Below are positions 1 to 64,000 of a DNA stretch of 64,000 nucleotides, piece by piece. Both the position numbers and the translations under genes were made by a program. This DNA comes from Chloroflexota bacterium (GTDB taxonomy: Bacteria > Chloroflexota > UBA11872 > VXOZ01): the NCBI GenBank assembly GCA_964291655.2, contig OZ219802.1, positions 1,760,001 to 1,824,000 of the forward strand, given 5' to 3'. Numbering within the stretch: the stretch's first letter is position 1; the number at the start of each line of letters is the position of its first letter. Under the pieces are notes generated by a model. The model did not search any database. It saw only the letters and a list, made by a program, of their open reading frames with translations, and had not been told where the DNA came from.

Positions 1-183
1 TGGGATCGGGTTGCGGCCACATTCAATGCGCAGGCGGGTATGATGGTAGCGTGTAGCGCGACTTCGGGTATCGTCTCTCTGTTCGTTCCAACGCAGGGAA
101 TCAACCGGCGTTGGCAGTGAGACAATTGCATTAACTCGCAAGAGAGGGCGAGCGCGGCCAGTAATCGGACAAAGGAGATTGGA

Positions 184-957
184 ATGAGCGCACTTGAGGG
201 GCGGCGGGCGTTGGTTACCGGCGCGGGCATTGGGATCGGTCAGGGCATCGCGTTGGAGTTGGCCCGCCAGGGGGCGGCGGTGGCCGTGCACTACTATGCC
301 GATAGTGTGGCCGGCGGGCAGGAGACCGTGGCGGCTATCAAGGAAAGCGGCGGCGCGGCAGTACCGATTGAGGCCGACCTTACGAACGTGGCAGAGTGCC
401 GCCGCGCTGTGGACGAGGCCGCGGCGGGCCTGGGCGGTCTCGACGTCTTGGTCAACAACGCCGGCGTTACGGTGGAGCGCCCGTTTCAGGAGACCACCGA
501 GGCGCACTATGACCTGATGTTCGACCTGAACGTGCGCGGCTACTTCTTCTGCGCCCAGCAGGCGCTGCCCCACATGCTGGCGCGCGGCGGCGGCAGTATT
601 GTCAACATCTCCTCCGTGCACGGCTATGCGGGCTATCCGTCCCACGTGGCGTACGCCGGCACGAAAGGCGCGGTCAACGCTCTGACCCGCACGCTGGCTA
701 TCGAGCTTGCGCCGCAGCATGTCAGAGTCAATACGATTGGTCCGGGCCTCATCGAGGTGCCGCGCTACTTCGACAATCCGGCATATACCACCGAGAAAGG
801 CGCCAGCCAAGTGCCGTGGGGACGCGTGGGGCGACCCGCAGACATTGCGAAAGTAGCAGCCTTCTTGGCCTCTGACGGGGCCGATTTCGTCACCGGCCAG
901 ATAATCTACGTGGATGGCGGCAGTACGGCGCGCATGTCTCTAGCGCCGGTTGAGTGA
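184..957 (+). CDS. SDR family NAD(P)-dependent oxidoreductase
   Basis: TGAGIGIG Rossmann motif, NNAG, catalytic YAGTK, VDGG near C-terminus; AAGGAG RBS upstream. Confidence 0.93.
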
Positions 958-1151
958 GGTGGCGTCGCCCCGGCAGGTGAGCGTGGAGACTCGATGGACT
1001 CGCATTACCTTTGGGTAAGAGTGTTGTGATGCTCTTGCGAACTATTTGAATTGGTCCGGATTGGCGCAGAATTCCCCTCACCTCGGCTCTCTCCCCAAGG
1101 AGAGGGAGTCTTTGCACCATGTGGCAGCGAACTTGAAAGGGACCGGCAGCT

Positions 1152-1562
1152 ATGCCCAAGGGCGATAAGAATACAATTGAAGAGCCTTCGCCGCACATAC
1201 ACCAGTACCGCCGCCTCGCTTGGGCGCTGATGCTGCTCTGGACCTTTGGTTGGGGCATTGTGGGGGTGGGCCCGTGGATAGGCATTCCCGACCTGCAGCA
1301 AGACAGCCTGGCCGTACACCTCGTACCGGTCGGCATTGGCATTGTCGGCGGCATCGCAACCCGCCGTCATCCACTGGCGGGCGGCGTGTATTGGCTGATT
1401 GCCGGGTTCTTGCTCTCCTCGCTGCTTGTCGTGCGCATGCAGAGCCTCGCGGACATGATCATCTGGTGCTTCGCCGCTTTCCCCGCCCTGGTCACAGGCG
1501 TTCTTTTCATCGTCAACCTGACGCCGGCTGAGCGTGCCGAGATTCAGAAGCGCAGACGATGA
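1152..1562 (+). CDS. hypothetical membrane protein (about 4 TM)
   Basis: Four hydrophobic segments; AAGGGA upstream of ATG. Confidence 0.6.
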   Translation: MPKGDKNTIEEPSPHIHQYRRLAWALMLLWTFGWGIVGVGPWIGIPDLQQDSLAVHLVPVGIGIVGGIATRRHPLAGGVYWLIAGFLLSSLLVVRMQSLADMIIWCFAAFPALVTGVLFIVNLTPAERAEIQKRRR

Positions 1563-1898
1563 ATTGAGTGCAAGAGGTTCCTAAAAAGAGAGATGTGGGA
1601 CTCTCTTACCCGCATTCCAGTGTCCTGGAAAGGAAGCCATGCCTGCGGCTCCTATCCCCGCGGTGAGGTGAATCCGACTGCGTGCCGCCGAGACCTTTGC
1701 ATTCTTTTCAAAAGCGGGGGACAAGCCCCCGCGCTACGTCTGCCTATCTGGCGGTAGCGTAGGTTTGTAACCTGCGCACCCCTGAGCCATAGGCAAGCCG
1801 ATTGTTGGCCGCACTTTGCTGCCCGTTAGGTGGGCCGCGATAATTCCAGATGAAAGTGGCGTACAGGCCCCAAGCTCCACGCATCAGAAGGTCCTCCT

Positions 1899-3713
1899 CT
1901 AGCCAAGCATCGTCCCTTGCATGTCTCCTGAGCCGCCGGTTGTGGTTGGCTCTACCACGCCCAAGCGCTCCAGGCGCTGGCTTGCCGCTGCCATTGCGAC
2001 ATGCACGCACGTTGGGTCGATCGGGATGACTGCGGGATCATCGCGGTGCTGGTACACCCATTGCAGAATGAAGTGGCGAATGGTGTCGGCGGAGGCTGCG
2101 TTATCGGGCAACGAGAGGTAGTGGGCAAAGAACCCGTGCAGCGAATCCACCAGGACCGTTTCCGTCGCCGGCCCAATGGTCTCCTGTCCCAGCATTTGGC
2201 CGTTGCGGACAAAGAAGAGATGTATCTTGCCCGGCGGATCCGCCGGATAGATAAGCAGGATGGTGTGACCGGCGAATCCTCCTGAGAGCGGGCGGTGGTG
2301 TGCGCGCAGCCGGCGCAGAACTTGCAGCGCCGCGTCCGCAGCAGGCGCCTCCCGGGCCTGCCAGTGTGACACCACGGCTGCCGGACCCTCCGACAGAAAC
2401 TGAAACACCATGTTCGCTTGGTCTTGTGCCGAAAGATCGGCTGCGGCAGAAAGCAGACGACGCGCCACGCGCGCACTCCAGCTCGCCGCCGCGCGGTTGC
2501 GGTAGGGCCCAAAGTATGCCGAGTCGTCCGGCCGCAGCCGATTGCTCGTTTGAACTTTGATACCTGCCTTCTGGCTGCGCCACACGCGGACGTATGGCTG
2601 CACGGGGCGATACTGCTGCTGCACGTTGTAGACCGGCTGCAATTCCTGGATGATCTGCGCTTCGCGGAGCAGCGCCTCGAACTCGGAGCCGGTGACCTCG
2701 ACGTCTATGCGGTCAAGCCGCTCGATCATGCCGTCGAAGAGTCGGTCGGGGTTCGCGAGGTGGCTGCGCACCCGCCGTTGCAGCGACTTTGACTTGCCCA
2801 CGTAAAGCACGGCACCTTCGCTATCCCGAAAGATGTAGATGCCGGGAAGCGCGGGCAGCAGCCGGATTTGCGCCTGCAGTGCGGAACGGTGAGCGGGCAG
2901 GCGGTGCCCCTGGCCGCTATCCAGCCATTCCAAGAACGCCCGCATACTCGTATTGTGTTCGGGAGGAACCTGGTCGATTAACCGTGCAAAACACTGGGCG
3001 GTCACACGGGCATCGATGAGCGCGCGGTGCTTGGGCGCATCATTCAGGCCGAAGTGCCGCGCCATACGTTCCAGGCTCGGCCGCTTAAGCTCCGGGAGGA
3101 GTCGTGCGCCCATGAGCACCGTATCGATCGTCAGATTGGCAAGTGGCCGACGCTTCGTCCAAAGCGCCTCGTTACGCAGAAAGCTGAGGTCGGAGGCGAT
3201 ATTGTGACCCACAACCGGTACATGGTCGATGAAGGCGTACAGTTCATCGAGCACCGGGCCCGCCGTAGGCGCGTCGCAGAGCATGTCATCGCTAATGCCG
3301 GTGAGTTGCCAGATGCGCTTGCTTACGCGCTGCCCGGGGTTTACCAGCGAGTTAAAACGAGCAATCTCCTCCCCATTGCACACGCGCACTGCGCCAAGCT
3401 CGATGATGCGATGGCGGCCCGCAATGCCGCCGGTAGTCTCGACGTCGAGCACTACGAAAACCTGCGACGTGAGTAGCTCTTCAGTGTCTTGCTGCCAGTG
3501 CGCCAACCCCCAGTTACCCGCAGAGTTTTGTACAAAGCGACCATCGGCGCTGAGCTTCTCTTCGATAAGGCGCAGCAAAGCGGAAGGCAACTCGCCGTTC
3601 AATTGCATAGCGGCTCGCGCGAGCGGCGCAATGTCCATCTCGCTCGCGCCTTCATCCAAAATTCGAAAGGCGCGTTCAACAAGAACCTGTCGTTCAAATG
3701 CTGGGAGTGCCAT
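1899..3713 (-). CDS. DEDDh 3'-5' exonuclease (Pol III epsilon-like) fused to GIY-YIG (UvrC/Cho-like) endonuclease
   Basis: DVETTG, GHN..SD and HRALIDA exonuclease motifs; PGIYIF..LYVGKS..RVRSH and EALLREA..P.YN GIY-YIG motifs. Confidence 0.9.
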   Translation of the reverse strand: MALPAFERQVLVERAFRILDEGASEMDIAPLARAAMQLNGELPSALLRLIEEKLSADGRFVQNSAGNWGLAHWQQDTEELLTSQVFVVLDVETTGGIAGRHRIIELGAVRVCNGEEIARFNSLVNPGQRVSKRIWQLTGISDDMLCDAPTAGPVLDELYAFIDHVPVVGHNIASDLSFLRNEALWTKRRPLANLTIDTVLMGARLLPELKRPSLERMARHFGLNDAPKHRALIDARVTAQCFARLIDQVPPEHNTSMRAFLEWLDSGQGHRLPAHRSALQAQIRLLPALPGIYIFRDSEGAVLYVGKSKSLQRRVRSHLANPDRLFDGMIERLDRIDVEVTGSEFEALLREAQIIQELQPVYNVQQQYRPVQPYVRVWRSQKAGIKVQTSNRLRPDDSAYFGPYRNRAAASWSARVARRLLSAAADLSAQDQANMVFQFLSEGPAAVVSHWQAREAPAADAALQVLRRLRAHHRPLSGGFAGHTILLIYPADPPGKIHLFFVRNGQMLGQETIGPATETVLVDSLHGFFAHYLSLPDNAASADTIRHFILQWVYQHRDDPAVIPIDPTCVHVAMAAASQRLERLGVVEPTTTGGSGDMQGTMLG

Positions 3714-3951
3714 TACGATAGGGCCTAGATTGTAGAGTGGTTAGGTTGTGTTGAGTTACCAAGAATCAGATCGGCATTGCACCAAAACAGGCAGCAACCC
3801 CGCCTGTCAGTGCCATGAAAACAGAACTTAATCCTCCGTCAATCCGGCGCAAGCTCGCCCCCGCACGGGGGCGCGGATTCCATCTTCGCCGCGCACACCC
3901 TGGATTCCGGCTTTCGCCGGAATGACGGTCAAGAAGGTGGCTGCTTCATGT

Positions 3952-5037
3952 TCAAACTGTTAGCGCGACACCCGTTTGTGTGGCAAGTTGCTGGAGGTCG
4001 GCAAGCACGGCGAGGTCAAGCGGGATGCCGTTTGCTTCCCGATCTTGCCTGCACTCTTGTTCAATTTCACCCGGCAGGGTGACGCGGTCGAATCCCGGCG
4101 CCAGCGGCAGCTCCCGCATCTCCGTAATGAGCGCTTGCATCCGCTCCTCGAACGATTGAGCATCCACGAATGCTGCGATTTCGATTGCGATGAAGAGGTG
4201 GGCAACATCGGCGGGCCGGGACATGTCGCTAAAGAACCCCGCGGCATGCACGCCCAGGGTCGCGCCGGTAAGGAGAGACGTGAATATCTCGACCATCAAC
4301 GCAAGTCCGGAACCTTTGTAGTCTGCCAGCGGACGCGCACCGCCCTGCCTGGCGCGCGTAGGGTCGGTGGTGGGCAGGCCGTCGGGTCCGACCGCCCATG
4401 AATCCGGAATGGATTGACCGCGCTTTTCCGCGAGGACCACGTGTCCCATGGCCACAACGCTCGTTGCCATGTCCAAGATGAGCGGTGGGCCCTGGGTCGG
4501 CGCGCCAAAGCAGATGGGGTTAGTGCCCAGGAATTTCTTCGCCGCTCCCCAGGGCACCATGGCCGGGCTTGAGTTGGTCGTCACGATACCTAGGCAACCG
4601 GCAGCCGCCATTTGCAGCGCATAGTCGGCTGCCATGCCGAAGTGGTTGCTATTGTGAACTCCTACGCTGCCAATGCCCTGCTCTTGGGCGAGTTGGATCG
4701 CCAATTGCGTGGCATACGTGCTGACCGGCACGCCCAGCCCGTTGTCGCCATTGACCAACGCGGAGGCGGCGCGTTGCCGATCGACGTGGATGTTGGGACT
4801 GGCGTTGACGACGCCGTTGCGTATGCGCTGCGCCAGCGCCGAAAGGCGCGTAATACCGTGACTCTCAACGCCGCGCAGATCGCAGAGCACGAGGTGCCGC
4901 GCCGACTGCTCCGCATGCTGTGGCGGGATGCCTTCATGCACAAGCACGTCCCGCGCAAACTGCTCAAGACGTAGTGCTGGAATACGCTGCGCGGCGGTGG
5001 TTGGCGATGCGTCCGCGCCTTTGCGAGGCGCGCTCAC
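3952..5037 (-). CDS. Ldh_2 family (malate/L-sulfolactate/ureidoglycolate dehydrogenase-like) oxidoreductase
   Basis: DLRGVESHG, NSNHFG, GTNPICFGAP, LDMATS, YKGSGL, LPGE motifs. Confidence 0.9.
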   Translation of the reverse strand: MSAPRKGADASPTTAAQRIPALRLEQFARDVLVHEGIPPQHAEQSARHLVLCDLRGVESHGITRLSALAQRIRNGVVNASPNIHVDRQRAASALVNGDNGLGVPVSTYATQLAIQLAQEQGIGSVGVHNSNHFGMAADYALQMAAAGCLGIVTTNSSPAMVPWGAAKKFLGTNPICFGAPTQGPPLILDMATSVVAMGHVVLAEKRGQSIPDSWAVGPDGLPTTDPTRARQGGARPLADYKGSGLALMVEIFTSLLTGATLGVHAAGFFSDMSRPADVAHLFIAIEIAAFVDAQSFEERMQALITEMRELPLAPGFDRVTLPGEIEQECRQDREANGIPLDLAVLADLQQLATQTGVALTV

Positions 5038-5924
5038 GCCTTCCCGACCTCCACGTGTGCCAGGTCTTCCAGGGGCTTGACCACGGCCGTTTGATCTTCG
5101 TCGGCCAGACCTTGCGCGATTGCCTCTTCGTAGACGAGTTGCGTGAGGTTGCTAATGAGCAGCCTTACACTCGCCTGCTGGCCGAGTTGCGTGGCCAGCC
5201 GCAGGTCCTTTACGAGGAGCTTGATGGCGAATGCCGGGTCAAAGTTACGCTTCAGGATAAAGTCCGGCATCGCGCGGTGCAGCATGCGGCTGTCGCCCAT
5301 CGCGGTTCCCAGCACTTGGTAGGATGTTGCAGGATCTACGCCGTTCTTGGCGCCGAGCACCATTGCTTCAACAATGCCGGCCAGGTTTATGCCAACGAGT
5401 AGTTGGTTTTGCAGCTTTACCACAGAGCCGGCGCCCAGCGGACCGACGTGGAAGATGCTCTCACCCATAGCCTGAAAGAGCGGCTCGGCTCTGGCAAAGG
5501 CTTCCGCCTCGCCTCCCGCCATGATAGCCAGCGTACCGGCCTCGGCTCCCATCGGGCCGCCGCTTATCGGCGCATCGATGAATTGAATCTGCTTCTCCGC
5601 AAGCGCGGCGCCAACGCGTTGGGCGGTGGCGGGGTCTATGGTGCTATGGTCCACGAACACCTGTCCGGCACGCGATCCGTGAATAGCGCCTGCCTCTCCC
5701 AGGAAGACCTCTTCCACGTCTTCCGGCATCGAAACGCAGGTGAGCACGAAGTCGGCTTGCTCTGCGCCTTCCCGTGGGCTTTCTACCAGCGTGCCGCCGG
5801 ACGTGACAAACGCCTCCGCCTTGCTGCGTGTGCGGTTGTAGGCATAGACATCATGACCGGCCTTGCGCAGATTGACCGCCATGTGCATGCCCATCGTGCC
5901 GAGACCGATAAAGGCTACCTTCAT
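5034..5924 (-). CDS. 3-hydroxyisobutyrate/tartronate semialdehyde reductase family dehydrogenase
   Basis: Start moved to MKVAFIGLGTMG; DAPISGG, KDLRLA; stop overlaps start of the Ldh_2 gene. Confidence 0.9.
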   Translation of the reverse strand: MKVAFIGLGTMGMHMAVNLRKAGHDVYAYNRTRSKAEAFVTSGGTLVESPREGAEQADFVLTCVSMPEDVEEVFLGEAGAIHGSRAGQVFVDHSTIDPATAQRVGAALAEKQIQFIDAPISGGPMGAEAGTLAIMAGGEAEAFARAEPLFQAMGESIFHVGPLGAGSVVKLQNQLLVGINLAGIVEAMVLGAKNGVDPATSYQVLGTAMGDSRMLHRAMPDFILKRNFDPAFAIKLLVKDLRLATQLGQQASVRLLISNLTQLVYEEAIAQGLADEDQTAVVKPLEDLAHVEVGKA

Positions 5925-5949
5925 TTCACGTGAACCCCTCTTATGTTGT

Positions 5950-6510
5950 CTAATTTGGAGAATGCGTTGCCTTGGCGCTGCTTGCTTCCCGAATCTTGCG
6001 AATTCCGCTATACATGTACTCCCCTCCGGAGTAAACGGTGAGAGCCAAGGCAAGCCAGAGGAGAATGTCGCTCACGATGCCTTGCCAGACGAGCAACACG
6101 AGCAACGCGATGAACGTGACACCGGTCTTCAGTTTGCCGACGCGTCCCGCCGGAATGGAAGCGCCTTTCTCGGCAGCTTGTGCGCGGAGGCCGGTCACGG
6201 CCATCTCCCGGCTGACAACTACCGCCGCCCACCAGCCGGGCAAGAGCTCTACCTGCACGAGGGAAATCAAGACGACGACAACGAGGACTTTGTCCGCCAC
6301 GAGATCGAGTGATGCCCCTACTGACGTGACGGTAGCGCTGCGGCGGGCCACAAATCCGTCCAGCCAATCCGTCGCCGCTCCTATCGCAAGCAATGCTGCC
6401 GCCAGCCAATACCATCGCGGCGTACCCTCGCCCCAAATGACGAGAAACATGATGAGCGGCGCAAGCGCGATGCGTAACAGCGTCAACTGCGTAGCGTAGC
6501 CAACGGGCAT
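5950..6510 (-). CDS. pgsA: CDP-diacylglycerol--glycerol-3-phosphate 3-phosphatidyltransferase
   Basis: LTLLRI, TDWLDGFVARR..GASLDLVADK CDP-alcohol phosphotransferase motif, REMAVTGLR, GKLKT; follows rodZ. Confidence 0.88.
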   Translation of the reverse strand: MPVGYATQLTLLRIALAPLIMFLVIWGEGTPRWYWLAAALLAIGAATDWLDGFVARRSATVTSVGASLDLVADKVLVVVVLISLVQVELLPGWWAAVVVSREMAVTGLRAQAAEKGASIPAGRVGKLKTGVTFIALLVLLVWQGIVSDILLWLALALTVYSGGEYMYSGIRKIREASSAKATHSPN

Positions 6511-6947
6511 GAACTCTTCCTCTAACAGGTCGTCGTCCTGCCGCCTGCCATGCGGCGTTATCCTGGCTATTCACGATACCGCTATCGAGGCGGCGCGGCA
6601 ACTCTGGGCAGGTTCCCGCAGACATTTGTGCGGGACGAATGTAGCCTATGCTCTTGCGGCGGGCCTCACGCCAACTCTGTCATTGCCCTGCCATTGTGCC
6701 ACACGATCCCGTCACAACGGCACTCCAGCCGGCTCTCCCTACACGCTATCTTGGATCTTCGATGAATAACCGAATCCGGAAGAAAACGGCTGGCGTCTCC
6801 GGAAAATCACACAAGTTTCACGCGGGGACGTGAGAGGGGTCGGCAGCCGAAGACTAATCTCCGCGTGGGTTAGGCGGCCGGGCACAACAAACCCAACGCA
6901 GTTCCACCACCGGCGGTAACGCGCACAGGGCTTTCGCCCCCATGCCA

Positions 6948-7784
6948 CTATTCCGGAGCGGGAACCGGCGTACCGTTCACGGCGATCACTAATTCTCCGT
7001 CATCTGATCTGACCGCCTCGAAGACCACTGCGTTCTGGCTTTCAAGCAAGGGGCCGACTTCACTGCCATTGACGGTAATCTCGACCCCTCCGGTGCGTCC
7101 AAACTCGATAGAGATGCTCTCCGTTGCAGACCACGTCAGCGGCTCCGTACCTTGGTCGGTCTCCGGACCGATCGTGTTAACGTAGATGATTTCACCATCT
7201 GCCGTAACCCTGAGCCAAGCCTGCTGGGTTGTGGACCGCAGGGTTACGTTCACACCAGTAATTGGGATGGGTGTCGGAGTAGGTGGCAGCTCTGGTGTAG
7301 GAATAGGGGAAGGGGTGCGGAGTGGCGGTACGCGGACCAGCGGTGTCGGTTCGGTCGTCGGTGTAGGTTCGCTCTCTACGACTGTTGGCGCGGGGCCCGC
7401 CGACAAGTACTCCTCGTAGACAAAGTTAAGAATCACACCGAGAGCGATCATGGACGCGAAAGCCAACACGATCTTCAAGCTAAACAGAGAAGAACGTCGA
7501 GTCGGCTCCTCCTGCGACTCCTCCACAGAAGTCTCTGTACTATCGCGATCTTGGCGATCGAATTCTTCAGCAATGTCTTCCGCAATTAGTCCCAGGTAAC
7601 GGGCGTAATTGACCAGAAACCCACGGGTGTAAACCGATGCAGGAAGTGAATCGAAATCGTCTGACTCTAACGCCTGCAATGCGGATCGGCGGATGCGCGT
7701 GGCTGCAGCAGCCTCCTCTAACGAGACACCCTTCGCCAACCGCGCCGCGCGTAGCGTCTCTCCAATTCGCTGGCGCTCTTGCAT
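6948..7784 (-). CDS. rodZ: RodZ-like cytoskeletal protein (HTH, TM, Pro/Thr linker, DUF4115)
   Basis: IGETLRAAR..TRIR..ALE..YTRGFLVNYARYLGL; single TM; WLRVTADG..ITVNG C-terminal domain. Confidence 0.85.
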   Translation of the reverse strand: MQERQRIGETLRAARLAKGVSLEEAAAATRIRRSALQALESDDFDSLPASVYTRGFLVNYARYLGLIAEDIAEEFDRQDRDSTETSVEESQEEPTRRSSLFSLKIVLAFASMIALGVILNFVYEEYLSAGPAPTVVESEPTPTTEPTPLVRVPPLRTPSPIPTPELPPTPTPIPITGVNVTLRSTTQQAWLRVTADGEIIYVNTIGPETDQGTEPLTWSATESISIEFGRTGGVEITVNGSEVGPLLESQNAVVFEAVRSDDGELVIAVNGTPVPAPE

Positions 7785-8527
7785 TAAATAACTCCACGGC
7801 AGACCGGGAGCGCTCCCCTATCCCCAATAGTCAGCCGCGCTACCTTGCCTATCTTGGTGGCCTATTCAAAATGTCGCCGCACGGGATCGAGCTTATCCTT
7901 CATTGTACGAGAGTTACGGCCTACTGTGTACTTGACGAATGACCTTGTGCTCCGCATGAAACACGTATGGGGAACCGCAACCTGCATCAGTACTCCGTTG
8001 TACCGCGCCGACGCTGTTATATCTCTCCTGCGAATCGCCGCCCATCATCAGGCAGCGCGTTGATAGCGTTGAAATAACCTTGCACTGCAACTAGCCCAAA
8101 GCAATATAATCCTCATGGAACCGGAAATGATCGGATACTGAGCGGAACGTGATTTACCCTGCTCCGCGAACGCCCTGACGTACCAGGTTGTGCGGAACCG
8201 CTCTCGCTTCGTATTGCCACTCACAGGATAACAGACTTGGGTATCAGTTGCGATGGCATTTACCTCCGCCCGCAATTCAGACGTCACAGATCCTAGGCAG
8301 TGTGTCGGAACAGCGAGAGGGCTGGATGGCCGCGCACGTCGTGTCGTTGCAAGCATCTGCAAAGAGTGTGTGCCCAGCCCTGTGGACCGAAACTCGTAGT
8401 ATTATGAAGTTGAGCCGCCACCGCGATGGCTATATCTTGAGATTGCTGCAGGGGACGAACAATCGCTAATGCAACTTTGCTCACAGGGCTTGTGAAGACT
8501 CTTCGGTGAAAGGAGCGTAGCGCAGCT

Positions 8528-9376
8528 ATGGGTCTGGAAATTGACGCTTGGATGCGCGTACCCTCTGAGACTCTGCAAGACGAGGCCAAAGTGCCGGTGC
8601 GCTTCGTGCGAAGCCGTGCGGCCCTCTACGCCGCGTTCGCGCGCGAGATTGCCGACGAAATCAAAGCCCACAACGCCGCCGGTGAACCGACGCGGCTCAT
8701 TCTGCCGGTGGGACCTATAGGTCAATTCCCGGTCCTCGCCGAAATCTGCAACCGCGAGCGCATCTCGTGGCAGAACGTGTGGACGTTCAACATGGACGAG
8801 TACTGTGACTGGGAGGGCCGCTCGATTCCGCTCGACCATCCGCTGAGCTTCGAGGGCTATATGCGCGAAGAATTCTTTGCGCGGCTCGAGCCTGACCTGC
8901 GCATACCTGAAGACCACGTCTTCTTTCCCCGCATCGAGCGCATCGACGAGGTAAGCGAGACCATCGCCGCGCTTGGCGGCATCGACTCCTGCTACGGGGG
9001 GATCGGCATCCACGGTCACGTGGCCTTCAACGAGCCGCCCATCTGCCGCTTCTACCAGGTGACGCTGGAGGAGTTTCGCAATTCCCGCACCCGCGTCCTG
9101 CCGCTGGCGCCGGAGACCACGGTGATGAATTCCATCCGCCGCGTGGGGGGCAATTTCTATACCTTCCCGCCCATGGCGATCACGCTCGGCATGAAGGACA
9201 TCCTGGAATCCCGCCGCATTAGGCTCTACTGCGACGGCGGCGACTGGCAGAAAGCCATCCTGCGCATCGCCCTGCTCGGCGACGTCTCCACCCACTACCC
9301 GGCGACCCTGCTCCAAGAGCATCCGGATGCCCTCATCACCGCCGATGCCGAGACGGCAGCGCCACTGACAGACTAG
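8528..9376 (+). CDS. glucosamine-6-phosphate deaminase family protein
   Basis: FNMDEY, GGIGIHGHVAFNEP, AITLGMKDIL, PATLLQEHP; AAGGAG RBS. Confidence 0.85.
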   Translation: MGLEIDAWMRVPSETLQDEAKVPVRFVRSRAALYAAFAREIADEIKAHNAAGEPTRLILPVGPIGQFPVLAEICNRERISWQNVWTFNMDEYCDWEGRSIPLDHPLSFEGYMREEFFARLEPDLRIPEDHVFFPRIERIDEVSETIAALGGIDSCYGGIGIHGHVAFNEPPICRFYQVTLEEFRNSRTRVLPLAPETTVMNSIRRVGGNFYTFPPMAITLGMKDILESRRIRLYCDGGDWQKAILRIALLGDVSTHYPATLLQEHPDALITADAETAAPLTD

Positions 9377-9453
9377 TGCAAGGCTCTACGGATGATTCGC
9401 AATGCTCGTGAAGTCCGGCGGGTTGGCGAAAAACTCGAACGAAACCAACAATT

Positions 9454-10065
9454 TCACTGCTGGCACAATTCCTCAAGAGTAGAGAGAAAGCGTTCGGCAT
9501 AGGGCGACTTACTCCTGACCTTTGCAGGATCCAACTCCGCGAGAATTTCGAAACTGTGCTTTCCCTTGGAGTACGTGCCCTTGCTTGTACTGCGCGTAGC
9601 CTGACTTAGTCCTCTTACCAGGTCCTGTTTTGGAACTTCCTCGACACTTGGGTTTCTTGGGAGCGCCGACTTTCGAAATCCCTGTCCGTAATAGGATTCA
9701 AGAGCATCCATGTCAGCGAGAAACCACGATTCCATGGCTTGTACCATGAGATGACATTGTTCGTCAGTCGCATCTCCCGGGCGGCTCCACCCATCAGGCC
9801 TTTGCTTGAGATGTTCCCAGGGCTTTGCGTTTGCAGCCGGCGCTTTTACGGGTCGCTCGGCGTCCACGAGCAGAAGATGAATTTGCTTGTCACCTGGCGC
9901 ACCCTTGAAGTCTTCAAGGGCGTCCGTGCGGCTGCCGCAGAGCACTACTTCAACATTCCTGCCCGTCAGTTTTGCCTTTTCGATGAAATTTCGAAAGTCC
10001 CGGCGGAGAATTGAATTCGCCGCCTTGCTGGTGCCCCCGCCTTCTACGAATAACCTGACCTTCAC
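9454..10065 (-). CDS. DUF4276 family protein (RloB/TOPRIM-like)
   Basis: GTG start overlapping ATPase stop (GTGA); LFVEGGG, LLVDAE, MVQAMESWFLAD, YSKGKHS. Confidence 0.8.
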   Translation of the reverse strand: MKVRLFVEGGGTSKAANSILRRDFRNFIEKAKLTGRNVEVVLCGSRTDALEDFKGAPGDKQIHLLLVDAERPVKAPAANAKPWEHLKQRPDGWSRPGDATDEQCHLMVQAMESWFLADMDALESYYGQGFRKSALPRNPSVEEVPKQDLVRGLSQATRSTSKGTYSKGKHSFEILAELDPAKVRSKSPYAERFLSTLEELCQQ

Positions 10066-11252
10066 CAAAGATTTCCTCCGATGTGCCCGCGTGTCCAAAG
10101 TTCACCAAGACGGTACTTTTCCAGCCAGACCTTGAGATCGTCTGCATCGAGACGCCGGAGTTGCGTTGATCCGTTGACTTTCTCGCAAATCACGACCGCC
10201 TCCGGTGTTTCAGATAGCGCATCCACGAGGATATCGGAGTGGGTTGTGACGATTATCTGGCTGTGTTTCGATGCTTCCACGAGGAGACTTGCTAACCCTG
10301 GAATTACATCGGGATGCAGTCCCGTTTCCGGTTCTTCGATGCAAATCACCGATGGCTTCTGAGGATGGCAAAGCACAGTGAGCAGACAGAGATAGCGCAG
10401 AGTGCCATCGGATAGTCTTGTTGAAGTCACAGGTTGATGTAATCCTTCCTCGTGGAAGGATAATTGAATACTACCTCCAAGCACGGTAGCAAGAATGTCC
10501 TGTACTGAGGGATAGAATTCTTGAAGATGGTCTAGCATTCTTGCCTTAATGGTCGGTTGATTCAGCAGATAGCTCAATACCACGGCGAGATTTGAGCCAT
10601 CTTCCAACAGGTAATCTTGGATATGATCAACTCGCTGAGGCCGCCGCAACGGCGTGCCATGCCCGATTTGAAACTCGCGATAGAAATGCATTTCCTCGAA
10701 CGTCTGCGTTAGTAACTCCAACTCATTGTAAGAGCCCGGATTTCGCAGTTGCGACAGGATAGACTGGCTGAATTTGACAGTGCCCCGTTCCAGATGTCGT
10801 ACTGATGAAGGTCTCCTGCCAGCCCTCACTACGGGCTCGCCGCCTCGATATTGGTAATAGAAGACCGGGCTCTCGTCTGGAGAATTTGCGTGCTCGTCTT
10901 CTACAACCTCGTCCATGAGCCTGAAGCGAGCAAACAATTCGCTAAACGACAGTCGATACCTAAGTGGAATCTCGTTCAGCATGTTTTCGACAATAACATC
11001 TAGAGTCGCCATGGGAACGTCCTGCGACCCTTTCCACAGCCACTCAACTGTACCGCCTCCCTCACGAAGCGGTGTCTGCACATCCCTTGGCGTCGCTGCT
11101 AAGATTGTCAAGGCCTCAATGAAATTGGACTTCCCTGAAGCGTTTGGCCCTATCAGGACATTCAAAGGTTCCAGGTCAAGCGGAGGCGTGGAAGGCCCAA
11201 AGGAGAGGATGTTCTCAAATTGGACCCTCCGTATAAGCCTCTTGCCGTCCAT
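10062..11252 (-). CDS. AAA_15/AAA_21 ABC-type ATPase
   Basis: Start MDGKRL after GGGAGG; Walker A GPNASGKSN, signature LSDGT, Walker B IEEPETGLHP, TTHS. Confidence 0.9.
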   Translation of the reverse strand: MDGKRLIRRVQFENILSFGPSTPPLDLEPLNVLIGPNASGKSNFIEALTILAATPRDVQTPLREGGGTVEWLWKGSQDVPMATLDVIVENMLNEIPLRYRLSFSELFARFRLMDEVVEDEHANSPDESPVFYYQYRGGEPVVRAGRRPSSVRHLERGTVKFSQSILSQLRNPGSYNELELLTQTFEEMHFYREFQIGHGTPLRRPQRVDHIQDYLLEDGSNLAVVLSYLLNQPTIKARMLDHLQEFYPSVQDILATVLGGSIQLSFHEEGLHQPVTSTRLSDGTLRYLCLLTVLCHPQKPSVICIEEPETGLHPDVIPGLASLLVEASKHSQIIVTTHSDILVDALSETPEAVVICEKVNGSTQLRRLDADDLKVWLEKYRLGELWTRGHIGGNLW

Positions 11253-11641
11253 CGTACTATCCTCCCTCTGTATCTTCCCCCTAAAAAGATACCAAAAGTG
11301 TGCGCAAGGCGTGTGCTGGAACGCTTTCGCGACACTTCCACCCCGGAATGGCAAACTACAGCGGATGCAGGCGCAATTCTTCACCTCTCGGGAATTGCCA
11401 CAAGTAGACTCGAACAGTTCGACTGACCTTGCCAATCTTCCGCATGGCCTCTGCAAGACCATTCACCGTAGCGTGACCAGTTGTGGAAGACTTGCGGCAA
11501 CATTGCAGCACACAATGAAAACGAAAGGAAGCCTCTTGGTGGTATCATTCCACAAGAAGAACATTAGTTTCTCACTTTGCCTAACTGGGCAGCATCAATT
11601 TACTGGAGCATGCTAACAAAGCGTTAGGAGGCAATTCTCTC

Positions 11642-12649
11642 ATGGCAGCGCAACAGGATCCGGTTCGGTTCGGCATTATTGGTCTCGGCGTGGGCAAGTC
11701 GCGGGTGAAGCAGGCGGCGACCACGGCGGGGGCGGAGCTGGTGGCGGTGTGCGACCTGCAGGAAGAGCTGGCACAGGCGCAGGCGGCGGAGTACGGGTGC
11801 GACTGGCACACCGACCACCGCGCCTTGCTGGAGCGGCAGGACATCGACGCCGTGGGCATCTTCACGCCCAGCGGCACCCATGGCGACCTGGCGATCGAGA
11901 GTCTTCAGGCGGGCAAGCACACGTTTACGACCAAGCCGATGGACGTCACCACGGCGAAGATCGACCAGGTGCTGGCCGCCGCAGAGGAGAGCGGTCAGTT
12001 GCTGGCGGTGGACTTTCAACGCCGCTACGAACTGAGCACGCGCCTGATTAAGCAGGCGATAGACGCGGGACGGCTCGGCCGCCCGATCTTTGGCGACTTC
12101 CGGCTGAAGTGGTACCGCGCCGACAGTTACTTTGCCGGCGGGAATCCACCCGGGTGGCGCGGCACGTGGCAGTACGACGGCGGCGGTTCGGCAGCCAACC
12201 AGGGCATCCACGGCATCGATCAGACACTCTGGTTCATGGGGCCGGTGCAGAGTGTGCGGGCGCGCATCAACGTCTTCAATCACGACATCGAGACCGAAGA
12301 CGCCTTGGAGGCGCTGGTCACCTATGCGTCCGGCGCGTGGGGCATCATACAGACCACGACCACCGTCTACGGCGGCCTGGGGCACGAGCATGAGATTCAC
12401 GGCACCGACGGCACCATCCAGATGCGGCAAGAGGACATTACAACGTGGGCTTTTGTCGATGACCCCGACGGCGGCCTGCCAGATCCGGCGGAGCTTCCGC
12501 CCGGGCCCAAGAACATTATCGAGGACATGATCGGCGCATTGCGCGACGGCAAGCCGGTCGCGTGCACCGGGCCTGAAGGGCGTCGCTCAGTGGAATTGCT
12601 GGAAGCCATGTACACGTCGGCGCGCGAGGACCGGGAAGTTACGCTGTAG
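11642..12649 (+). CDS. Gfo/Idh/MocA family oxidoreductase
   Basis: FGIIGLG, TPSGTH, TKPM, WRGTW..DGGG, NQGIHGID; AGGAGG RBS. Confidence 0.9.
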   Translation: MAAQQDPVRFGIIGLGVGKSRVKQAATTAGAELVAVCDLQEELAQAQAAEYGCDWHTDHRALLERQDIDAVGIFTPSGTHGDLAIESLQAGKHTFTTKPMDVTTAKIDQVLAAAEESGQLLAVDFQRRYELSTRLIKQAIDAGRLGRPIFGDFRLKWYRADSYFAGGNPPGWRGTWQYDGGGSAANQGIHGIDQTLWFMGPVQSVRARINVFNHDIETEDALEALVTYASGAWGIIQTTTTVYGGLGHEHEIHGTDGTIQMRQEDITTWAFVDDPDGGLPDPAELPPGPKNIIEDMIGALRDGKPVACTGPEGRRSVELLEAMYTSAREDREVTL

Positions 12650-12773
12650 CGCGAACTCACGGCTCTGTGCCTTCCGCTGCCAGTCTCAACGGCCTCCGTA
12701 TTCCAATTATGGCCTCCTGACCGCCACCGCAGCCGTTCCTGCGGTCAAAGCGCACGTCCCAGGAGGATGATGC

Positions 12774-14198
12774 TCACACATTCAGGGGAAGCCGCATAGT
12801 AACGGTGACGCCTTGTTCCAGCCCGTCGCTGGCTACGTCAACTGTACCCCCGTGCGCTGCAACGATTGCTTGGGTGATGGCCAAACCCAGACCCGTGCCG
12901 CCTATGCCGCGACTGCGAGACTGGTCGGTGCGGTAGAAGCGGTCAAAGACATGGGGCAGGTCCGCGACGTCGATGCCGATCCCGTCATCGGTGATTGAGA
13001 TTGCCAACGCCTCAGCCGCCGCCGTACCCGCTGCGGGGTCGCCTTCCAACCCCGCCCTGAGCACGATGCTCCCGCCGGCCTCGGTTGCATTGATAGCGTT
13101 GCTTATGACGTTTCCCAATGCCTGGCTCATTCGCATCCGGTCGAGGTTTACGTCAGGGAGGCCAGCGGATGCTTGTAGCGACAATTCGACCTGTTCCGCC
13201 TGGCATTGCGGCTGCCAGCGATCGGCCTCTGCGGTGAGCAGTTCATCAACCGAACTTGATTCGAGCGTGAGCCGCAACTCTCCATAGTCCGTCTCCGCAA
13301 GCCAATTCAGATCCGTTACGAGACCGCGCAGCCTGCTCACTTCCTGGATGATGTGATCGGAGGCGTCCTCAGGCGTCTGCAGTCCGTCGCGCAGCCCTTG
13401 CGCTTCCAGTTGTATGACGCTCAGCGGCGTATTCAGCTCATGGGAAACGTCGTTTATCAGCCGCCGGCGGAGTTCGCGCTGGGTTTCCAAGGTGGTGATC
13501 ATCCGGTTGAATGCCGTGCTCATCCGGCCCAGCTCGTCCGAGGACGTGACAGGCAGTTGGGTCGTATCCCCTTGGGCGATTGCCTGAGTTGCCTCGGTCA
13601 GGGCCGTCACCGGCGCCGTGATCCGCTTGGATAACCAGGCGGCCAGCAGCATGGCGACGCCGGCCGTCAGTGTGCCGCCTATCAGGGTGATGTACAGGAG
13701 CGTGTTGAGAAACCCAAGCGACTCGGTCGCGAGCAACTCCTGGTTTACGTCCACGTAGACGTGGCCTACAGGCCGGTTCGCAGTAAGATCGAACACCGTC
13801 TCGCGATGCCCGCCCAGATCGGGCGCCGCGGTCCCAGGTGACAGGTCGGACAAATTGTCCTGCACCACACGTCCGTCGCTGCCGACGATGACCACTCGTA
13901 CCTGGTCTCTGTGGAAAAGTTCCGAGGACTCCTCTTGCCCGTGCCCCTCACTCTCCCGGCCTCCAGTGTAGATGAACCCGGCCTCGGACAGCACTCTGTC
14001 CACGGTTTCCCACCCACCGGCAGCGGTATACTCCCGGCTCAGATTCCGGGCTAACTGGGTCGCCTCGTCACCGCCTATCCTTTCCACGAACACACCCAGG
14101 CGGGATTGTGTCGCGTAATAGCCTACGCTAACACTGATCAAGACGGTGAGGACGACGACAAGGACGGTCGCGCCCATGATGCGCCAGCGCAGCGGCAT
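12774..14198 (-). CDS. HAMP-domain sensor histidine kinase (BaeS/CusS-like)
   Basis: Two TMs, HAMP, H-box DVSHELNTPL, N-box NVISNA, DDGIGI, FDRFYR, GTGLGL. Confidence 0.93.
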   Translation of the reverse strand: MPLRWRIMGATVLVVVLTVLISVSVGYYATQSRLGVFVERIGGDEATQLARNLSREYTAAGGWETVDRVLSEAGFIYTGGRESEGHGQEESSELFHRDQVRVVIVGSDGRVVQDNLSDLSPGTAAPDLGGHRETVFDLTANRPVGHVYVDVNQELLATESLGFLNTLLYITLIGGTLTAGVAMLLAAWLSKRITAPVTALTEATQAIAQGDTTQLPVTSSDELGRMSTAFNRMITTLETQRELRRRLINDVSHELNTPLSVIQLEAQGLRDGLQTPEDASDHIIQEVSRLRGLVTDLNWLAETDYGELRLTLESSSVDELLTAEADRWQPQCQAEQVELSLQASAGLPDVNLDRMRMSQALGNVISNAINATEAGGSIVLRAGLEGDPAAGTAAAEALAISITDDGIGIDVADLPHVFDRFYRTDQSRSRGIGGTGLGLAITQAIVAAHGGTVDVASDGLEQGVTVTMRLPLNV

Positions 14199-14875
14199 TA
14201 TTCGTCCTCCACCACGAACCGATAGCCGGCGCCGTAAACCGTTTGAATGGGTTGCCTGCCATTGCGGTTGATCTGCTTGCGCAGGCGGGCGACCTGGTTG
14301 TCGATGGCGCGGTCGAATCCATCGAATTCGTCACTGAACGCCAACTCGATGAGTTGATCGCGGCTGAGCACCTGGTTGGGATGACGCATGAACGTTGCGA
14401 GCAGAGCGATCTGTGCCTGGCTCAGCGTCACCGGTTCTCCACTGACCGTCACGCTCCGGTCGGTCTCATTGAGCGTAATGGCGCCGCGTGTGAGAATCTG
14501 CTGGACTTTGCCCTTGACGCGGCGCAGCACGGCGTCGGCGCGCGCAATCACTTCCTCCGGATCGAAAGGCTTGACGATGTAATCGTCAGCACCGCTATCC
14601 AGTCCGCCGATGCGCTCGGCAGGAGCTTCTCTGGCGGTCAACATGATGATGGGTACATCCGACTCGCGACGTAGGATCTTGCAAAGTTCCACACCGTCGA
14701 GCCGGGGAAGCATGAGGTCGAGGATTATCAGGTCCGGGATCAGATTCCGGGCCAGCGCCAGACCGGATTCACCGTCGTGCGTAACCTCAGCGGAGAAACC
14801 GGCACGCTCGAAATACACTTTGACCCAATTTGCGATTCTGGTATCGTCTTCGACTATTAGTACTGTGCCGCGCAT
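14198..14875 (-). CDS. OmpR-family response regulator
   Basis: IVEDD, LDLMLP, MLTA, GADDYIVKPF, winged-helix end IQTVYGAGY; coupled to kinase start. Confidence 0.95.
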   Translation of the reverse strand: MRGTVLIVEDDTRIANWVKVYFERAGFSAEVTHDGESGLALARNLIPDLIILDLMLPRLDGVELCKILRRESDVPIIMLTAREAPAERIGGLDSGADDYIVKPFDPEEVIARADAVLRRVKGKVQQILTRGAITLNETDRSVTVSGEPVTLSQAQIALLATFMRHPNQVLSRDQLIELAFSDEFDGFDRAIDNQVARLRKQINRNGRQPIQTVYGAGYRFVVEDE

Positions 14876-15002
14876 TGCCAGCCTTCTCGGAAACTACCTC
14901 AGGACGCGACGCCTCCGGAGAGGCATCGCGTCCCTTTGTGCGGTTCAATTATCTCACGTGCAGTGGGGTTGCGACATCTTCATGAAATGATGTCACTTCG
15001 TC

Positions 15003-16442
15003 CTAGCCGCCGCCACTCTGCTCACCGCCGGAGCCGTGTTCGCCGCCGGACTCGCCACCGCCACCACTGCCGCCATGCTCACCACTGCCTTCACCGCCGC
15101 CGCTGCCAACCTCGGCATGGGCCACCCAGCCGGTGAACGCTGCGGCCGTCGAGGGCAGATTGACATCTAGCTTCTCGCCGGGAGCCAGATCCACCGGAGT
15201 GGTCGGACCAAGCTCTGCCCCGTTCGAGAGATGCACTTCAATCCGCACCTGGCGCAAGATGTTGTTGGTCGTGTTCTCCACAGTGCCCTTGAAGGCATTG
15301 CTGCCAGCGTCGTAGCTCAAGATCAGCCGGGCGCCGCTGCGCACCATGTCGAAGGTCTCGTCCGGCGCCAGTTGGTTGGCAGTGGCTTCTTCACCGCCGC
15401 CAGAGCCTTCGCCGCCTTCGCTACCAGAACCTTCGCCGCCGCTGCCTTCAGCGCCCTCGCCTCCGGTGTGAGGCGCAGGACCCGTACCGCCACAGTCGAA
15501 CACTTCCATGTGAATGACGTAGCCGTCGAAGGCAACTCCTGCGAGCTGCGGTTCACTCGAGACTGCAATGCTGGACGTTGCTTGCTGTCCGGGGCTCAGG
15601 TGCCCCAGCATGTCGGGGCCAAGTTCCCCTACGGTCTGCGTCCCTGACTTCAGGTGAGGCTCGGCCTGCACGTAGCAGAGCACCTCCTGAAGTGTGTTCT
15701 GCACCGTGGTGTGGACAGTCCGGGTCGCCGCATCGTACCGCGCGAAGACAACTAGCCCACCAAGTTCACCATTCCACGTCTGATCGAGAGGCGTGATGGG
15801 GCTGGACATGGCAGCTTCCATCGCGGCTTCATTGCTGCTCTCTTTGCCTTCGGGACCATCCGGTCCACTCTCGCCGCCGCTGCCTTCACCGCCGGACTGG
15901 CTGCCCTCGCCACCGCTGCCAACCTCGGCATGGGCCACCCAGGTCGTGAACGCTGCGGCCGTCGAGGGTAGATTGATGTCTACCTTCCCGCCGGGAGCCA
16001 AATCCACCGGAGTGGTCGGTCCAAGCTCTGCCCCGTTCGAGAGGTGCACTTCAATCCGCACCTGGCGCAAGACGTTGTTGGTCGTGTTCTCCACGGTGCC
16101 CGTGAAAGCATTGCTGCCGGCGTCGTAGCTTAAGATCAGCCGGGCGCCGTTGCGCACCATGTCGAAGGTCTCATCCGCCGCCAGTTGGTTGGCTGTGGCT
16201 TCTTCGCCGCCGCCGGCGCCTTCGCCACCTTGGCCTTCAGTGCCTTCTCCGCCGCTATGCTCACCACCGGATTCGCCGCCGCTCCCTTCGGAGGCCTCCT
16301 GGCTTACCGTTGCGCTGCCGGAACCTTGGCCGTCGAGAACCCCGGAGATGGGCCCACAGCCGACCAGCGTCCCCCCGCCGATTAGGGCCGCCAAAAGCGG
16401 CCCAATCAGCAATGTCTTCTTCGTCAGCTTCTTGCCATTCAT
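15003..16442 (-). CDS. putative lipoprotein with duplicated FxLYD-like Ig domains and Gly/Glu/Ser/His linkers
   Basis: Basic N-terminus, hydrophobic stretch and LVGC lipobox; two near-identical ~100-aa domains and one diverged central copy; AAGGAG RBS. Confidence 0.7.
   Translation of the reverse strand: MNGKKLTKKTLLIGPLLAALIGGGTLVGCGPISGVLDGQGSGSATVSQEASEGSGGESGGEHSGGEGTEGQGGEGAGGGEEATANQLAADETFDMVRNGARLILSYDAGSNAFTGTVENTTNNVLRQVRIEVHLSNGAELGPTTPVDLAPGGKVDINLPSTAAAFTTWVAHAEVGSGGEGSQSGGEGSGGESGPDGPEGKESSNEAAMEAAMSSPITPLDQTWNGELGGLVVFARYDAATRTVHTTVQNTLQEVLCYVQAEPHLKSGTQTVGELGPDMLGHLSPGQQATSSIAVSSEPQLAGVAFDGYVIHMEVFDCGGTGPAPHTGGEGAEGSGGEGSGSEGGEGSGGGEEATANQLAPDETFDMVRSGARLILSYDAGSNAFKGTVENTTNNILRQVRIEVHLSNGAELGPTTPVDLAPGEKLDVNLPSTAAAFTGWVAHAEVGSGGGEGSGEHGGSGGGGESGGEHGSGGEQSGGG
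15095..16215. repeat. intragenic ~300-bp direct repeat (about 15095-15400 and 15905-16215)
   Basis: Both copies encode EEATANQLA.DETFDMVR.GARLILSYDAGSNAF..WVAHAEVGSGG. Confidence 0.9.
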
Positions 16443-16533
16443 CTTTTCACTCCTTTCGTGAAGCTCTTGTGACACTGCTCACGATAGCAATGAAATGTCG
16501 CAGAAATATGTCACCGGCAGACTGGATTGGCAA

Positions 16534-16745
16534 ATGAAGAAAGTCGACAGGTTCAGAAGGGAAAACCAATCGCTGAGGGATCGAGGTCGAGCGCTGCCAG
16601 CGTCCGCATCACTTGTGAATCCTGGTATCGATACCGTCCTGCACGGGGTTCGCGGACAGCGCCCGCCCGCTGACCGGCGTGCTTCCGAATGGCGTGGTCC
16701 CGGCGTGCGACGGCCCAGAATGCGATCAGGGCTTCATCTGTGCAT
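16534..16745 (+). pseudogene. frameshifted remnant of a GAF-domain sensor kinase N-terminus
   Basis: Pieces across frames: MKKVDRFRRENQSLRDR / SAASVRIT / IDTVLHGV / ADSARPLTG..GVV, resembling the SLDLDTVL..DSARALTGARYG GAF entry. Confidence 0.4.
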
Positions 16746-16905
16746 TCTGGAGCGAGATCGCGCAGCGGAGAATTCGCAGCACCGTACGCTCAGGGCATTC
16801 AGGATGCGCGCGAAATTACTCTTCGGCGCTGCCCTGCGGCACGGCGGGCAACATGGTACCATTGCGGCCAGAAACCATACGTCGGCTAATAAGGATGGGT
16901 ATGCT

Positions 16906-17742
16906 ATGGCGTTCCGGTATGCGTTCTGCAATGAGGCTTTTGAGGACTGGGAATTCGGGCGAATCTGTGACTATCTGGCGGAGCATGGGTATCAGGGGGT
17001 CGAAGCCGCGCCGTTTACGTTTGAACAGTCAGTCTTCGACATTACTCCGGAACAACGGACGGGCGCCCGGGAGGCCGCGGCAAACGCCGGGCTTGAGATC
17101 GTGGGTCTGCACTGGCTGCTCGTTGGGCCGGACGGTCTGCATCTCACGCACCCTGACCAGGCGGTCCGGCAGCGCACGATTGACTACCTGCGAGGGCTGA
17201 TCGCTCTCGGCCACGACATGAACGCGCCGTACCTAGTTTTCGGCTCGCCCAACCAACGCAACTTGCCGGAGGGCGTGAGCCACGAGCAGGGCATGGCGTA
17301 TGCCACGGATGTCTTTCAAAGCGTCTGCGACGAGGCGCAACAGGCCGGAACCGTGATTGCCATCGAGCCGCTGGCGCCGCCGCTGTGCCAGTTCATCACC
17401 ACCGCGGCGGAAGGCGCGGACCTGGTGCGCCGCGTCAACCATCCCGCCTTCAAGCTGCATCTCGACGTGAAAGCGATGGAGACAGCGGAAGCAGCGCCAT
17501 CTGCCGACATCATCCGCGCGCACGTGGGAGAATTCCCTCACTTTCACGCCAATGACTTCAATCTGAAAGCGCCCAGCTTCGGCGATACCGACTTCATTCC
17601 CATCATGCAAGCGTTGCACGATACCGGCTACGACGGCTACGTCTCAATCGAAATCTTCGAGTTCGAGCCGCACGCCTCCGTGCAAGCGCGCGAAGGCATT
17701 CGCTACTTGCAAGACTGCGCGGCGCAGGTTGAGAATTCCTAA
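16906..17742 (+). CDS. sugar phosphate isomerase/epimerase (xylose isomerase-like TIM barrel)
   Basis: Start MAFRYAFCNE; GYQGVEAAP, IAIEPL, LHLDVKAM, HFHAND, GYVSIE. Confidence 0.88.
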   Translation: MAFRYAFCNEAFEDWEFGRICDYLAEHGYQGVEAAPFTFEQSVFDITPEQRTGAREAAANAGLEIVGLHWLLVGPDGLHLTHPDQAVRQRTIDYLRGLIALGHDMNAPYLVFGSPNQRNLPEGVSHEQGMAYATDVFQSVCDEAQQAGTVIAIEPLAPPLCQFITTAAEGADLVRRVNHPAFKLHLDVKAMETAEAAPSADIIRAHVGEFPHFHANDFNLKAPSFGDTDFIPIMQALHDTGYDGYVSIEIFEFEPHASVQAREGIRYLQDCAAQVENS

Positions 17743-18045
17743 ACCCTGACGCCGTCACACCGGAAGTCGATGCTCCATCGCCGTATGCCGCCACGTCCGG
17801 TTCGCGCTCCGATACGGAGACGTTGAAATTATTTAGGCGACTTTCGTGGCGCTGCCAATTCTTCCAACTCGGGCCGCGACCCTGCGGCAAGCTCACCACG
17901 GGCACGCTTCGCATGAAGGTCCCATTCAGCCATTACAGCATTACGATCCGTTCGTGCTGAGGCGGCTACACTGACTTCGTCAATGACGCCCAGTCACCTG
18001 TCGAAGCACCAACGAGTTGGGACCAAGAGCGACAAAGACCCTATC

Positions 18046-19176
18046 TCACCGCGCGGTTGCGCCGACCGGTTGCAGCACCTCCTGGAGGCGGGCGATCACT
18101 GTGGGCACGTCCTCGGGGCGCAGCGTTATGGGATCGATGAAGAGGAATCCTTCCTCGGCGTAGTGGTCGCGCGTGTAAATGGGCGGGCTGCCGGCTTCGA
18201 GTGCCTGGCACACGGCCACGGCATCCATACCCGCGAACTCCGGATCGACCACGATCTTGGTGCGGGTCTGCGGATTACCGGTGACGTCCCGCTCGGCAAA
18301 GACGTTCGCACCGGGGATGTCCTGCAGCGCCGCCACCATCACGTCAACTTTGGCGTTCTGCTCGGCTTCCCAGGCGGCAAAGTCGAGATTCGCGAGCCAC
18401 TCCATGCGCTCGATGACGCTCACCACACCCTCTTTCGAAGGCTTCATCGCGCGGCCGATGCCCTTGCCGTTCATTGCTGCGGCTTCCACGATAGCGCGCT
18501 TGCCGGCGATCACGCCTGAGGTAAAGCCGCAGAGGTGCTTGTGACCGCTAAAACAGACGGCGTCCGCGCCTTCGTCAAGCAAGCAGTGCGCGAACAGCGC
18601 GCCGGCGGCGGCGTCAACAATGACGGGAATGTTGTGGCGGTGGGCAATCTCGGCAAAAGCCGGCAGCGAGAGCGCCCCGCTGGTGGCGGTCATGTGGGAA
18701 ACGACGTAGAGAGCCGCAGCGGTGTGATCCGTGATGGCGTACTCCATTTGTTCGGGTAGCGCGCGGTTGGCCTCGCCAAACTCCACGGCCTTGGCGCCGC
18801 TGAGGTGGACCATCTGCGTTACCGGCGCGCCAAACCCAACCGTGTGCCGTTTCTGAATGATGACCTCGTTCTCCATGCGGCTGGTATCGGGCAAAGCCAG
18901 CACTTTGCCGAGGTGCGTGCCCGTCATGGCTCCCGCGCAGAGGACGGTGATGGCCGATGCCGCGCAGTGTGTCACCGTGCCCGCTTCCGCGCCGGTAGCA
19001 TGGGCAATCGCAGAATCGGCAGCCGCCAGCAACTCCGTCATGCGCGCGAATTCCGGCGCCGCTTCGACCACCCGTTCCACCACTTCCGGCGGCACCGCGG
19101 ACGCGCCCAGGGTTGTCTGGGTACCGGCGGTGTTGATAATCGGCGTCAAGCCGTAACGTTCGTGATATTTGGACAT
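18046..19176 (-). CDS. SelA-like PLP-dependent enzyme (DgaE-type ammonia lyase family)
   Basis: IINTAGTQTTLG, VIVDAA, PLP lysine in FSGHK, GIGRAMK.SKE; AGAGGAG RBS. Confidence 0.8.
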   Translation of the reverse strand: MSKYHERYGLTPIINTAGTQTTLGASAVPPEVVERVVEAAPEFARMTELLAAADSAIAHATGAEAGTVTHCAASAITVLCAGAMTGTHLGKVLALPDTSRMENEVIIQKRHTVGFGAPVTQMVHLSGAKAVEFGEANRALPEQMEYAITDHTAAALYVVSHMTATSGALSLPAFAEIAHRHNIPVIVDAAAGALFAHCLLDEGADAVCFSGHKHLCGFTSGVIAGKRAIVEAAAMNGKGIGRAMKPSKEGVVSVIERMEWLANLDFAAWEAEQNAKVDVMVAALQDIPGANVFAERDVTGNPQTRTKIVVDPEFAGMDAVAVCQALEAGSPPIYTRDHYAEEGFLFIDPITLRPEDVPTVIARLQEVLQPVGATAR

Positions 19177-19466
19177 GAGGGACAGTCTCCTCTCCTCTGC
19201 TTTTTCGGATTTGGTCGAGAGCCCAGAATTCAACACTTCCCTTAAAGTGCGTAGGGGCACGGCATGCCGTGCCCCTACATTCTATCTTGCTATCAGCGAA
19301 AACTCTCACAATAGTCACGCACGAGGGCAAGAATCCTCGCGTCTGGGTCTCGAAGCCCCCTCTCCCTCGACGGGAGAGGGTTGGGGTGAGGGTGAATGTT
19401 GCTAGTCAGGCAAACCTGCCCAAAGAACACTGTGGCGCATTCACGCTAGCCCACCTTAACTTCAAC

Positions 19467-20894
19467 TTACCCTTTGTACTTCTCCTCCGTATCGTCGAGG
19501 ATGGCCTGAATCTGCGGCTTCAACGCCAGCAGGCCCTCTTCCACGCCAGCGGTACCGCCGTAAACATTATTGAGCCACTCTTTCACCTCGGCAGAGCCGC
19601 TGAAAGCGAAGTTTGGCACCACCCAGCCGGGGTCGTAGCCGCCGGGGTGGTCCAGGACGTTGACAATAACATCCAGCCGGACCTTATCCTTCAGGTCTGG
19701 GAAGGTCTCGTTGGCCCATTGCTCCATGAGGTCGGCGCGCATGGGGATCGTGCCTTTGCCCGCGGCCCAGTTCAGGGTGCTGCCCTGCCAGGCAACGTAC
19801 TGCCACGCTTCCTCGGGGTGGTCCGCATTGGTCACAACGCCGTTGGCGTCCGTCCATTGGAACGAGGCCGTGGTCTCCACCGTCGGCAAGGGCGCGAAGT
19901 CGATGGGCAGGTCTTCGTCACGGATGCGCTGCATCATGTCGCCAAACGTGCCGCTGGAAAGCGTGTTCAGAAACGCCAGCTTGCCCTGGTAGAAGAGATT
20001 GACAATGCTGCCTTCGCCGAACAGGTCCGCGCCCTGGCCCGGCTTCAGCATGGCGCCGTGCTCGTGCACCATCGAGAAGTAATCACTGTAGCACGCCATC
20101 GTCTCCGGGCTGTCGCACACGGCAGTACGGCGGTCGTCGGAAACCCACTGGCCGCCCCAGAGGAAAGGCAGGTTGCCCACCAGCGCGCCGGTGCCCATGT
20201 TGGAGGCGCCCATGGTCGCAATGTTGCCGCCCTCGGTGACGGTGGTCTTCTTCGCCATATCAATGTAGGCGTCCCAGTTCCACTCCGGGTCGCCCCAGGT
20301 GGCGGACGGCTCATTGAGGCCGGCCTTCTCGATGATTTCCCGGTTGTACGGCAGTGCCATCATGTTGCCGCCGGTCTGGTTGGGGAGACTGTTGATTTCG
20401 TTGCGGATGCGGCTGATGGAGTTGAAGATGTGCTGGGGATAGTGGCTCAGGTCGAAGTTGTCGCGCTTGATATAGTCGGCGAGATCGACAAAGTACCCAA
20501 GCAGATAGGTCGCGTTGTCCGCTTCCCAGGCGGCATCCGGCTGCTCACCGGCCGCAAACGCCGTCCGGAACGATTCCTGGTAGGCGTGCATATTGTGGAT
20601 GACTTCCACGGTAATGCCGGGGTGCGTCTCTTCGAACGGCGCAACCAGGGTGTCCGGGTAGTTCTCGAGCTGGCGGGCATTGAGCCAGGTGCCGTAGCGG
20701 ATGTGTACCGGCTCCTTCTCGGCAGCGGCCTCTTCCGCCTTGGGCTTGGCCTCTTCTGCCATCTCCTCGTCAGCGGCTTCGGGCTCCGCTATCGTGGCCT
20801 GCCCACAGGCGGCCAGCATTATGCCGACACCGGTTACGCCAATACCGGCGAGTATTCCACGTCGGGTCAATTGCAATTCATCACGGTCAGACAT
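19467..20894 (-). CDS. ABC sugar-family extracellular solute-binding lipoprotein (Tat signal)
   Basis: TRRGIL twin-arginine, LAAC lipobox, PFEETHPGITVE, YNREIIEKAGL, WNWD. Confidence 0.85.
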   Translation of the reverse strand: MSDRDELQLTRRGILAGIGVTGVGIMLAACGQATIAEPEAADEEMAEEAKPKAEEAAAEKEPVHIRYGTWLNARQLENYPDTLVAPFEETHPGITVEVIHNMHAYQESFRTAFAAGEQPDAAWEADNATYLLGYFVDLADYIKRDNFDLSHYPQHIFNSISRIRNEINSLPNQTGGNMMALPYNREIIEKAGLNEPSATWGDPEWNWDAYIDMAKKTTVTEGGNIATMGASNMGTGALVGNLPFLWGGQWVSDDRRTAVCDSPETMACYSDYFSMVHEHGAMLKPGQGADLFGEGSIVNLFYQGKLAFLNTLSSGTFGDMMQRIRDEDLPIDFAPLPTVETTASFQWTDANGVVTNADHPEEAWQYVAWQGSTLNWAAGKGTIPMRADLMEQWANETFPDLKDKVRLDVIVNVLDHPGGYDPGWVVPNFAFSGSAEVKEWLNNVYGGTAGVEEGLLALKPQIQAILDDTEEKYKG

Positions 20895-21350
20895 TCTCTT
20901 TGCCTCCTGGCAATGCTGTCGAAACAACTAGACTCCCTTTTGCACTATCACAGTGAAACCCACGACGTCGAACGTTGCCTTCTATGCGATTCGCGCCACT
21001 AGGCACCGCTCCGGTGCACTCTGCCTACACTATACTTCCGAACGTGATTGACTGTCAAGATAGAAAACAGGCGCAGCTAGGACTTTGAGGCCAGGTGGTT
21101 CGTCACGGATTCTACTGCGAAGGTAATGGCGCGGCGAATAATCCGCTAGCCCGGCGACGGGTGAATTCCAATGGGTACCGGGTACTGCGAGAGATGGAAC
21201 TGCCGTGAATGTGGACTCTAAAAAACCGTGCTTGCCGCTGGATGAGATGCCCGTGAGGTAGCTCCAAACGCAAGTTCCCCGCCCAGGCATAGATTGACGG
21301 GGTGTGCCTAAACTACGCCGTGGCAGAGATTGTAAAATCTCTCGTGGGGT

Positions 21351-21677
21351 CTAGACGCCAAGCGGCAGCAGTTGGGCCAGGCCGGAGAGCGCAACGGCCG
21401 CAGCGGCGGCGGAGGCGATCCACCACTTTATGCCGCGAATTTCGCCGCGCAACCCACTGACCTCACCACGCAGCTCACCGATCTCGCCATCCAGCCTGCC
21501 GATGTCAGCCTTGAGGTCGGCCTCCGCGCGCGCAATGTCAGCCTTCAACTCGGCCTTCATCTGCGAAAGATCTGTTTCCACGCGGGCAAGATCGGCCTTT
21601 GTTGCCAGGTGTTCGTAGCCGCCTTCAATGCGGCTTACGCGTTCGCCAAGTGGGTTCATTTGCTCCGCCGTCGCCAC
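21351..21677 (-). CDS. small coiled-coil membrane-anchored protein (DUF1640/CCDC90-like), 108 aa
   Basis: GERVSRIEGGYEHLATKADL head, coiled-coil stalk, IKWW plus hydrophobic anchor. Confidence 0.7.
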   Translation of the reverse strand: MATAEQMNPLGERVSRIEGGYEHLATKADLARVETDLSQMKAELKADIARAEADLKADIGRLDGEIGELRGEVSGLRGEIRGIKWWIASAAAAAVALSGLAQLLPLGV

Positions 21678-21749
21678 GTCAGATCTCCTAGATACTGACC
21701 CTTCATATGACTCTATGTGGCACTCGCTTGTGCTCAGTTACTCCGGGTC

Positions 21750-22043
21750 TCAGCCGCCAAGCGGCAGCAGTTGGGCCAGGCCGGAGAGCGCAACGGCTGC
21801 TGCGGCGGCGGAAGCGATCCACCACTTTATGCCGCGAATCTCGCTGCGCAAAGCCTCGACCTTTCCATCCAGCCCGGCGACCTTTCCGTCCAACCCAGCA
21901 ATCTTTCCATCCAGCCCGGCCAATTCGGCCTTCAATTCGGCCCTCATTTGCGCAAGGTCGGCCTTCGTGGCCAAGTGCTCATAGCCGCCTTCAATGCGGC
22001 TTACCCGTTCTCCTAGTGAATGAGTTTGCTCGGTCGTTACCAC
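21750..22043 (-). CDS. small coiled-coil membrane-anchored protein (DUF1640/CCDC90-like), 97 aa
   Basis: Same head and anchor; stalk of (L/I/V)AGLDGK heptads; GAGGAG RBS. Confidence 0.7.
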   Translation of the reverse strand: MVTTEQTHSLGERVSRIEGGYEHLATKADLAQMRAELKAELAGLDGKIAGLDGKVAGLDGKVEALRSEIRGIKWWIASAAAAAVALSGLAQLLPLGG

Positions 22044-22114
22044 GTGTGGTCTCCTCGAATCCGGCCATTGATCCCGCTATTCCGCAAGAGCCTACTCTCA
22101 ATTGACTGGCGCAT

Positions 22115-22387
22115 TCAGCCTCCAAGCGGCAGCAATTCAGCCAGGCTGGACAGCCCAACAACCGCAGCACCGACAGAAAGGATCCACCATTTGATGCCGC
22201 GAATCTCACCGCGCAGCCCGCCAATTTCGCCATCCAACCTGCCAATGTCAGGCTTCAGATCGGCTTTCATCTGCGCAACCTCGGTTTCAACGCGCGCAAG
22301 GTCGGCCTTCGTGGCCAAGTGCTCATAGCCGCCTTCAATGCGGCTGACCCGTTCTCCGAGTGAAGCTGTTTGCTCCGCCGTCGCCAA
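22115..22387 (-). CDS. small coiled-coil membrane-anchored protein (DUF1640/CCDC90-like), 90 aa
   Basis: Same head and similar anchor; TTG start with GAGGAG RBS. Confidence 0.7.
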   Translation of the reverse strand: MATAEQTASLGERVSRIEGGYEHLATKADLARVETEVAQMKADLKPDIGRLDGEIGGLRGEIRGIKWWILSVGAAVVGLSSLAELLPLGG

Positions 22388-22552
22388 AGGATGCGCTCCT
22401 CAAATGACTGATCTCGCCTCTCTTTATACTACATTTGTGTCATATACTCAAGTGTACAACACTTCTTAATTGCGAAGGAGTAATCAAGAGTAGAACTTTC
22501 AAAGTCCGAGGGCCGCCGGTCCATTGCGGCGCGACAAAGTTAGCGCTAGGTG

Positions 22553-23491
22553 CTAGCTCACCTGGTAGCCGCGCTTGGCATCGGGCAAGCCCACCGGCTT
22601 GCCGAGGGCTTCCGCCATGGCGCGCACGTGGTAAGGCAGCGCGCCGCAGCACGCGCCGATGAACTCGATGCCGATGCCTTCCGCTTCCTTGGCGTACTCG
22701 GCCATGACGAACCGGCTCAGCACGCGGGGCTCGACGCTGGGGTACAGGCCGGCGCGGCTAATCGCCTGGTTGAAAACCTCACCGGGTTCCAGTTGATAGG
22801 CGGTAGGTTGCACGCAGACGGGCACTGACACAGCGTCGCGAATGCGCCGTGCCATGTCGTTCATCGTCTGCCAAGGGCGCATGCAATTGAGGCCAACCAC
22901 GTCTGCGCCATTGTCCACGAGGCGCTTGGCCGCCTCCACCGGATTGTAGCCGTCGCGGGTAAATTCGCTGTCGCGGAAGGTCAGCGTGACCACGGCGGGC
23001 ACGCCCGCTTCCTTGACGAAGGGAATCGCGATGCTCGCCTCCTCCACGGAATAGAACGTCTCAACGATGAAGACGTCCACTTCGGAATCCATCTGCTCTG
23101 AGACCCGCCGCGCGAAGAAATCTTGCGCCCGCTTGTGATCGTCGGCATTCAGCGGCTCCCATTTGGAAGAGCCGGAGTATATGAACTGGCTGATGGTGCC
23201 GGCCACGTAGCGGTCGGGCCCGGCGGCCTCCCGCGCCAGTTCCACAGCCACCTTGTGAAGTTCCTTCTCCCGGCCAAAGGGCCGTACACCCCACGACATG
23301 GCCTGCAGGAGCTCCGCCCCCGCCCGGGCGAATTCGCGGTGCATCTCTAATACGGCTTCCGGATAGTCCAACACCGCCATCGGGATGTGCGAAGCATAGC
23401 TGCCAATCACCCTGCGCTCGAGTTCAAGGTAGTATGCGCCGTCGCCCAGCAGCGGCCCCTGCGCGAGTCGCTCGAGAAAATCCGCTTTCAC
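22553..23491 (-). CDS. homocysteine S-methyltransferase family protein (BHMT-like)
   Basis: GTG start after AAGGAG; LLGDGA, HREFARAGA, Zn ligands in VGLNC and IGACCG. Confidence 0.88.
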   Translation of the reverse strand: MKADFLERLAQGPLLGDGAYYLELERRVIGSYASHIPMAVLDYPEAVLEMHREFARAGAELLQAMSWGVRPFGREKELHKVAVELAREAAGPDRYVAGTISQFIYSGSSKWEPLNADDHKRAQDFFARRVSEQMDSEVDVFIVETFYSVEEASIAIPFVKEAGVPAVVTLTFRDSEFTRDGYNPVEAAKRLVDNGADVVGLNCMRPWQTMNDMARRIRDAVSVPVCVQPTAYQLEPGEVFNQAISRAGLYPSVEPRVLSRFVMAEYAKEAEGIGIEFIGACCGALPYHVRAMAEALGKPVGLPDAKRGYQVS

Positions 23492-23698
23492 CGGCCTGCT
23501 CCTTGTCGTTACTCCTCTTCGCCTTACCATCATACTGCAATGACAGGCGCCTACCCACCTCTTGGCGCCTCTCAGAGGCGACAAGCTTTGCGACGGTCGA
23601 GGGAGGGTAGGTGACTTGACAAGAGGCGCGCGACGACATTACGCACTGCTCGCCTTGCGGTCTCTGCCTGCCCTCCTATTGAGGAGAGTGGGCAGACA

Positions 23699-23707
23699 TG
23701 CTAAAAT
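23699..23707 (+). promoter_or_regulatory. extended -10 promoter of tRNA-Pro
   Basis: TG-C-TAAAAT 11 nt upstream of the tRNA. Confidence 0.5.
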
Positions 23708-23718
23708 TACGTCGTAAG

Positions 23719-23795
23719 CGGGGCGTGGCTCAGCCTGGTAGAGCGCAGCGTTCGGGACGCTGAGGCCGGCGGTTCAAATCCGCCCGCCCCGACCA
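23719..23795 (+). tRNA. tRNA-Pro (anticodon CGG)
   Basis: Acceptor stem CGGGGCG/CGCCCCG, anticodon stem CAGCG/CGCTG with loop TTCGGGA, GGTTCAAATCC T-arm, encoded CCA. Confidence 0.97.
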
Positions 23796-23948
23796 AGCAG
23801 TGAGACAAAGATGTCGCTTTACCTTTGCCGTCTGCCATTGCTTACCCCAATCGACTGCAAAACAGTCATTTAGCATGTGTACGTAGATGCGCGCGCTAGG
23901 GCAGAGGCCGCGCGGCCGTTGCCGCGAATCAGCAACGGGAGGATTTGG

Positions 23949-24260
23949 ATGCAACAACAACCACAAAATCCGGCAGTAGACAAACTCATTATCGCCGTCG
24001 TGCGCAACGATGATGCCAACACGATCGTGGACGAACTTGTGAAGCGGAGCATAGGCAACACGCGCATTAATACGGCCGGAGGCGTCCTGCGGCGCGGCAA
24101 CGTAACCCTGCTCGTCGGTGTGCCGGCCAGTCAAGTCGATGAAACTCTTGAGGTAATTCGCGAGAACGTGAGCGGCCAACCTCTCACGGGCAAGGGCCAG
24201 ACCGGCGAGAATCGCGGCGTCGCCTTTGTCGTTGACGCCGGCCGCTACGTGCGGGTGTGA
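23949..24260 (+). CDS. darA: PII-like cyclic di-AMP receptor (DarA/PstA)
   Basis: KLIIAVV..DDAN..TAGGVLRRGNVTLLVGV pattern; GGAGG RBS. Confidence 0.8.
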   Translation: MQQQPQNPAVDKLIIAVVRNDDANTIVDELVKRSIGNTRINTAGGVLRRGNVTLLVGVPASQVDETLEVIRENVSGQPLTGKGQTGENRGVAFVVDAGRYVRV

Positions 24261-24280
24261 GCGGCATTCAGCTTAACGGG

Positions 24281-24328
24281 GTATCCGTTCATCCTTCGAC
24301 AAGCTCAGGACGAACGGATACTTTTTTT
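24281..24328 (+). terminator. intrinsic terminator after darA built from a REP-like element
   Basis: GTATCCGTTC...GAACGGATAC stem followed by T7. Confidence 0.6.
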
Positions 24329-24340
24329 GATTTGGGCGGA

Positions 24341-24707
24341 TGCCTTGGTCGCTAGAGCGGACGCCATGGTGTCAGAGCCGGACGTTTGTTCGTCGGAACG
24401 GATGTCTGGTCGCTCGTGCGGGCGCCTGGTTGCTAGCGCGAGACCCTTGATCGCTTGAACGAATGCCTGGTCGCTAGCGCGGGGCACTTGTTCGCTTTAG
24501 CGGGTGACTGGTTGCTAGACCGGTTGCTCGGTGTCAGAGCTCGAAGTTTGTTTGTCGGAACGGACATCTAGTTGCTAGCGCGAGACGTTTGTTCGCTAGA
24601 GCGGGTGACTGGTTGCTAGCGCGAGACCCTTGATCGCTTGAACGAATGCCTGGTCGCTGGAACGGGACACCTGTTCGCTAGCGCGGATGCCTGGACGCTA
24701 GAACGGA
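24341..24707. repeat. degenerate non-coding tandem array, 18 units of 19-21 bp
   Basis: Consensus about YGYCTGGTYGCTAG(A/C)GCGRGA; exact 50-bp duplication at 24426-24475 and 24609-24658. Confidence 0.85.
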
Positions 24708-24794
24708 CCCCTTGGTCGAATACTGGTTCCTGATGGTCTGAATCTTCACGGCCTGATTCTTTGTGAGGCAGATCCCTTTCGGCTTCTCTTTTCC

Positions 24795-24897
24795 ATTCAT
24801 GGTGAGCGCTTCGACAAGCTCAGCACAGGCCTGTCGAATCCGTTCGTGGTGAGCCCGTCGAACCCCTTCGTGGTGAGCCTGTCGAACCATGAACGGA
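24795..24897. repeat. REP-like TTCGACAAGCTCAG / GTGAGCCTGTCGAACC cluster
   Basis: Same motif family at about 24293-24310 and 26583-26666. Confidence 0.75.
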
Positions 24898-24998
24898 GTT
24901 TGGGAGAGAATATTCTGGACACCTGTTACGTCGCACGCCCAGTAGACCCGACTCTTCTGCGGAGCTAATCCCGCATCCTGCGCAGGTGAATCGAATAG

Positions 24999-25790
24999 TC
25001 ACACGCCTTTCGACGTAAGAAAGTCCAAACTCGACCGCAGGCAGTCGAAGGGATCGCGCCGGCATGTATCCTGCTCCACGGCGTACCACTCCACGCCTGC
25101 CTTGTCTCCCGCCGCGATGATGCCGTCCCAGTCCAGATTGCCTTCACCCACCGGGCACATCACCGGTCCTTCGACAGCGTCTACTTCCTTATCCTTGGCA
25201 TGGATCACCGGTACCCGGCCGGACGCCTGAGCGAGCAGCTTTGCCGGATTCGCTCCGGCGTGGGCGACCCAGTAGACGTCGAACTCCAGCGTGAAGTCGG
25301 GCCCGCCTTCTTCGATGAAGATGTCGATGAGGGTCTTCGGGCCGGGCGCGAAGCGTTCGAACTCATGGGCGTGGTTGTGGTAGCCGAAGGTCAGGCCGGC
25401 GGCCTTGAGCCTTTGGATAACCGGCCGCGCCGCCTCCAGGAAGTCGCGGTAGCCCTGCTCGCCCTGACTGCGGTACGGCTGAGGGATGCCGCCAATTGCC
25501 ACGTAATTGCATTCCAGCACACCATGAAAGTCAATCTCGGACTGTGTATTGTTGGCCAAGTCGTCCCAGCTACGGTGCGTGGCAATACAGCGGATGCCGA
25601 CGTCGTCCAGCATCTGCTTTGCTTCTTGCACGGTAATCTCAGGATTGTCGTTCTCCAGCGCGCCAACGGCGGAAAACTGCGCCGCCTCGTAGCCCATTTG
25701 GCTAATCTTTCGAAGTGATTCGGCCAATTCGCTGCGCGTCTTGGTGTGGTCCCGCACGGTGTAAATCTGCGCTGCCACTTTGCTCGGCAT
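24999..25790 (-). CDS. sugar phosphate isomerase/epimerase (TIM barrel)
   Basis: AQIYTVRD, GYHNHAHEF, EFDVYWV, IHAKD, VGEGNLDW, VEQD; AAGGAG RBS. Confidence 0.9.
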   Translation of the reverse strand: MPSKVAAQIYTVRDHTKTRSELAESLRKISQMGYEAAQFSAVGALENDNPEITVQEAKQMLDDVGIRCIATHRSWDDLANNTQSEIDFHGVLECNYVAIGGIPQPYRSQGEQGYRDFLEAARPVIQRLKAAGLTFGYHNHAHEFERFAPGPKTLIDIFIEEGGPDFTLEFDVYWVAHAGANPAKLLAQASGRVPVIHAKDKEVDAVEGPVMCPVGEGNLDWDGIIAAGDKAGVEWYAVEQDTCRRDPFDCLRSSLDFLTSKGV

Positions 25791-26217
25791 CGGTATCTCC
25801 TTGTGCTAGGTGTGCATTCGTGGAAGAGTCGCTTTCACGTGATTATATACCGTTTGTCGGTGGGTCAGATGATCGACGCGGGAGAGCGCGATAAACCACA
25901 ATCTCTCAATTAGACGCGCAGCGGGCTTAGTCGACCAGCGGGAGACGAATGTCTCGCTCACGCCCATGCAAATCGGCCGTAGCGCGGGGGCTTGTTCGCC
26001 GCTCCGAACGAGGACCCTTGCAATTGATGAAAGGAAAGATGGGTTCCCGCTTTCGCGGGAACGACGGATTAAGGAGTAGCAGGGGCACGACATGTCGTGC
26101 CCCTACGCTTCGTTGGTGGATGGCCCATAGACCGGGAAATCTTCAGCGGCGCACAACGCATCGTCACGCGCCGCTGACAAGCGCAACTGGGTTGAAATTG
26201 ACTCTGGCGAGAAAGAC

Positions 26218-26502
26218 TCAGCCCGTGCCGCCGGAGACGGCGGGGACGATGGAGACCTCATCGCCGTCGCTGAGGGCCGTTGCCAGACCGTCCATAAAGC
26301 GAATGTCCTCACCGCGCACGTAGATGTTGATGAAGCGGCGCAGTTCGCCGTCCTCGTCGCACATGCGTGCCTTGAAACCGTCGTGGGCCTCGTCCAGCCT
26401 GGTGATGAGATCTTCGATGTTGCTTGCGCCCTCCACGGTGACCTCGGCCTTGCCGCCGGCCAGGGGACGGAGCGGGGTGGGAATCTTTACGGCATTTGCC
26501 AT
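26218..26502 (-). CDS. MoaD/ThiS/CysO-family ubiquitin-like sulfur carrier
   Basis: VKIPTPLR, LRRFINIYV.GEDIRF, C-terminus IVPAVSGGTG. Confidence 0.9.
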   Translation of the reverse strand: MANAVKIPTPLRPLAGGKAEVTVEGASNIEDLITRLDEAHDGFKARMCDEDGELRRFINIYVRGEDIRFMDGLATALSDGDEVSIVPAVSGGTG

Positions 26503-26706
26503 TATTTTGTCACTTCCTTCCCATCAGGGTGTTTGCCATGTCTCAGTAATGCAGTAGACGGGTTTTCTTGGATCTTGCAAGAACCGTTCGTGGTGTGCGC
26601 TTCGACAAGCTCAGCACAGGCCAGTCGAACCATGAACGGCCCTTCGACAAGCTCAGGGCGAACGGGAAACGTTGCCTTGCGTCCTTTGCAGCCACTCTCT
26701 AAGAAC

Positions 26707-27969
26707 TTACACGGTAACGGGTGTGCGTTCCAGACCGCGCACCGCTGCTTCGAATGATTCTACGTGGGGCGCAACCCGTATCGTCAAGTCGAGGGAATCC
26801 GAGACCGCCTCTTGGGCCTTGAGACCGTTGCCGGTGACGTACGCCACCGTGACCTCGTCGGGCGCGATCTGCCCGCTTTCGGCCAGCTTCTTAAGGGTGG
26901 CGATGGTCACGCCGCCCGCGGGCTCAGTAAAGACGCCTTCCGTCGAGGCGAGCAGTTGGATCGCCTCCACCACCTCTTCGTCGGTGACGGATTCAATGAC
27001 GCCGCCGGTATCCTGCGCAATCTTCACGGCGTGGTAGCCGTCGGCGGGATTGCCGATGGCCAGCGAATGGGCAATCGTGGTCGGCAGCTTCACAGGTCGT
27101 ATGGCGGTGGTATTGGCGGCATAGGCTTCCGCCACCGGACTGCATCCCTCGCCCTGCGCGCCGGAAATGCGCGTATGCGGCGTGCCTTCCAGCAAGCCCA
27201 CCTTGTACAGTTCGTTCAACCCCTTATGGACTTTGGTATAGAGCGAGCCCGAAGCGATGGGCGCCACAATATGGTCCGGCACGCGCCAGCCCAGTTGCTC
27301 CACCACCTCAAATGCCAGCGTTTTTGAGCCTTCCGAGTAGAAGGGGCGGATGTTGATGTTGACAAACGCCCAGGAGTAGCGGTCGGCAAGCTCGCTGCAA
27401 AGGCGGTTCAATTCATCGTAGGTGCCTTCCACCGAGACCAAGGTCGCGCCATACACTGCCGCGTTCACCACCTTGCCGTGCTCCACGGTGTGGGGCAAGA
27501 AGACATACGTGCGCAGGCCGTTGCGTACACCGGCGGCAGCAGTCGCGCTCGCCAGGTTGCCGGTGGATGCGCAGGCGAACGTATCAAACCCAAACTCCTT
27601 GGCCTTGGCTACCGCCACCGAGACCACACGGTCTTTGAACGAAAAGGTCGGGTTCACGCTATCGTTCTTGACGTAGAGTTCCTTCAGGCCCAGGGCCTTG
27701 CCCAGGTTGGGCGCAAGCTGCAAGGGGGTAAACCCCACCCGCCAGTTCAGGTCTTCGCCGCGCTCCACGGGCAGCAGGTCCTTATAGCGCCACAGCGAAA
27801 TTGGCCCCTGCGCGATCTTCTCGCGGCTTGTGATCTCGCGAATGGCATCGTAGTCGTACTCGACTTCCAGCGGGCCGAAACAGAAGGAACAAACATGCGT
27901 CGGCTGTACGGGATAGCGCTCCCCGCACTCCCGACACTTCAGTCCGCGTATGCGTTCAATTTCACTCAT
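26707..27969 (-). CDS. thrC: threonine synthase family PLP enzyme
   Basis: N-terminal CREC/CSFC, NPTFSFKDR PLP lysine, ASTGNLA, EGSKT, EPAGG, TGNGLK. Confidence 0.88.
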   Translation of the reverse strand: MSEIERIRGLKCRECGERYPVQPTHVCSFCFGPLEVEYDYDAIREITSREKIAQGPISLWRYKDLLPVERGEDLNWRVGFTPLQLAPNLGKALGLKELYVKNDSVNPTFSFKDRVVSVAVAKAKEFGFDTFACASTGNLASATAAAGVRNGLRTYVFLPHTVEHGKVVNAAVYGATLVSVEGTYDELNRLCSELADRYSWAFVNINIRPFYSEGSKTLAFEVVEQLGWRVPDHIVAPIASGSLYTKVHKGLNELYKVGLLEGTPHTRISGAQGEGCSPVAEAYAANTTAIRPVKLPTTIAHSLAIGNPADGYHAVKIAQDTGGVIESVTDEEVVEAIQLLASTEGVFTEPAGGVTIATLKKLAESGQIAPDEVTVAYVTGNGLKAQEAVSDSLDLTIRVAPHVESFEAAVRGLERTPVTV

Positions 27970-28150
27970 GATCCGGAGTCTTTCTCTAAATTCGACTTTG
28001 TCTGCAAAGTTGCTTCGACTTGTTCAGATCGGTTGCTTTGATTGGCTCTGTGTAGTTTCCGCGACGTGTACAACTCGGTTGCGTTGACCCACTCACGTAC
28101 TCCGCTCAACTCGGTAAGGCCACGGTTACCGGCGCCATCGGGCACGCTTT

Positions 28151-28310
28151 CCCGGTCTACCGCTTCAGCTTCTCTCTGCTAGTCAACCGCTTAGGTTTCT
28201 CTCTCCCGGTCAAGCGCCCCTTCAGTCTCCCGGTCAACCGCTCTAGTCTCTCCCTCAGCCAGTCAAGCGCCTCTTCAGTCTCTCGGTCAACCGCTCCAAT
28301 TTCTCCCTCT
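28151..28310. repeat. six-unit array with RGTCAASCGC core and pyrimidine-rich spacers
   Basis: Cores recur every 24-30 bp in the thrC leader. Confidence 0.65.
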
Positions 28311-28599
28311 CCCTCTGGGAGAGGGCCGGGGTGAGGGTCTTAGTGTGCAGCGGCTCTAAGGTCAGCCACACACCATTGCAGGCCGCAGAAACTCACGATG
28401 ATGTTTACAAGACTATTGCCCGCAGCGGGGCATGCGCGGCAATCCGCCGACGTCCGTAGTCATCGCGCGACGGGCGCCGCTATGCGGCATCCTTCCGCTT
28501 CCGGCAGCAGGTGTGCCGGGCCGGTGCACGCTAGCCGGTGCCTTGGGAGCGACCGGCAGACCAATGTCTTGTGTCAGAAAACTTCTCATTAAATAAGAA

Positions 28600-28632
28600 C
28601 AACCCCTTTCTCTTTCCTTATAGAGAGGGGTC
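28600..28632 (-). terminator. candidate expression-platform hairpin of the SAM riboswitch
   Basis: Imperfect CCCCTCTCT...AGAGAAAGGGG hairpin on the minus strand followed by TTGTTCTTATTT. Confidence 0.4.
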
Positions 28633-28650
28633 GTATGTCGCAATATTTCC

Positions 28651-28768
28651 CCTTATCTTGCCCCAATGCGCATGGGGCCGGAATTGGCACCCTGTCGTGG
28701 ACACAAATCATCGTCCACCGGGATGCCGGGCTTCATAGGGCCGTTTCCCTCCACCTCTCTTGATAAGG
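28651..28768 (-). ncRNA. SAM-I (S-box) riboswitch
   Basis: Minus strand reads CCTTATCAAGAGAGGTGGAGGGAAACGGCCCTATGAAGCCCGGCA...GGTGCCAATTCC...GATAAGG with P1 pairing. Confidence 0.93.
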
Positions 28769-29086
28769 CAACGGTTATTCACTTGTTAAATTGGGCAGGC
28801 CTCCGGCACTTGCGCCTGATGCCTGCACCTCATTCCTGGGTATGCTAACACAGCACCGCAAGCTCGTCAAACGGCGGCCTGACCACTTCCTGTCAGAGCG
28901 CCATTGCCTGGGCAACACGTTACAATTGAAGTGATGCGTGTCCGCACGGTACTTCGCACACGTAGAATGAAGGCTGCGCGCCTGAATCATGCGCCAGTCT
29001 CTCTTCCCGCGAGCATACCTTGCTGGGGGCGCTTCCCCGTATTGGCATAGTAGCACGGCATTTTTCACAGGAGTAATCAGCCTACG

Positions 29087-29797
29087 ATGGCAAACACAAG
29101 ACTACCCGATGGTCTCGTTCCCGCCGGCAGCTCACTGGAATTCACTGAAGATACCATACCGGATGCTCTTCAAAAAGAGCACGCTCTCGGGCCCGGACAC
29201 TGGGGCGTGCTGCACGTGTTCGAGGGACAGGTGAGCTTTGTGGACCTTGCCACCGGCGAGGAAACCGACGTGGTTGCGCCCGGCCATGCCGTCATTCAAC
29301 CGGAAGCGCCCCATAGGCTGCGCGTCACAGGTGCAGTGCGCTGCCGCATTGATTTCTTTCGCAAGCCGGAAGACGCCTCCGCCATGCGCACGCCGGGCAG
29401 CTTCGCTGAGGAGGAGGTGCGGCAGAGCTTCGCGCGGTGCGAGGCCGCCGGCGACTTTGCGGAAACTTTCTATAGCACCTTCATGAACGCCTCTCCCGCC
29501 ATTGCGCCCTTCTTCGCCCAAACGGAGTTCGGACGACAGCGCCAATTGCTGCGGGATTCGGTGTACCTGATGGTGACGCACGATGTTTCCGATCCCGATA
29601 TGCGGGCCTTGCTCGACAAGCTGGGCAGTCTCCACAGCCGCGCCGGCCGCAACATCGCGCCCAAACTCTACGAACTCTGGCTGGATTGCATCTGCGCCAC
29701 CGTCAAGCAGCTCGATCCGGAGTGGACCCAATCACTCGAAGACCACTGGCGGGTAAGACTGCGCGCGGGCATGCAGGTCATCATGGCGGCGTATTGA
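29087..29797 (+). CDS. DUF1971 (YeaR/TehB N-terminal cupin)-globin fusion protein
   Basis: N-terminal FTEDTIPDALQKEH..WGVLHVFEG..PEAPH; C-terminal SFARC..FYSTF..FFAQT..Q..LGSLHS..YELW globin; AGGAG RBS. Confidence 0.78.
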   Translation: MANTRLPDGLVPAGSSLEFTEDTIPDALQKEHALGPGHWGVLHVFEGQVSFVDLATGEETDVVAPGHAVIQPEAPHRLRVTGAVRCRIDFFRKPEDASAMRTPGSFAEEEVRQSFARCEAAGDFAETFYSTFMNASPAIAPFFAQTEFGRQRQLLRDSVYLMVTHDVSDPDMRALLDKLGSLHSRAGRNIAPKLYELWLDCICATVKQLDPEWTQSLEDHWRVRLRAGMQVIMAAY

Positions 29798-29947
29798 TGT
29801 GGCATTGTAATTTCTTACTTGTCGTGCTGTTTCGTAGACGCGTGGGATACTGACTGTTAGAATTGATTGTATATGGCAATGAGATACAACCGTGGTAGAG
29901 GTACCACGGTTGTATTGTTTAGTTAGTGCGAAGAGAGGAGCCTACAG

Positions 29948-30211
29948 TTGGATAGAACAGAGCAAGAGCGCCACCGTGCCAAAATCAACCGCACAAAGGT
30001 AACTGCCATTGCGGTCCGACATGTGAAAGTCGACCAAACATATCGCAAAGAGCGTAAGGCTACTACTGCATCGGAGATGATAGACTTCTTCAACTACATC
30101 GGCGGACTTTGGGGCATGCAATTCAGCGACCAAATGGACGACCGCCACCCCATATATGCGCACGGCAAGAAAATTCGAGAGTTAGCGTTGCGTGAAGAGT
30201 GCAAGCGTTGA
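29948..30211 (+). CDS. hypothetical protein (possibly a fragment)
   Basis: TTG start with GAGGAG RBS; no recognisable motif. Confidence 0.35.
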   Translation: MDRTEQERHRAKINRTKVTAIAVRHVKVDQTYRKERKATTASEMIDFFNYIGGLWGMQFSDQMDDRHPIYAHGKKIRELALREECKR

Positions 30212-30285
30212 TCGGCCACTCTATGCGCTCCTCCAAATCCTTCCACGGAATCAACTCCTCCATCCACTCCAGGGGTTTTTCCAAT
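30208..30285 (-). pseudogene. IS5-family transposase N-terminal remnant
   Basis: LEWMEELIPWKDLEERIE resembles the IS5 FLE.M..LIPW..LE..I motif. Confidence 0.45.
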
Positions 30286-30345
30286 GTGTTTTGAGATGAA
30301 TGCGAGTGACTTTGCCTGGCAACCAAGAAAACAGAAGGACTAGGA

Positions 30346-32205
30346 ATGACAAATGAGGAAATCGCTGACTTCTATAGCGAAATTCAGGCTAGCATCGAGT
30401 CGAATCCCAACTTACGTGACCCTCAGGTAGAGGGATGGCTCAATGCGCGTAGGCACTTTGAAAACAACACCGAACATGCCATAATCCAAATCCCTGTAGG
30501 TTGTGGCAAGACTGGTCTAATGGCACTCTTGCCATTCAAGATTGCTAAAGGGCGTGTGCTCGTAATTGCACCTAATCTTGAAATTCGCAGAGGAATATCT
30601 ACTGCATTCGATATCGCCGGAAGCGACTGCTTCTGGACAACTACGAGAGTCCTAACAGATACAAGCCAGGGACCTTACACAGCTGTCTTGGATGGTCGAG
30701 ATGCCAACATCCATGACTGTGAGAACTCGCATATCGTAGTTACCAATATTCAGCAACTGGCAAGCCGCGCGGACCGGTGGTTACCTACTTTCCCCGATGA
30801 CTTTTTTGACCTGATTATGGTTGACGAGGGTCACCACAACATCGCTAAGAGCTGGGAGCGTGTGTTCGGAAAATTTCCAAACGCTAAAGTCGTAAGCCTA
30901 ACAGCTACGCCATTCAGGAGCGATGGTCGTGAAGTAAAGGGTAAAGTGGTTTACACGTATCCTTTCCGAACAGCAATGGTGCGCGGTTATATAAAGCAGA
31001 TTACAGCAATAAATGTAGCGCCGCAGGAAATCTCTTTTACCTATCGTGGGGATTCCAGAAAACACACCCTTGAGGAGGTGCTCGAACTGAAGGACGAGGA
31101 ATGGTTCAGTCGTGGGATAGCCCTGTCCCCGGAATGCAACAAGTCCATTGTAAATGCAAGCATCCAATGGTTACAGCACCTTCGCCAATCTGGGACTTTC
31201 CATCAGCTTATCGCAGTTGCCTGTTCAGTGGATCACGCGCGCCAAGTACGCTCTCTCTTCACTGAGCGCGGACTGGTAGCTCGCGAGGTCCACAGCAAAA
31301 TGCCACTCGAAGAGATTGAGGAGGTCATTCAGGACCTTCGTCGGAATCGTATTGACTGTATAGTCCAGGTTCGAATGCTTGGTGAAGGATTTGACCACCC
31401 AAACCTGAGCGTTGCAGCAATTTTTCAGCCTTTCCGCTCACTGTCACCATATGTCCAATTCATCGGTAGGGTAATGCGTGTAATTCACCAGAATAGCCCT
31501 CAGCATCCTGACAATAGAGGCATTGCAGTATCTCACGTTGGACTAAACATTGACCGGCATTGGGAGGATTTCAAGAAAATTGACTCCGAGGACCAAGAAC
31601 TAATCCGGGGTTGGCTAGATGCGGGCGAGGAATGTCCTCCATCAGAACAGCACGGTAAGAGAACACGTCTTACTCCTAACATGGTTGTACAAGAGGAGAT
31701 CATTAGCCACTTCATTGAACAGGAATACCTCGACCCAGCGGATGATGCCGTAATTGATGACTTGATAGCGGAATTCTGGAGACGCGGTTTCGACCCAGAA
31801 GACTTTGGGTTAACTCGTGATGAATTACGACAGCGGCTAATTCAGGGCAGAGCTAGAATAACAATGGAACCTGTCGATATCCCTGTTACGCCTCAGCGCC
31901 GCAGGCAAGAGACACGACGCCGACTAAACGAACGAGCAAAAACGCTTGCAAGTCGCATCTTGGAAGCCATAGACGAGCCTATCGCCGGGATTAGAGTTTC
32001 TACTTCCTATCCTGAACTGCGAAGCAACAACAACTTCGCAGCAGTTGTCCAACTATTGAACAAGACTGTCAATGAACGACTTGGAATTGAAAAGGGGGCA
32101 AGGGGGGACATTCCGCTCGAATCGCTCGAGTTGGCCCTGTGTGAAATAGATGAAGTCGGTGACGTTGTCCAGGCTGAACTCCTGCAGCGTCTTAAGGGGA
32201 CGTGA
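30346..32205 (+). CDS. SF2 DEAD/DEAH-box helicase (ResIII-like)
   Basis: Q-motif LRDPQ, Walker A PVGCGKT, DEGHH, TATP, MLGEGFD, QFIGRVMR; visibly more AT-rich than flanks. Confidence 0.92.
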   Translation: MTNEEIADFYSEIQASIESNPNLRDPQVEGWLNARRHFENNTEHAIIQIPVGCGKTGLMALLPFKIAKGRVLVIAPNLEIRRGISTAFDIAGSDCFWTTTRVLTDTSQGPYTAVLDGRDANIHDCENSHIVVTNIQQLASRADRWLPTFPDDFFDLIMVDEGHHNIAKSWERVFGKFPNAKVVSLTATPFRSDGREVKGKVVYTYPFRTAMVRGYIKQITAINVAPQEISFTYRGDSRKHTLEEVLELKDEEWFSRGIALSPECNKSIVNASIQWLQHLRQSGTFHQLIAVACSVDHARQVRSLFTERGLVAREVHSKMPLEEIEEVIQDLRRNRIDCIVQVRMLGEGFDHPNLSVAAIFQPFRSLSPYVQFIGRVMRVIHQNSPQHPDNRGIAVSHVGLNIDRHWEDFKKIDSEDQELIRGWLDAGEECPPSEQHGKRTRLTPNMVVQEEIISHFIEQEYLDPADDAVIDDLIAEFWRRGFDPEDFGLTRDELRQRLIQGRARITMEPVDIPVTPQRRRQETRRRLNERAKTLASRILEAIDEPIAGIRVSTSYPELRSNNNFAAVVQLLNKTVNERLGIEKGARGDIPLESLELALCEIDEVGDVVQAELLQRLKGT

Positions 32206-32208
32206 TAG

Positions 32209-32460
32209 ATGGCTAGACTAAAGCGTATCCTTCTGCCTGCATGCTTTGAGACCGCACAGCGGAGACGGCGATGTTCTCGCAATAAGGTCCACAAGATTCT
32301 AAGCGGCCACAAGTGTCTGGTTATCAAGCTAGGAATGGCTAAGCAGAACTATTGCATTGACTGCGCTAACCTAATTCTTGAGAAGGCTAGGCAGGAATTG
32401 GACTATCTTGCAACAGAATTGGTTCAGCGAGAGCATTCGGAAGATCTCAATGAAGCGTAG
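32209..32460 (+). CDS. small putative Zn-finger protein coupled to the helicase
   Basis: Starts 3 nt after helicase stop; C-x5-H...C..CxxC followed by a helical tail. Confidence 0.65.
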   Translation: MARLKRILLPACFETAQRRRRCSRNKVHKILSGHKCLVIKLGMAKQNYCIDCANLILEKARQELDYLATELVQREHSEDLNEA

Positions 32461-32733
32461 CCGCTTTGCATAAATGCTAATATTGTTCCTAGGAAAAGTC
32501 AGACCAAGCAAATATGAGCGAAGGATTGCAGGTGTGTTCGGGTCTGTGGGGGCATGTTTGGCAATTGAATCGGCTAAACTCTCTTGGTTCAGTGCTGATG
32601 GCAGCGGTATTTCGCTCTCGACGGTGCTTTGGACACGGTACTCAATCCTCATAACACTGTTCCGCGTGTTTGTTCAGAGGTGTTCTAATTTATGGAATTT
32701 GTAGTCGCGTAGCATAGGAGGCATTGGTACCCC

Positions 32734-33807
32734 ATGCAGGTGCATATTACAGCGCCGATACATGGCGCGGTGCTCAACCGCCACGACGGGCGGCAGGACG
32801 ACGACGGTTTGCACATCAGCGTGCAGGGCGTTGTGAGCGAGGCCGATACGGTGACGGTGAACGGTGTGCGGGCGCGGATTGTCGGCGCGACCTTCACGGT
32901 GGCATACACCCTGGATGCCCATGAGACGGTGCTCACGGCGGTAGCGGAACGCGGCGGCGAAACGCTCTCCCACGCGGTCACGGTGCTCTGGGACCGCAAC
33001 TCGTTCCCGCGCTATCGCTTTTCGTTGGACGACGACATTTACTTCCTGCGCGATATTGCCTTTGAGCGGCCGAAATCGCTCTTCGACAACTTCTACCTGG
33101 GCTTCATGCGCGACCTGCGCGACAAGTACGGCGCCAAGACCCACATCAACATCTACTACGCCTGCGAGGACTTTGACCTGCGCCAGATGCCGGATACGTA
33201 CAAGTCGGAATGGCGCGATAACGCCGACTGGCTGCAGCTTTCTTTCCACGCCCGCGCCGACAAGCCGCGGGATCCGTATAAGGAAGCGTCGGCGGAGAAG
33301 CTGCTCACGGACTTTCGACAGGTGCGCGACGAGACGCTGCGCTTTGCGGGCGAGGAGAGCTGGTCGCACTTCACCACGATCCACTGGGGCGAGGGCACCC
33401 GCCTGGGCTGCCGCGCGCTGCGCCAGGAAGGCATCTGGGGCCTGGCCGGCTACTTCATTCCGGCTCCCGACCTGCGCGTCAACTACTACCTGGACGCCGC
33501 CACGACCGCGTATCTCAATTCCCACGACTACTGGATGGACTACAGTGAGGATATTCTGTTCGTGACCCACGATCAGGTGATTAATTCCATCAAGACGCCG
33601 GAAGCCGTGGTGGCGCATTTGGAGACCGTGGCGCAAGATCCCCACCGCAGCGAGATCATGGAATTGATGGTCCACGAGCAGTATTTCCGCAAACACCTGC
33701 CAAACTACCAGCCCAACGTGCCGGAAAAAACCGAGGCGGCCATCCGCTGGGCGGCCGATCACGGCTACAGGTCGGTGCTCTACAATGAGGGCTTCCTGGG
33801 GGCGTAG
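32734..33807 (+). CDS. hypothetical protein, N-terminal Ig-like domain plus polysaccharide deacetylase-like barrel
   Basis: Host-like codon usage, AGGAGG RBS; FSLDD, LSFH, MVHE resemble NodB/CE4 motifs. Confidence 0.6.
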   Translation: MQVHITAPIHGAVLNRHDGRQDDDGLHISVQGVVSEADTVTVNGVRARIVGATFTVAYTLDAHETVLTAVAERGGETLSHAVTVLWDRNSFPRYRFSLDDDIYFLRDIAFERPKSLFDNFYLGFMRDLRDKYGAKTHINIYYACEDFDLRQMPDTYKSEWRDNADWLQLSFHARADKPRDPYKEASAEKLLTDFRQVRDETLRFAGEESWSHFTTIHWGEGTRLGCRALRQEGIWGLAGYFIPAPDLRVNYYLDAATTAYLNSHDYWMDYSEDILFVTHDQVINSIKTPEAVVAHLETVAQDPHRSEIMELMVHEQYFRKHLPNYQPNVPEKTEAAIRWAADHGYRSVLYNEGFLGA

Positions 33808-33962
33808 CCAGCCGCCGCGCAGTTCGGTTGGAGGTTCCGCAGGGGTGCCTTGGGACTTCTTGAATTTCTACTTCCTGGGACCACAGACGCGAAGAGGCAC
33901 GATCTATCGTGCCCCTACCCAGCGGAGTTGCAAAGATTCGCCCTCACCCCAACCCTCTCCCC

Positions 33963-35227
33963 TGTATAGACCGGGTTGATGGGTAACGCTTGTTCGGGTT
34001 GATAGGTTACACCTATAGGCATGGAGAATCTTGCAGCGGGAGGATGACCATGTCGTGGAAGGTGGAAACGCTTATGTCTGCCCGGGAAGAGTTTATTGCT
34101 CTGGCCAATAGTGGCGCGGTGAGAATGAGCGAATTGTGCGGTCGGTTCAACATCAGCCGCAAGACTGGCTACAAGTGGTTGCGGCGGTACGCGTCGGGGG
34201 GAGCGCAGAGCCTGCGTGACCGTTCGCACCGCACGCACACGTGTCCGCACCGCACGCGCCCGGCGATGGAGGAACGCATCATCGCGCTGCGTCTGGCGCA
34301 TCCTACGAAGGGCGCCCATGTGCTGCGCAGAATGCTGCAGGACCAGGGGCATACCGACGTGCCGGCCAAGAGCACCATCAATGCCATTCTCAAACGCCAT
34401 GGGCTCATCGATCCAGCCCAGAGCGCCAAGCACACGCCCCATGTGCGCTTCGAACGACCCCAGCCCAACGAGCTGTGGCAGATGGACTTCAAGGGACATT
34501 TCGTCATGCAGCAGAACCGCTGTCATCCTCTCACCCTCCTAGACGATCACTCCCGCTTCAACCTCGGGTTACAGGCCTGTGCCAACGAGCGGGGAGAGAC
34601 GGTCCAAGACCGCCTCACCGCTGTCTTTCGCCGCTACGGCTTGCCCCAGGCCATGCTCATGGACAACGGCTCTCCCTGGGGTAACGACAGTGCCCAGCCC
34701 TTCACGCCCCTCACCGTCTGGCTCATGCAGCTGGGCATCAACGTCCTGCACAGCCGACCCTACCATCCCCAGACACTCGGCAAGCTGGAACGCTTCCACC
34801 GCTCCCTCAAGAGCGAACTGCTGGCAGGGACCACCTTTACCGACCTGGACCATTGCCAGCGCGCCTTTGACACCTGGCGCCACTTCTACAACTTGGAACG
34901 CCCACACCATGCCCTCGATCTCGACACTCCCATTACCAGATACACGCCTAGTCCTCGCCCTTTCCCAGAGACCTTGCCTGCCCTCGCCTACGCTCCCGAC
35001 GACCGCGTACGCAGCGTCGATGTCTCCGGCCGCATCTCCTTCCAAGGCAGACGGCTCCGTGTGGGCAGGGCCTTCACGCACAAGCAAGTCGCCCTGCGAC
35101 CCACCCGAACGGACGGTGTCTGGGACGTGTACTTCTCGATCCAAAGAGTAAAAACCATAGACCTCAGAGCACAAAATGTGTAACCTATCTACCCGAACAT
35201 CTGTTACCTATGTCCCCGGTCTGTACA
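33963..35227 (+). mobile_element. IS481-family insertion sequence, copy 1 (1265 bp, no direct TSD)
   Basis: TGTATAGACCGGG...CCCGGTCTGTACA ends with ~50-bp imperfect IRs; flanks are perfect inverted REP halves. Confidence 0.93.
34050..35183 (+). CDS. IS481-family transposase
   Basis: MSWK..ISRKTGYKW HTH, WQMDFKG, DDHSRF, DNG, PQTLGKLERFH rve/DDE core. Confidence 0.95.
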   Translation: MSWKVETLMSAREEFIALANSGAVRMSELCGRFNISRKTGYKWLRRYASGGAQSLRDRSHRTHTCPHRTRPAMEERIIALRLAHPTKGAHVLRRMLQDQGHTDVPAKSTINAILKRHGLIDPAQSAKHTPHVRFERPQPNELWQMDFKGHFVMQQNRCHPLTLLDDHSRFNLGLQACANERGETVQDRLTAVFRRYGLPQAMLMDNGSPWGNDSAQPFTPLTVWLMQLGINVLHSRPYHPQTLGKLERFHRSLKSELLAGTTFTDLDHCQRAFDTWRHFYNLERPHHALDLDTPITRYTPSPRPFPETLPALAYAPDDRVRSVDVSGRISFQGRRLRVGRAFTHKQVALRPTRTDGVWDVYFSIQRVKTIDLRAQNV

Positions 35228-35564
35228 GGGGAGAGGGTTGGGGTGAGGGGTCCTATCTGCTTTGTAAATCGTAAAACAGGTACAGTCAATAATATTAGAG
35301 CCAATCCGGTCAAGAAGTTGCACGTGCTCAGAGCAGATTCACCGTCACCCCCGTATCACGTACGGGGCAGGCTCTAACCCTCTCCCGTCAAGGAAGAGGG
35401 AATAATCTCCCTTCCACATGGGTCTTGCAAGGGTCTCCCCCGGGAGAGGGAGTCTCTTTGTCTGCAGGCGTGTGTAGCGCATAGGTCTGACTGGGGGCGA
35501 GTGTGCATTCCTCTCCCGAGCCGGGGCAAGCGTTGGACGGTTCCATCAGGACACCGGACGTTTG

Positions 35565-36476
35565 TTAGCTTAGGCGCTGCGATGGGCCACGGCCGGGGTC
35601 CTCGTCGCTGATAAGAGCGGTGAGCGAGGTGTCGAGAGCTACGGCAATCCTTACCGCCGCGCCGATGGTAATGTTCTGTTTGCCCTTTTCCACCGTACTG
35701 AGGTAGGCGCGGTCGAGCCCCGCCCGCGCAGCCAGTTCCTGCTGGCTCCATCCCCGCTCTTTGCGCAGCCGCTGGACGTGACGCCCCAGCGCACTTAGGT
35801 GGTCCTCTACGGTTTTCGGCTCCTCGCCCACGCTCAAGAGGCTATTCGCAACACTAATCGCTTCCAGAGGATCAGCGGAGATGAGGTCCGCCGGCATCTC
35901 GGCGCGCAAAGCGGAGTCTGACAGACCCACACCGCCAACGAAAACGAACGGCGCATCGTCGAGTGACTTGAGGGTAGCGGCGGCCTCTTTCGCGACGCGC
36001 ATCAGGTCGCGTTGCGAGAGCGAGAGGATAACCAAGTCCGGTTTGCGCTCCCGCACCCATTCCACCAGGTCCTTGGTGGGCGTATTCTGACCCAAGAATG
36101 CAACGTCCCAACCTTCCAAATAGAAGAGATCGGCGATGAGTCGCGCACCCACCGCGTGCATTTCTCCTTCCACGGCCGTAATCACGGCCTCGGCCCCAAC
36201 GCGCTTGCGCCGCCGGGCGACACCCCGAATGTGCGCGCTCTGCTGGAGCGTGATCTGGATGGCAAGGTGTTCGGCGGCGATATTCAATTCGCCGCGGTGC
36301 CAGGCATCCCCTACCTCCGCTAGTGCAGGCGTGATTATCTCGGTATAGATCATGAGTGGGTTGACCCCCCGCTCCATGGCGTCTCTTATCGCATGGAACG
36401 CCTCTTCATGGCTGCCCGACAGCAGGCTCGCGGTGTACCGCTCGCACAGGAGCTCAATGTCTCGTCTAAGTTCCAT
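35565..36476 (-). CDS. cobalamin-binding (CarH-type) regulator with C-terminal XRE HTH
   Basis: W-x9-EH ([12 protein letters not shown]), ExHxxG (EMHAVG), LSLS, FVGG; C-terminal [36 protein letters not shown]. Confidence 0.88.
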
Positions 36477-36506
36477 CAGCGCCTCAACAAGAATTTTGTG
36501 AAAGTC

Positions 36507-36562
36507 TGTTGGATATAGTTGACATCGTGTTGTGTATATTATATCCTCTATTTGTTGGACAT
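36507..36562. promoter_or_regulatory. overlapping divergent promoters with candidate operator
   Basis: Plus strand TTGACA-17-TATCCT; minus strand TATAAT at 36538-36543; TGTTGGAYAT direct repeat at 36507 and 36553. Confidence 0.55.
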
Positions 36563-36637
36563 ATGCCGCACCCGGGTAAGCGTATGCTAGGCATATCAAG
36601 CAGAATCGTCAAGAGACCTGAGCAGAAGGAGTTCACC

Positions 36638-37210
36638 ATGCTTAGGGAATTAGCTAGGGCTTCCATGCGGAGCGCAGGCGCCTGTCGACGCTACGCGCGC
36701 AAAGTAGGGGTAGTTGCCGTGGCGGGACTTGCCCTGACATTGCTGGCGGCGTGCGGCGCAGATGCAGAATCCCCACCGGCGGCCGCAACGGAATCGCCGC
36801 CGGCCACCATTGTAGACATCGCCGTTGGCGACGGCAGGTTCGAGACCCTCGTAGCCGCCCTCCAGGCAGCAGGCCTCGTGGAGACACTGCAAGGTGAAGG
36901 TCCGTTCACCGTTTTCGCTCCCACGGACGATGCCTTCGCCAAGCTCCCCGAGGGTACGGTGGATGCGCTCCTGAAAGACATCCCCGCCTTGACTGACATT
37001 CTCCTGTACCACGTTGTGTCAGGCAACGTCATGGCCGCCGACGTCGTAAAGCTCGATATGGCGACCACCGTGCAGGGCGGCGCGGTGACTGTTTCGGTTG
37101 ACGGCGACACGGTGCGCATCAACGATGCCCAGGTCGTCATCACCGACATCGAGGCCTCCAACGGCACCATCCACGTGATCGACACCGTCTTGCTGCCGCC
37201 GCAGAACTAA
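36638..37210 (+). CDS. fasciclin (FAS1) domain lipoprotein
   Basis: AAGGAG RBS, LAAC lipobox, [33 protein letters not shown]. Confidence 0.92.
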
Positions 37211-37362
37211 AGCGTTTCCGGGCGACAGACAGAATGAATATCGCAAACTAGCATTCCGTTCAGGCGACCATGCGATAGGCGCAGACTAGGGCTGCAAATG
37301 CTGGCAACTTTCCACCCAAGCTCTAGTCTGCGTGCAGCGCGACCAACACTTCCCCCATTGGC

Positions 37363-37411
37363 TTGACATTAGAGTGCTCAGTCTTTATGCTACACAAAGA
37401 GGATAGTATAT
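37363..37411 (+). promoter_or_regulatory. sigma70-type promoter of the DUF378 gene plus candidate operator
   Basis: TTGACA-17 bp-TATGCT followed by ACAAAGAGGATAGTATAT. Confidence 0.6.
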
Positions 37412-37591
37412 GCTATTGCTCTGGTTGTCTAGAAGTTTGGAGGAATGGCCCGCTCGCCATTGAGTGATCTACAGCGCTCTCCGAGAGACATCGAATAGCA
37501 GGCGGGCAGCCTCCACGTGCCGACCGCGTCGGCAGAAGGAGGGGAAGTGAGGTCTAGGCAATGAAGTTAGAGAAAGCATCCAAGGAGAAAT

Positions 37592-37810
37592 GTGATGGAA
37601 ACACTACAACTCGCGGCCCTCATCGTAGCTGCAATCGGTGCCATTAACTGGGGCCTGGTTGGCCTCGCGAGGATCGACCTGGTTGCCCTCATCGCTGGCG
37701 GCCTCAAGTTTGGCGAAGTCAACTCCATCTCACGGGTTCTGTACATCGTGGTTGGCCTCGCCGGAGCTCTCGCTATTGTCTTGGAATTCACCGGCGGCAA
37801 TGGCGCGTAG
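37592..37810 (+). CDS. DUF378 family small membrane protein
   Basis: IGAINWGLVGL..DLVA..SRVLYIVVGLAG; AAGGAG RBS. Confidence 0.85.
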   Translation: MMETLQLAALIVAAIGAINWGLVGLARIDLVALIAGGLKFGEVNSISRVLYIVVGLAGALAIVLEFTGGNGA

Positions 37811-38156
37811 TGTTCCTGTGAGCATAAGAGATATTCTACCGACCGGGGCCGCACGGTCATCAGCGGCCGGTTGACAGTGCAGACCCTCTGGTGAAGCGAG
37901 GACGCACGACATTTCCTGCGTCCTCGCTTCCATCTTCACACCCATAGAAACCGTTCGCATAGAACTCGCTGAAGCGTTAGCGCGCCCTGCTTCCAGCGGA
38001 GACCCCCGAATCGGGGCACGGCACATTCAATGCGTGGTTCTGACGGACACGCGGGACCGGGCAGAAACGTTTAAGCGTGCCACTCATCCCGGTCCACTCA
38101 CCGAAGAGTCCCCTGCCTAATCCTTGCCGGGGCGGGGAAAGCCCCTTCTCCCGGCG

Positions 38157-38295
38157 GAGACCCTTGCGCAACTCCGTCTCTCCGGCGCAAGCCGGAATCC
38201 AGAGCGCCTTTATAGCTGAAAATAGATTGATGTCAATCCATTTCGCCTCCATCCCAATCTTCCCCCTCAAAGGTGAGGGGTTATGCAAAGGTCTC
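38157..38295. mobile_element. GAGACC-ended MITE in a REP hairpin loop
   Basis: GAGACCCTTGCGCAAC...GTTATGCAAAGGTCTC IRs; CGGCG duplicated on both sides. Confidence 0.6.
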
Positions 38296-38518
38296 CGGCG
38301 GGAGAGGGTGAGAGCCTGCCCTGTGCTCAATACAGCGGATCTACACGATACGGGGGTGAGGGGGGGAGTCCCCTCTCCCGGCGGGAGAGGGTTAGGGTGA
38401 GGGGGAGATTCCCGCAATCTGGGAGCTATTTCTGCCGTTATCGCACTCTTGCGTATCGGTCTTGTTGGTAAAGAGGACGGGACAAGCAGAAACCCCCTAG
38501 CCTAGCCCTCTCCCACAG

Positions 38519-38742
38519 GAGACCTTTGCATAACCCCCGCCGCAGCGCGGGTGACCCTTCTCCCTCGACGTGTGAGGGTGAATCTCCTGAATTCTCTCCA
38601 TAGCATACCGACATTTGCTCGGCTACATCTTGACACTGCACCGGTGCAAGGGGCCACTGCAACATAAAGATCCCCTCACCCCGACCCTCTCCCCGGGGAG
38701 AGGGAGGTTTTCTCGCCTACAGGTGAGTTACGCAAAGGTCTC
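38519..38742. mobile_element. second GAGACC-ended MITE in a REP hairpin loop
   Basis: GAGACCTTTGCATAAC...GTTACGCAAAGGTCTC; flanks CACAG/CCCAG (one mismatch); internal REP copy. Confidence 0.5.
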
Positions 38743-39043
38743 CCCAGGGAGAGGGAGAATCACCTGTGCGTTACGAGAGTCTCCGCCGGAAGGGGCGAGC
38801 GCCGGCCCGCACTCGATCCGTGGAATTCCTTGAGGGAGGGGGCAATGTTCGCGCCACTGGCACGAGTTACCAAGGCATCACCCATGGGAGGAAAGCGCTT
38901 CAGCTTGGATTCGGCCGTTTGCGACTCAACCGGCGATTCCGGCCGCCCTCACAGCAACAAGGTGCAGGGGAAATAGGCCCAAGTCTCACTTCGCTCCGGC
39001 ACACGAGCTCGCGGCAGCTACCGCCGTCCACACAAGCGGTGTC

Positions 39044-39775
39044 TTAGGTACACTGCCAGGCCGGATCGATATTCACCACGCCGATAATCCAATTTTGCAT
39101 CACCCAGGCGTCGCCTTGGCGCGCAAACGTATAGCTCTGGCCGGGGTAGTTCACGACTTCGCGCGACGTTTGTTCATCATCGCTCGCCGTGCAGCTCAGC
39201 ACAGCGTCGTAAGTCCACACCTCTTGGGTTTCCACGACCACTTCGCTTTCGTCATCGGAAACGCTCTGCAGGGCGCAGGTACTCACCACAGGCACAATCG
39301 TCGTTATACGGACAACGCTATAGGTATCGGTGCTCTTTGCGAGCAGTGACTCGGCTGACGATTGGGCACGCGCGGCCATGGCGCCCCAAGTGGCGCTGAG
39401 TTGCGACGCATTGATCTCGCCCCGCATGAGGGCAGACTGGCTATTGTTTGCCGCGGCAATCGCGGCGCTGAGTTCAGTCGTGCAGGGATCGCCGGCAGCG
39501 AGAGCCGGCAGCGGCGTAACTTCCGCGACCGCCGTCGGCGCCGGCGGCGGGGTAGGAATAGGAACCGGCGTCGGAGTCGCCAGACTCGGGAGGGGGGTTA
39601 CTAAGGGCGTTGGCGTCGGTGGCACTTCTGTCGCCTGCGGCATTGGCGAGGCCTCCACCACTTCTTCGGTACCGGGATCAGTAAGCCGCAATGCCACGAC
39701 CGTGCCTGCAACGACAAGCAGGACAACCACCAGAATGATGAGCATTCGAACCACCCACGACCAACTCATATTCAC
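39044..39775 (-). CDS. membrane-anchored exported protein with Pro/Thr linker and NTF2-like C-terminal domain
   Basis: N-terminal TM, PTPTP linker, ETQEVWTY..YTFARQGDAWVM; AGGAG RBS. Confidence 0.6.
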   Translation of the reverse strand: MNMSWSWVVRMLIILVVVLLVVAGTVVALRLTDPGTEEVVEASPMPQATEVPPTPTPLVTPLPSLATPTPVPIPTPPPAPTAVAEVTPLPALAAGDPCTTELSAAIAAANNSQSALMRGEINASQLSATWGAMAARAQSSAESLLAKSTDTYSVVRITTIVPVVSTCALQSVSDDESEVVVETQEVWTYDAVLSCTASDDEQTSREVVNYPGQSYTFARQGDAWVMQNWIIGVVNIDPAWQCT

Positions 39776-39860
39776 ACTCCTATACGCTACTGCTTGGCTT
39801 TATACTACCCTTAATCCGCGCACAATGCACGTCAAGGACACCGACACTATGAGAGCAAGG

Positions 39861-39926
39861 TGCTATAATGAAGGTGTTTGCGGAAGTGGGCAAGGCCCAC
39901 TCGGAAGTGGGGATATCCCACTTTTC
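39861..39926 (+). promoter_or_regulatory. nusA operon extended -10 and twin-hairpin leader
   Basis: TGCTATAAT, then AGTGGGC-AAG-GCCCACT and AAGTGGG-GATAT-CCCACTT. Confidence 0.65.
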
Positions 39927-39983
39927 TTAATTTGCTGGCGGTTGCCTCAGGAGGTTGCCGGCAGGACTGGGAAGGTATCGCGC

Positions 39984-41165
39984 ATGAAGAGCGACTTTGT
40001 ATCTGCAATAGCGCAGATTGCCAGTGAAAAAGGCTTAGACCAAGAAGACGTCATCGGCGCGCTAGAGACTGCGATCCTTTCTGCATATCGGAAAGTTAGC
40101 GGCGACCCGGTGCCGAATGCCGTTGCGTACTTTGACGCGCAATCCGGCGAATCGAAGATTTATGTACCCAAGCTCGTCGTGGAAGACGTAGCGGACCCGG
40201 AAGCCGAGATCAGCCTCGCGGACGCGCAAACCATTGACTCTGAGGCGGAACTCGGCGACGAAATCGAGGTGGAGATTACGCCTCCGAACGTGGGCCGCAT
40301 TGCCGCGCAAGCAGCGCGGCAAGTACTGCTGCAGTCTTTGCGGGAGAAGGAACGAGACCACGTTTACGACGACTTCATCGACCGCGTGGGAGAAGTCGTG
40401 AGCGGACGGGTGCAGCGGGTTGACAGCCGTGGCGTGGTGCTGGACTTCGGCCGCGCGGAAGCGCTGATGTCATCCGCAGACATGGTACCTGGCGAGCGCG
40501 ATCGCTACCGCTTGGGCCAACGGCTACGCGCGTACATCGCGGAAGTGCGGAAAGACCTGAAGGGACCCGTGGTTCGCGTCTCACGCGCCCATAAGGACTT
40601 CATCCGACGCCTTATCGAACAGGAAGTCCCCGAAGTGCAGACGGGAACGGTGGAAATCAAGGAAGTTGCCCGGGATCCGGGCTCGCGCACCAAGGTCGCC
40701 GTGGCAGCGAAACAAGAGGGCCTGGACCCGGTGGGTTCCTGCGTCGGGATGCGAGGAACCCGCATTCAAAATGTGCTCCGGGAACTCGGCAATGAAAAAG
40801 TGGAGATTATCGAGTGGAGCGGGGATACTGCCACATTCATTAAGAATGCGCTTTCTCCGGCGGAGGTCCAACGGGTGGACCTCATCGAGGTTGACGAGCA
40901 GCAGGTAGCATCCGTGCTCGTTAACGCCGACATGGTCTCGTTGGCCATCGGCCGCGACGGCCAAAACACGCGACTCGCCAACCGCCTTACCGGATGGAAG
41001 ATTAACATTCGTTCACTGGAGGATGAGCAAGGCGCCGCTGATGCATCGCCCGAAATTTCGGCGGAAGCCTCAGCCGAGGCCGAAGCAGCGCCAGAGCAAG
41101 AAGCTCCAGATGAGCAGCCTGCGGCAGAGTCTTTGGCAGCAGAGGAGACCACAAACAGTGCCTAA
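39984..41165 (+). CDS. nusA: transcription termination factor NusA
   Basis: GRIAAQAARQV, S1 domain, ARDPGSRTKVAV, VGSCVGMRG, AIGRDGQNTRLA. Confidence 0.97.
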   Translation: MKSDFVSAIAQIASEKGLDQEDVIGALETAILSAYRKVSGDPVPNAVAYFDAQSGESKIYVPKLVVEDVADPEAEISLADAQTIDSEAELGDEIEVEITPPNVGRIAAQAARQVLLQSLREKERDHVYDDFIDRVGEVVSGRVQRVDSRGVVLDFGRAEALMSSADMVPGERDRYRLGQRLRAYIAEVRKDLKGPVVRVSRAHKDFIRRLIEQEVPEVQTGTVEIKEVARDPGSRTKVAVAAKQEGLDPVGSCVGMRGTRIQNVLRELGNEKVEIIEWSGDTATFIKNALSPAEVQRVDLIEVDEQQVASVLVNADMVSLAIGRDGQNTRLANRLTGWKINIRSLEDEQGAADASPEISAEASAEAEAAPEQEAPDEQPAAESLAAEETTNSA

Positions 41166-41283
41166 CCGGCGCTGCGGCAGAATATCGATTCCGACTCGCC
41201 CTGTGCTGCAACCACTGGCTGCTTTATAGCGGCGGGCCATCTGCCCGAATTCGCAAGGGAGAAGGGAGCCTCGGAGGGAGGGT

Positions 41284-41604
41284 GTGGTGAATTCAACGGC
41301 CACGCCACAGGAAAAGCACATACCGCAGCGCACGTGTCTGGGTTGCCGGGCGATAAAGCCAAAACAATCTTTGACCCGCATAGTGCGCACGGCAGAAGGG
41401 GGCGCGCTAGTCGATACCACGGGGAAGGCCCGTGGACGCGGCGCCTATTTGTGTCCCACTGCGGCTTGTGCAAAAAAGGCGCTCAGAGCGAATATCCTGA
41501 ATCGAGCGTTGAGAGTCACCATAGATAATGCGGCGCTTGCAGAATTGCGGGCTTCGGTCGAGCAGATATCCGAGACGGCCTGCACGTCCGCGCATGCGCC
41601 TTAA
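41284..41604 (+). CDS. ylxR: YlxR/DUF448 RNA-binding protein
   Basis: PQRTCLGC..GKARGRGAYLC; conserved position after nusA. Confidence 0.92.
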   Translation: MVNSTATPQEKHIPQRTCLGCRAIKPKQSLTRIVRTAEGGALVDTTGKARGRGAYLCPTAACAKKALRANILNRALRVTIDNAALAELRASVEQISETACTSAHAP

Positions 41605-41666
41605 TCCGGTCTTCCTCCCCAGGCCCACCGCAGCGGGAGAGTACTCCCCCAAGAGGAGGGGCAACT

Positions 41667-43562
41667 ATGAGAATGGGTTCTAGGTATGGCGGCGCGCGTC
41701 CACGTCGGCGTTCCTCCAGGCGTGGATCGTCGGACCAAAGAGATCGTAACGCAGTTGCGGCGCAAGGGGCTGTTGCCAGCCAGACGGCTCCGCCGCGGAA
41801 GATCAAGCTTCCACAAGACATTACCGTCGCCCAACTTGCGGAGCGCCTTGAAGTAAGCCCTACAGCCATTATCAAAGAGCTATTTACACGCGGTACCGCA
41901 GTTACCATTAACCAAACACTCGATTACGCCACCGCTTCGCTCGTGGTCGAGGCGCTGGGCCATAGCGTAGTGAAAGAGGAAGCCAAACCTGCGGCAACGA
42001 AACCAAAGGAAGACGTCGTTTTCGAAGTTGCCAAGCAGACGGGCACCACCACACGGCGACGGCGGCGCTTTGAAAAACGATCTCCGGTAATTACCGTGAT
42101 GGGACACGTCGACCACGGCAAGACCTCACTGCTGGACGCGCTGCGCGAGACCAATGTGGCTGAAGGCGAATACGGCGGCATTACCCAGCGTATCGGCGCC
42201 TATCAGGTGACAAACAACGGCGACACCATCACCTTCATCGACACGCCCGGCCACGAGGCGTTCACCGCTATGCGCGCTCGCGGCGCCAAGGTCACAGACC
42301 TGGCGGTCATTGTCGTTGCTGCCGACGACGGTGTGATGCCGCAAACCGTTGAAGCCATCAATCACGCGCGGGCGGCAAAGGTCCCGCTGCTCATTGCACT
42401 GAATAAAATCGACCTACCGAACGCCAATCCGGATCGTGTGAAGCAGCAGCTTACGGAACACGAAATCCTCATCGAGGAATATGGCGGCGAAACGGTGCTT
42501 GTAGAGGTCTCCGCCCAGACCAAGGAGGGCCTGGATGACCTCCTGGAGATGATCGCGCTGCTTTCCGATATCGAAGGCGTGCGCGCAGACCCCCGCATTC
42601 CGGCACGAGGCGTCGTGATCGAAAGCCATATGGACAAGAGTCGCGGCCCTGTTGCAACCGTGCTTGTGCAGGAGGGAACCCTCCACGTGGGCGAGACGGT
42701 GGTCTGTGGCAAGACGTCCGGCCGCGTGCGCGCGCTCTTCAATGACAAGGGCGCTCCCCTGGCCGAGGCGGGCCCCTCTGTGCCCGCGGAGATACTCGGT
42801 CTTGGCGCGCTGCCTGCTCCCGGTGAGACACTCATCGTCGTGGTCGACGAAAAGGCTGCGAAGGTTCTGCTCCAAGAACTCGCTGAGCGCGAACGTGATG
42901 AGACAGAGCGGATGTCTCTGGATACACTCAGCGCTACTGCCGGGGAGGGCGTGGAAGAGCTGGACATAATTGTCAAGGCTGATATTCGCGGCTCGGTAGA
43001 GGCGATTCAGCAAGCATTAGAGCACCTCTCCACTGAAGAGACCCGGGTACGCGTCATCTATAGCGGCGTCGGCCCCGTGAGCGAATCGGACGTGCAACTG
43101 GCTATTGCGGGAAACGCGTTGATCACCGCGTTCAACGTGCGCCCCGATACCGCCGCTCGTTCCCTGGCGGAAGCAGAGAAAGTGGAGATTCGCACGTACA
43201 ACGTCATCTATACCCTCATCGAGGAGATGGAAAAGGCCCTGCTGGGCTTGCTGGAGCCTGAATTCGTCGAGGTGATGGATGGGCAGGCGGAGGTGCGGGC
43301 GGTGTTCAACCAGGTGCGCGGTCAGAGCGTGCTCGGCGCCATCGTACGCGAAGGCACAATGCGGCGCGGCGCCCAGGTCCGCGTACTACGCAACAAGCGG
43401 CAACTGCTCAAGACGACCGTTACGAGCTTGCGCCGCTTCAAGGATGCCGTGCGCGAGGTGACTAGCGGCTATGAGTGCGGTATCGGCATTGGCGAAGTCT
43501 ATGAGGCCCGCGAAGGCGATACCCTGGAGACGTTTCATATCGAAGAAAAAGCACGCTTCTAG
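41667..43562 (+). CDS. infB: translation initiation factor IF-2
   Basis: [38 protein letters not shown]. Confidence 0.98.
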
Positions 43563-43933
43563 CGCAACCAGAAGCATGCTTGCGCCGCCTGCAGGTGGTG
43601 CAAGCTCAGAGCTGCGGGTCTTCGGGCCCGCAGTTTTACATTACTTGGAGGTACACGACCTGAAGACACGCGACGCCGGCCGTACGATCTCTGCCGCTGC
43701 GGTACCACGAGCGGCAGCAAACTTCAGCCGGGCGGTTGCGTTCAGAATGCAGAGTATCTCTTTAGAGAGGTGAGCTCTGCATCGCAGCGGTACAAGGCGC
43801 ACGCAAGACTCCCTTCCCTGGAGGCTTGTGCGTATCTTCGACCGGAGGTGCAATAGATACACCTTCCCCCTTGGGGGAGACCATTGGGTAACAAGAATCT
43901 GAGCGATATGTGTTTCTCCCTCTCCCCGGGGAG

Positions 43934-44221
43934 TGTATAGACCGGGGACATGGGTAACAGTTGTTCGGGCTCATAGGTAACACCATAGAACGAGGGGGTT
44001 TTCGTAGTATGCGATGTCCTTGCCTTGAAAGTTAGATCCACTCAATATCCTTATGCACACTGTTTGTTTCTCTGGCACAAGCTGACAGGCGGAAAGTGAG
44101 TGCACTGTGTCGCCAGTCTCTTATCAAACCCGGACCAACCCAATGCTCTCGTAGGTGTCAATCAGTAAAATGTGTTACCCATGTCCCCGAACAACTGTTA
44201 CCTATGTCCCCGGTCTGTACA
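43934..44221 (+). mobile_element. IS481-derived MITE (288 bp), TSD GGGAG
   Basis: TGTATAGACCGGGG...CCCCGGTCTGTACA; interior retains FVSLAQADRRKVSALCR, similar to the transposase N-terminus. Confidence 0.85.
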
Positions 44222-44350
44222 GGGAGAGGGTTGGGGTGAGGGGTTCTTGCCAATCCGGTTTCCTTATCCCGTGGAACTTATGCGTACCAGAGCAGTACTG
44301 ATGATGAATGAGACTAATTGCGGAGTTTCCCCTCACCCTAGCCCTCTCCC

Positions 44351-45615
44351 TGTACAGACCGGGGACATAGGTAACAGATGTTCGGGTAGATAGGTTACAC
44401 ATTTTGTGCTCTGAGGTCTATGGTTTTTACTCTTTGGATCGAGAAGTACACGTCCCAGACACCGTCCGTTCGGGTGGGTCGCAGGGCGACTTGCTTGTGC
44501 GTGAAGGCCCTGCCCACACGGAGCCGTCTGCCTTGGAAGGAGATGCGGCCGGAGACATCGACGCTGCGTACGCGGTCGTCGGGAGCGTAGGCGAGGGCAG
44601 GCAAGGTCTCTGGGAAAGGGCGAGGACTAGGCGTGTATCTGGTAATGGGAGTGTCGAGATCGAGGGCATGGTGTGGGCGTTCCAAGTTGTAGAAGTGGCG
44701 CCAGGTGTCAAAGGCGCGCTGGCAATGGTCCAGGTCGGTAAAGGTGGTCCCTGCCAGCAGTTCGCTCTTGAGGGAGCGGTGGAAGCGTTCCAGCTTGCCG
44801 AGTGTCTGGGGATGGTAGGGTCGGCTGTGCAGGACGTTGATGCCCAGCTGCATGAGCCAGACGGTGAGGGGCGTGAAGGGCTGGGCACTGTCGTTACCCC
44901 AGGGAGAGCCGTTGTCCATGAGCATGGCCTGGGGCAAGCCGTAGCGGCGAAAGACAGCGGTGAGGCGGTCTTGGACCGTCTCTCCCCGCTCGTTGGCACA
45001 GGCCTGTAACCCGAGGTTGAAGCGGGAGTGATCGTCTAGGAGGGTGAGAGGATGACAGCGGTTCTGCTGCATGACGAAATGTCCCTTGAAGTCCATCTGC
45101 CACAGCTCGTTGGGCTGGGGTCGTTCGAAGCGCACATGGGGCGTGTGCTTGGCGCTCTGGGCTGGATCGATGAGCCCATGGCGTTTGAGAATGGCATTGA
45201 TGGTGCTCTTGGCCGGCACGTCGGTGACCCCCTGGTCCTGCAGCATCCGGCGCAGCACGTGTGCGCCTTTCTTCGGATGCGCCAGGCGCAAGGCGATGAT
45301 GCGCTCCTCCAGCGCCGGGCGCGTGCGGTGCGGACACGTGTGCGGCCGCCGCGACCGGTCGTGCAAACCGTCTTCGCCAGCTTTCGCATACCGCTCCAGC
45401 GTCTTGTACGCCGTCTTGCGACTGATCTCCAGACGGCGACACAGCTCGCTGATGTTGGCCCCTTCCATCAGTGCCAGTGCAATGAACTCCTTGCGTTCAG
45501 ACACAACCGTACTCTCCTTCCAAGGCATGGCGCTCCTCCATCTGTAAGAATCTCCATGCCTTAAGGTGTAACCTATGTGCCCGAACATGTGTAACCCATG
45601 TACCCGGTCTATACA
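44351..45615 (-). mobile_element. IS481-family insertion sequence, copy 2 (1265 bp), TSD CTCCC
   Basis: TGT...ACA ends; removing it restores CCCTCACCCTAGCCCTCTCCCCAGGGAGAGGG. Confidence 0.95.
44395..45528 (-). CDS. IS481-family transposase
   Basis: MPWKE start after GGAGGAG; identical to copy 1 from TDVPAKS onward. Confidence 0.95.
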   Translation of the reverse strand: MPWKESTVVSERKEFIALALMEGANISELCRRLEISRKTAYKTLERYAKAGEDGLHDRSRRPHTCPHRTRPALEERIIALRLAHPKKGAHVLRRMLQDQGVTDVPAKSTINAILKRHGLIDPAQSAKHTPHVRFERPQPNELWQMDFKGHFVMQQNRCHPLTLLDDHSRFNLGLQACANERGETVQDRLTAVFRRYGLPQAMLMDNGSPWGNDSAQPFTPLTVWLMQLGINVLHSRPYHPQTLGKLERFHRSLKSELLAGTTFTDLDHCQRAFDTWRHFYNLERPHHALDLDTPITRYTPSPRPFPETLPALAYAPDDRVRSVDVSGRISFQGRRLRVGRAFTHKQVALRPTRTDGVWDVYFSIQRVKTIDLRAQNV

Positions 45616-45837
45616 CTCCCCAGGGAGAGGGGACTTTCCCGCCCCGGCAAGGGTTATGCAAAGGTCTCCACTGGGAGAAGGAGTAGCTCGTGCGCCTCCG
45701 GCCGGGTTCACGCAAAGGTCTCCAGTCGGAGAGGGGACATACTCGCTGCGGCTGGGTTTTCGCGAGAGTTTCCTCTGGGAGAGGGGACCATCTCAGATTG
45801 AGCAGGGCAATGGAAGAGTCTCGGAAGGAACCAGCAA

Positions 45838-46263
45838 ATGGACTTGCGAAAACTGGAGCGGTCTACTGCGCTATTGCGTGAGGAACTGACCGATATCCTG
45901 CGCTCGGAAGTGCGGGACCCCCGTCTCAACGTGGTTTCGATCTCGGCGGTGCGCCTCTCCCGCGATCGACGCTACGCCCGCGTGTACGTGAACCTCGCGG
46001 AATTGGAGCAGGAAGAGGAGCAGGCGATTCTTGCCGCGCTGCGCCGCGCTGCCGGTTTCGTGCGCCGCTGCCTGGCGCAACGGCTGACGTGGTATAAAGC
46101 GCCGGAGGTTTCGTTTCACCTCGACGAGGGCATGAAGCAAGGCGACCGCGTACTCGAGCTCTTTCGCGACCTGGAGACTGAGGAGCGCCCGGAGCCGGAC
46201 GCCGCGGAACCTGCGGCCCAGGAGACCGGCGCCGGAGACGCTGAAGATACTCCTCAGCGATAA
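45838..46263 (+). CDS. rbfA: ribosome-binding factor A
   Basis: EVRDPRL..VRLSRD..ARVYV..AAGFVR..PEVSFHLD. Confidence 0.93.
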   Translation: MDLRKLERSTALLREELTDILRSEVRDPRLNVVSISAVRLSRDRRYARVYVNLAELEQEEEQAILAALRRAAGFVRRCLAQRLTWYKAPEVSFHLDEGMKQGDRVLELFRDLETEERPEPDAAEPAAQETGAGDAEDTPQR

Positions 46264-46370
46264 TGGACTCAAGCACGACAACGCCGCCTGCTATGGGGGA
46301 CTCTTCCCCCGCACAGGCCGGCAGGCGAGGAGACATCCACTCTTTGGGGAGACCCTCGTATCGGGGCACA

Positions 46371-46557
46371 AGTCTTGCTCTTCGCTAAGCCATGAGCAAG
46401 CCTTGCATAATGTTGGCCAAGTTTGCAGGTATTGCTCCCTCTCCCTGGGGAGAGATATAAGGGTCGGACCGGGGGCGCTGGTCTTGCTCTTCGCCATACC
46501 CAGAGCAAGCCTTGCTTAACACCGGTCAATTGTGCAGGAATTGCTCCCTCTCCTTGG
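46371..46557. repeat. imperfect ~110-bp tandem duplication containing a REP
   Basis: GTCTTGCTCTTCGC..GAGCAAGCCTTGC..GCAGG.ATTGCTCCCTCTCC occurs twice; IS1182 sits in the second copy. Confidence 0.65.
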
Positions 46558-48115
46558 GAGGCTGTCTCAATATTTTGGTGCGGGGCACGGTGAATGGGGT
46601 GAGAAGGACAGACAGATGGCGGGTGGTATGAACAAGACGGTGCCAGTGAGAGACTCGTCCCCGGGGCGACGCTGGACTACACCCAGACCGCCACAGGGCG
46701 TGGAGGCTCTTGAGATTGAACGCGGTGGCCAGCAGGTGCCATTCGGACGTCACGTGGCTGCGGCCTCTGAGCAGGAAGCGCCTGGCACTGTGCCACTCCT
46801 TGAGCAGGCCAAAGACCGGCTCGACGATGGTACTCCGGCGGCGGTACACCTGCTTGGCAGGCGCGGTGGCCATCAACTGCCTGTGCCGTTGCAGTATTGG
46901 CTCGTAGGCGCTGATCTTTATGGAGCGGCCCCTCTGGGAGGAGGTGCAGACGCCGAAGGCCGGACAGGTTCTGCAGTCCCGGCCGTTGGCTTGGTACCGC
47001 TTGACCCGGTAGCCGTTGCTGTGGGTCAAGCGGTGCGTGTAGGTGAGCACCTTTTGCTGGGGACACAGGTAGGTGTCGGTCTCTGGACGGTAGGTGAAGT
47101 GGTCTTTATGGTAGGGGTTGCGGCGTCTGCGCTCGTGGGTCGTGGGCATCAATACCGTGTGGCCGCCGGCGTGGCACGTGGCGAGGTTGGCCCCCGAATG
47201 GTAGCCGGCGTCCGCAACGGTCACCACGTCCCGCGCGGCGTCGATGTTCTCCTGCGCCGCCTCGATCAGCGGCGCCAGGTGGGGATGGTCGTCGGCACTG
47301 GCGCTCACGTCCACGGCTGTGATCAACCTCCCCCCTGCGCCCTCGTCCGGGGACGCAAGAGGGGAGACCAGCGCCTGGGCGTTGTAGCCGGTGATGAAGC
47401 CACCCATGCCAGTCTTGAGCAGGGCCGCGTCCGCATCAGTCAGGTTCGTGTAGCGCGGCCCGTCCTCAGCCGCGACGCGGGCGAGCGCGTCGTCCACCCG
47501 CCGCCGCAGGGCCTGGGCATCGGCAAGTTCCTGCGGCAAAGTCGCTGGCGGCGCGTCGCCCCCCGTGGCGTTCTGCGCCTCCAGGTCCGCGATCGCTTGC
47601 TCGGTGCGGGACAACAGCCGCTGCAGCCCCTGCGCGTCGTGGGTATGCCGCGTCCCGGCGTTGGCCGCGATCCTGGTGCCGTCCACCGCCTGGATTGCCA
47701 ACTCCACCAGGCCGGCTCGCACCGCCGTGCGCACCGTGCGCTTGAGCAGCGTCCGCATCCGGTCGCGGTGCGCCTTGTAGAAGCGCCACAGCGTGTTGTG
47801 GTCCGGCTGCTGCATCCCCACCAGCCACAGGTACGGTACCTGATCCCGGCAGGCTGCCTCCAGCTTGCGGCTCGAGCGCACGCCGGTCATGAAGCCGTAG
47901 ACCCATACGCCCAGCAGCGCGCGCGGATGGTAGGCCCCGGCGCCACGCGGATCGCCTTGCAGGTCAATCTCCATCGCCTCCCAGGCCGCAGCATCGAGGC
48001 TGTCCACGAACGCTGCCGCAAACCTGACAGGATGGTCGTCCGGGATCAGTTCGTCCAGCGTCGGCGGCAACAGCCAGGCCTGTTCACGACTAAACGGTCT
48101 CAACGGCATCGTCAC
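46526..48115 (-). CDS. IS1182-family transposase
   Basis: LLPPTLDELIPDDHP, SSRKLE, PDHNT, AVDGTRI, TDADA, ADAGY, YRRRSTIVEPVFG; ORF reads through the element end. Confidence 0.93.
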   Translation of the reverse strand: MTMPLRPFSREQAWLLPPTLDELIPDDHPVRFAAAFVDSLDAAAWEAMEIDLQGDPRGAGAYHPRALLGVWVYGFMTGVRSSRKLEAACRDQVPYLWLVGMQQPDHNTLWRFYKAHRDRMRTLLKRTVRTAVRAGLVELAIQAVDGTRIAANAGTRHTHDAQGLQRLLSRTEQAIADLEAQNATGGDAPPATLPQELADAQALRRRVDDALARVAAEDGPRYTNLTDADAALLKTGMGGFITGYNAQALVSPLASPDEGAGGRLITAVDVSASADDHPHLAPLIEAAQENIDAARDVVTVADAGYHSGANLATCHAGGHTVLMPTTHERRRRNPYHKDHFTYRPETDTYLCPQQKVLTYTHRLTHSNGYRVKRYQANGRDCRTCPAFGVCTSSQRGRSIKISAYEPILQRHRQLMATAPAKQVYRRRSTIVEPVFGLLKEWHSARRFLLRGRSHVTSEWHLLATAFNLKSLHALWRSGCSPASPRGRVSHWHRLVHTTRHLSVLLTPFTVPRTKILRQPPKEREQFLHN

Positions 48116-48201
48116 TACCTCTCTACAAACTATCCCACCACCTCACCTTGCTTCTCTTCACACCAGTATATATCCAGTAGATCTATTTTTGAGACACCCT
48201 C
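46558..48201 (-). mobile_element. IS1182-family insertion sequence, TSD TTGG
   Basis: IRs GAGGCTGTCTCAA / TTGAGACACCCTC; TTGG on both flanks is the REP hairpin loop. Confidence 0.9.
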
Positions 48202-48339
48202 TTGGGGAGAGGGTCGGGGTGAGGGGAAGTCTTCACCAATCTAGCCCACGTCTGCATTCGCGACGAAGCCTGCGTCTGCGACGAAGTCGAGGTCTGCGGC
48301 GATGTCGGCGTGCTTGTCAGAATCTCCTAGAGATTTCCA

Positions 48340-49362
48340 ATGGTTGACCCAGAAAGTCTCAACACGGCCAATACAACTGATGAATGGGCACGGGCGTGTG
48401 CGCTGGTGCTGGAAGCGCAGCGCATTGTCCTCACGACGCACGCCGGTCCCGATGGTGACGGCATTGGCTGCCTGGTCGGCCTCTCCATCTCGTTGCGCAC
48501 GATGGGCAAGACAGTGGCGATGGTGAGCGCGGATCCGGTGCCGCAAGACCTCGCGTTCTTACCGCACGCAGACCGGATTCAGGTCGTTCACAATCTCGAA
48601 ACGCTCCCCTTTGCGCCCGATCTCATCATCGTTTGCGATTCTGCCAGCCTGGCGCGTCTTGGCGCAGTGTACACCGAAAGCCTATCCTGCTTTGCAAGGC
48701 TACCAATTCTCAATCTCGACCATCACCAAACAAATACGCGGTTCGGCCGAGTCAACCTCGTGGATACTACCGCAGCCGCAACGGTAGAGATTGCGCACGA
48801 ATTACTGGAGCGACTGCACGTGGAACCCACGCAGGAAGCCGCCACGGCGCTGATGACGGGCCTCGTTACCGACACGTTGGGGTTCCGTACCGACAGCGTT
48901 ACGCCGCGGACGCTTGGCTTGGCGGCACACCTGCTGGAACACGGCGCGCCGCTGGAAGAGATCAATCATCGTGTCTTCCACACCACGCGCTATGAGAAAC
49001 TGAAACTCTGGGGGTACGGCCTTTCCAACCTGCAGCGCACTGAAGACGGGCGTATCGTCTGGGTGCAACTCCCGCGTGAAGTGCGCATGGAATTGGGAGC
49101 CAAGGAGACCGACTTGATGGGTCTGGCCTCCCTCGTCGAGGGTATCGAGGGCGCGGATATTGCCATCGTCGCTTGGGACAAGAGGAAGGACCCACTACGT
49201 ACGGGTATTTCCCTGCGGTCGCGCACCGTGAACGTTGCCGCTATTGCGCAGACGCTGGGCGGCGGCGGTCATGCCGGCGCTGCCGGTGCGTTGCTTTCCG
49301 AACCGCTGGCAACGGGACTAAGCAAAGCGGTAGCGGCGGCTAAGGCGCACCTCGACTCATAG
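48340..49362 (+). CDS. nrnA: DHH/DHHA1 phosphoesterase (NrnA-like oligoribonuclease)
   Basis: THAGPDGDGIG, NLDHH, GLVTDT, SLRS, GGGGH; position after rbfA. Confidence 0.88.
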   Translation: MVDPESLNTANTTDEWARACALVLEAQRIVLTTHAGPDGDGIGCLVGLSISLRTMGKTVAMVSADPVPQDLAFLPHADRIQVVHNLETLPFAPDLIIVCDSASLARLGAVYTESLSCFARLPILNLDHHQTNTRFGRVNLVDTTAAATVEIAHELLERLHVEPTQEAATALMTGLVTDTLGFRTDSVTPRTLGLAAHLLEHGAPLEEINHRVFHTTRYEKLKLWGYGLSNLQRTEDGRIVWVQLPREVRMELGAKETDLMGLASLVEGIEGADIAIVAWDKRKDPLRTGISLRSRTVNVAAIAQTLGGGGHAGAAGALLSEPLATGLSKAVAAAKAHLDS

Positions 49363-49404
49363 GTTCAACGTATTCGCTGACCTGCTTGGGACAAACTCTG
49401 CATC

Positions 49405-50298
49405 GTGCGTCACGGCTTTCTCAACATCGCAAAGCCTCCTGCCTGTACCTCCCACGACGTTGTAAACGCCGTGCGCCGCCTCGTGGGCCAGCGGCGCGTT
49501 GGTCACGCCGGTACCCTGGACCCACTTGCAACAGGTGTCCTGGTACTCGGCATCGGGCACGGCACGCGTCTCATCGAATACCTCGCGGCCACGCGCAAGA
49601 CGTACCGTGCCGGTATTGTGCTTGGCCGGACGACGACGACTGACGACAGCGCGGGCGAACTGCTGAGTGAACGGCCGGTAGACGTGGACACGGCAGCCGT
49701 GCCTGCCGCTCTACCGCAGTTTACCGGCACAATCGAACAAGTGCCTCCTGCATTCGCTGCCATCCACGTGCAGGGCACGCGCGCTTACGTACGGGCGCGG
49801 CGAGGTGAGACGGTGTCGTTGGAACCGCGGCAGGTGACGATTCATCGCCTTGAAATTCTGGACTTGCAACTCCCACGGCTCAGCCTCGAGGTGGAATGCT
49901 CCACCGGCACCTATATTCGCGCCCTGGCGCGCGACCTGGGCGAGACCCTCGGCTGCGGCGCCCACTTGGAATCTCTCACCCGTACGCAGGTAGGCGCCTT
50001 TTCGCTGCAGGATGCTATTCCTCTCGGCCAACTCGCGGACCGTGCGGCAGACCGGGGCTGGGACGAACTGCTGCTGCCTTTGGACTGGCCGTTGCGTCAC
50101 TGGACCGCTCGCCACTTGAGCGATGAAGAGGCGTCACAGGTGCTAAACGGTGGTCGCGTGACAGCGGATGGCACAGCTTGCTCAGGACAATGCGCGCGCG
50201 CCTACGACCCACAGGGACGCTTGATCGCGGTAATGCAAGCGGTGGATTTGCCGACACCACTCTGGCAGCCGGTGAAAGTGTTTCGCTATAATCCATGA
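49405..50298 (+). CDS. truB: tRNA pseudouridine(55) synthase
   Basis: TSHDVV, VGHAGTLDPLATGVL, QVPP, CSTGTYIRALARDLG. Confidence 0.97.
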   Translation: MRHGFLNIAKPPACTSHDVVNAVRRLVGQRRVGHAGTLDPLATGVLVLGIGHGTRLIEYLAATRKTYRAGIVLGRTTTTDDSAGELLSERPVDVDTAAVPAALPQFTGTIEQVPPAFAAIHVQGTRAYVRARRGETVSLEPRQVTIHRLEILDLQLPRLSLEVECSTGTYIRALARDLGETLGCGAHLESLTRTQVGAFSLQDAIPLGQLADRAADRGWDELLLPLDWPLRHWTARHLSDEEASQVLNGGRVTADGTACSGQCARAYDPQGRLIAVMQAVDLPTPLWQPVKVFRYNP

Positions 50299-50594
50299 TG
50301 GTGCACGTAGTGACGGCTAATGCGCCAACACGTTTGCTTTGCTGAGCGAGAGCGACGGTAGCACAGGGCACAGAGGCGGGGGACAAGCCCCCGCGCTACA
50401 TTGGGAACGGCGGTGTGCTGGCACGACACGAGGACATGAGCGTCGCTGCCATTCATCCGGTAGCGCAGGTTTGCAACCTGCGCCGTATCAAAGTGTTGTC
50501 GGAGTATCGCGCCAGTCCGATTACGCCTCAAGACAACGAGGTTGAACCATTAGTCGTGCGATTTTTCAGGCAGGCGCAAGGATAGGCAATCGCA

Positions 50595-51554
50595 GTGCAG
50601 GTGTATTTCAGGGACCCTGAGTCACTTGTTCCAGACCGTCCCACTGTGCTCACTATCGGTAAATTCGACGGCATTCACCGGGGACACCGGCACGTGCTGG
50701 AGGCAGTAGCGACGCGGGCGCGCGCCAATAGCTGGCAATCCGCCGTTATCATCCTCTGGCCGCCGCCGCCGGAAGTCCTGCGACCCGGCGCTCAAATTCC
50801 TCGCCTCTCTACACTGGCCGACCGAGAGTCAGCCATTGCCGCCAGCGGCATCGATCTCTTTATCCTCTGGCCGTTCACACTGGAGCTCTCTCGGCTCTCG
50901 CCGCGCGAATTCATGCAGGTCTTGCGCGACCGTCTCGATCTTCGGGTGCTCGTCATAGGCAGCGACTTTGCCCTCGGCCACCAGCGCAGCGGCACGCCCG
51001 ACGTGCTGCGGGACTTGGGAGATGAAATGGGCTTTGAGGTAGTTGTTTCGCCGCCCTATGTGCATGAGGGACAGGTCGTCAGTAGTTCCCGGATACGCGA
51101 GCACCTGTCCGTTGGTGACGTGGGGCAGGCGGCGCGTCTCCTCGGACGCTGGCCGACGCTCACCGGTACCGTGGCGCGGGGCGCCGGACGGGGCAGACTC
51201 TTGGGCTTCCCTACAGCCAACCTTCACCTGACCGAGCCGCTCGCCGTGCCCGCCCACGGAATCTATGCTACCTTCGCGGCACTCGCGCCCACCGGCGGCG
51301 CTCCTGCGTACCCGGCAGTCACCAGCATCGGTGTGCGCCCTACCTTCGACGACACAGACGAACGGACCATCGAGACCTTCCTCCTGGACTACACCGGCGA
51401 CCTCTACGACCAGATGCTCCGGCTGCACTTTGTGGAGAAGCTCCGGGACGAACTGAAGTTTTCATCTGTGGAGGCCCTGATCGAGCAGATGGAACGGGAC
51501 GTGGCCCACGCCGCCGCGGTGCTCGCCCAACATGCGCTGCCAGGACTGACTTGA
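50595..51554 (+). CDS. ribF: bifunctional riboflavin kinase/FAD synthetase
   Basis: IGKFDGIHRGH, VSSSRIR, GRLLGFPTAN, GVRPTF, LRDELKF. Confidence 0.96.
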   Translation: MQVYFRDPESLVPDRPTVLTIGKFDGIHRGHRHVLEAVATRARANSWQSAVIILWPPPPEVLRPGAQIPRLSTLADRESAIAASGIDLFILWPFTLELSRLSPREFMQVLRDRLDLRVLVIGSDFALGHQRSGTPDVLRDLGDEMGFEVVVSPPYVHEGQVVSSSRIREHLSVGDVGQAARLLGRWPTLTGTVARGAGRGRLLGFPTANLHLTEPLAVPAHGIYATFAALAPTGGAPAYPAVTSIGVRPTFDDTDERTIETFLLDYTGDLYDQMLRLHFVEKLRDELKFSSVEALIEQMERDVAHAAAVLAQHALPGLT

Positions 51555-51750
51555 GTCCAGACGAGACTGCGCCGACATCTTCTGTCATTCCTGTACGTGT
51601 TGAGTAATTCGATGACAGAATCCGCTTTCCCGTAGAGAGCGCTACAAGGACTTGCCAATCCAAGCGTAGCGTCGCGCAATGTTCGCTAACTTTGTCGCAG
51701 ACGCGGAATCTAGGGTCCCTGCTCAACGCACCTTAACGGCTACAGCACTC

Positions 51751-51877
51751 TAGATTCCTCACTCCGTTCGGAATGACATGAATTCAGCTAACCGCAGAGT
51801 CCTGCTCCCAAGATTCTTCTTCCAAGTCTGTCAATGAATTACCTGGCATCTACAATTCCGAACGGAGTGAGGAATCT
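51751..51877. repeat. inverted pair of REP-like ATTCCGAACGGAGTGAGGAATCT elements
   Basis: AGATTCCTCACTCCGTTCGGAAT and its reverse complement about 80 bp apart. Confidence 0.7.
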
Positions 51878-52055
51878 CAGCAGTCCGCTCTAACGAGCGC
51901 CGTCGTTCTGCCGCAGTAGTGCGCAAGCCTTAGTGCCGAGTGCTACAGAGTGGCGCACTGCCCATGTGCGAACGTGCACACCATCGTGGACAAGGCACCA
52001 AGGAGATCTTGCATCATGCAGCGCCTCGCATAGCAGATGTGCAACCGCCCACACT

Positions 52056-53993
52056 CTACTCCGGCTCTGTGCCGGGAGACTGCCCTGGGGCTTCAAAGCC
52101 GGGCATTCTCCCGCCGCCCGGTCGGCGGCGGCCAAACGGCGGCATAGGACCACCGGACTCGGCTTCAGGCGCGGATGGCGGCTCCGGCTCGGTGCGGAAC
52201 TGGATGCTGTGCAGCTTGGCGTAGAGGCCGCCCTGCGCCAGCAATTCCTCGTGTGTGCCGGACTCGGCGGCGCGGCCCTCCGCGAGCACCAGGATGCGAT
52301 CGGCGGCGCGGACGGTAGAGAGGCGGTGCGCGATAACGAAGCTTGTCCGCCCCTGGCGCAACGTGTTCAGTGCCTGCTGGATGAGCTCTTCAGACTGGGA
52401 ATCGAGCGAGGACGTGGCTTCATCCAGGATGATAATGCGCGGGTTCTTCAGGAAGACGCGGGCGATAGCCACGCGCTGCTTCTCACCGCCGGAGAGCCGG
52501 AAACCCCGCTCGCCGACCACGGTCTCGTACTTTTCGGGTAAGCCCTCGATGAAGTCGTGAATTTGCGCCGCCTTGGCAGCCTCTACGACGTCAGCTTCCG
52601 TCGCTTCCGGGTTGGCGTAGAGCAGGTTCTCCCGCAGCGACGTATGGAACAGGAACGGCTCCTGGGTCACCACGCCCACGTGCCGCATGAGCGACAAGTA
52701 TTGCAGGTCGCGCAGGTCATAGTCGTCCAGCCGCACCTGACCGTTCACCGGATCGTAGAGCCGGGGGATGAGATACGTCAGCGTGGTCTTGCCGGCGCCG
52801 CTGGGGCCGACCAGGGCGATCATCTCGCCTGGTTCGGCCGTAAACGTAATGCCTTGTAGCGCCCACGCCGCTTCGTCGTTGTAGCGGAACCAGACATCGT
52901 CAAAGGAAATACGCCCCTGTACACTGGCGACCTCCCGCGCATCCGGCGTATCGAAGATCTCCGGCTCCATGTCCAGGTAGCCGAAGATGCGGTCGAACAA
53001 CGCCATGGCGCCCTGCACGTCCACGTACACGTTTGCCAGTTGTGACGACGGCCCGTAGAGATTCCGCAGAAACGCGACAAAGGCGACAATGGTGCCAAGG
53101 GTTAGTTCATCTTGCATCACCTGGCGGCCGCCGAACCAGTAGATGGCAGCGGGGCCGATGGAGGCGAACAGGCCCAGGAACATGAAGAACCAGCGGCCCA
53201 CCATGGCCTGCTTGATGTTGAGGCGCAGCAGGTCCCGGCCGATGCCGCGAAAACGCGAGTCCGCGCGCTGTTCGCCGGAGAACGTGCGCATGAGCAGGTA
53301 GCCGCTGATATTCATCATCTCGTGCAAGAAGGCGCTGAGATCGGCTTGCTTCTCTTGGGTCTCGCGGGAGACCTGACGCCGGTAGCGCCCCACGCGCCGC
53401 GTCGGCAGCACAAATGCCGGTGTGACGATGAGGGCGATTATCGCTAATTGCCAGTTCATAAGAAAGAGCACGACGACCGTAAACAGCACCGTAAAAATGT
53501 TCGTGATGATTGAGATGATGGTGCCGGCAATTACGCTCTGCACGCCGGCGACGTCGTTATTGATGCGGGAGATGATCTCGCCGCTGCGAGTCTTCGTGAA
53601 GAAGCGCAGCGACATGCGCTGCATGTGCCGGAAGAGCTGCTTGCGCAGGTCGTAGACAATGCGCTGGCCGACCAAGGCGTTTAGGTAGCTCTGCAGCACA
53701 CTAATCAGGCCGGAGAGGAACGGCAAGGCAACCATGCCGAAGACGAGCAGGTTGAGCAGGCCGAAGTTTTTATCCGGTAGGGCGGTGTCGATAACGCTGC
53801 GTATGAGAAGCGGCGGAATCAAGCCAAGGCCGGTGACGGCCAGCACGCAGATCAGTATCACGATTTCGTGGGGCCAGTACGGCAGCAAGTAACCGAAGAC
53901 GCGGCGCACGCCGGCAGCCGTGAGCGCCACCTTGGGCTGGTCTTCGTCTGATCGGTACGGGCGGTTCATGTGCCACCCGCCGCCATACATCAT
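52056..53993 (-). CDS. ABC exporter, fused permease and ATP-binding (MsbA/MdlB-like)
   Basis: 6-TM domain, GPSGAGKT, LSGGEKQR, LDEATS, IAHRLST. Confidence 0.95.
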   Translation of the reverse strand: MMYGGGWHMNRPYRSDEDQPKVALTAAGVRRVFGYLLPYWPHEIVILICVLAVTGLGLIPPLLIRSVIDTALPDKNFGLLNLLVFGMVALPFLSGLISVLQSYLNALVGQRIVYDLRKQLFRHMQRMSLRFFTKTRSGEIISRINNDVAGVQSVIAGTIISIITNIFTVLFTVVVLFLMNWQLAIIALIVTPAFVLPTRRVGRYRRQVSRETQEKQADLSAFLHEMMNISGYLLMRTFSGEQRADSRFRGIGRDLLRLNIKQAMVGRWFFMFLGLFASIGPAAIYWFGGRQVMQDELTLGTIVAFVAFLRNLYGPSSQLANVYVDVQGAMALFDRIFGYLDMEPEIFDTPDAREVASVQGRISFDDVWFRYNDEAAWALQGITFTAEPGEMIALVGPSGAGKTTLTYLIPRLYDPVNGQVRLDDYDLRDLQYLSLMRHVGVVTQEPFLFHTSLRENLLYANPEATEADVVEAAKAAQIHDFIEGLPEKYETVVGERGFRLSGGEKQRVAIARVFLKNPRIIILDEATSSLDSQSEELIQQALNTLRQGRTSFVIAHRLSTVRAADRILVLAEGRAAESGTHEELLAQGGLYAKLHSIQFRTEPEPPSAPEAESGGPMPPFGRRRPGGGRMPGFEAPGQSPGTEPE

Positions 53994-54095
53994 GCGCGCC
54001 GCTCCGTATTGGTTACGTGCCTACGTCTTGCCATGTGCAGTCTCAAGCTTCTCGCCAACGGCAGCCTGGGTAGCCGCACAATCCACGTCCTCCGA

Positions 54096-54204
54096 TAGCG
54101 CAGGTCTGCAACCTGCAACGACAAAACCATTCATCCGGTAGCGCAGGTTTATAACCTGCAACGACAATTCCCAATCCCCCGGTAGCGCAGGTTTGTAACC
54201 TGCG
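54096..54204. repeat. three tandem REP-like GTAGCGCAGGTTTGTAACCTGC hairpins
   Basis: About 43-bp spacing; same family near 1752 and 50460. Confidence 0.75.
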
Positions 54205-54611
54205 TCCCATCCGGTTGTTACGTGACCTGAAAGGCCCGCAGCCACACCTACCTAGCAGCGCATGACTACCCGTGCACCCGGCTTGGATTCGCGCAGACTC
54301 CTATGGCCGCGCAAACTCGCAATCCTCTCCGTAATCCAACTGAGCGGACGAGCAACCATGCAAGCGCCTGCTACGTCTATATTAACCATTACGTGAATGT
54401 TGCACAATGATAATGCAGAGGTAAGGAGCAAGGAATGCATGGCAGCGCCGCGCCAAGCGATATGGGACAACACGGCAGAGCCAGGGGAGAATAATAGAGA
54501 AGACGGTCACCCCGTCGCCGCTGAATCCGGCGGATGCCGGAGCCGGGAATGCGGTGGAACTGAATTGCGGCGCTCAGCGTGCAGGGACTGGCACTCTCCC
54601 GCATTAACGGC

Positions 54612-54640
54612 GTAGGGGCACGATATATCGTGCCCCTACG
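54612..54640. repeat. REP-like palindrome GTAGGGGCACG-nnnnnn-CGTGCCCCTAC
   Basis: Also near 19251, 26079 and 33895. Confidence 0.75.
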
Positions 54641-54670
54641 CCATCAATCGTCATTGGGGGAAGAGACGGC

Positions 54671-54928
54671 TTATGGGTGTTCTTCTTTGCTCGCTTCCCC
54701 GCGCCTGAGCATGTCTCGCAAGCCCTCGAACAACCCTTCCAGGCGGGCCACACGCTGCTCAAGATTGGAAACGCGAATGCCCAGTTCGTGTACGCGCGTA
54801 CTTATTTCGCGTATTTCCGCGCGGAGCTCGTTGCGCAGGTTATTCTGTCCATGCGTAACGAACGTGGCAACCGCAATGGCTGCCAGCACGACGGTGGCGA
54901 TTGTGGCCCAGAACTCGTAGTTTTCCAT
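54671..54928 (-). CDS. small protein, N-terminal TM plus coiled coil
   Basis: GAGGAG RBS; TM then LRAEIREISTRVHELGIRVSNLEQRVARLEG. Confidence 0.65.
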   Translation of the reverse strand: MENYEFWATIATVVLAAIAVATFVTHGQNNLRNELRAEIREISTRVHELGIRVSNLEQRVARLEGLFEGLRDMLRRGEASKEEHP

Positions 54929-54973
54929 TTGCTACTCCTCATGCAAATGGTACCACAACAATGCCGGAAACGG

Positions 54974-55336
54974 TCAGAAAATGTCGCTGATCTTCTTGCC
55001 GGAGTAGAAGACGTTGATGACGACGTTCGCTGCCCAGACGAGGCCAACTCCCAGAATTCCCGCACCGTAATCAAGCACGATCCCAGTCGCCGGAATTGCG
55101 AAGACGAGCGAGCTAATGGGGACGGCGGGCGACACGCTTTTCGGTTTGACGTCCTGCAGCCGCGCTTCCACGCGGCGGTCTATCACGCCGTCGAGTCGCT
55201 CAATGAGCATGTCGGTCAGTTCCTCGTTGTATTCCGCGCCGAGTTCCTGCCGCGCCGAGAGGATAGCGTCCAGTTCCTCCCGGGTGCCGTCCGCTTTTTT
55301 GCGCTCATCTTTGTTGTGCCCTGCACTGCTGCTCAT
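54974..55336 (-). CDS. hypothetical 2-TM membrane protein, paralogue 1
   Basis: REELDAILSARQELGAEYNEEL..ERLDGVIDRRVEARL plus two C-terminal TMs. Confidence 0.7.
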   Translation of the reverse strand: MSSSAGHNKDERKKADGTREELDAILSARQELGAEYNEELTDMLIERLDGVIDRRVEARLQDVKPKSVSPAVPISSLVFAIPATGIVLDYGAGILGVGLVWAANVVINVFYSGKKISDIF

Positions 55337-55465
55337 GCTCTCTGTCCCATTTGTTCGCTGCCAAAGTGCTCGCTATGGCACGCTCTATGTTTAATTTTCC
55401 AACTGCCCAACTTACAGACGTGACACGGAAGTAGCTTGGGGAAAGCCGCGCTTGTGCCGGAAACG

Positions 55466-55828
55466 CTAGAAGATATCGCCAAGCTTCTTACCTGAATATA
55501 GAACATTGACAATGATCAACGCGGCCCAGACGATGAGAACTCCCCTAATGCCAAGCATAGCGGCCGCAATCGCGGTCAAGGGAATTGCAAGAGCAAGAGT
55601 CGTAATCGGCACGGCCGGTGAAAGAGAACTCTTTGGGGATTTATCCAGACGCGCTTCCACGCGGCGGTCGATCACGTCGTCCAGCCGCTCCATCAGCATG
55701 TCCGCCAGTTCTTCGTTGTACTCGGTGCCGAGTTCTTGCCGCGCGGAAAGGATGGCGTCCAATTCCTCGCGGGTGCTCTTAGCCTCTTTGCGTTCTTTCT
55801 TGTCCTTGTCTTTCCCGCTCTTGCTCAT
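55466..55828 (-). CDS. hypothetical 2-TM membrane protein, paralogue 2
   Basis: Start MSKSGK; near-identical helical core and YSGKK..DIF tail. Confidence 0.7.
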   Translation of the reverse strand: MSKSGKDKDKKERKEAKSTREELDAILSARQELGTEYNEELADMLMERLDDVIDRRVEARLDKSPKSSLSPAVPITTLALAIPLTAIAAAMLGIRGVLIVWAALIIVNVLYSGKKLGDIF

Positions 55829-55992
55829 GGTCTGCTTCCCTCTGGCCTGGACTAATCGTTTTCGTTTTGGCAGGCATCCCGCCAATTGCCAATCGCGGTA
55901 AGCCCTGAATTTCTGTCGGCGCGGACGAGTGCTCGCAGTATTAGTTGCCCTGCCGTCGTGCCGGCGCACCGATGCGTCCGGCAGTGTCAGCC

Positions 55993-56352
55993 CTAGTCTC
56001 GTCTGTTTACGGCCCAGATAACGTTGAGTATGATTATGGCGATCCAGGGAGAAAAAATTACAAAGGAGGATGCAAAAGGACCCACAATGGCGCCAGCTAT
56101 GGCCATGGCCGGCAGACCGGCAATGAGTGACAGGACCGGCAGGACCAAGGGCGACGCGCTGCCCTTGCGGTTCTGGATACGGGCCTCGATGCGTTGGTCG
56201 ATGGTGGCGTGCAAACGCTCGACAAACGAGTCGGCCAGTTCGGTGCCGAAACGCTCACCCAGCTCCTGATGCGCGGCAACCATGGCCTGCACCTCTCGCC
56301 GTAACTGCGCATCGCTCGGTGGCTCCTGCTTTTCCGACTCTACCGCAGCCAT
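55993..56352 (-). CDS. hypothetical 2-TM membrane protein, paralogue 3 (diverged)
   Basis: AAHQELGERFGTELADSFVERL..IDQRIEARI plus two TMs. Confidence 0.65.
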   Translation of the reverse strand: MAAVESEKQEPPSDAQLRREVQAMVAAHQELGERFGTELADSFVERLHATIDQRIEARIQNRKGSASPLVLPVLSLIAGLPAMAIAGAIVGPFASSFVIFSPWIAIIILNVIWAVNRRD

Positions 56353-56546
56353 AGACCACCCTTCGAAATCTTTAACTATATTCGCCCATTTGTCTAGATT
56401 TCAGACGTTGTAACTTGAAATGTTAGAAGAGTATTGCAAGCCTCTTAAGTTAAGGGATATACCACACACCGTCGGACAGTGCAACTTATCTGGCGGCGCT
56501 CCGCGAAGGTTTACGCAACAAAGTGCTCGCACACCTTCGCGCGGGG

Positions 56547-56621
56547 ATTGAGCAAATTGCGAAGACTGCGCAAATTGCGAAAACTGCGTAATGTGCGAAA
56601 ACTGCGCAGAATGCGAAGACT
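56547..56621. repeat. 9-bp tandem repeat, about 8 units
   Basis: attgagcaa attgcgaag actgcgcaa attgcgaaa actgcgtaa tgtgcgaaa actgcgcag aatgcgaag. Confidence 0.8.
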
Positions 56622-57627
56622 AGAGCTTTACAACGCTGCCGGTGCGGCTGGCCTCGTAGGCGGCCAGAATGATGCGCAGGTTCATCAGGCCGTCCGCAGC
56701 GGTGGTCGGCACGGGGCCTTTGCCGTCCAGGGCATCACAGTACTCAGTAAGTATGGAGGTAAACCCGTCGGCGCCTGATTGTAAAGGCTTGGGATACTCA
56801 CAGTGGTCTCCCTTCCAAAGCTCGATGGGGTGTTCCGCATTGCCCCTGAGCAGGATCGACCCCTCTGATCCCTGCACTTCGCGGGCCGGCATGCTTCGGT
56901 CCGCGCCCCAGCCGTTCTGGATGGAGGTGATTGCGCCGCTTTCGTGACGCAGCAATGCCAGGGCGGTGTCTTCCACTGAGAAATCGCGGGCAAAGGTGCC
57001 CACCGCGCCAAATACCTCTTTGACCTCGGACTGCAGCACGTACCGCGCCAGATAGATACTGTGATAGCCGTTGTCGAGCAAGGCGCCGCCCCCGCCGCGA
57101 CCGGCATCGGCCCGCCAGCTAGGATCATACGCCGCCGTGCCCAGATAGTGATAGTCGCCGAAACCCTCGTACCGCACCAGGTAGGGCGTGCCGATGGCGC
57201 CTGCGTGCACCAACTCCACGACCCGGGCGGGTACACTCTGGCGGGAATAGTTGTGGATGAGTGAGAAGACGATGCCGGCCTTTTCGATGGCGGCGATCAT
57301 TTCCAAAGCCTCGTCCTCGCGCGCGGCGATGGGCTTCTCCAGCAGGATGTTGTGTCCCGCCTCAGCCGCGGCTAGCGTGGCCGGATGGTGCAGGTGGTGG
57401 GGCAGGCAAATATCCACGAAATCCAGATCGTCACGGCCGAGTAATTCATGATAGTCGTCGTAGCGCGATTCGGCTGGAATTTGGAATTGCTCGCCCAGCA
57501 GGTCGCGCCGCTCCACGGCCGGGTCCGCCACCGCGACGACGCTGAGACGGTCCGCCAGTGCTGTATAGGCGCTTTGGTGCCCTCTGGCGGCAATTTGGCC
57601 GCAGCCGATGATGCCAACACGTTTCAT
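56620..57627 (-). CDS. Gfo/Idh/MocA family oxidoreductase
   Basis: VGIIGCG, PHHLH, LEKPIA, GGGALLDNGYH. Confidence 0.92.
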   Translation of the reverse strand: MKRVGIIGCGQIAARGHQSAYTALADRLSVVAVADPAVERRDLLGEQFQIPAESRYDDYHELLGRDDLDFVDICLPHHLHHPATLAAAEAGHNILLEKPIAAREDEALEMIAAIEKAGIVFSLIHNYSRQSVPARVVELVHAGAIGTPYLVRYEGFGDYHYLGTAAYDPSWRADAGRGGGGALLDNGYHSIYLARYVLQSEVKEVFGAVGTFARDFSVEDTALALLRHESGAITSIQNGWGADRSMPAREVQGSEGSILLRGNAEHPIELWKGDHCEYPKPLQSGADGFTSILTEYCDALDGKGPVPTTAADGLMNLRIILAAYEASRTGSVVKL

Positions 57628-57792
57628 AGTTTAGGAATCCTTCATGGTGTCCAAGGCCACGACACGAGACCGTAATTCCATCGTAGCAACAGGAGCGCGG
57701 CGGAGTTCCCGTCACCGTTCGTGCTGAGTGGGCTTCGCGAAGCTCTTGTCAAAGCATGATCGGTGACTGTTCGCCACCAGCACATTCTCTTA

Positions 57793-58641
57793 CTACCCCA
57801 CCGGCAGGTTCAACTCCTGTTCGACGAAGGCTTTATTCGTCGCGGCGCTGTCCTTGGGTGTGGAGCGAGAGCGGTCGAGCTCGATCATGAGCCAGCCGGC
57901 GTAACCGCTCTCCTGAAGTTCCTGGACGCAATCTTTCACGTGCACCACGCCGGTGCCGAGTTCCACGAAATCGGGCAGGATAGCGGTTGCCGCATCGGCG
58001 CCCTGGGCCGGCTCGGTCTGCGAATCGGCAAATGCCTGTGGATCCCAATCCTTAAGGTGCACGTACTTCACGCGGTCGGCATAGGCTCGCACTACTGACA
58101 CCTCATCGCCGCCGCCTTTGCGCAGGTGCGCGGTATCGGGGCAGAGGAAGACGTAGCGCGGGTCGGTGTAGTCCATCATGATGTCGATCTCTTCCTCCGT
58201 TTCCACTGTGGTGGCGTAGTGCGGGTGGTAGCAGGCCAGCACGCCGTAGTCCAGGCAGCGGCGGCCGATCTCGTCCATGCAGTGGGCCTGGTTGAGCAGT
58301 TCTTCGTCGGATGGGCCGCCCGGCGCGCGCGAACCGCCGCCCAAGACCAGCCGGTCAGCCCCATGAGCCGCCAGGAATTTGGCAAAGCCCACGTTGCGGG
58401 CAACCATTTCGTCCATGCGGTGGGATTCATTCATAGGGCCGCCGCCATAGACGGTGACAAGCTCTAGACCCCGTTGCGCTATGAGGTCCTGAAACTCGCT
58501 GACCCTACTGCCGTACGTGTCCACCACCGCCGCGAAGGTCTCAAAGCCCTTGAATCCCAGGGCGGCAATCTCGTCCAACGCCAGTTCGAAGCCATCCATG
58601 CCCCACGTGATTGTATGGTATCCGACCCGAATGTCTGCCAT
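57793..58641 (-). CDS. IolE-like sugar phosphate isomerase/dehydratase
   Basis: ITWG, GFKGFE, YHPH, CPDTAH, VHLKD, ELGTG, IELD. Confidence 0.85.
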   Translation of the reverse strand: MADIRVGYHTITWGMDGFELALDEIAALGFKGFETFAAVVDTYGSRVSEFQDLIAQRGLELVTVYGGGPMNESHRMDEMVARNVGFAKFLAAHGADRLVLGGGSRAPGGPSDEELLNQAHCMDEIGRRCLDYGVLACYHPHYATTVETEEEIDIMMDYTDPRYVFLCPDTAHLRKGGGDEVSVVRAYADRVKYVHLKDWDPQAFADSQTEPAQGADAATAILPDFVELGTGVVHVKDCVQELQESGYAGWLMIELDRSRSTPKDSAATNKAFVEQELNLPVG

Positions 58642-59115
58642 GTTTGAAAACTCCCTTTGGGTTGCTCTCCCGCCAAGCGACGGCCTGCACTCATGTATTC
58701 CAGTACGAGTCCTGACGACTACGCATCATTATAGTAGCAGCGAACACCCTCAGGAGCGCGCCGAGCCGGGGAGATCAGACGCTTGTGTGATTGCTGCCCT
58801 GCTATACTACAAGACAAGCTGACAAGCGTCCGCCCACGTGTGGTTGGGACGCCGCGGGCGCAGCGCAGAGTCAGTCGGTTGTGTTGCGTTTCAATATTGC
58901 GTGCAATTGGCGTCAAGCGGTCGGATCTGCAGTGGTCACCCTCGTCTACTCCCTGCGGAGTGTGACGTACGCCCACGATTTCCCCTCAGTGCGGGCTAGC
59001 CAGCAGGTAGGGAGTGCCTGCATGCGCGCGCCGGAGTTGTCCGGAAATGGGTTTTCATTCGCGGTGTCAGCAATTGCTTTGCACAAGCAGAGGTACTGGT
59101 GAAAGGAATGGAACG

Positions 59116-59769
59116 ATGAGACTTCTGTCTCGTGTGCCGGGTTTCTTACTGGCCCTGGTGTTGCTTGGCGCTTCGCTGATGACGTTGTCGGCCTGTATAG
59201 TTTCTGACACGCTCTCCATGGGCGACGCGGTGGAGGAGCCGGCTACGAGGAGCAACTCGTTCGCTACGGCCACCTTTGGCCCCGGCGCTGTTGTTCACAT
59301 TGTGCGCAAAGACACCGGCGAGGAACTCACGATTCGCTCGGGTGGCTACCTGCGTCAGGCTGACTCCGGCGACGGCCGCGGCGGTCAGACATATCGCATC
59401 GATGGCTCTGACGGTGACATAGTCCGGCGTTGGTTAGCGCCTGACGACCCTGAAGTCAGATACATTCCCTGGGCTTTGCTCATCGAGAACTACACCGTGC
59501 CTGAAGGTGTCCTGGCCCTCATCCCGTTGGATGACAAGAATCCCGTGCCCTACCAGTTGGTGCAAGCTTATGGGGACGACAGAGTCTATGTGTTCACCCC
59601 GACTGGTGGGTGGCGATGGATCCCCGACCTCGCGACCTTTACGGCAAACGGCTTCTACTGGTGCGACGTGAGTACAGGTGACGCTGAGTTCTTCACCCGT
59701 GTCACGAAGGGGGACCCATTGCCGCTGAGGGCGGAAGTCCCCAACCACCCGGGTTGCCACAACACATAG
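59116..59769 (+). CDS. hypothetical lipoprotein
   Basis: MRLLSR signal with LSAC lipobox; RWIPD..TF..GF.W motif. Confidence 0.6.
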   Translation: MRLLSRVPGFLLALVLLGASLMTLSACIVSDTLSMGDAVEEPATRSNSFATATFGPGAVVHIVRKDTGEELTIRSGGYLRQADSGDGRGGQTYRIDGSDGDIVRRWLAPDDPEVRYIPWALLIENYTVPEGVLALIPLDDKNPVPYQLVQAYGDDRVYVFTPTGGWRWIPDLATFTANGFYWCDVSTGDAEFFTRVTKGDPLPLRAEVPNHPGCHNT

Positions 59770-60001
59770 CTCTTCCCAACCACCCGATTTTGGAAGCAAG
59801 CAAATACATGCCATCTGTATAGGCATCAGATACGTCCGAGCTATCAGTGACCGGAAGAGTAAACGCGTGCTGAACGCACGCTAGCGGAACTGGGGGGCTG
59901 CACAGTCCCCTTGTGCCACGACGCGAGCCGGTTGTCCGTAGCAGGACGCCGGCTCTTTTCTTGTATGTCTTGAACCGGACCTGTTTCCCCCTCACCCCGC
60001 C

Positions 60002-60289
60002 TGTATCGCCCTGGGCAATGGGTTACCCATGTTCGGGTACAGAGGGTAACACTCTTGAAGGAGGAGTCTTCCTAGTATGGAATGGCCGTGGCTTGGAAGC
60101 TACAGCCGGTCACTACCTCACTCCACACGGTTTGCTGACCTGTCACAAGCTAACGAGGCGAGCCTGAGCTTAGGGTCTCGCCTCAAGAGGATTCTCTTGG
60201 GCCCGACGGAAAGCGCCCATACGTGTCAATCAACAAAATGTATAACCTAACTCCCCGAACAACTGTTACCGGTGTTCCCGGTCTGTACA
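60002..60289 (+). mobile_element. diverged IS481-derived MITE (288 bp)
   Basis: TGTAT...CCCGGTCTGTACA ends; colinear with the MITE at 43934 (TAGTATG, CACAAGCT, GTGTCAATCA..AAAATGT blocks). Confidence 0.75.
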
Positions 60290-60398
60290 ACACTCCAGGG
60301 TGAAGGGGGCCTGCTCGTCCGCAGAATCGGGTTATGCCAGGGCCTCGATAGGTTTCCATAGCCTGAAGCAGCCACGACCTGTCAGCGGACGATAAACC

Positions 60399-61832
60399 TC
60401 AAGACTCCGCCACTGTGAAGGCATCCTCAACCGAGTAGGCCTCTTCCAACTTGGTGCGGAAGGGCTCTTGGGGGCGGGAGACGGCGGCGCTTTGGTAGGC
60501 GTGGTTTTGGAGGTTATGCTCGCAGAGCAAGCCGCGCAAATGGGAAATGACTTCCGCGTGTGTGCCGCCTCCCGCCAGATTCTTGATTTCTTCCGGGTCG
60601 GTTTCCAGATCGTAGAGTTCGCTTTCGCCGGTGGCGTAGTGGGCGTACTTATAGCGCGCGTCCCGCACCATCTGGCTGCCCAGGTTCTCGCTGAAGACGG
60701 TGTCGCGGTGAGGATGCGTAGGCTCGGCGAGGAGAGGCGCAAGACTCTTGCCTTGCAGCGTGTCCGGCGGTTCCACACCGCAGGTGGTGTAGAAGAGCGG
60801 CACGTAGTCAAGAGAACTCACCAGCGCTGGGCAGCGCGACCCACCTGCCACTCCCGGCCCGCGAATAATGAGCGGCACGTGGGCCATGGACTCATAGTAG
60901 AAGCCTTTGTACGGCAGGCCGTGGTCGCCCAGGGCGTCACCGTGGTCGGCGGTATAGATGATGAGGGTCTTGTCCAACACGCCGTTGGCTTCCAGCGCAG
61001 CCAGCATCTTGCCGACCTCCTCGTCGATGAGCGAAATGTTGGCGTAATAGTGAGCGCGCCACATGCGATGCTGCTCCGGCGTCGCCTCCGAAGGGCTCAT
61101 GCGGTACATGGAATTCTTAAGGTTTTCCCTGCCGGCCATCTGTTGGGCGCGGGGCTTGTTCACAAGCTCCGCCCGCGAACCGACAGGCGTGGGGATGGGC
61201 GCATCGTAGTACATGTCCGCCATCTCTTCCGGCGGGTCGTAAGGGTCATGCGGCCCGGCAAAGCTCACCCATGCCGCAAAGGGTTCCTTGCCGTTCTCCG
61301 CCAGCCACTCTGCCGCTTGGTCGCCGATGAAGCCATCCACGTGAAAGCGCTTCGGCAGCGGCGTTACCGAGGCGTTCAGTGTGTCGAAATAGCCGGGATT
61401 CTGGGTAGGATGCGCGCGCTTGTAACCGTGGGCGCGCAGGAACTTGCTATGGTCGTCGGGCAGGTACGTATGCCGCTTATCTTCCGCGCTGATGCGCTCT
61501 TGAAAACCGTTGCGGGCGTCCCAGGGAAAGAAGTGCATCTTGCCGACGGCGGCGGTGTTGTACACGGCGTCGGTGAGTTCCTGGGGCCAGACGGGCAGCT
61601 TGCCCTCGTCGAGCCAGTGTGAATTACCGAGCACGCCGGTGGCGGACGGCCACTGGCCGCACAGCAACGCCGCGCGCGTTGGCACGCAGAGCGGCGCAGG
61701 CACGTAGCAGCGCTCGAATACCATCCCTTCCCGCGCCAGCCGGTCGAGATTAGGCGTCTGCATGAAGTCCAGACCGTAGCACGGCAGGCTATCCCAACGC
61801 TGCTGGTCTGCGGTGATGAAGAGCAGATTCAT
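60399..61832 (-). CDS. sulfatase (arylsulfatase/choline-sulfatase-like)
   Basis: ITADQQR, TPNLDRLA, CVPTR (CxPxR formylglycine motif), GKMH, PHDP, ADHG, ELYDLETDPEE. Confidence 0.93.
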   Translation of the reverse strand: MNLLFITADQQRWDSLPCYGLDFMQTPNLDRLAREGMVFERCYVPAPLCVPTRAALLCGQWPSATGVLGNSHWLDEGKLPVWPQELTDAVYNTAAVGKMHFFPWDARNGFQERISAEDKRHTYLPDDHSKFLRAHGYKRAHPTQNPGYFDTLNASVTPLPKRFHVDGFIGDQAAEWLAENGKEPFAAWVSFAGPHDPYDPPEEMADMYYDAPIPTPVGSRAELVNKPRAQQMAGRENLKNSMYRMSPSEATPEQHRMWRAHYYANISLIDEEVGKMLAALEANGVLDKTLIIYTADHGDALGDHGLPYKGFYYESMAHVPLIIRGPGVAGGSRCPALVSSLDYVPLFYTTCGVEPPDTLQGKSLAPLLAEPTHPHRDTVFSENLGSQMVRDARYKYAHYATGESELYDLETDPEEIKNLAGGGTHAEVISHLRGLLCEHNLQNHAYQSAAVSRPQEPFRTKLEEAYSVEDAFTVAES

Positions 61833-61944
61833 GAAACCCCTCTCGTCCAATTTCCTTGCCAAGTACGATAGCAAGATTCGGGTGGTTACTCAACACGATG
61901 CAGGAGTACAGTAACCTCAATGAAGAGAAGAAAGGGAATGCCGC

Positions 61945-62820
61945 ATGGAACAATGTGACGATTATCGCCGCATCGAACACGCTATTGAATTCTTGGCGCA
62001 CAACTTCCGCAGCCAGCCTCATCTCGACGAAGTCGCTGCCAGCGTGCACCTCAGCAAGTATCATTTTCAGCGCCTCTTCAAGCGCTGGGCCGGGGTGACG
62101 CCGACTCAATTCTTACATTATCTTACCGTCGAATACGCCAAAGAGCAGTTAGCCGCAAGCCAAAGTATCTTCGAGACGACGCTTGACGCCGGTCTCTCCA
62201 GTCCCAGCCGTCTTCACGATCTCTTCGTCACGTTCGAGGCCATGACACCCGGCGAATACAAGCGCCATGGGACCGGCCTAGAAATCGACTACGGATTTCA
62301 CCCTACACCCTTTGGGGAGTGCCTGCTCGCCACTACGGCGCGCGGTATCTGCGCGCTAAGGTTCGTTGCGCCGGAGAACAGAGCGCAGAGCTTCGCGCAG
62401 CTATGTGAGGAGTGGCCGCACGCGCAATTCGCGCACCGCCCTGCTGTAACCGAGCCTATCGTCCGGCGCGCCTTCAGTCCCACAGATTGGCGAGAGGCGC
62501 CTCGCTTTCATCTCTTGGTCAGGGGAACGAACTTTCAAATCCAGGTTTGGCAGGCATTGCTTACCCTCCCCTTTGGCGCCATGGCAAGCTACCAGACTGT
62601 AGCAGCACATCTGTCTGCTCCTACTGCGGCCCGCGCGGTAGGTGGCGCAGTCGCGCAGAATCCCATCGCATACCTCATACCCTGCCACCGAGTCATCACG
62701 AACGTGGGCACAGCGCACCGCTATCGCTGGGGCACTGCCAAGAAACAAGCCATCCTCGGCTGGGAAGCAAGCCGCCTGCACAAGGATTCAATCCGACTGC
62801 GGCAGACTGGCAACGCGTAG
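61945..62820 (+). CDS. Ada-like AraC regulator / methylated-DNA--protein-cysteine methyltransferase
   Basis: AraC HTH (HFQRLFKRWAGVTP), GTNFQIQVW, active site IPCHRV. Confidence 0.92.
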   Translation: MEQCDDYRRIEHAIEFLAHNFRSQPHLDEVAASVHLSKYHFQRLFKRWAGVTPTQFLHYLTVEYAKEQLAASQSIFETTLDAGLSSPSRLHDLFVTFEAMTPGEYKRHGTGLEIDYGFHPTPFGECLLATTARGICALRFVAPENRAQSFAQLCEEWPHAQFAHRPAVTEPIVRRAFSPTDWREAPRFHLLVRGTNFQIQVWQALLTLPFGAMASYQTVAAHLSAPTAARAVGGAVAQNPIAYLIPCHRVITNVGTAHRYRWGTAKKQAILGWEASRLHKDSIRLRQTGNA

Positions 62821-63005
62821 ACGTTCCTCTCACGTCTTGAACCACATTTCACCAGCTCGAATGGTCTGTCGCACGATTTTAGTGGCGGTCACCGTCTCCG
62901 TTGCTATCTACTTCCAGAGTCTCGCCTCGCGCCGCTCCGCTAGCAGGCAGCACACGTATCCCTTACGATAGGGAAGATTGATCGAAGGAACGAGCGGAGT
63001 AGGCC

Positions 63006-63791
63006 GTGTCTACGAATTCTGCGGACGCCCTGTTAGAGGTTGACCACGTTACCAAGTCGTTTGGCGGCTTGCAGGCGGTGTACAACTGCTCACTGCAGGT
63101 GCGGCAGGGCACGATAACGGGTCTGATTGGGCCGAACGGGGCCGGCAAGACGACGCTGTTCAACCTCATTTCCGGCTTCTATGCCCCGGACGCCGGCAGC
63201 ATCGTATTTCAGGGTAAGCGCATCGACGGCCTGCCGCCGCACCGGGTCTTCCGCCACGGCCTCTGCCGCACCTTTCAAGTGCCCAAAGAACTCAAGCAGA
63301 TGACGGTGCTGGAAAACCTCATGCTGGTGCCTTCCGGCCAAACGGGTGAGTGGCTGGGAGCCGCATGGCTCATGCCGTGGCGGGTACGGCAGCAGGAGCA
63401 GGAGGCGTACGACAAAGCGCTGGACGTGCTAGAGTTTGTGAACTTGGCGCATCAGCGCGATGAATATGCCGCCAATCTCTCCACGGGCCAGAAGAAGCTG
63501 CTGGAGCTCGCCCGGGCGATGATGACCGATCCCCAACTCATCATGCTGGACGAGCCGGGGGCCGGAGTAAACCCGACGCTGTTGCGCAGCCTTATGGAAC
63601 AGATCGAGCGGCTCGTCGCCGAGCGGGACATCACCGTGCTGCTAATCGAGCACAACATGGCCGTAGTGATGGGCCTCTGCAACCCCGTGATCGTGATGAG
63701 CAACGGCGAGAAACTTGCGGAGGGCACACCGGCTGAGGTCCAGGAGAACGAGCAGGTACTTGCGGCGTACTTGGGAGGCCAAAACCGGTGA
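63006..63791 (+). CDS. livG: branched-chain amino acid ABC transporter ATP-binding protein (LivG-like)
   Basis: FGGLQAV, GPNGAGKT, RTFQ, LDEPGAG, IEHNM, AYLG. Confidence 0.9.
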   Translation: MSTNSADALLEVDHVTKSFGGLQAVYNCSLQVRQGTITGLIGPNGAGKTTLFNLISGFYAPDAGSIVFQGKRIDGLPPHRVFRHGLCRTFQVPKELKQMTVLENLMLVPSGQTGEWLGAAWLMPWRVRQQEQEAYDKALDVLEFVNLAHQRDEYAANLSTGQKKLLELARAMMTDPQLIMLDEPGAGVNPTLLRSLMEQIERLVAERDITVLLIEHNMAVVMGLCNPVIVMSNGEKLAEGTPAEVQENEQVLAAYLGGQNR

Positions 63792-64000
63792 ATTTACTCG
63801 AGGCCACCGGCATCGTCTCCGGCTACGGCGAAATAGAAATCTTGCATGGTGTCTCTCTGGCCGTCGGCGCCGGCGAAGTGGTGACCATCATCGGTCCCAA
63901 CGGCTGCGGCAAGTCCACGCTTATGAAGACGATCTTCGGCCTGCTGGATCCCACCAAAGGGAAGATTTCGTTCAACGATACCGACATCACCGGCATGCCG
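63788..64000 (+). CDS. livF: LivF-like ABC ATP-binding protein (truncated by window end)
   Basis: GTGA overlap with livG; SGYGEIEILHGVSL..IIGPNGCGKSTL. Confidence 0.85.
   Translation, partial: MNLLEATGIVSGYGEIEILHGVSLAVGAGEVVTIIGPNGCGKSTLMKTIFGLLDPTKGKISFNDTDITGMP

Follow-up and report, generated by a model that had tools for sequence, protein, structure and literature searches.

A predicted B12-dependent light regulator with a CarH-type sensor module and a C-terminal, C-protein-like XRE domain beside a fasciclin gene in a Chloroflexota bacterium

The locus

Within the window, that is, the whole stretch of 64,000 nucleotides of Chloroflexota DNA that was analysed, a gene on the minus strand (35565..36476) encodes a regulator of 303 aa in which a CarH-type cobalamin sensor module is followed by a C-terminal helix-turn-helix (HTH) of the XRE, C-protein-like kind. 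A TTG at 36599 could open the reading frame further upstream, but it is with the ATG at 36476 that the alignment to the closest relatives begins. An earlier note on this DNA had described the gene as divergent from a fasciclin lipoprotein, and the arrangement holds: a fasciclin gene (36638..37210, plus strand; Pfam Fasciclin, E 3e-41) encodes a predicted lipoprotein of 190 aa with a lipobox-like LLAAC and C39, containing one FAS1 domain where relatives of 94-95% identity have two, a difference that may be a true repeat loss or a collapse in the assembly. The same note placed DUF378 after fasciclin. A gene for a small DUF378 membrane protein (37595..37810, plus strand; 71 aa; Pfam E 7e-16) does lie downstream, but some 385 bp off, behind a long RNA hairpin and with a sigma70-like promoter of its own (37363..37394, plus strand, TTGACA-17-TATGCT). 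The hairpin (37279..37335, plus strand), between fasciclin and this promoter, is a possible terminator or repeat; its z is -2.3, 3 of 200 shuffles fold equally well, and similar arms occur in the near loci. For the DUF378 leader, predicted folding is not better than that of shuffled sequences (z -1.3 and -1.5).

Two sigma70-like promoters stand face to face between the divergent genes. The one directed towards fasciclin (36519..36547, plus strand, TTGACA-17-TATCCT) recurs at an unchanged position, as a pattern, in 11 of 12 near loci and in 12 of 21 mid loci; for the one directed towards the regulator (36584..36612, minus strand, TTGACG-17-TAGCAT), the pattern survives in 11 of the 12 near loci and in 3 of the 21 mid loci. 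The locus set behind these and later comparisons comprises 80 listed of 288 confirmed genome matches. No cobalamin riboswitch was recognised by Rfam at the regulator locus; the Rfam matches in the window are a SAM riboswitch (28650-28769) and a tRNA (23719-23792), and nothing else.

The sensor module

The Pfam domains of the regulator, each scoring above its own gathering score, are B12-binding_2 (aa 11-75, E 3e-11), B12-binding (aa 97-193, E 3.5e-16) and HTH_3 (aa 235-287, E 3e-14), the last being the C-terminal XRE/Cro HTH that the earlier note had recognised. The four-helix cap (36252..36446, minus strand) contains G56xxW59, H60 and E69-H70, equivalent to G128, W131, H132, E141 and H142 of TtCarH, and the Rossmann B12-binding domain (35898..36188, minus strand) contains G104-E-x-H107, G122, G129xxxP133, S152 and G181-G182. 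All of the motifs named in the earlier note are thus in place: W59-x9-E69-H70, E105-x-H107-x-x-G110, S152 and G181-G182, aligned with TtCarH W131, E141, H142, E175 and H177, and H107 is the predicted cobalt ligand. W-x9-EH in the four-helix cap defines class I of CarH/LitR (PMC8156234). The cobalamin motif ExHx2Gx41SxV/Tx22-27GG is present at its spacings (E105, H107, G110, S152, G181-G182), with a single deviation, S154 where V or T is expected (T in 81 of 143 relatives). Moreover, the SignatureFinder signature of light-responsive B12 domains, GxxW, EH, GxxH and GxxxP (PMC11796333), is complete (G56/W59, E69/H70, G104/H107, G129/P133).

Among the matches listed, 143 of 150 clusters at 50% identity cover both the B12 and the HTH module; W59, E69, H70 and H107 are jointly kept in 120 of these 143 full-length cluster representatives, and all eight SignatureFinder residues in 96. 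As the earlier note had held, there is no sign of an N-terminal DNA-binding domain: Pfam matches none in the regulator, and at most 40 residues precede query position 8 in the 143 full-length relatives. The domain order is shared by a conserved family to which, by its sequence, the regulator belongs.

The best solved sequence match of the B12-binding domain is CtMerR (8JBS, E 8e-22), and the best solved matches overall (CtMerR, photocobilins, TtCarH) are proven photoreceptors that rank above corrinoid proteins. The NCBIfam CarH model NF052513 aligns with residues 10-188 only, at 77.5 bits against a cut-off of 400. Identity as a methyltransferase corrinoid protein (an MtbC, MtaC or MetH module) was rejected, as TIGR02370 gives 56.9 against a cut-off of 215.3 and NF041607 43.1 against 350, and W-x9-EH is present. 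Two homologs carry the JGI name 'MtbC1/XRE', which is a domain label.

The AlphaFold2 model of the regulator has a mean pLDDT of 91.9, and its top Foldseek matches are the photocobilins 8J2W, 8J2X and 8J2Y; with an rmsd of 17 A over the full length, the likeness is limited to the B12 module. When modelled as a homodimer, the regulator scored 0.74, the best control 0.01 (pLDDT 85; contacts 100% agreed across runs). Of the solved homo-pairs, 20 of 30 attain this mark, as does 1 of 23 single chains, although these counts are rough (own alignment, arbitrary zinc ion). The modelled interface, computed without cobalamin, sets the cap (65-85) against the Rossmann domain (125-141) in a head-to-tail manner, and lists no confident HTH-HTH contact; the model's pass may stem from likeness to solved CarH. 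A Q mutant of TtCarH G192 blocks tetramers (PMC8221060); the equivalent G122 of the regulator is invariant in 79 of 79 aligned loci. The R176-D201 salt bridge of TtCarH is not kept, M106 and N131 standing in its place.

The DNA-binding domain

The XRE/HTH_3 domain (35616..35774, minus strand) has a recognition helix L-D-R-A-Y and an invariant N268, and its sequence matches in the PDB are the restriction-modification controller (C) proteins C.BclI, C.AhdI and C.Esp1396I, with which it shares the XRE fold, a D-R-[T/A]-Y recognition helix and equivalents of N47 and T49. It agrees with C.Esp1396I at R17, Q24, D34, R35, Y37, S39, N47 and T49. The D-R-T-Y feature of C proteins appears as D255-R256-A257-Y258, T36 being replaced by A257; all 40 mid and far loci have T257, although the search pattern for loci permitted only T or A at this position, and so do 63 of 143 cluster representatives, which were found without that pattern. 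R46 of C proteins, which contacts the G of GTC, is not kept: the equivalent is Q267 in 122 of 143 relatives and R in 5 of 143. Unlike the small, stand-alone C proteins, the HTH is fused behind a 215-aa B12 module, and no restriction endonuclease gene was seen beside the regulator among the scanned neighbours. That the HTH is C-protein-like is, judged by its residues, a new assignment here.

Candidate operators

In several phyla the upstream regions of family members share an 18-bp palindrome of C-box geometry, TGtnGAaTATAtTCnACA, whose copies mostly lie 21-22 or 30-33 bp from each other, whereas C-protein sites are adjacent within 35 bp. The geometry, TG..GA(C/A)-TATA-(G/T)TC..CA, is shared with C proteins; C.Esp1396I reads TG..GAC-TATA-GTC..CA (PMC3488213). 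This recurring C-box-type palindrome is newly recognised here from upstream sequences. The de novo motif reached a log-likelihood of 112 against 26-28 in 4 shuffles and accompanies the regulator in Chloroflexota, Bipolaricaulota and Fraserbacteria records; Bdellovibrionota-type loci have a different motif.

Three predicted operators, given without strand, were placed in the window. O1 (36507..36524), an 18-bp pseudo-palindrome over the -35 hexamer of the fasciclin promoter, is the top score in 64 kb with a matrix for which distant loci alone served as training set (the far-only matrix), at 18.3 bits against a shuffle maximum of 13.9 (30 shuffles), a score raised by the -35 hexamer that the site contains. 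With a broader matrix O1 reaches 20.0 bits, local shuffles up to 22.2 with a mean maximum of 14.8, and three other window sites fall at 12-15 bits, near the 2.3 expected by chance. When the palindrome was searched as a simple IUPAC pattern, 1 match was obtained against 0.69 expected, which is not significant by count. An O1-equivalent site is nevertheless present in 11 of the 12 nearest loci, window included, and the placement of this best site over the fasciclin -35 is likewise a new sequence-based observation. O2 (36528..36545; 12.5/10.9 bits) lies 21 bp from O1, over the spacer and the -10; it has an alternative register at 36533-36550, and its score may be inflated by the AT-rich -10 element. 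O3 (36553..36570; 13.6 bits, far+mid matrix), at the presumed fasciclin transcription start, is kept in the near and mid clades and does not rank among the 15 best sites with the far-only matrix. The regulator promoter itself contains a fourth, weak site (36585-36602, 8.3 bits).

The O2-O3 spacing of 25 bp is off phase in the window; in the near clade 18 of 30 spacings are in phase, the in-phase set having been chosen after the spacings were seen and the counts ignoring kinship. When the training windows are set aside, 13 of 26 candidate regulon genes have a site of 12 bits or more in front of them, compared with 12 of 283 other genes, again ignoring kinship. In three loci (L014-L016) a site pair is found at fasciclin, 0.6-1 kb away from the regulator start.

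In the DUF378 promoter of the window there is only a degenerate operator-like site (37377-37394, 5.8 bits), which makes control of this gene in the window doubtful. Corresponding sites of 8-10 bits occur in L010 and L011 only, and strong sites occur in the DUF378 promoters of distant loci; DUF378 is a probable regulon member at the family level and an uncertain one in the window. Two other operator types were rejected. Tandem 11-bp repeats of the CarH type (TnnACA) occur at least twice in 0 of 52 upstream regions, window included, the TtCarH control having 3, and a 20-nt inverted match (36536-36555 / 37392-37411) fails as a shared operator, as its DUF378 side is not a matrix site (4.0, 5.8 bits).

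The family and its gene neighbourhoods

Fasciclin is adjacent and divergent in 27 of the 80 listed loci, all in one Chloroflexota clade (33 tree rows), and DUF378 is near the regulator in 20 of the 80, in 5 separate tree lineages; homologues are linked to both genes, to fasciclin in the one clade only. Among 19 distant loci, 7 have a photolyase or heliorhodopsin gene no more than 10 kb away, on 5 separate branches; neither gene is that close at the window and its 33 closest loci, one of which has a pyrimidine-dimer glycosylase within this distance. The 28 Bdellovibrionota-type loci had none of the marker genes tested. Regulator-adjacent genes are fasciclin, DUF378, photo-stress genes or DnaJ-like genes. 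As the earlier note had said, carotenoid genes are missing nearby: carotenoid enzyme families were absent among 39 Pfam-scanned window proteins (shorter ORFs partly scanned), and phytoene synthase was absent from the scanned neighbours too, a scan that covered 9 of the 112 far-flank proteins at mid loci.

A fasciclin, RSP_1409, belongs to the singlet-oxygen RpoE regulon of R. sphaeroides (PMC7074977), and the family regulon looks like the usual photo-oxidative stress set. The control of envelope genes proposed earlier gains support for fasciclin from the candidate operator on its -35; for DUF378 the site is degenerate, and the label understates the family regulon. In plasmid records 108 sequences match the regulator, none over 80% of the query. 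The locus tree came from a quick IQ-TREE run that left out L076, and with its backbone unresolved no statement is made on the family's origin or transfer.

Proposed mechanism and alternative explanations

The regulator is probably an adenosylcobalamin (AdoCbl)-dependent, light-released repressor that joins a CarH-type sensor to a C-protein-like XRE domain, with fasciclin as its predicted main target. What the sequence itself shows of this explanation is the sensor module with its motifs, the existence of a family, and a recurring palindrome that is also placed over the fasciclin promoter. In the dark, AdoCbl would drive the sensor modules into head-to-tail dimers and probably tetramers, presenting pairs of XRE domains that would bind at least two phased 18-bp palindromes among O1-O3, from the fasciclin -35 to +1, and block RNA polymerase. 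Light would cleave the Co-C bond and the oligomer would fall apart, with H60 as a possible partner in a CarH-type bis-His adduct; cooperative binding would cease, and the fasciclin lipoprotein would be produced. Elsewhere in the family the switch may control photolyase, heliorhodopsin, DUF523/DUF1722, DUF378 and related photo-stress genes. The earlier idea of a re-wired B12 switch, with reversed domain order and another DNA-binding fold, gains from the conserved family, the full signature, the candidate operator and the photolyase and heliorhodopsin neighbours of distant relatives. A point against the light-released reading is a diel metatranscriptome with no light-dark differential genes in 9 Chloroflexi MAGs (PMC12879404), which may or may not carry the regulator gene.

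A more specific version, to which we give slightly less than an even chance, is that of a separately assembled, multi-phylum family of B12 photorepressors in which the CarH-type sensor drives an XRE reader derived from C proteins, and in which the local regulon of one Chloroflexota clade has shrunk to fasciclin. In the dark, a tetramer would keep two XRE dimers bound to the same face of the DNA, at palindromes separated by two or three helical turns, and light would therefore act by removing cooperativity between operators. The R46-to-Q change would explain the C-box shift from GAC/GTC to GAA/TTC.

The input could also be something other than light. A sensor of cobalamin status or of oxygen and reactive oxygen species could act on the same operators, AdoCbl supply or oxidative cleavage of the cofactor being the signal and light incidental. 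CarH-type repression requires AdoCbl (PMC8156234), so that B12 shortage would also derepress; TtCarH monomerisation requires oxygen (PMC11796333), the R. sphaeroides fasciclin is induced by singlet oxygen under RpoE (PMC7074977, as above), and neither photolyase nor heliorhodopsin is a close neighbour of the regulator in the clade of the window. This is nonetheless unlikely, given the conserved photoreceptor signature and the scarcity of cobalamin-related neighbours (only CbiX, in L043 and L065), and light is favoured over a generic redox signal because distant relatives adjoin photolyase and heliorhodopsin. A switch of opposite or dual sign is the least probable reading: the regulator might activate and repress, as C.Esp1396I does with one dimer and two (PMC2504287), or bind DNA more tightly once lit; illumination would then shut targets down or turn on one of the facing promoters. 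The sensor dimer model, with no confident contact between the two HTHs, leaves room for it, yet O1 occupies a repressing position over the -35 hexamer, and photolyase-type neighbours are light-induced in the systems described (PMC9758184).

The palindrome itself could belong to another factor or be a by-product of overlap with sigma70 elements, the regulator being a photoreceptor whose fasciclin and DUF378 neighbours are kept by inheritance only. TTGACA lies inside O1 and O2 overlaps the -10, the DUF378 site in the window is weak, and every fasciclin link falls within the one 33-row clade and so may be a single event. Further, the core, GAA-N4-TTC, is similar to a Rex box, and TGT..ACA is similar to a CRP box. 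These two identities were ruled out on matrix columns only, by comparison with the consensus sequences, as G has a frequency of 0.77-0.88 at position 2 and 0.03-0.05 at position 3, which suits neither box. Against such an origin, 61 of the 82 sites that score 14 bits or more lack TTGACA on either strand, the motif tracks the regulator across the three groups named above and fits a C-protein-type recognition helix, and the fasciclin link persists with different flanking genes in Dehalococcoidia, Caldilineaceae and Tepidiformaceae; we regard this explanation as quite improbable.

Relation to known systems

The best reading of the sequence is that the regulator works like CarH, yet is not a member of CarH/LitR. 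With CarH and class I LitR (T. thermophilus 5C8D; CtMerR 8JBS) it shares the four-helix cap and Rossmann domain with W-x9-EH, E-x-H-x2-G and GxxxP, the H after W, the G192 equivalent, a divergent layout with the operator, here predicted, over the target's -35, and possibly the head-to-tail dimer seen in the model. It differs in having a C-terminal XRE domain in place of the N-terminal MerR winged helix, 18-bp palindromes in place of direct repeats, no R176-D201 pair and no carotenoid genes among those scanned. Photocobilins also place an N-terminal light-responsive B12 module before a C-terminal partner, which in their case is a bilin-binding globin. The target set is shared with class II LitR (Pseudomonas PplR/PmlR: photolyase, SDR and FAD oxidoreductase, furan fatty-acid genes; PMC9758184) and with RpoE-ChrR regulons (fasciclin RSP_1409, phrA; PMC7074977). 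The regulators differ: the former use a MerR HTH that lacks B12 and has a LOV partner, the latter an ECF sigma factor with its anti-sigma.

As to whether the architecture had already been characterised, no paper on a regulator with B12-binding and a C-terminal XRE was found in a literature search that mostly did not reach subscription papers, several CarH reviews among them, and the supplementary text of PMC11796333 does not contain 'XRE' (its Fig. 9 and Fig. S9, which may show the architecture, were outside the comparison). The domain string is, however, already present in database clusters, and the survey in PMC11796333 notes light-responsive B12 domains fused to output domains, HTH included, at either end, which bounds the novelty.

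Significance

In the published accounts compared here, described B12-photoreceptor transcription factors have an N-terminal MerR domain and, where operators were mapped, direct repeats. If the proposed mechanism is true, the family would represent a second architecture for CarH photochemistry, with a palindrome-reading domain, and would offer optogenetics a green-light repressor with an operator different from that of CarH; as the protein, the predicted operator and the target promoter are all defined, a direct test in E. coli or in vitro is possible. B12 light sensing would then also be a trait of uncultured Chloroflexota, Bdellovibrionota and candidate phyla, and heliorhodopsin and DUF378 would have a place in a defined light regulon. 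In the one Chloroflexota clade with the fasciclin link, the switch would mean light-controlled surface remodelling or adhesion in non-phototrophs.

Domain architecture and breadth of the family

The regulator gene (36476..35565, minus strand) encodes a 303-aa protein in which Pfam places B12-binding_2 at residues 11-75, B12-binding at 97-193 and HTH_3, the C-terminal XRE domain, at 235-287. The photoreceptor motifs that an earlier note had named are all present and align with Thermus thermophilus CarH (TtCarH; reference sequence from plasmid locus L081): G56/W59/H60 correspond to G128/W131/H132, E69/H70 to E141/H142, G104/E105/H107 to G174/E175/H177, G122 to G192 and G129/P133 to G199/P203, whereas R176 and D201 of TtCarH are replaced by M106 and N131. 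The AlphaFold2 model is confident (mean pLDDT 91.9, pTM 0.71), its top Foldseek matches being photocobilins, CtMerR and CarH; by sequence, the closest solved structure is CtMerR (E 8e-22).

Of 102 matches at E <= 1e-10 (8000 candidates scored), B12-binding and HTH_3 occur together in 96, and 93 have all three domains. When representatives of 50%-identity clusters were searched with a profile, 150 proteins were listed, of which 143 cover both modules at a median identity to the regulator of 33%; W59, E69, H70 and H107 occur together in 120 of these 143 and the complete set of eight signature residues in 96. Within the HTH, no representative lacks R238 or N268, and R256 is found in 142. From these counts the fusion is real, old and diverse rather than an assembly chimera. 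The domain string is already in databases, since seven ESM Atlas clusters have the same Pfam set at a score of at least 0.9, and named homologs bear generic labels only. No published account of a B12-binding family with a C-terminal XRE domain was found in the literature searched. PMC11796333 describes output domains, HTH among them, joined to either end of light-responsive B12 domains, and the architecture may be shown in Fig. 9 and Fig. S9 of that paper.

Gene neighbourhoods

A genome scan with search patterns built from the HTH yielded 288 confirmed matches; among the best 80, which were used here, the closest relatives of the regulator locus are Chloroflexota MAGs, which makes a Chloroflexota origin of the window most likely. 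The loci were grouped as near (12, the window included), middle (21), distant (19) and Bdellovibrionota-type (28); neighbour genes were called by a crude scorer, 338 neighbour proteins were Pfam-scanned, and families were counted by tblastn. In the window the regulator is divergent from a fasciclin lipoprotein gene (36638..37210, plus strand) followed by a DUF378 gene (37595..37810, plus strand), the layout described in the earlier note. The linkage of homologues to these two genes holds for part of the family. Fasciclin accompanies 10/12 near and 17/21 middle loci (Dehalococcoidia, Caldilineaceae and Tepidiformaceae) and none of the 19 distant ones; DUF378 is found at 11/12 near, 0/21 middle and 9/19 distant loci. 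The near and middle loci, with the window, form one clade of 33 rows with support of 100 in a quick tree that omits L076.

Distant loci have photolyase (6/19) or heliorhodopsin (3/19), one or the other in 7/19, together with DUF523/DUF1722 (6/19), a TIGR01777-like epimerase (6/19), DUF2867 (7/19), and DUF1365 with a flavin oxidoreductase (2/19). LitR loci are also accompanied by DUF523/1722, TIGR01777 and DUF2867. In Pseudomonas, LitR targets induced by light include photolyase, SDR and FAD oxidoreductase genes and those for furan fatty acids (PMC9758184). The singlet-oxygen RpoE regulon of R. sphaeroides contains the fasciclin RSP_1409 and phrA (PMC7074977, Table 1). None of the marker genes tested by tblastn was found beside the 28 Bdellovibrionota-type regulators, most of which neighbour genes for a DnaJ-like protein and a CmoB-like methyltransferase, and their regulon is probably located elsewhere. 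In this group (L038-L073) W59, H60, E69, H70 and H107 are invariant in all 27 aligned members; ApaG genes are also among the neighbours.

Several neighbours were seen more sporadically. An MMPL-family transporter adjoins the regulator or fasciclin in 8/21 middle loci (L012, L013, L018, L019, L024, L026, L029, L060), and other stress-related neighbours, each at a single locus, are an ECF sigma factor with RskA anti-sigma (L065:6071-7479), a beta-carotene dioxygenase (L044:6876-7766), riboflavin synthesis genes (L036:10642-11984), a pyrimidine-dimer glycosylase (L029:7774-8220) and a Dps-like ferritin (L079:5790-6395); CbiX lies downstream, after DUF523/1722, in L043 and L065. Two close relatives are without fasciclin and the operator region (L011:9950-10000 and L076:9990-10010), and in L076 the B12 module is also gone, leaving the C-terminal part of the regulator alone. 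The window fasciclin has a single FAS1 domain and its 94-95% identical relatives (329 aa) two near-identical repeats, so that either true repeat loss or assembly collapse has occurred.

Operators and promoters

Solved relatives of the HTH include the restriction-modification controllers C.BclI, C.AhdI and C.Esp1396I. The last reads TG..GAC-TATA-GTC..CA through R35, T36 and R46, and bends TATA through D34, Y37, N47 and T49 (PMC3488213). The regulator retains D255, R256, Y258, N268 and T270 of the C.Esp1396I-type residues; T36 is replaced by A257 (T in most distant family members) and R46 by Q267. It is predicted to read DNA like a C protein, yet is no C protein.

De novo motif searches of the 220 nt upstream of regulator genes recovered, for the distant loci, the palindrome TGTngAaTATAtTcnACA (log-likelihood 112 vs 26-28 in four shuffles, which had fewer seeds) and, for the middle loci, essentially the same palindrome (133 vs 27-31); the Bdellovibrionota group gave the variant TGntGnaTtaAtnCanCA. 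With the distant-only matrix, the predicted operator O1 (36507-36524) ranks first in the 64-kb window at 18.3 bits, where 30 shuffles gave 13.9 at most. This matrix finds three sites of at least 8 bits, every one of them in the regulator-fasciclin intergenic region. A broader matrix adds predicted O3 (36553-36570) and is less specific, its shuffle maximum reaching 22.2 bits and other window sites being at chance level. Outside the training windows, sites of at least 12 bits occur at the promoters of 13/26 candidate regulon genes vs 12/283 others, uncorrected for kinship. The palindrome is more than a -35 element, because 61/82 strong sites lack TTGACA. Adjacent sites are spaced in phase in 26/30 distant, 33/37 middle and 18/30 near pairs, 28% being expected if spacing were uniform and the in-phase set (20-22, 30-33, 41-43 or 52-53 bp) having been chosen after the spacings had been seen. 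The tandem 11-bp TnnACA repeats that define CarH operators (PMC8156234) were found in 0/52 family upstream regions; the TtCarH control has three repeats.

O1 ends in the TTGACA of a TTGACA-17-TATCCT promoter directed at fasciclin, a pattern conserved in 11/12 near and 12/21 middle loci. Of the fasciclin/DUF378 regulon put forward in the earlier note, the fasciclin part is supported by this predicted operator. Control of DUF378 by the regulator in the window is doubtful: the gene has its own promoter (37363-37391, plus strand), behind a hairpin, with a degenerate operator-like site of 5.8 bits. That site scores 8-10 bits in L010 and L011. The DUF378 promoters of the distant loci L032, L033, L035 and L036 have sites of 13-19 bits, and DUF378 is a probable regulon member at the level of the family. 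Its leader of about 200 nt (37400-37594) has conserved blocks near the 3' end, with a small hairpin and then an AGGAGG run; it has no Rfam match and folds no better than shuffles.

Strong upstream sites (20-24 bits) also precede an ABC/FtsX-type transporter operon (L037:16121-16822), a DUF1475 gene (L034:3955-4290) and another gene (L034:7786-8637), all possible extra regulon members. The regulator coding sequences of L034 and L037 each contain a strong site resembling the operator (19 bits), at about +410 from the start.

Other elements in the window

A REP-like palindromic repeat, CCCTCTCCC / GGGAGAGGG, occurs at 22 places (19358-48205), with concentrations at 38100-38800 and next to two copies of an IS481-type transposase (33990-35183 and 44395-45711), whose C-terminal parts are near-identical. 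A DDE/DUF772 transposase (46526-48115) is presumably IS1182-like. The gene at 29087-29797 joins DUF1971 to a domain resembling globins (Globin E 2e-4), a fusion retained in several close relatives, and a SAM-I riboswitch (28650-28769, minus strand) precedes two genes, one threonine-synthase-like and the other ThiS/MoaD.

Mechanism and alternatives

In the dark, AdoCbl-binding CarH assembles into head-to-tail dimers and tetramers, which dissociate on photolysis (PMC8156234, PMC8221060). A two-copy model of regulator residues 1-292 has a head-to-tail interface (score 0.74 vs 0.01 for the best control, contact agreement 100%, pLDDT 85); the score mark was reached by 20/30 solved homo-pairs and 1/23 single chains. 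The model contains no cobalamin and an arbitrary zinc ion, and the pass may reflect likeness to CarH. We consider it probable that in the dark the regulator would form an oligomer whose XRE domains sit on the phased palindromes over the fasciclin promoter, and that light would release it.

Several observations speak against dark repression of this kind. In the clade to which the window belongs, neither photolyase nor heliorhodopsin was found close to the regulator, and the 28 Bdellovibrionota-type loci have none of the marker genes tested. The spacing of O2 (36528-36545) and O3 in the window is off-phase, and the two-copy model has no confident HTH-HTH contact. In one metatranscriptome of possible relevance here, nine Chloroflexi MAGs had no light-dark changes (PMC12879404). 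A sensor of B12 status or redox state, rather than of light, seems unlikely for a protein with these photoreceptor motifs. That the palindrome is unrelated to the regulator, its synteny simply inherited, is less likely still. Least credible is that the regulator activates, or that light acts with reversed polarity, with O1 ending in the -35 hexamer.

By analogy the light-released repressor would work like CarH, but it lacks two features that define CarH: a MerR domain and an operator made of direct repeats. Judged from its sequence, the regulator is a real new variant among B12 photoreceptors, and, because a predicted operator and a predicted target are in hand, one that is directly testable.
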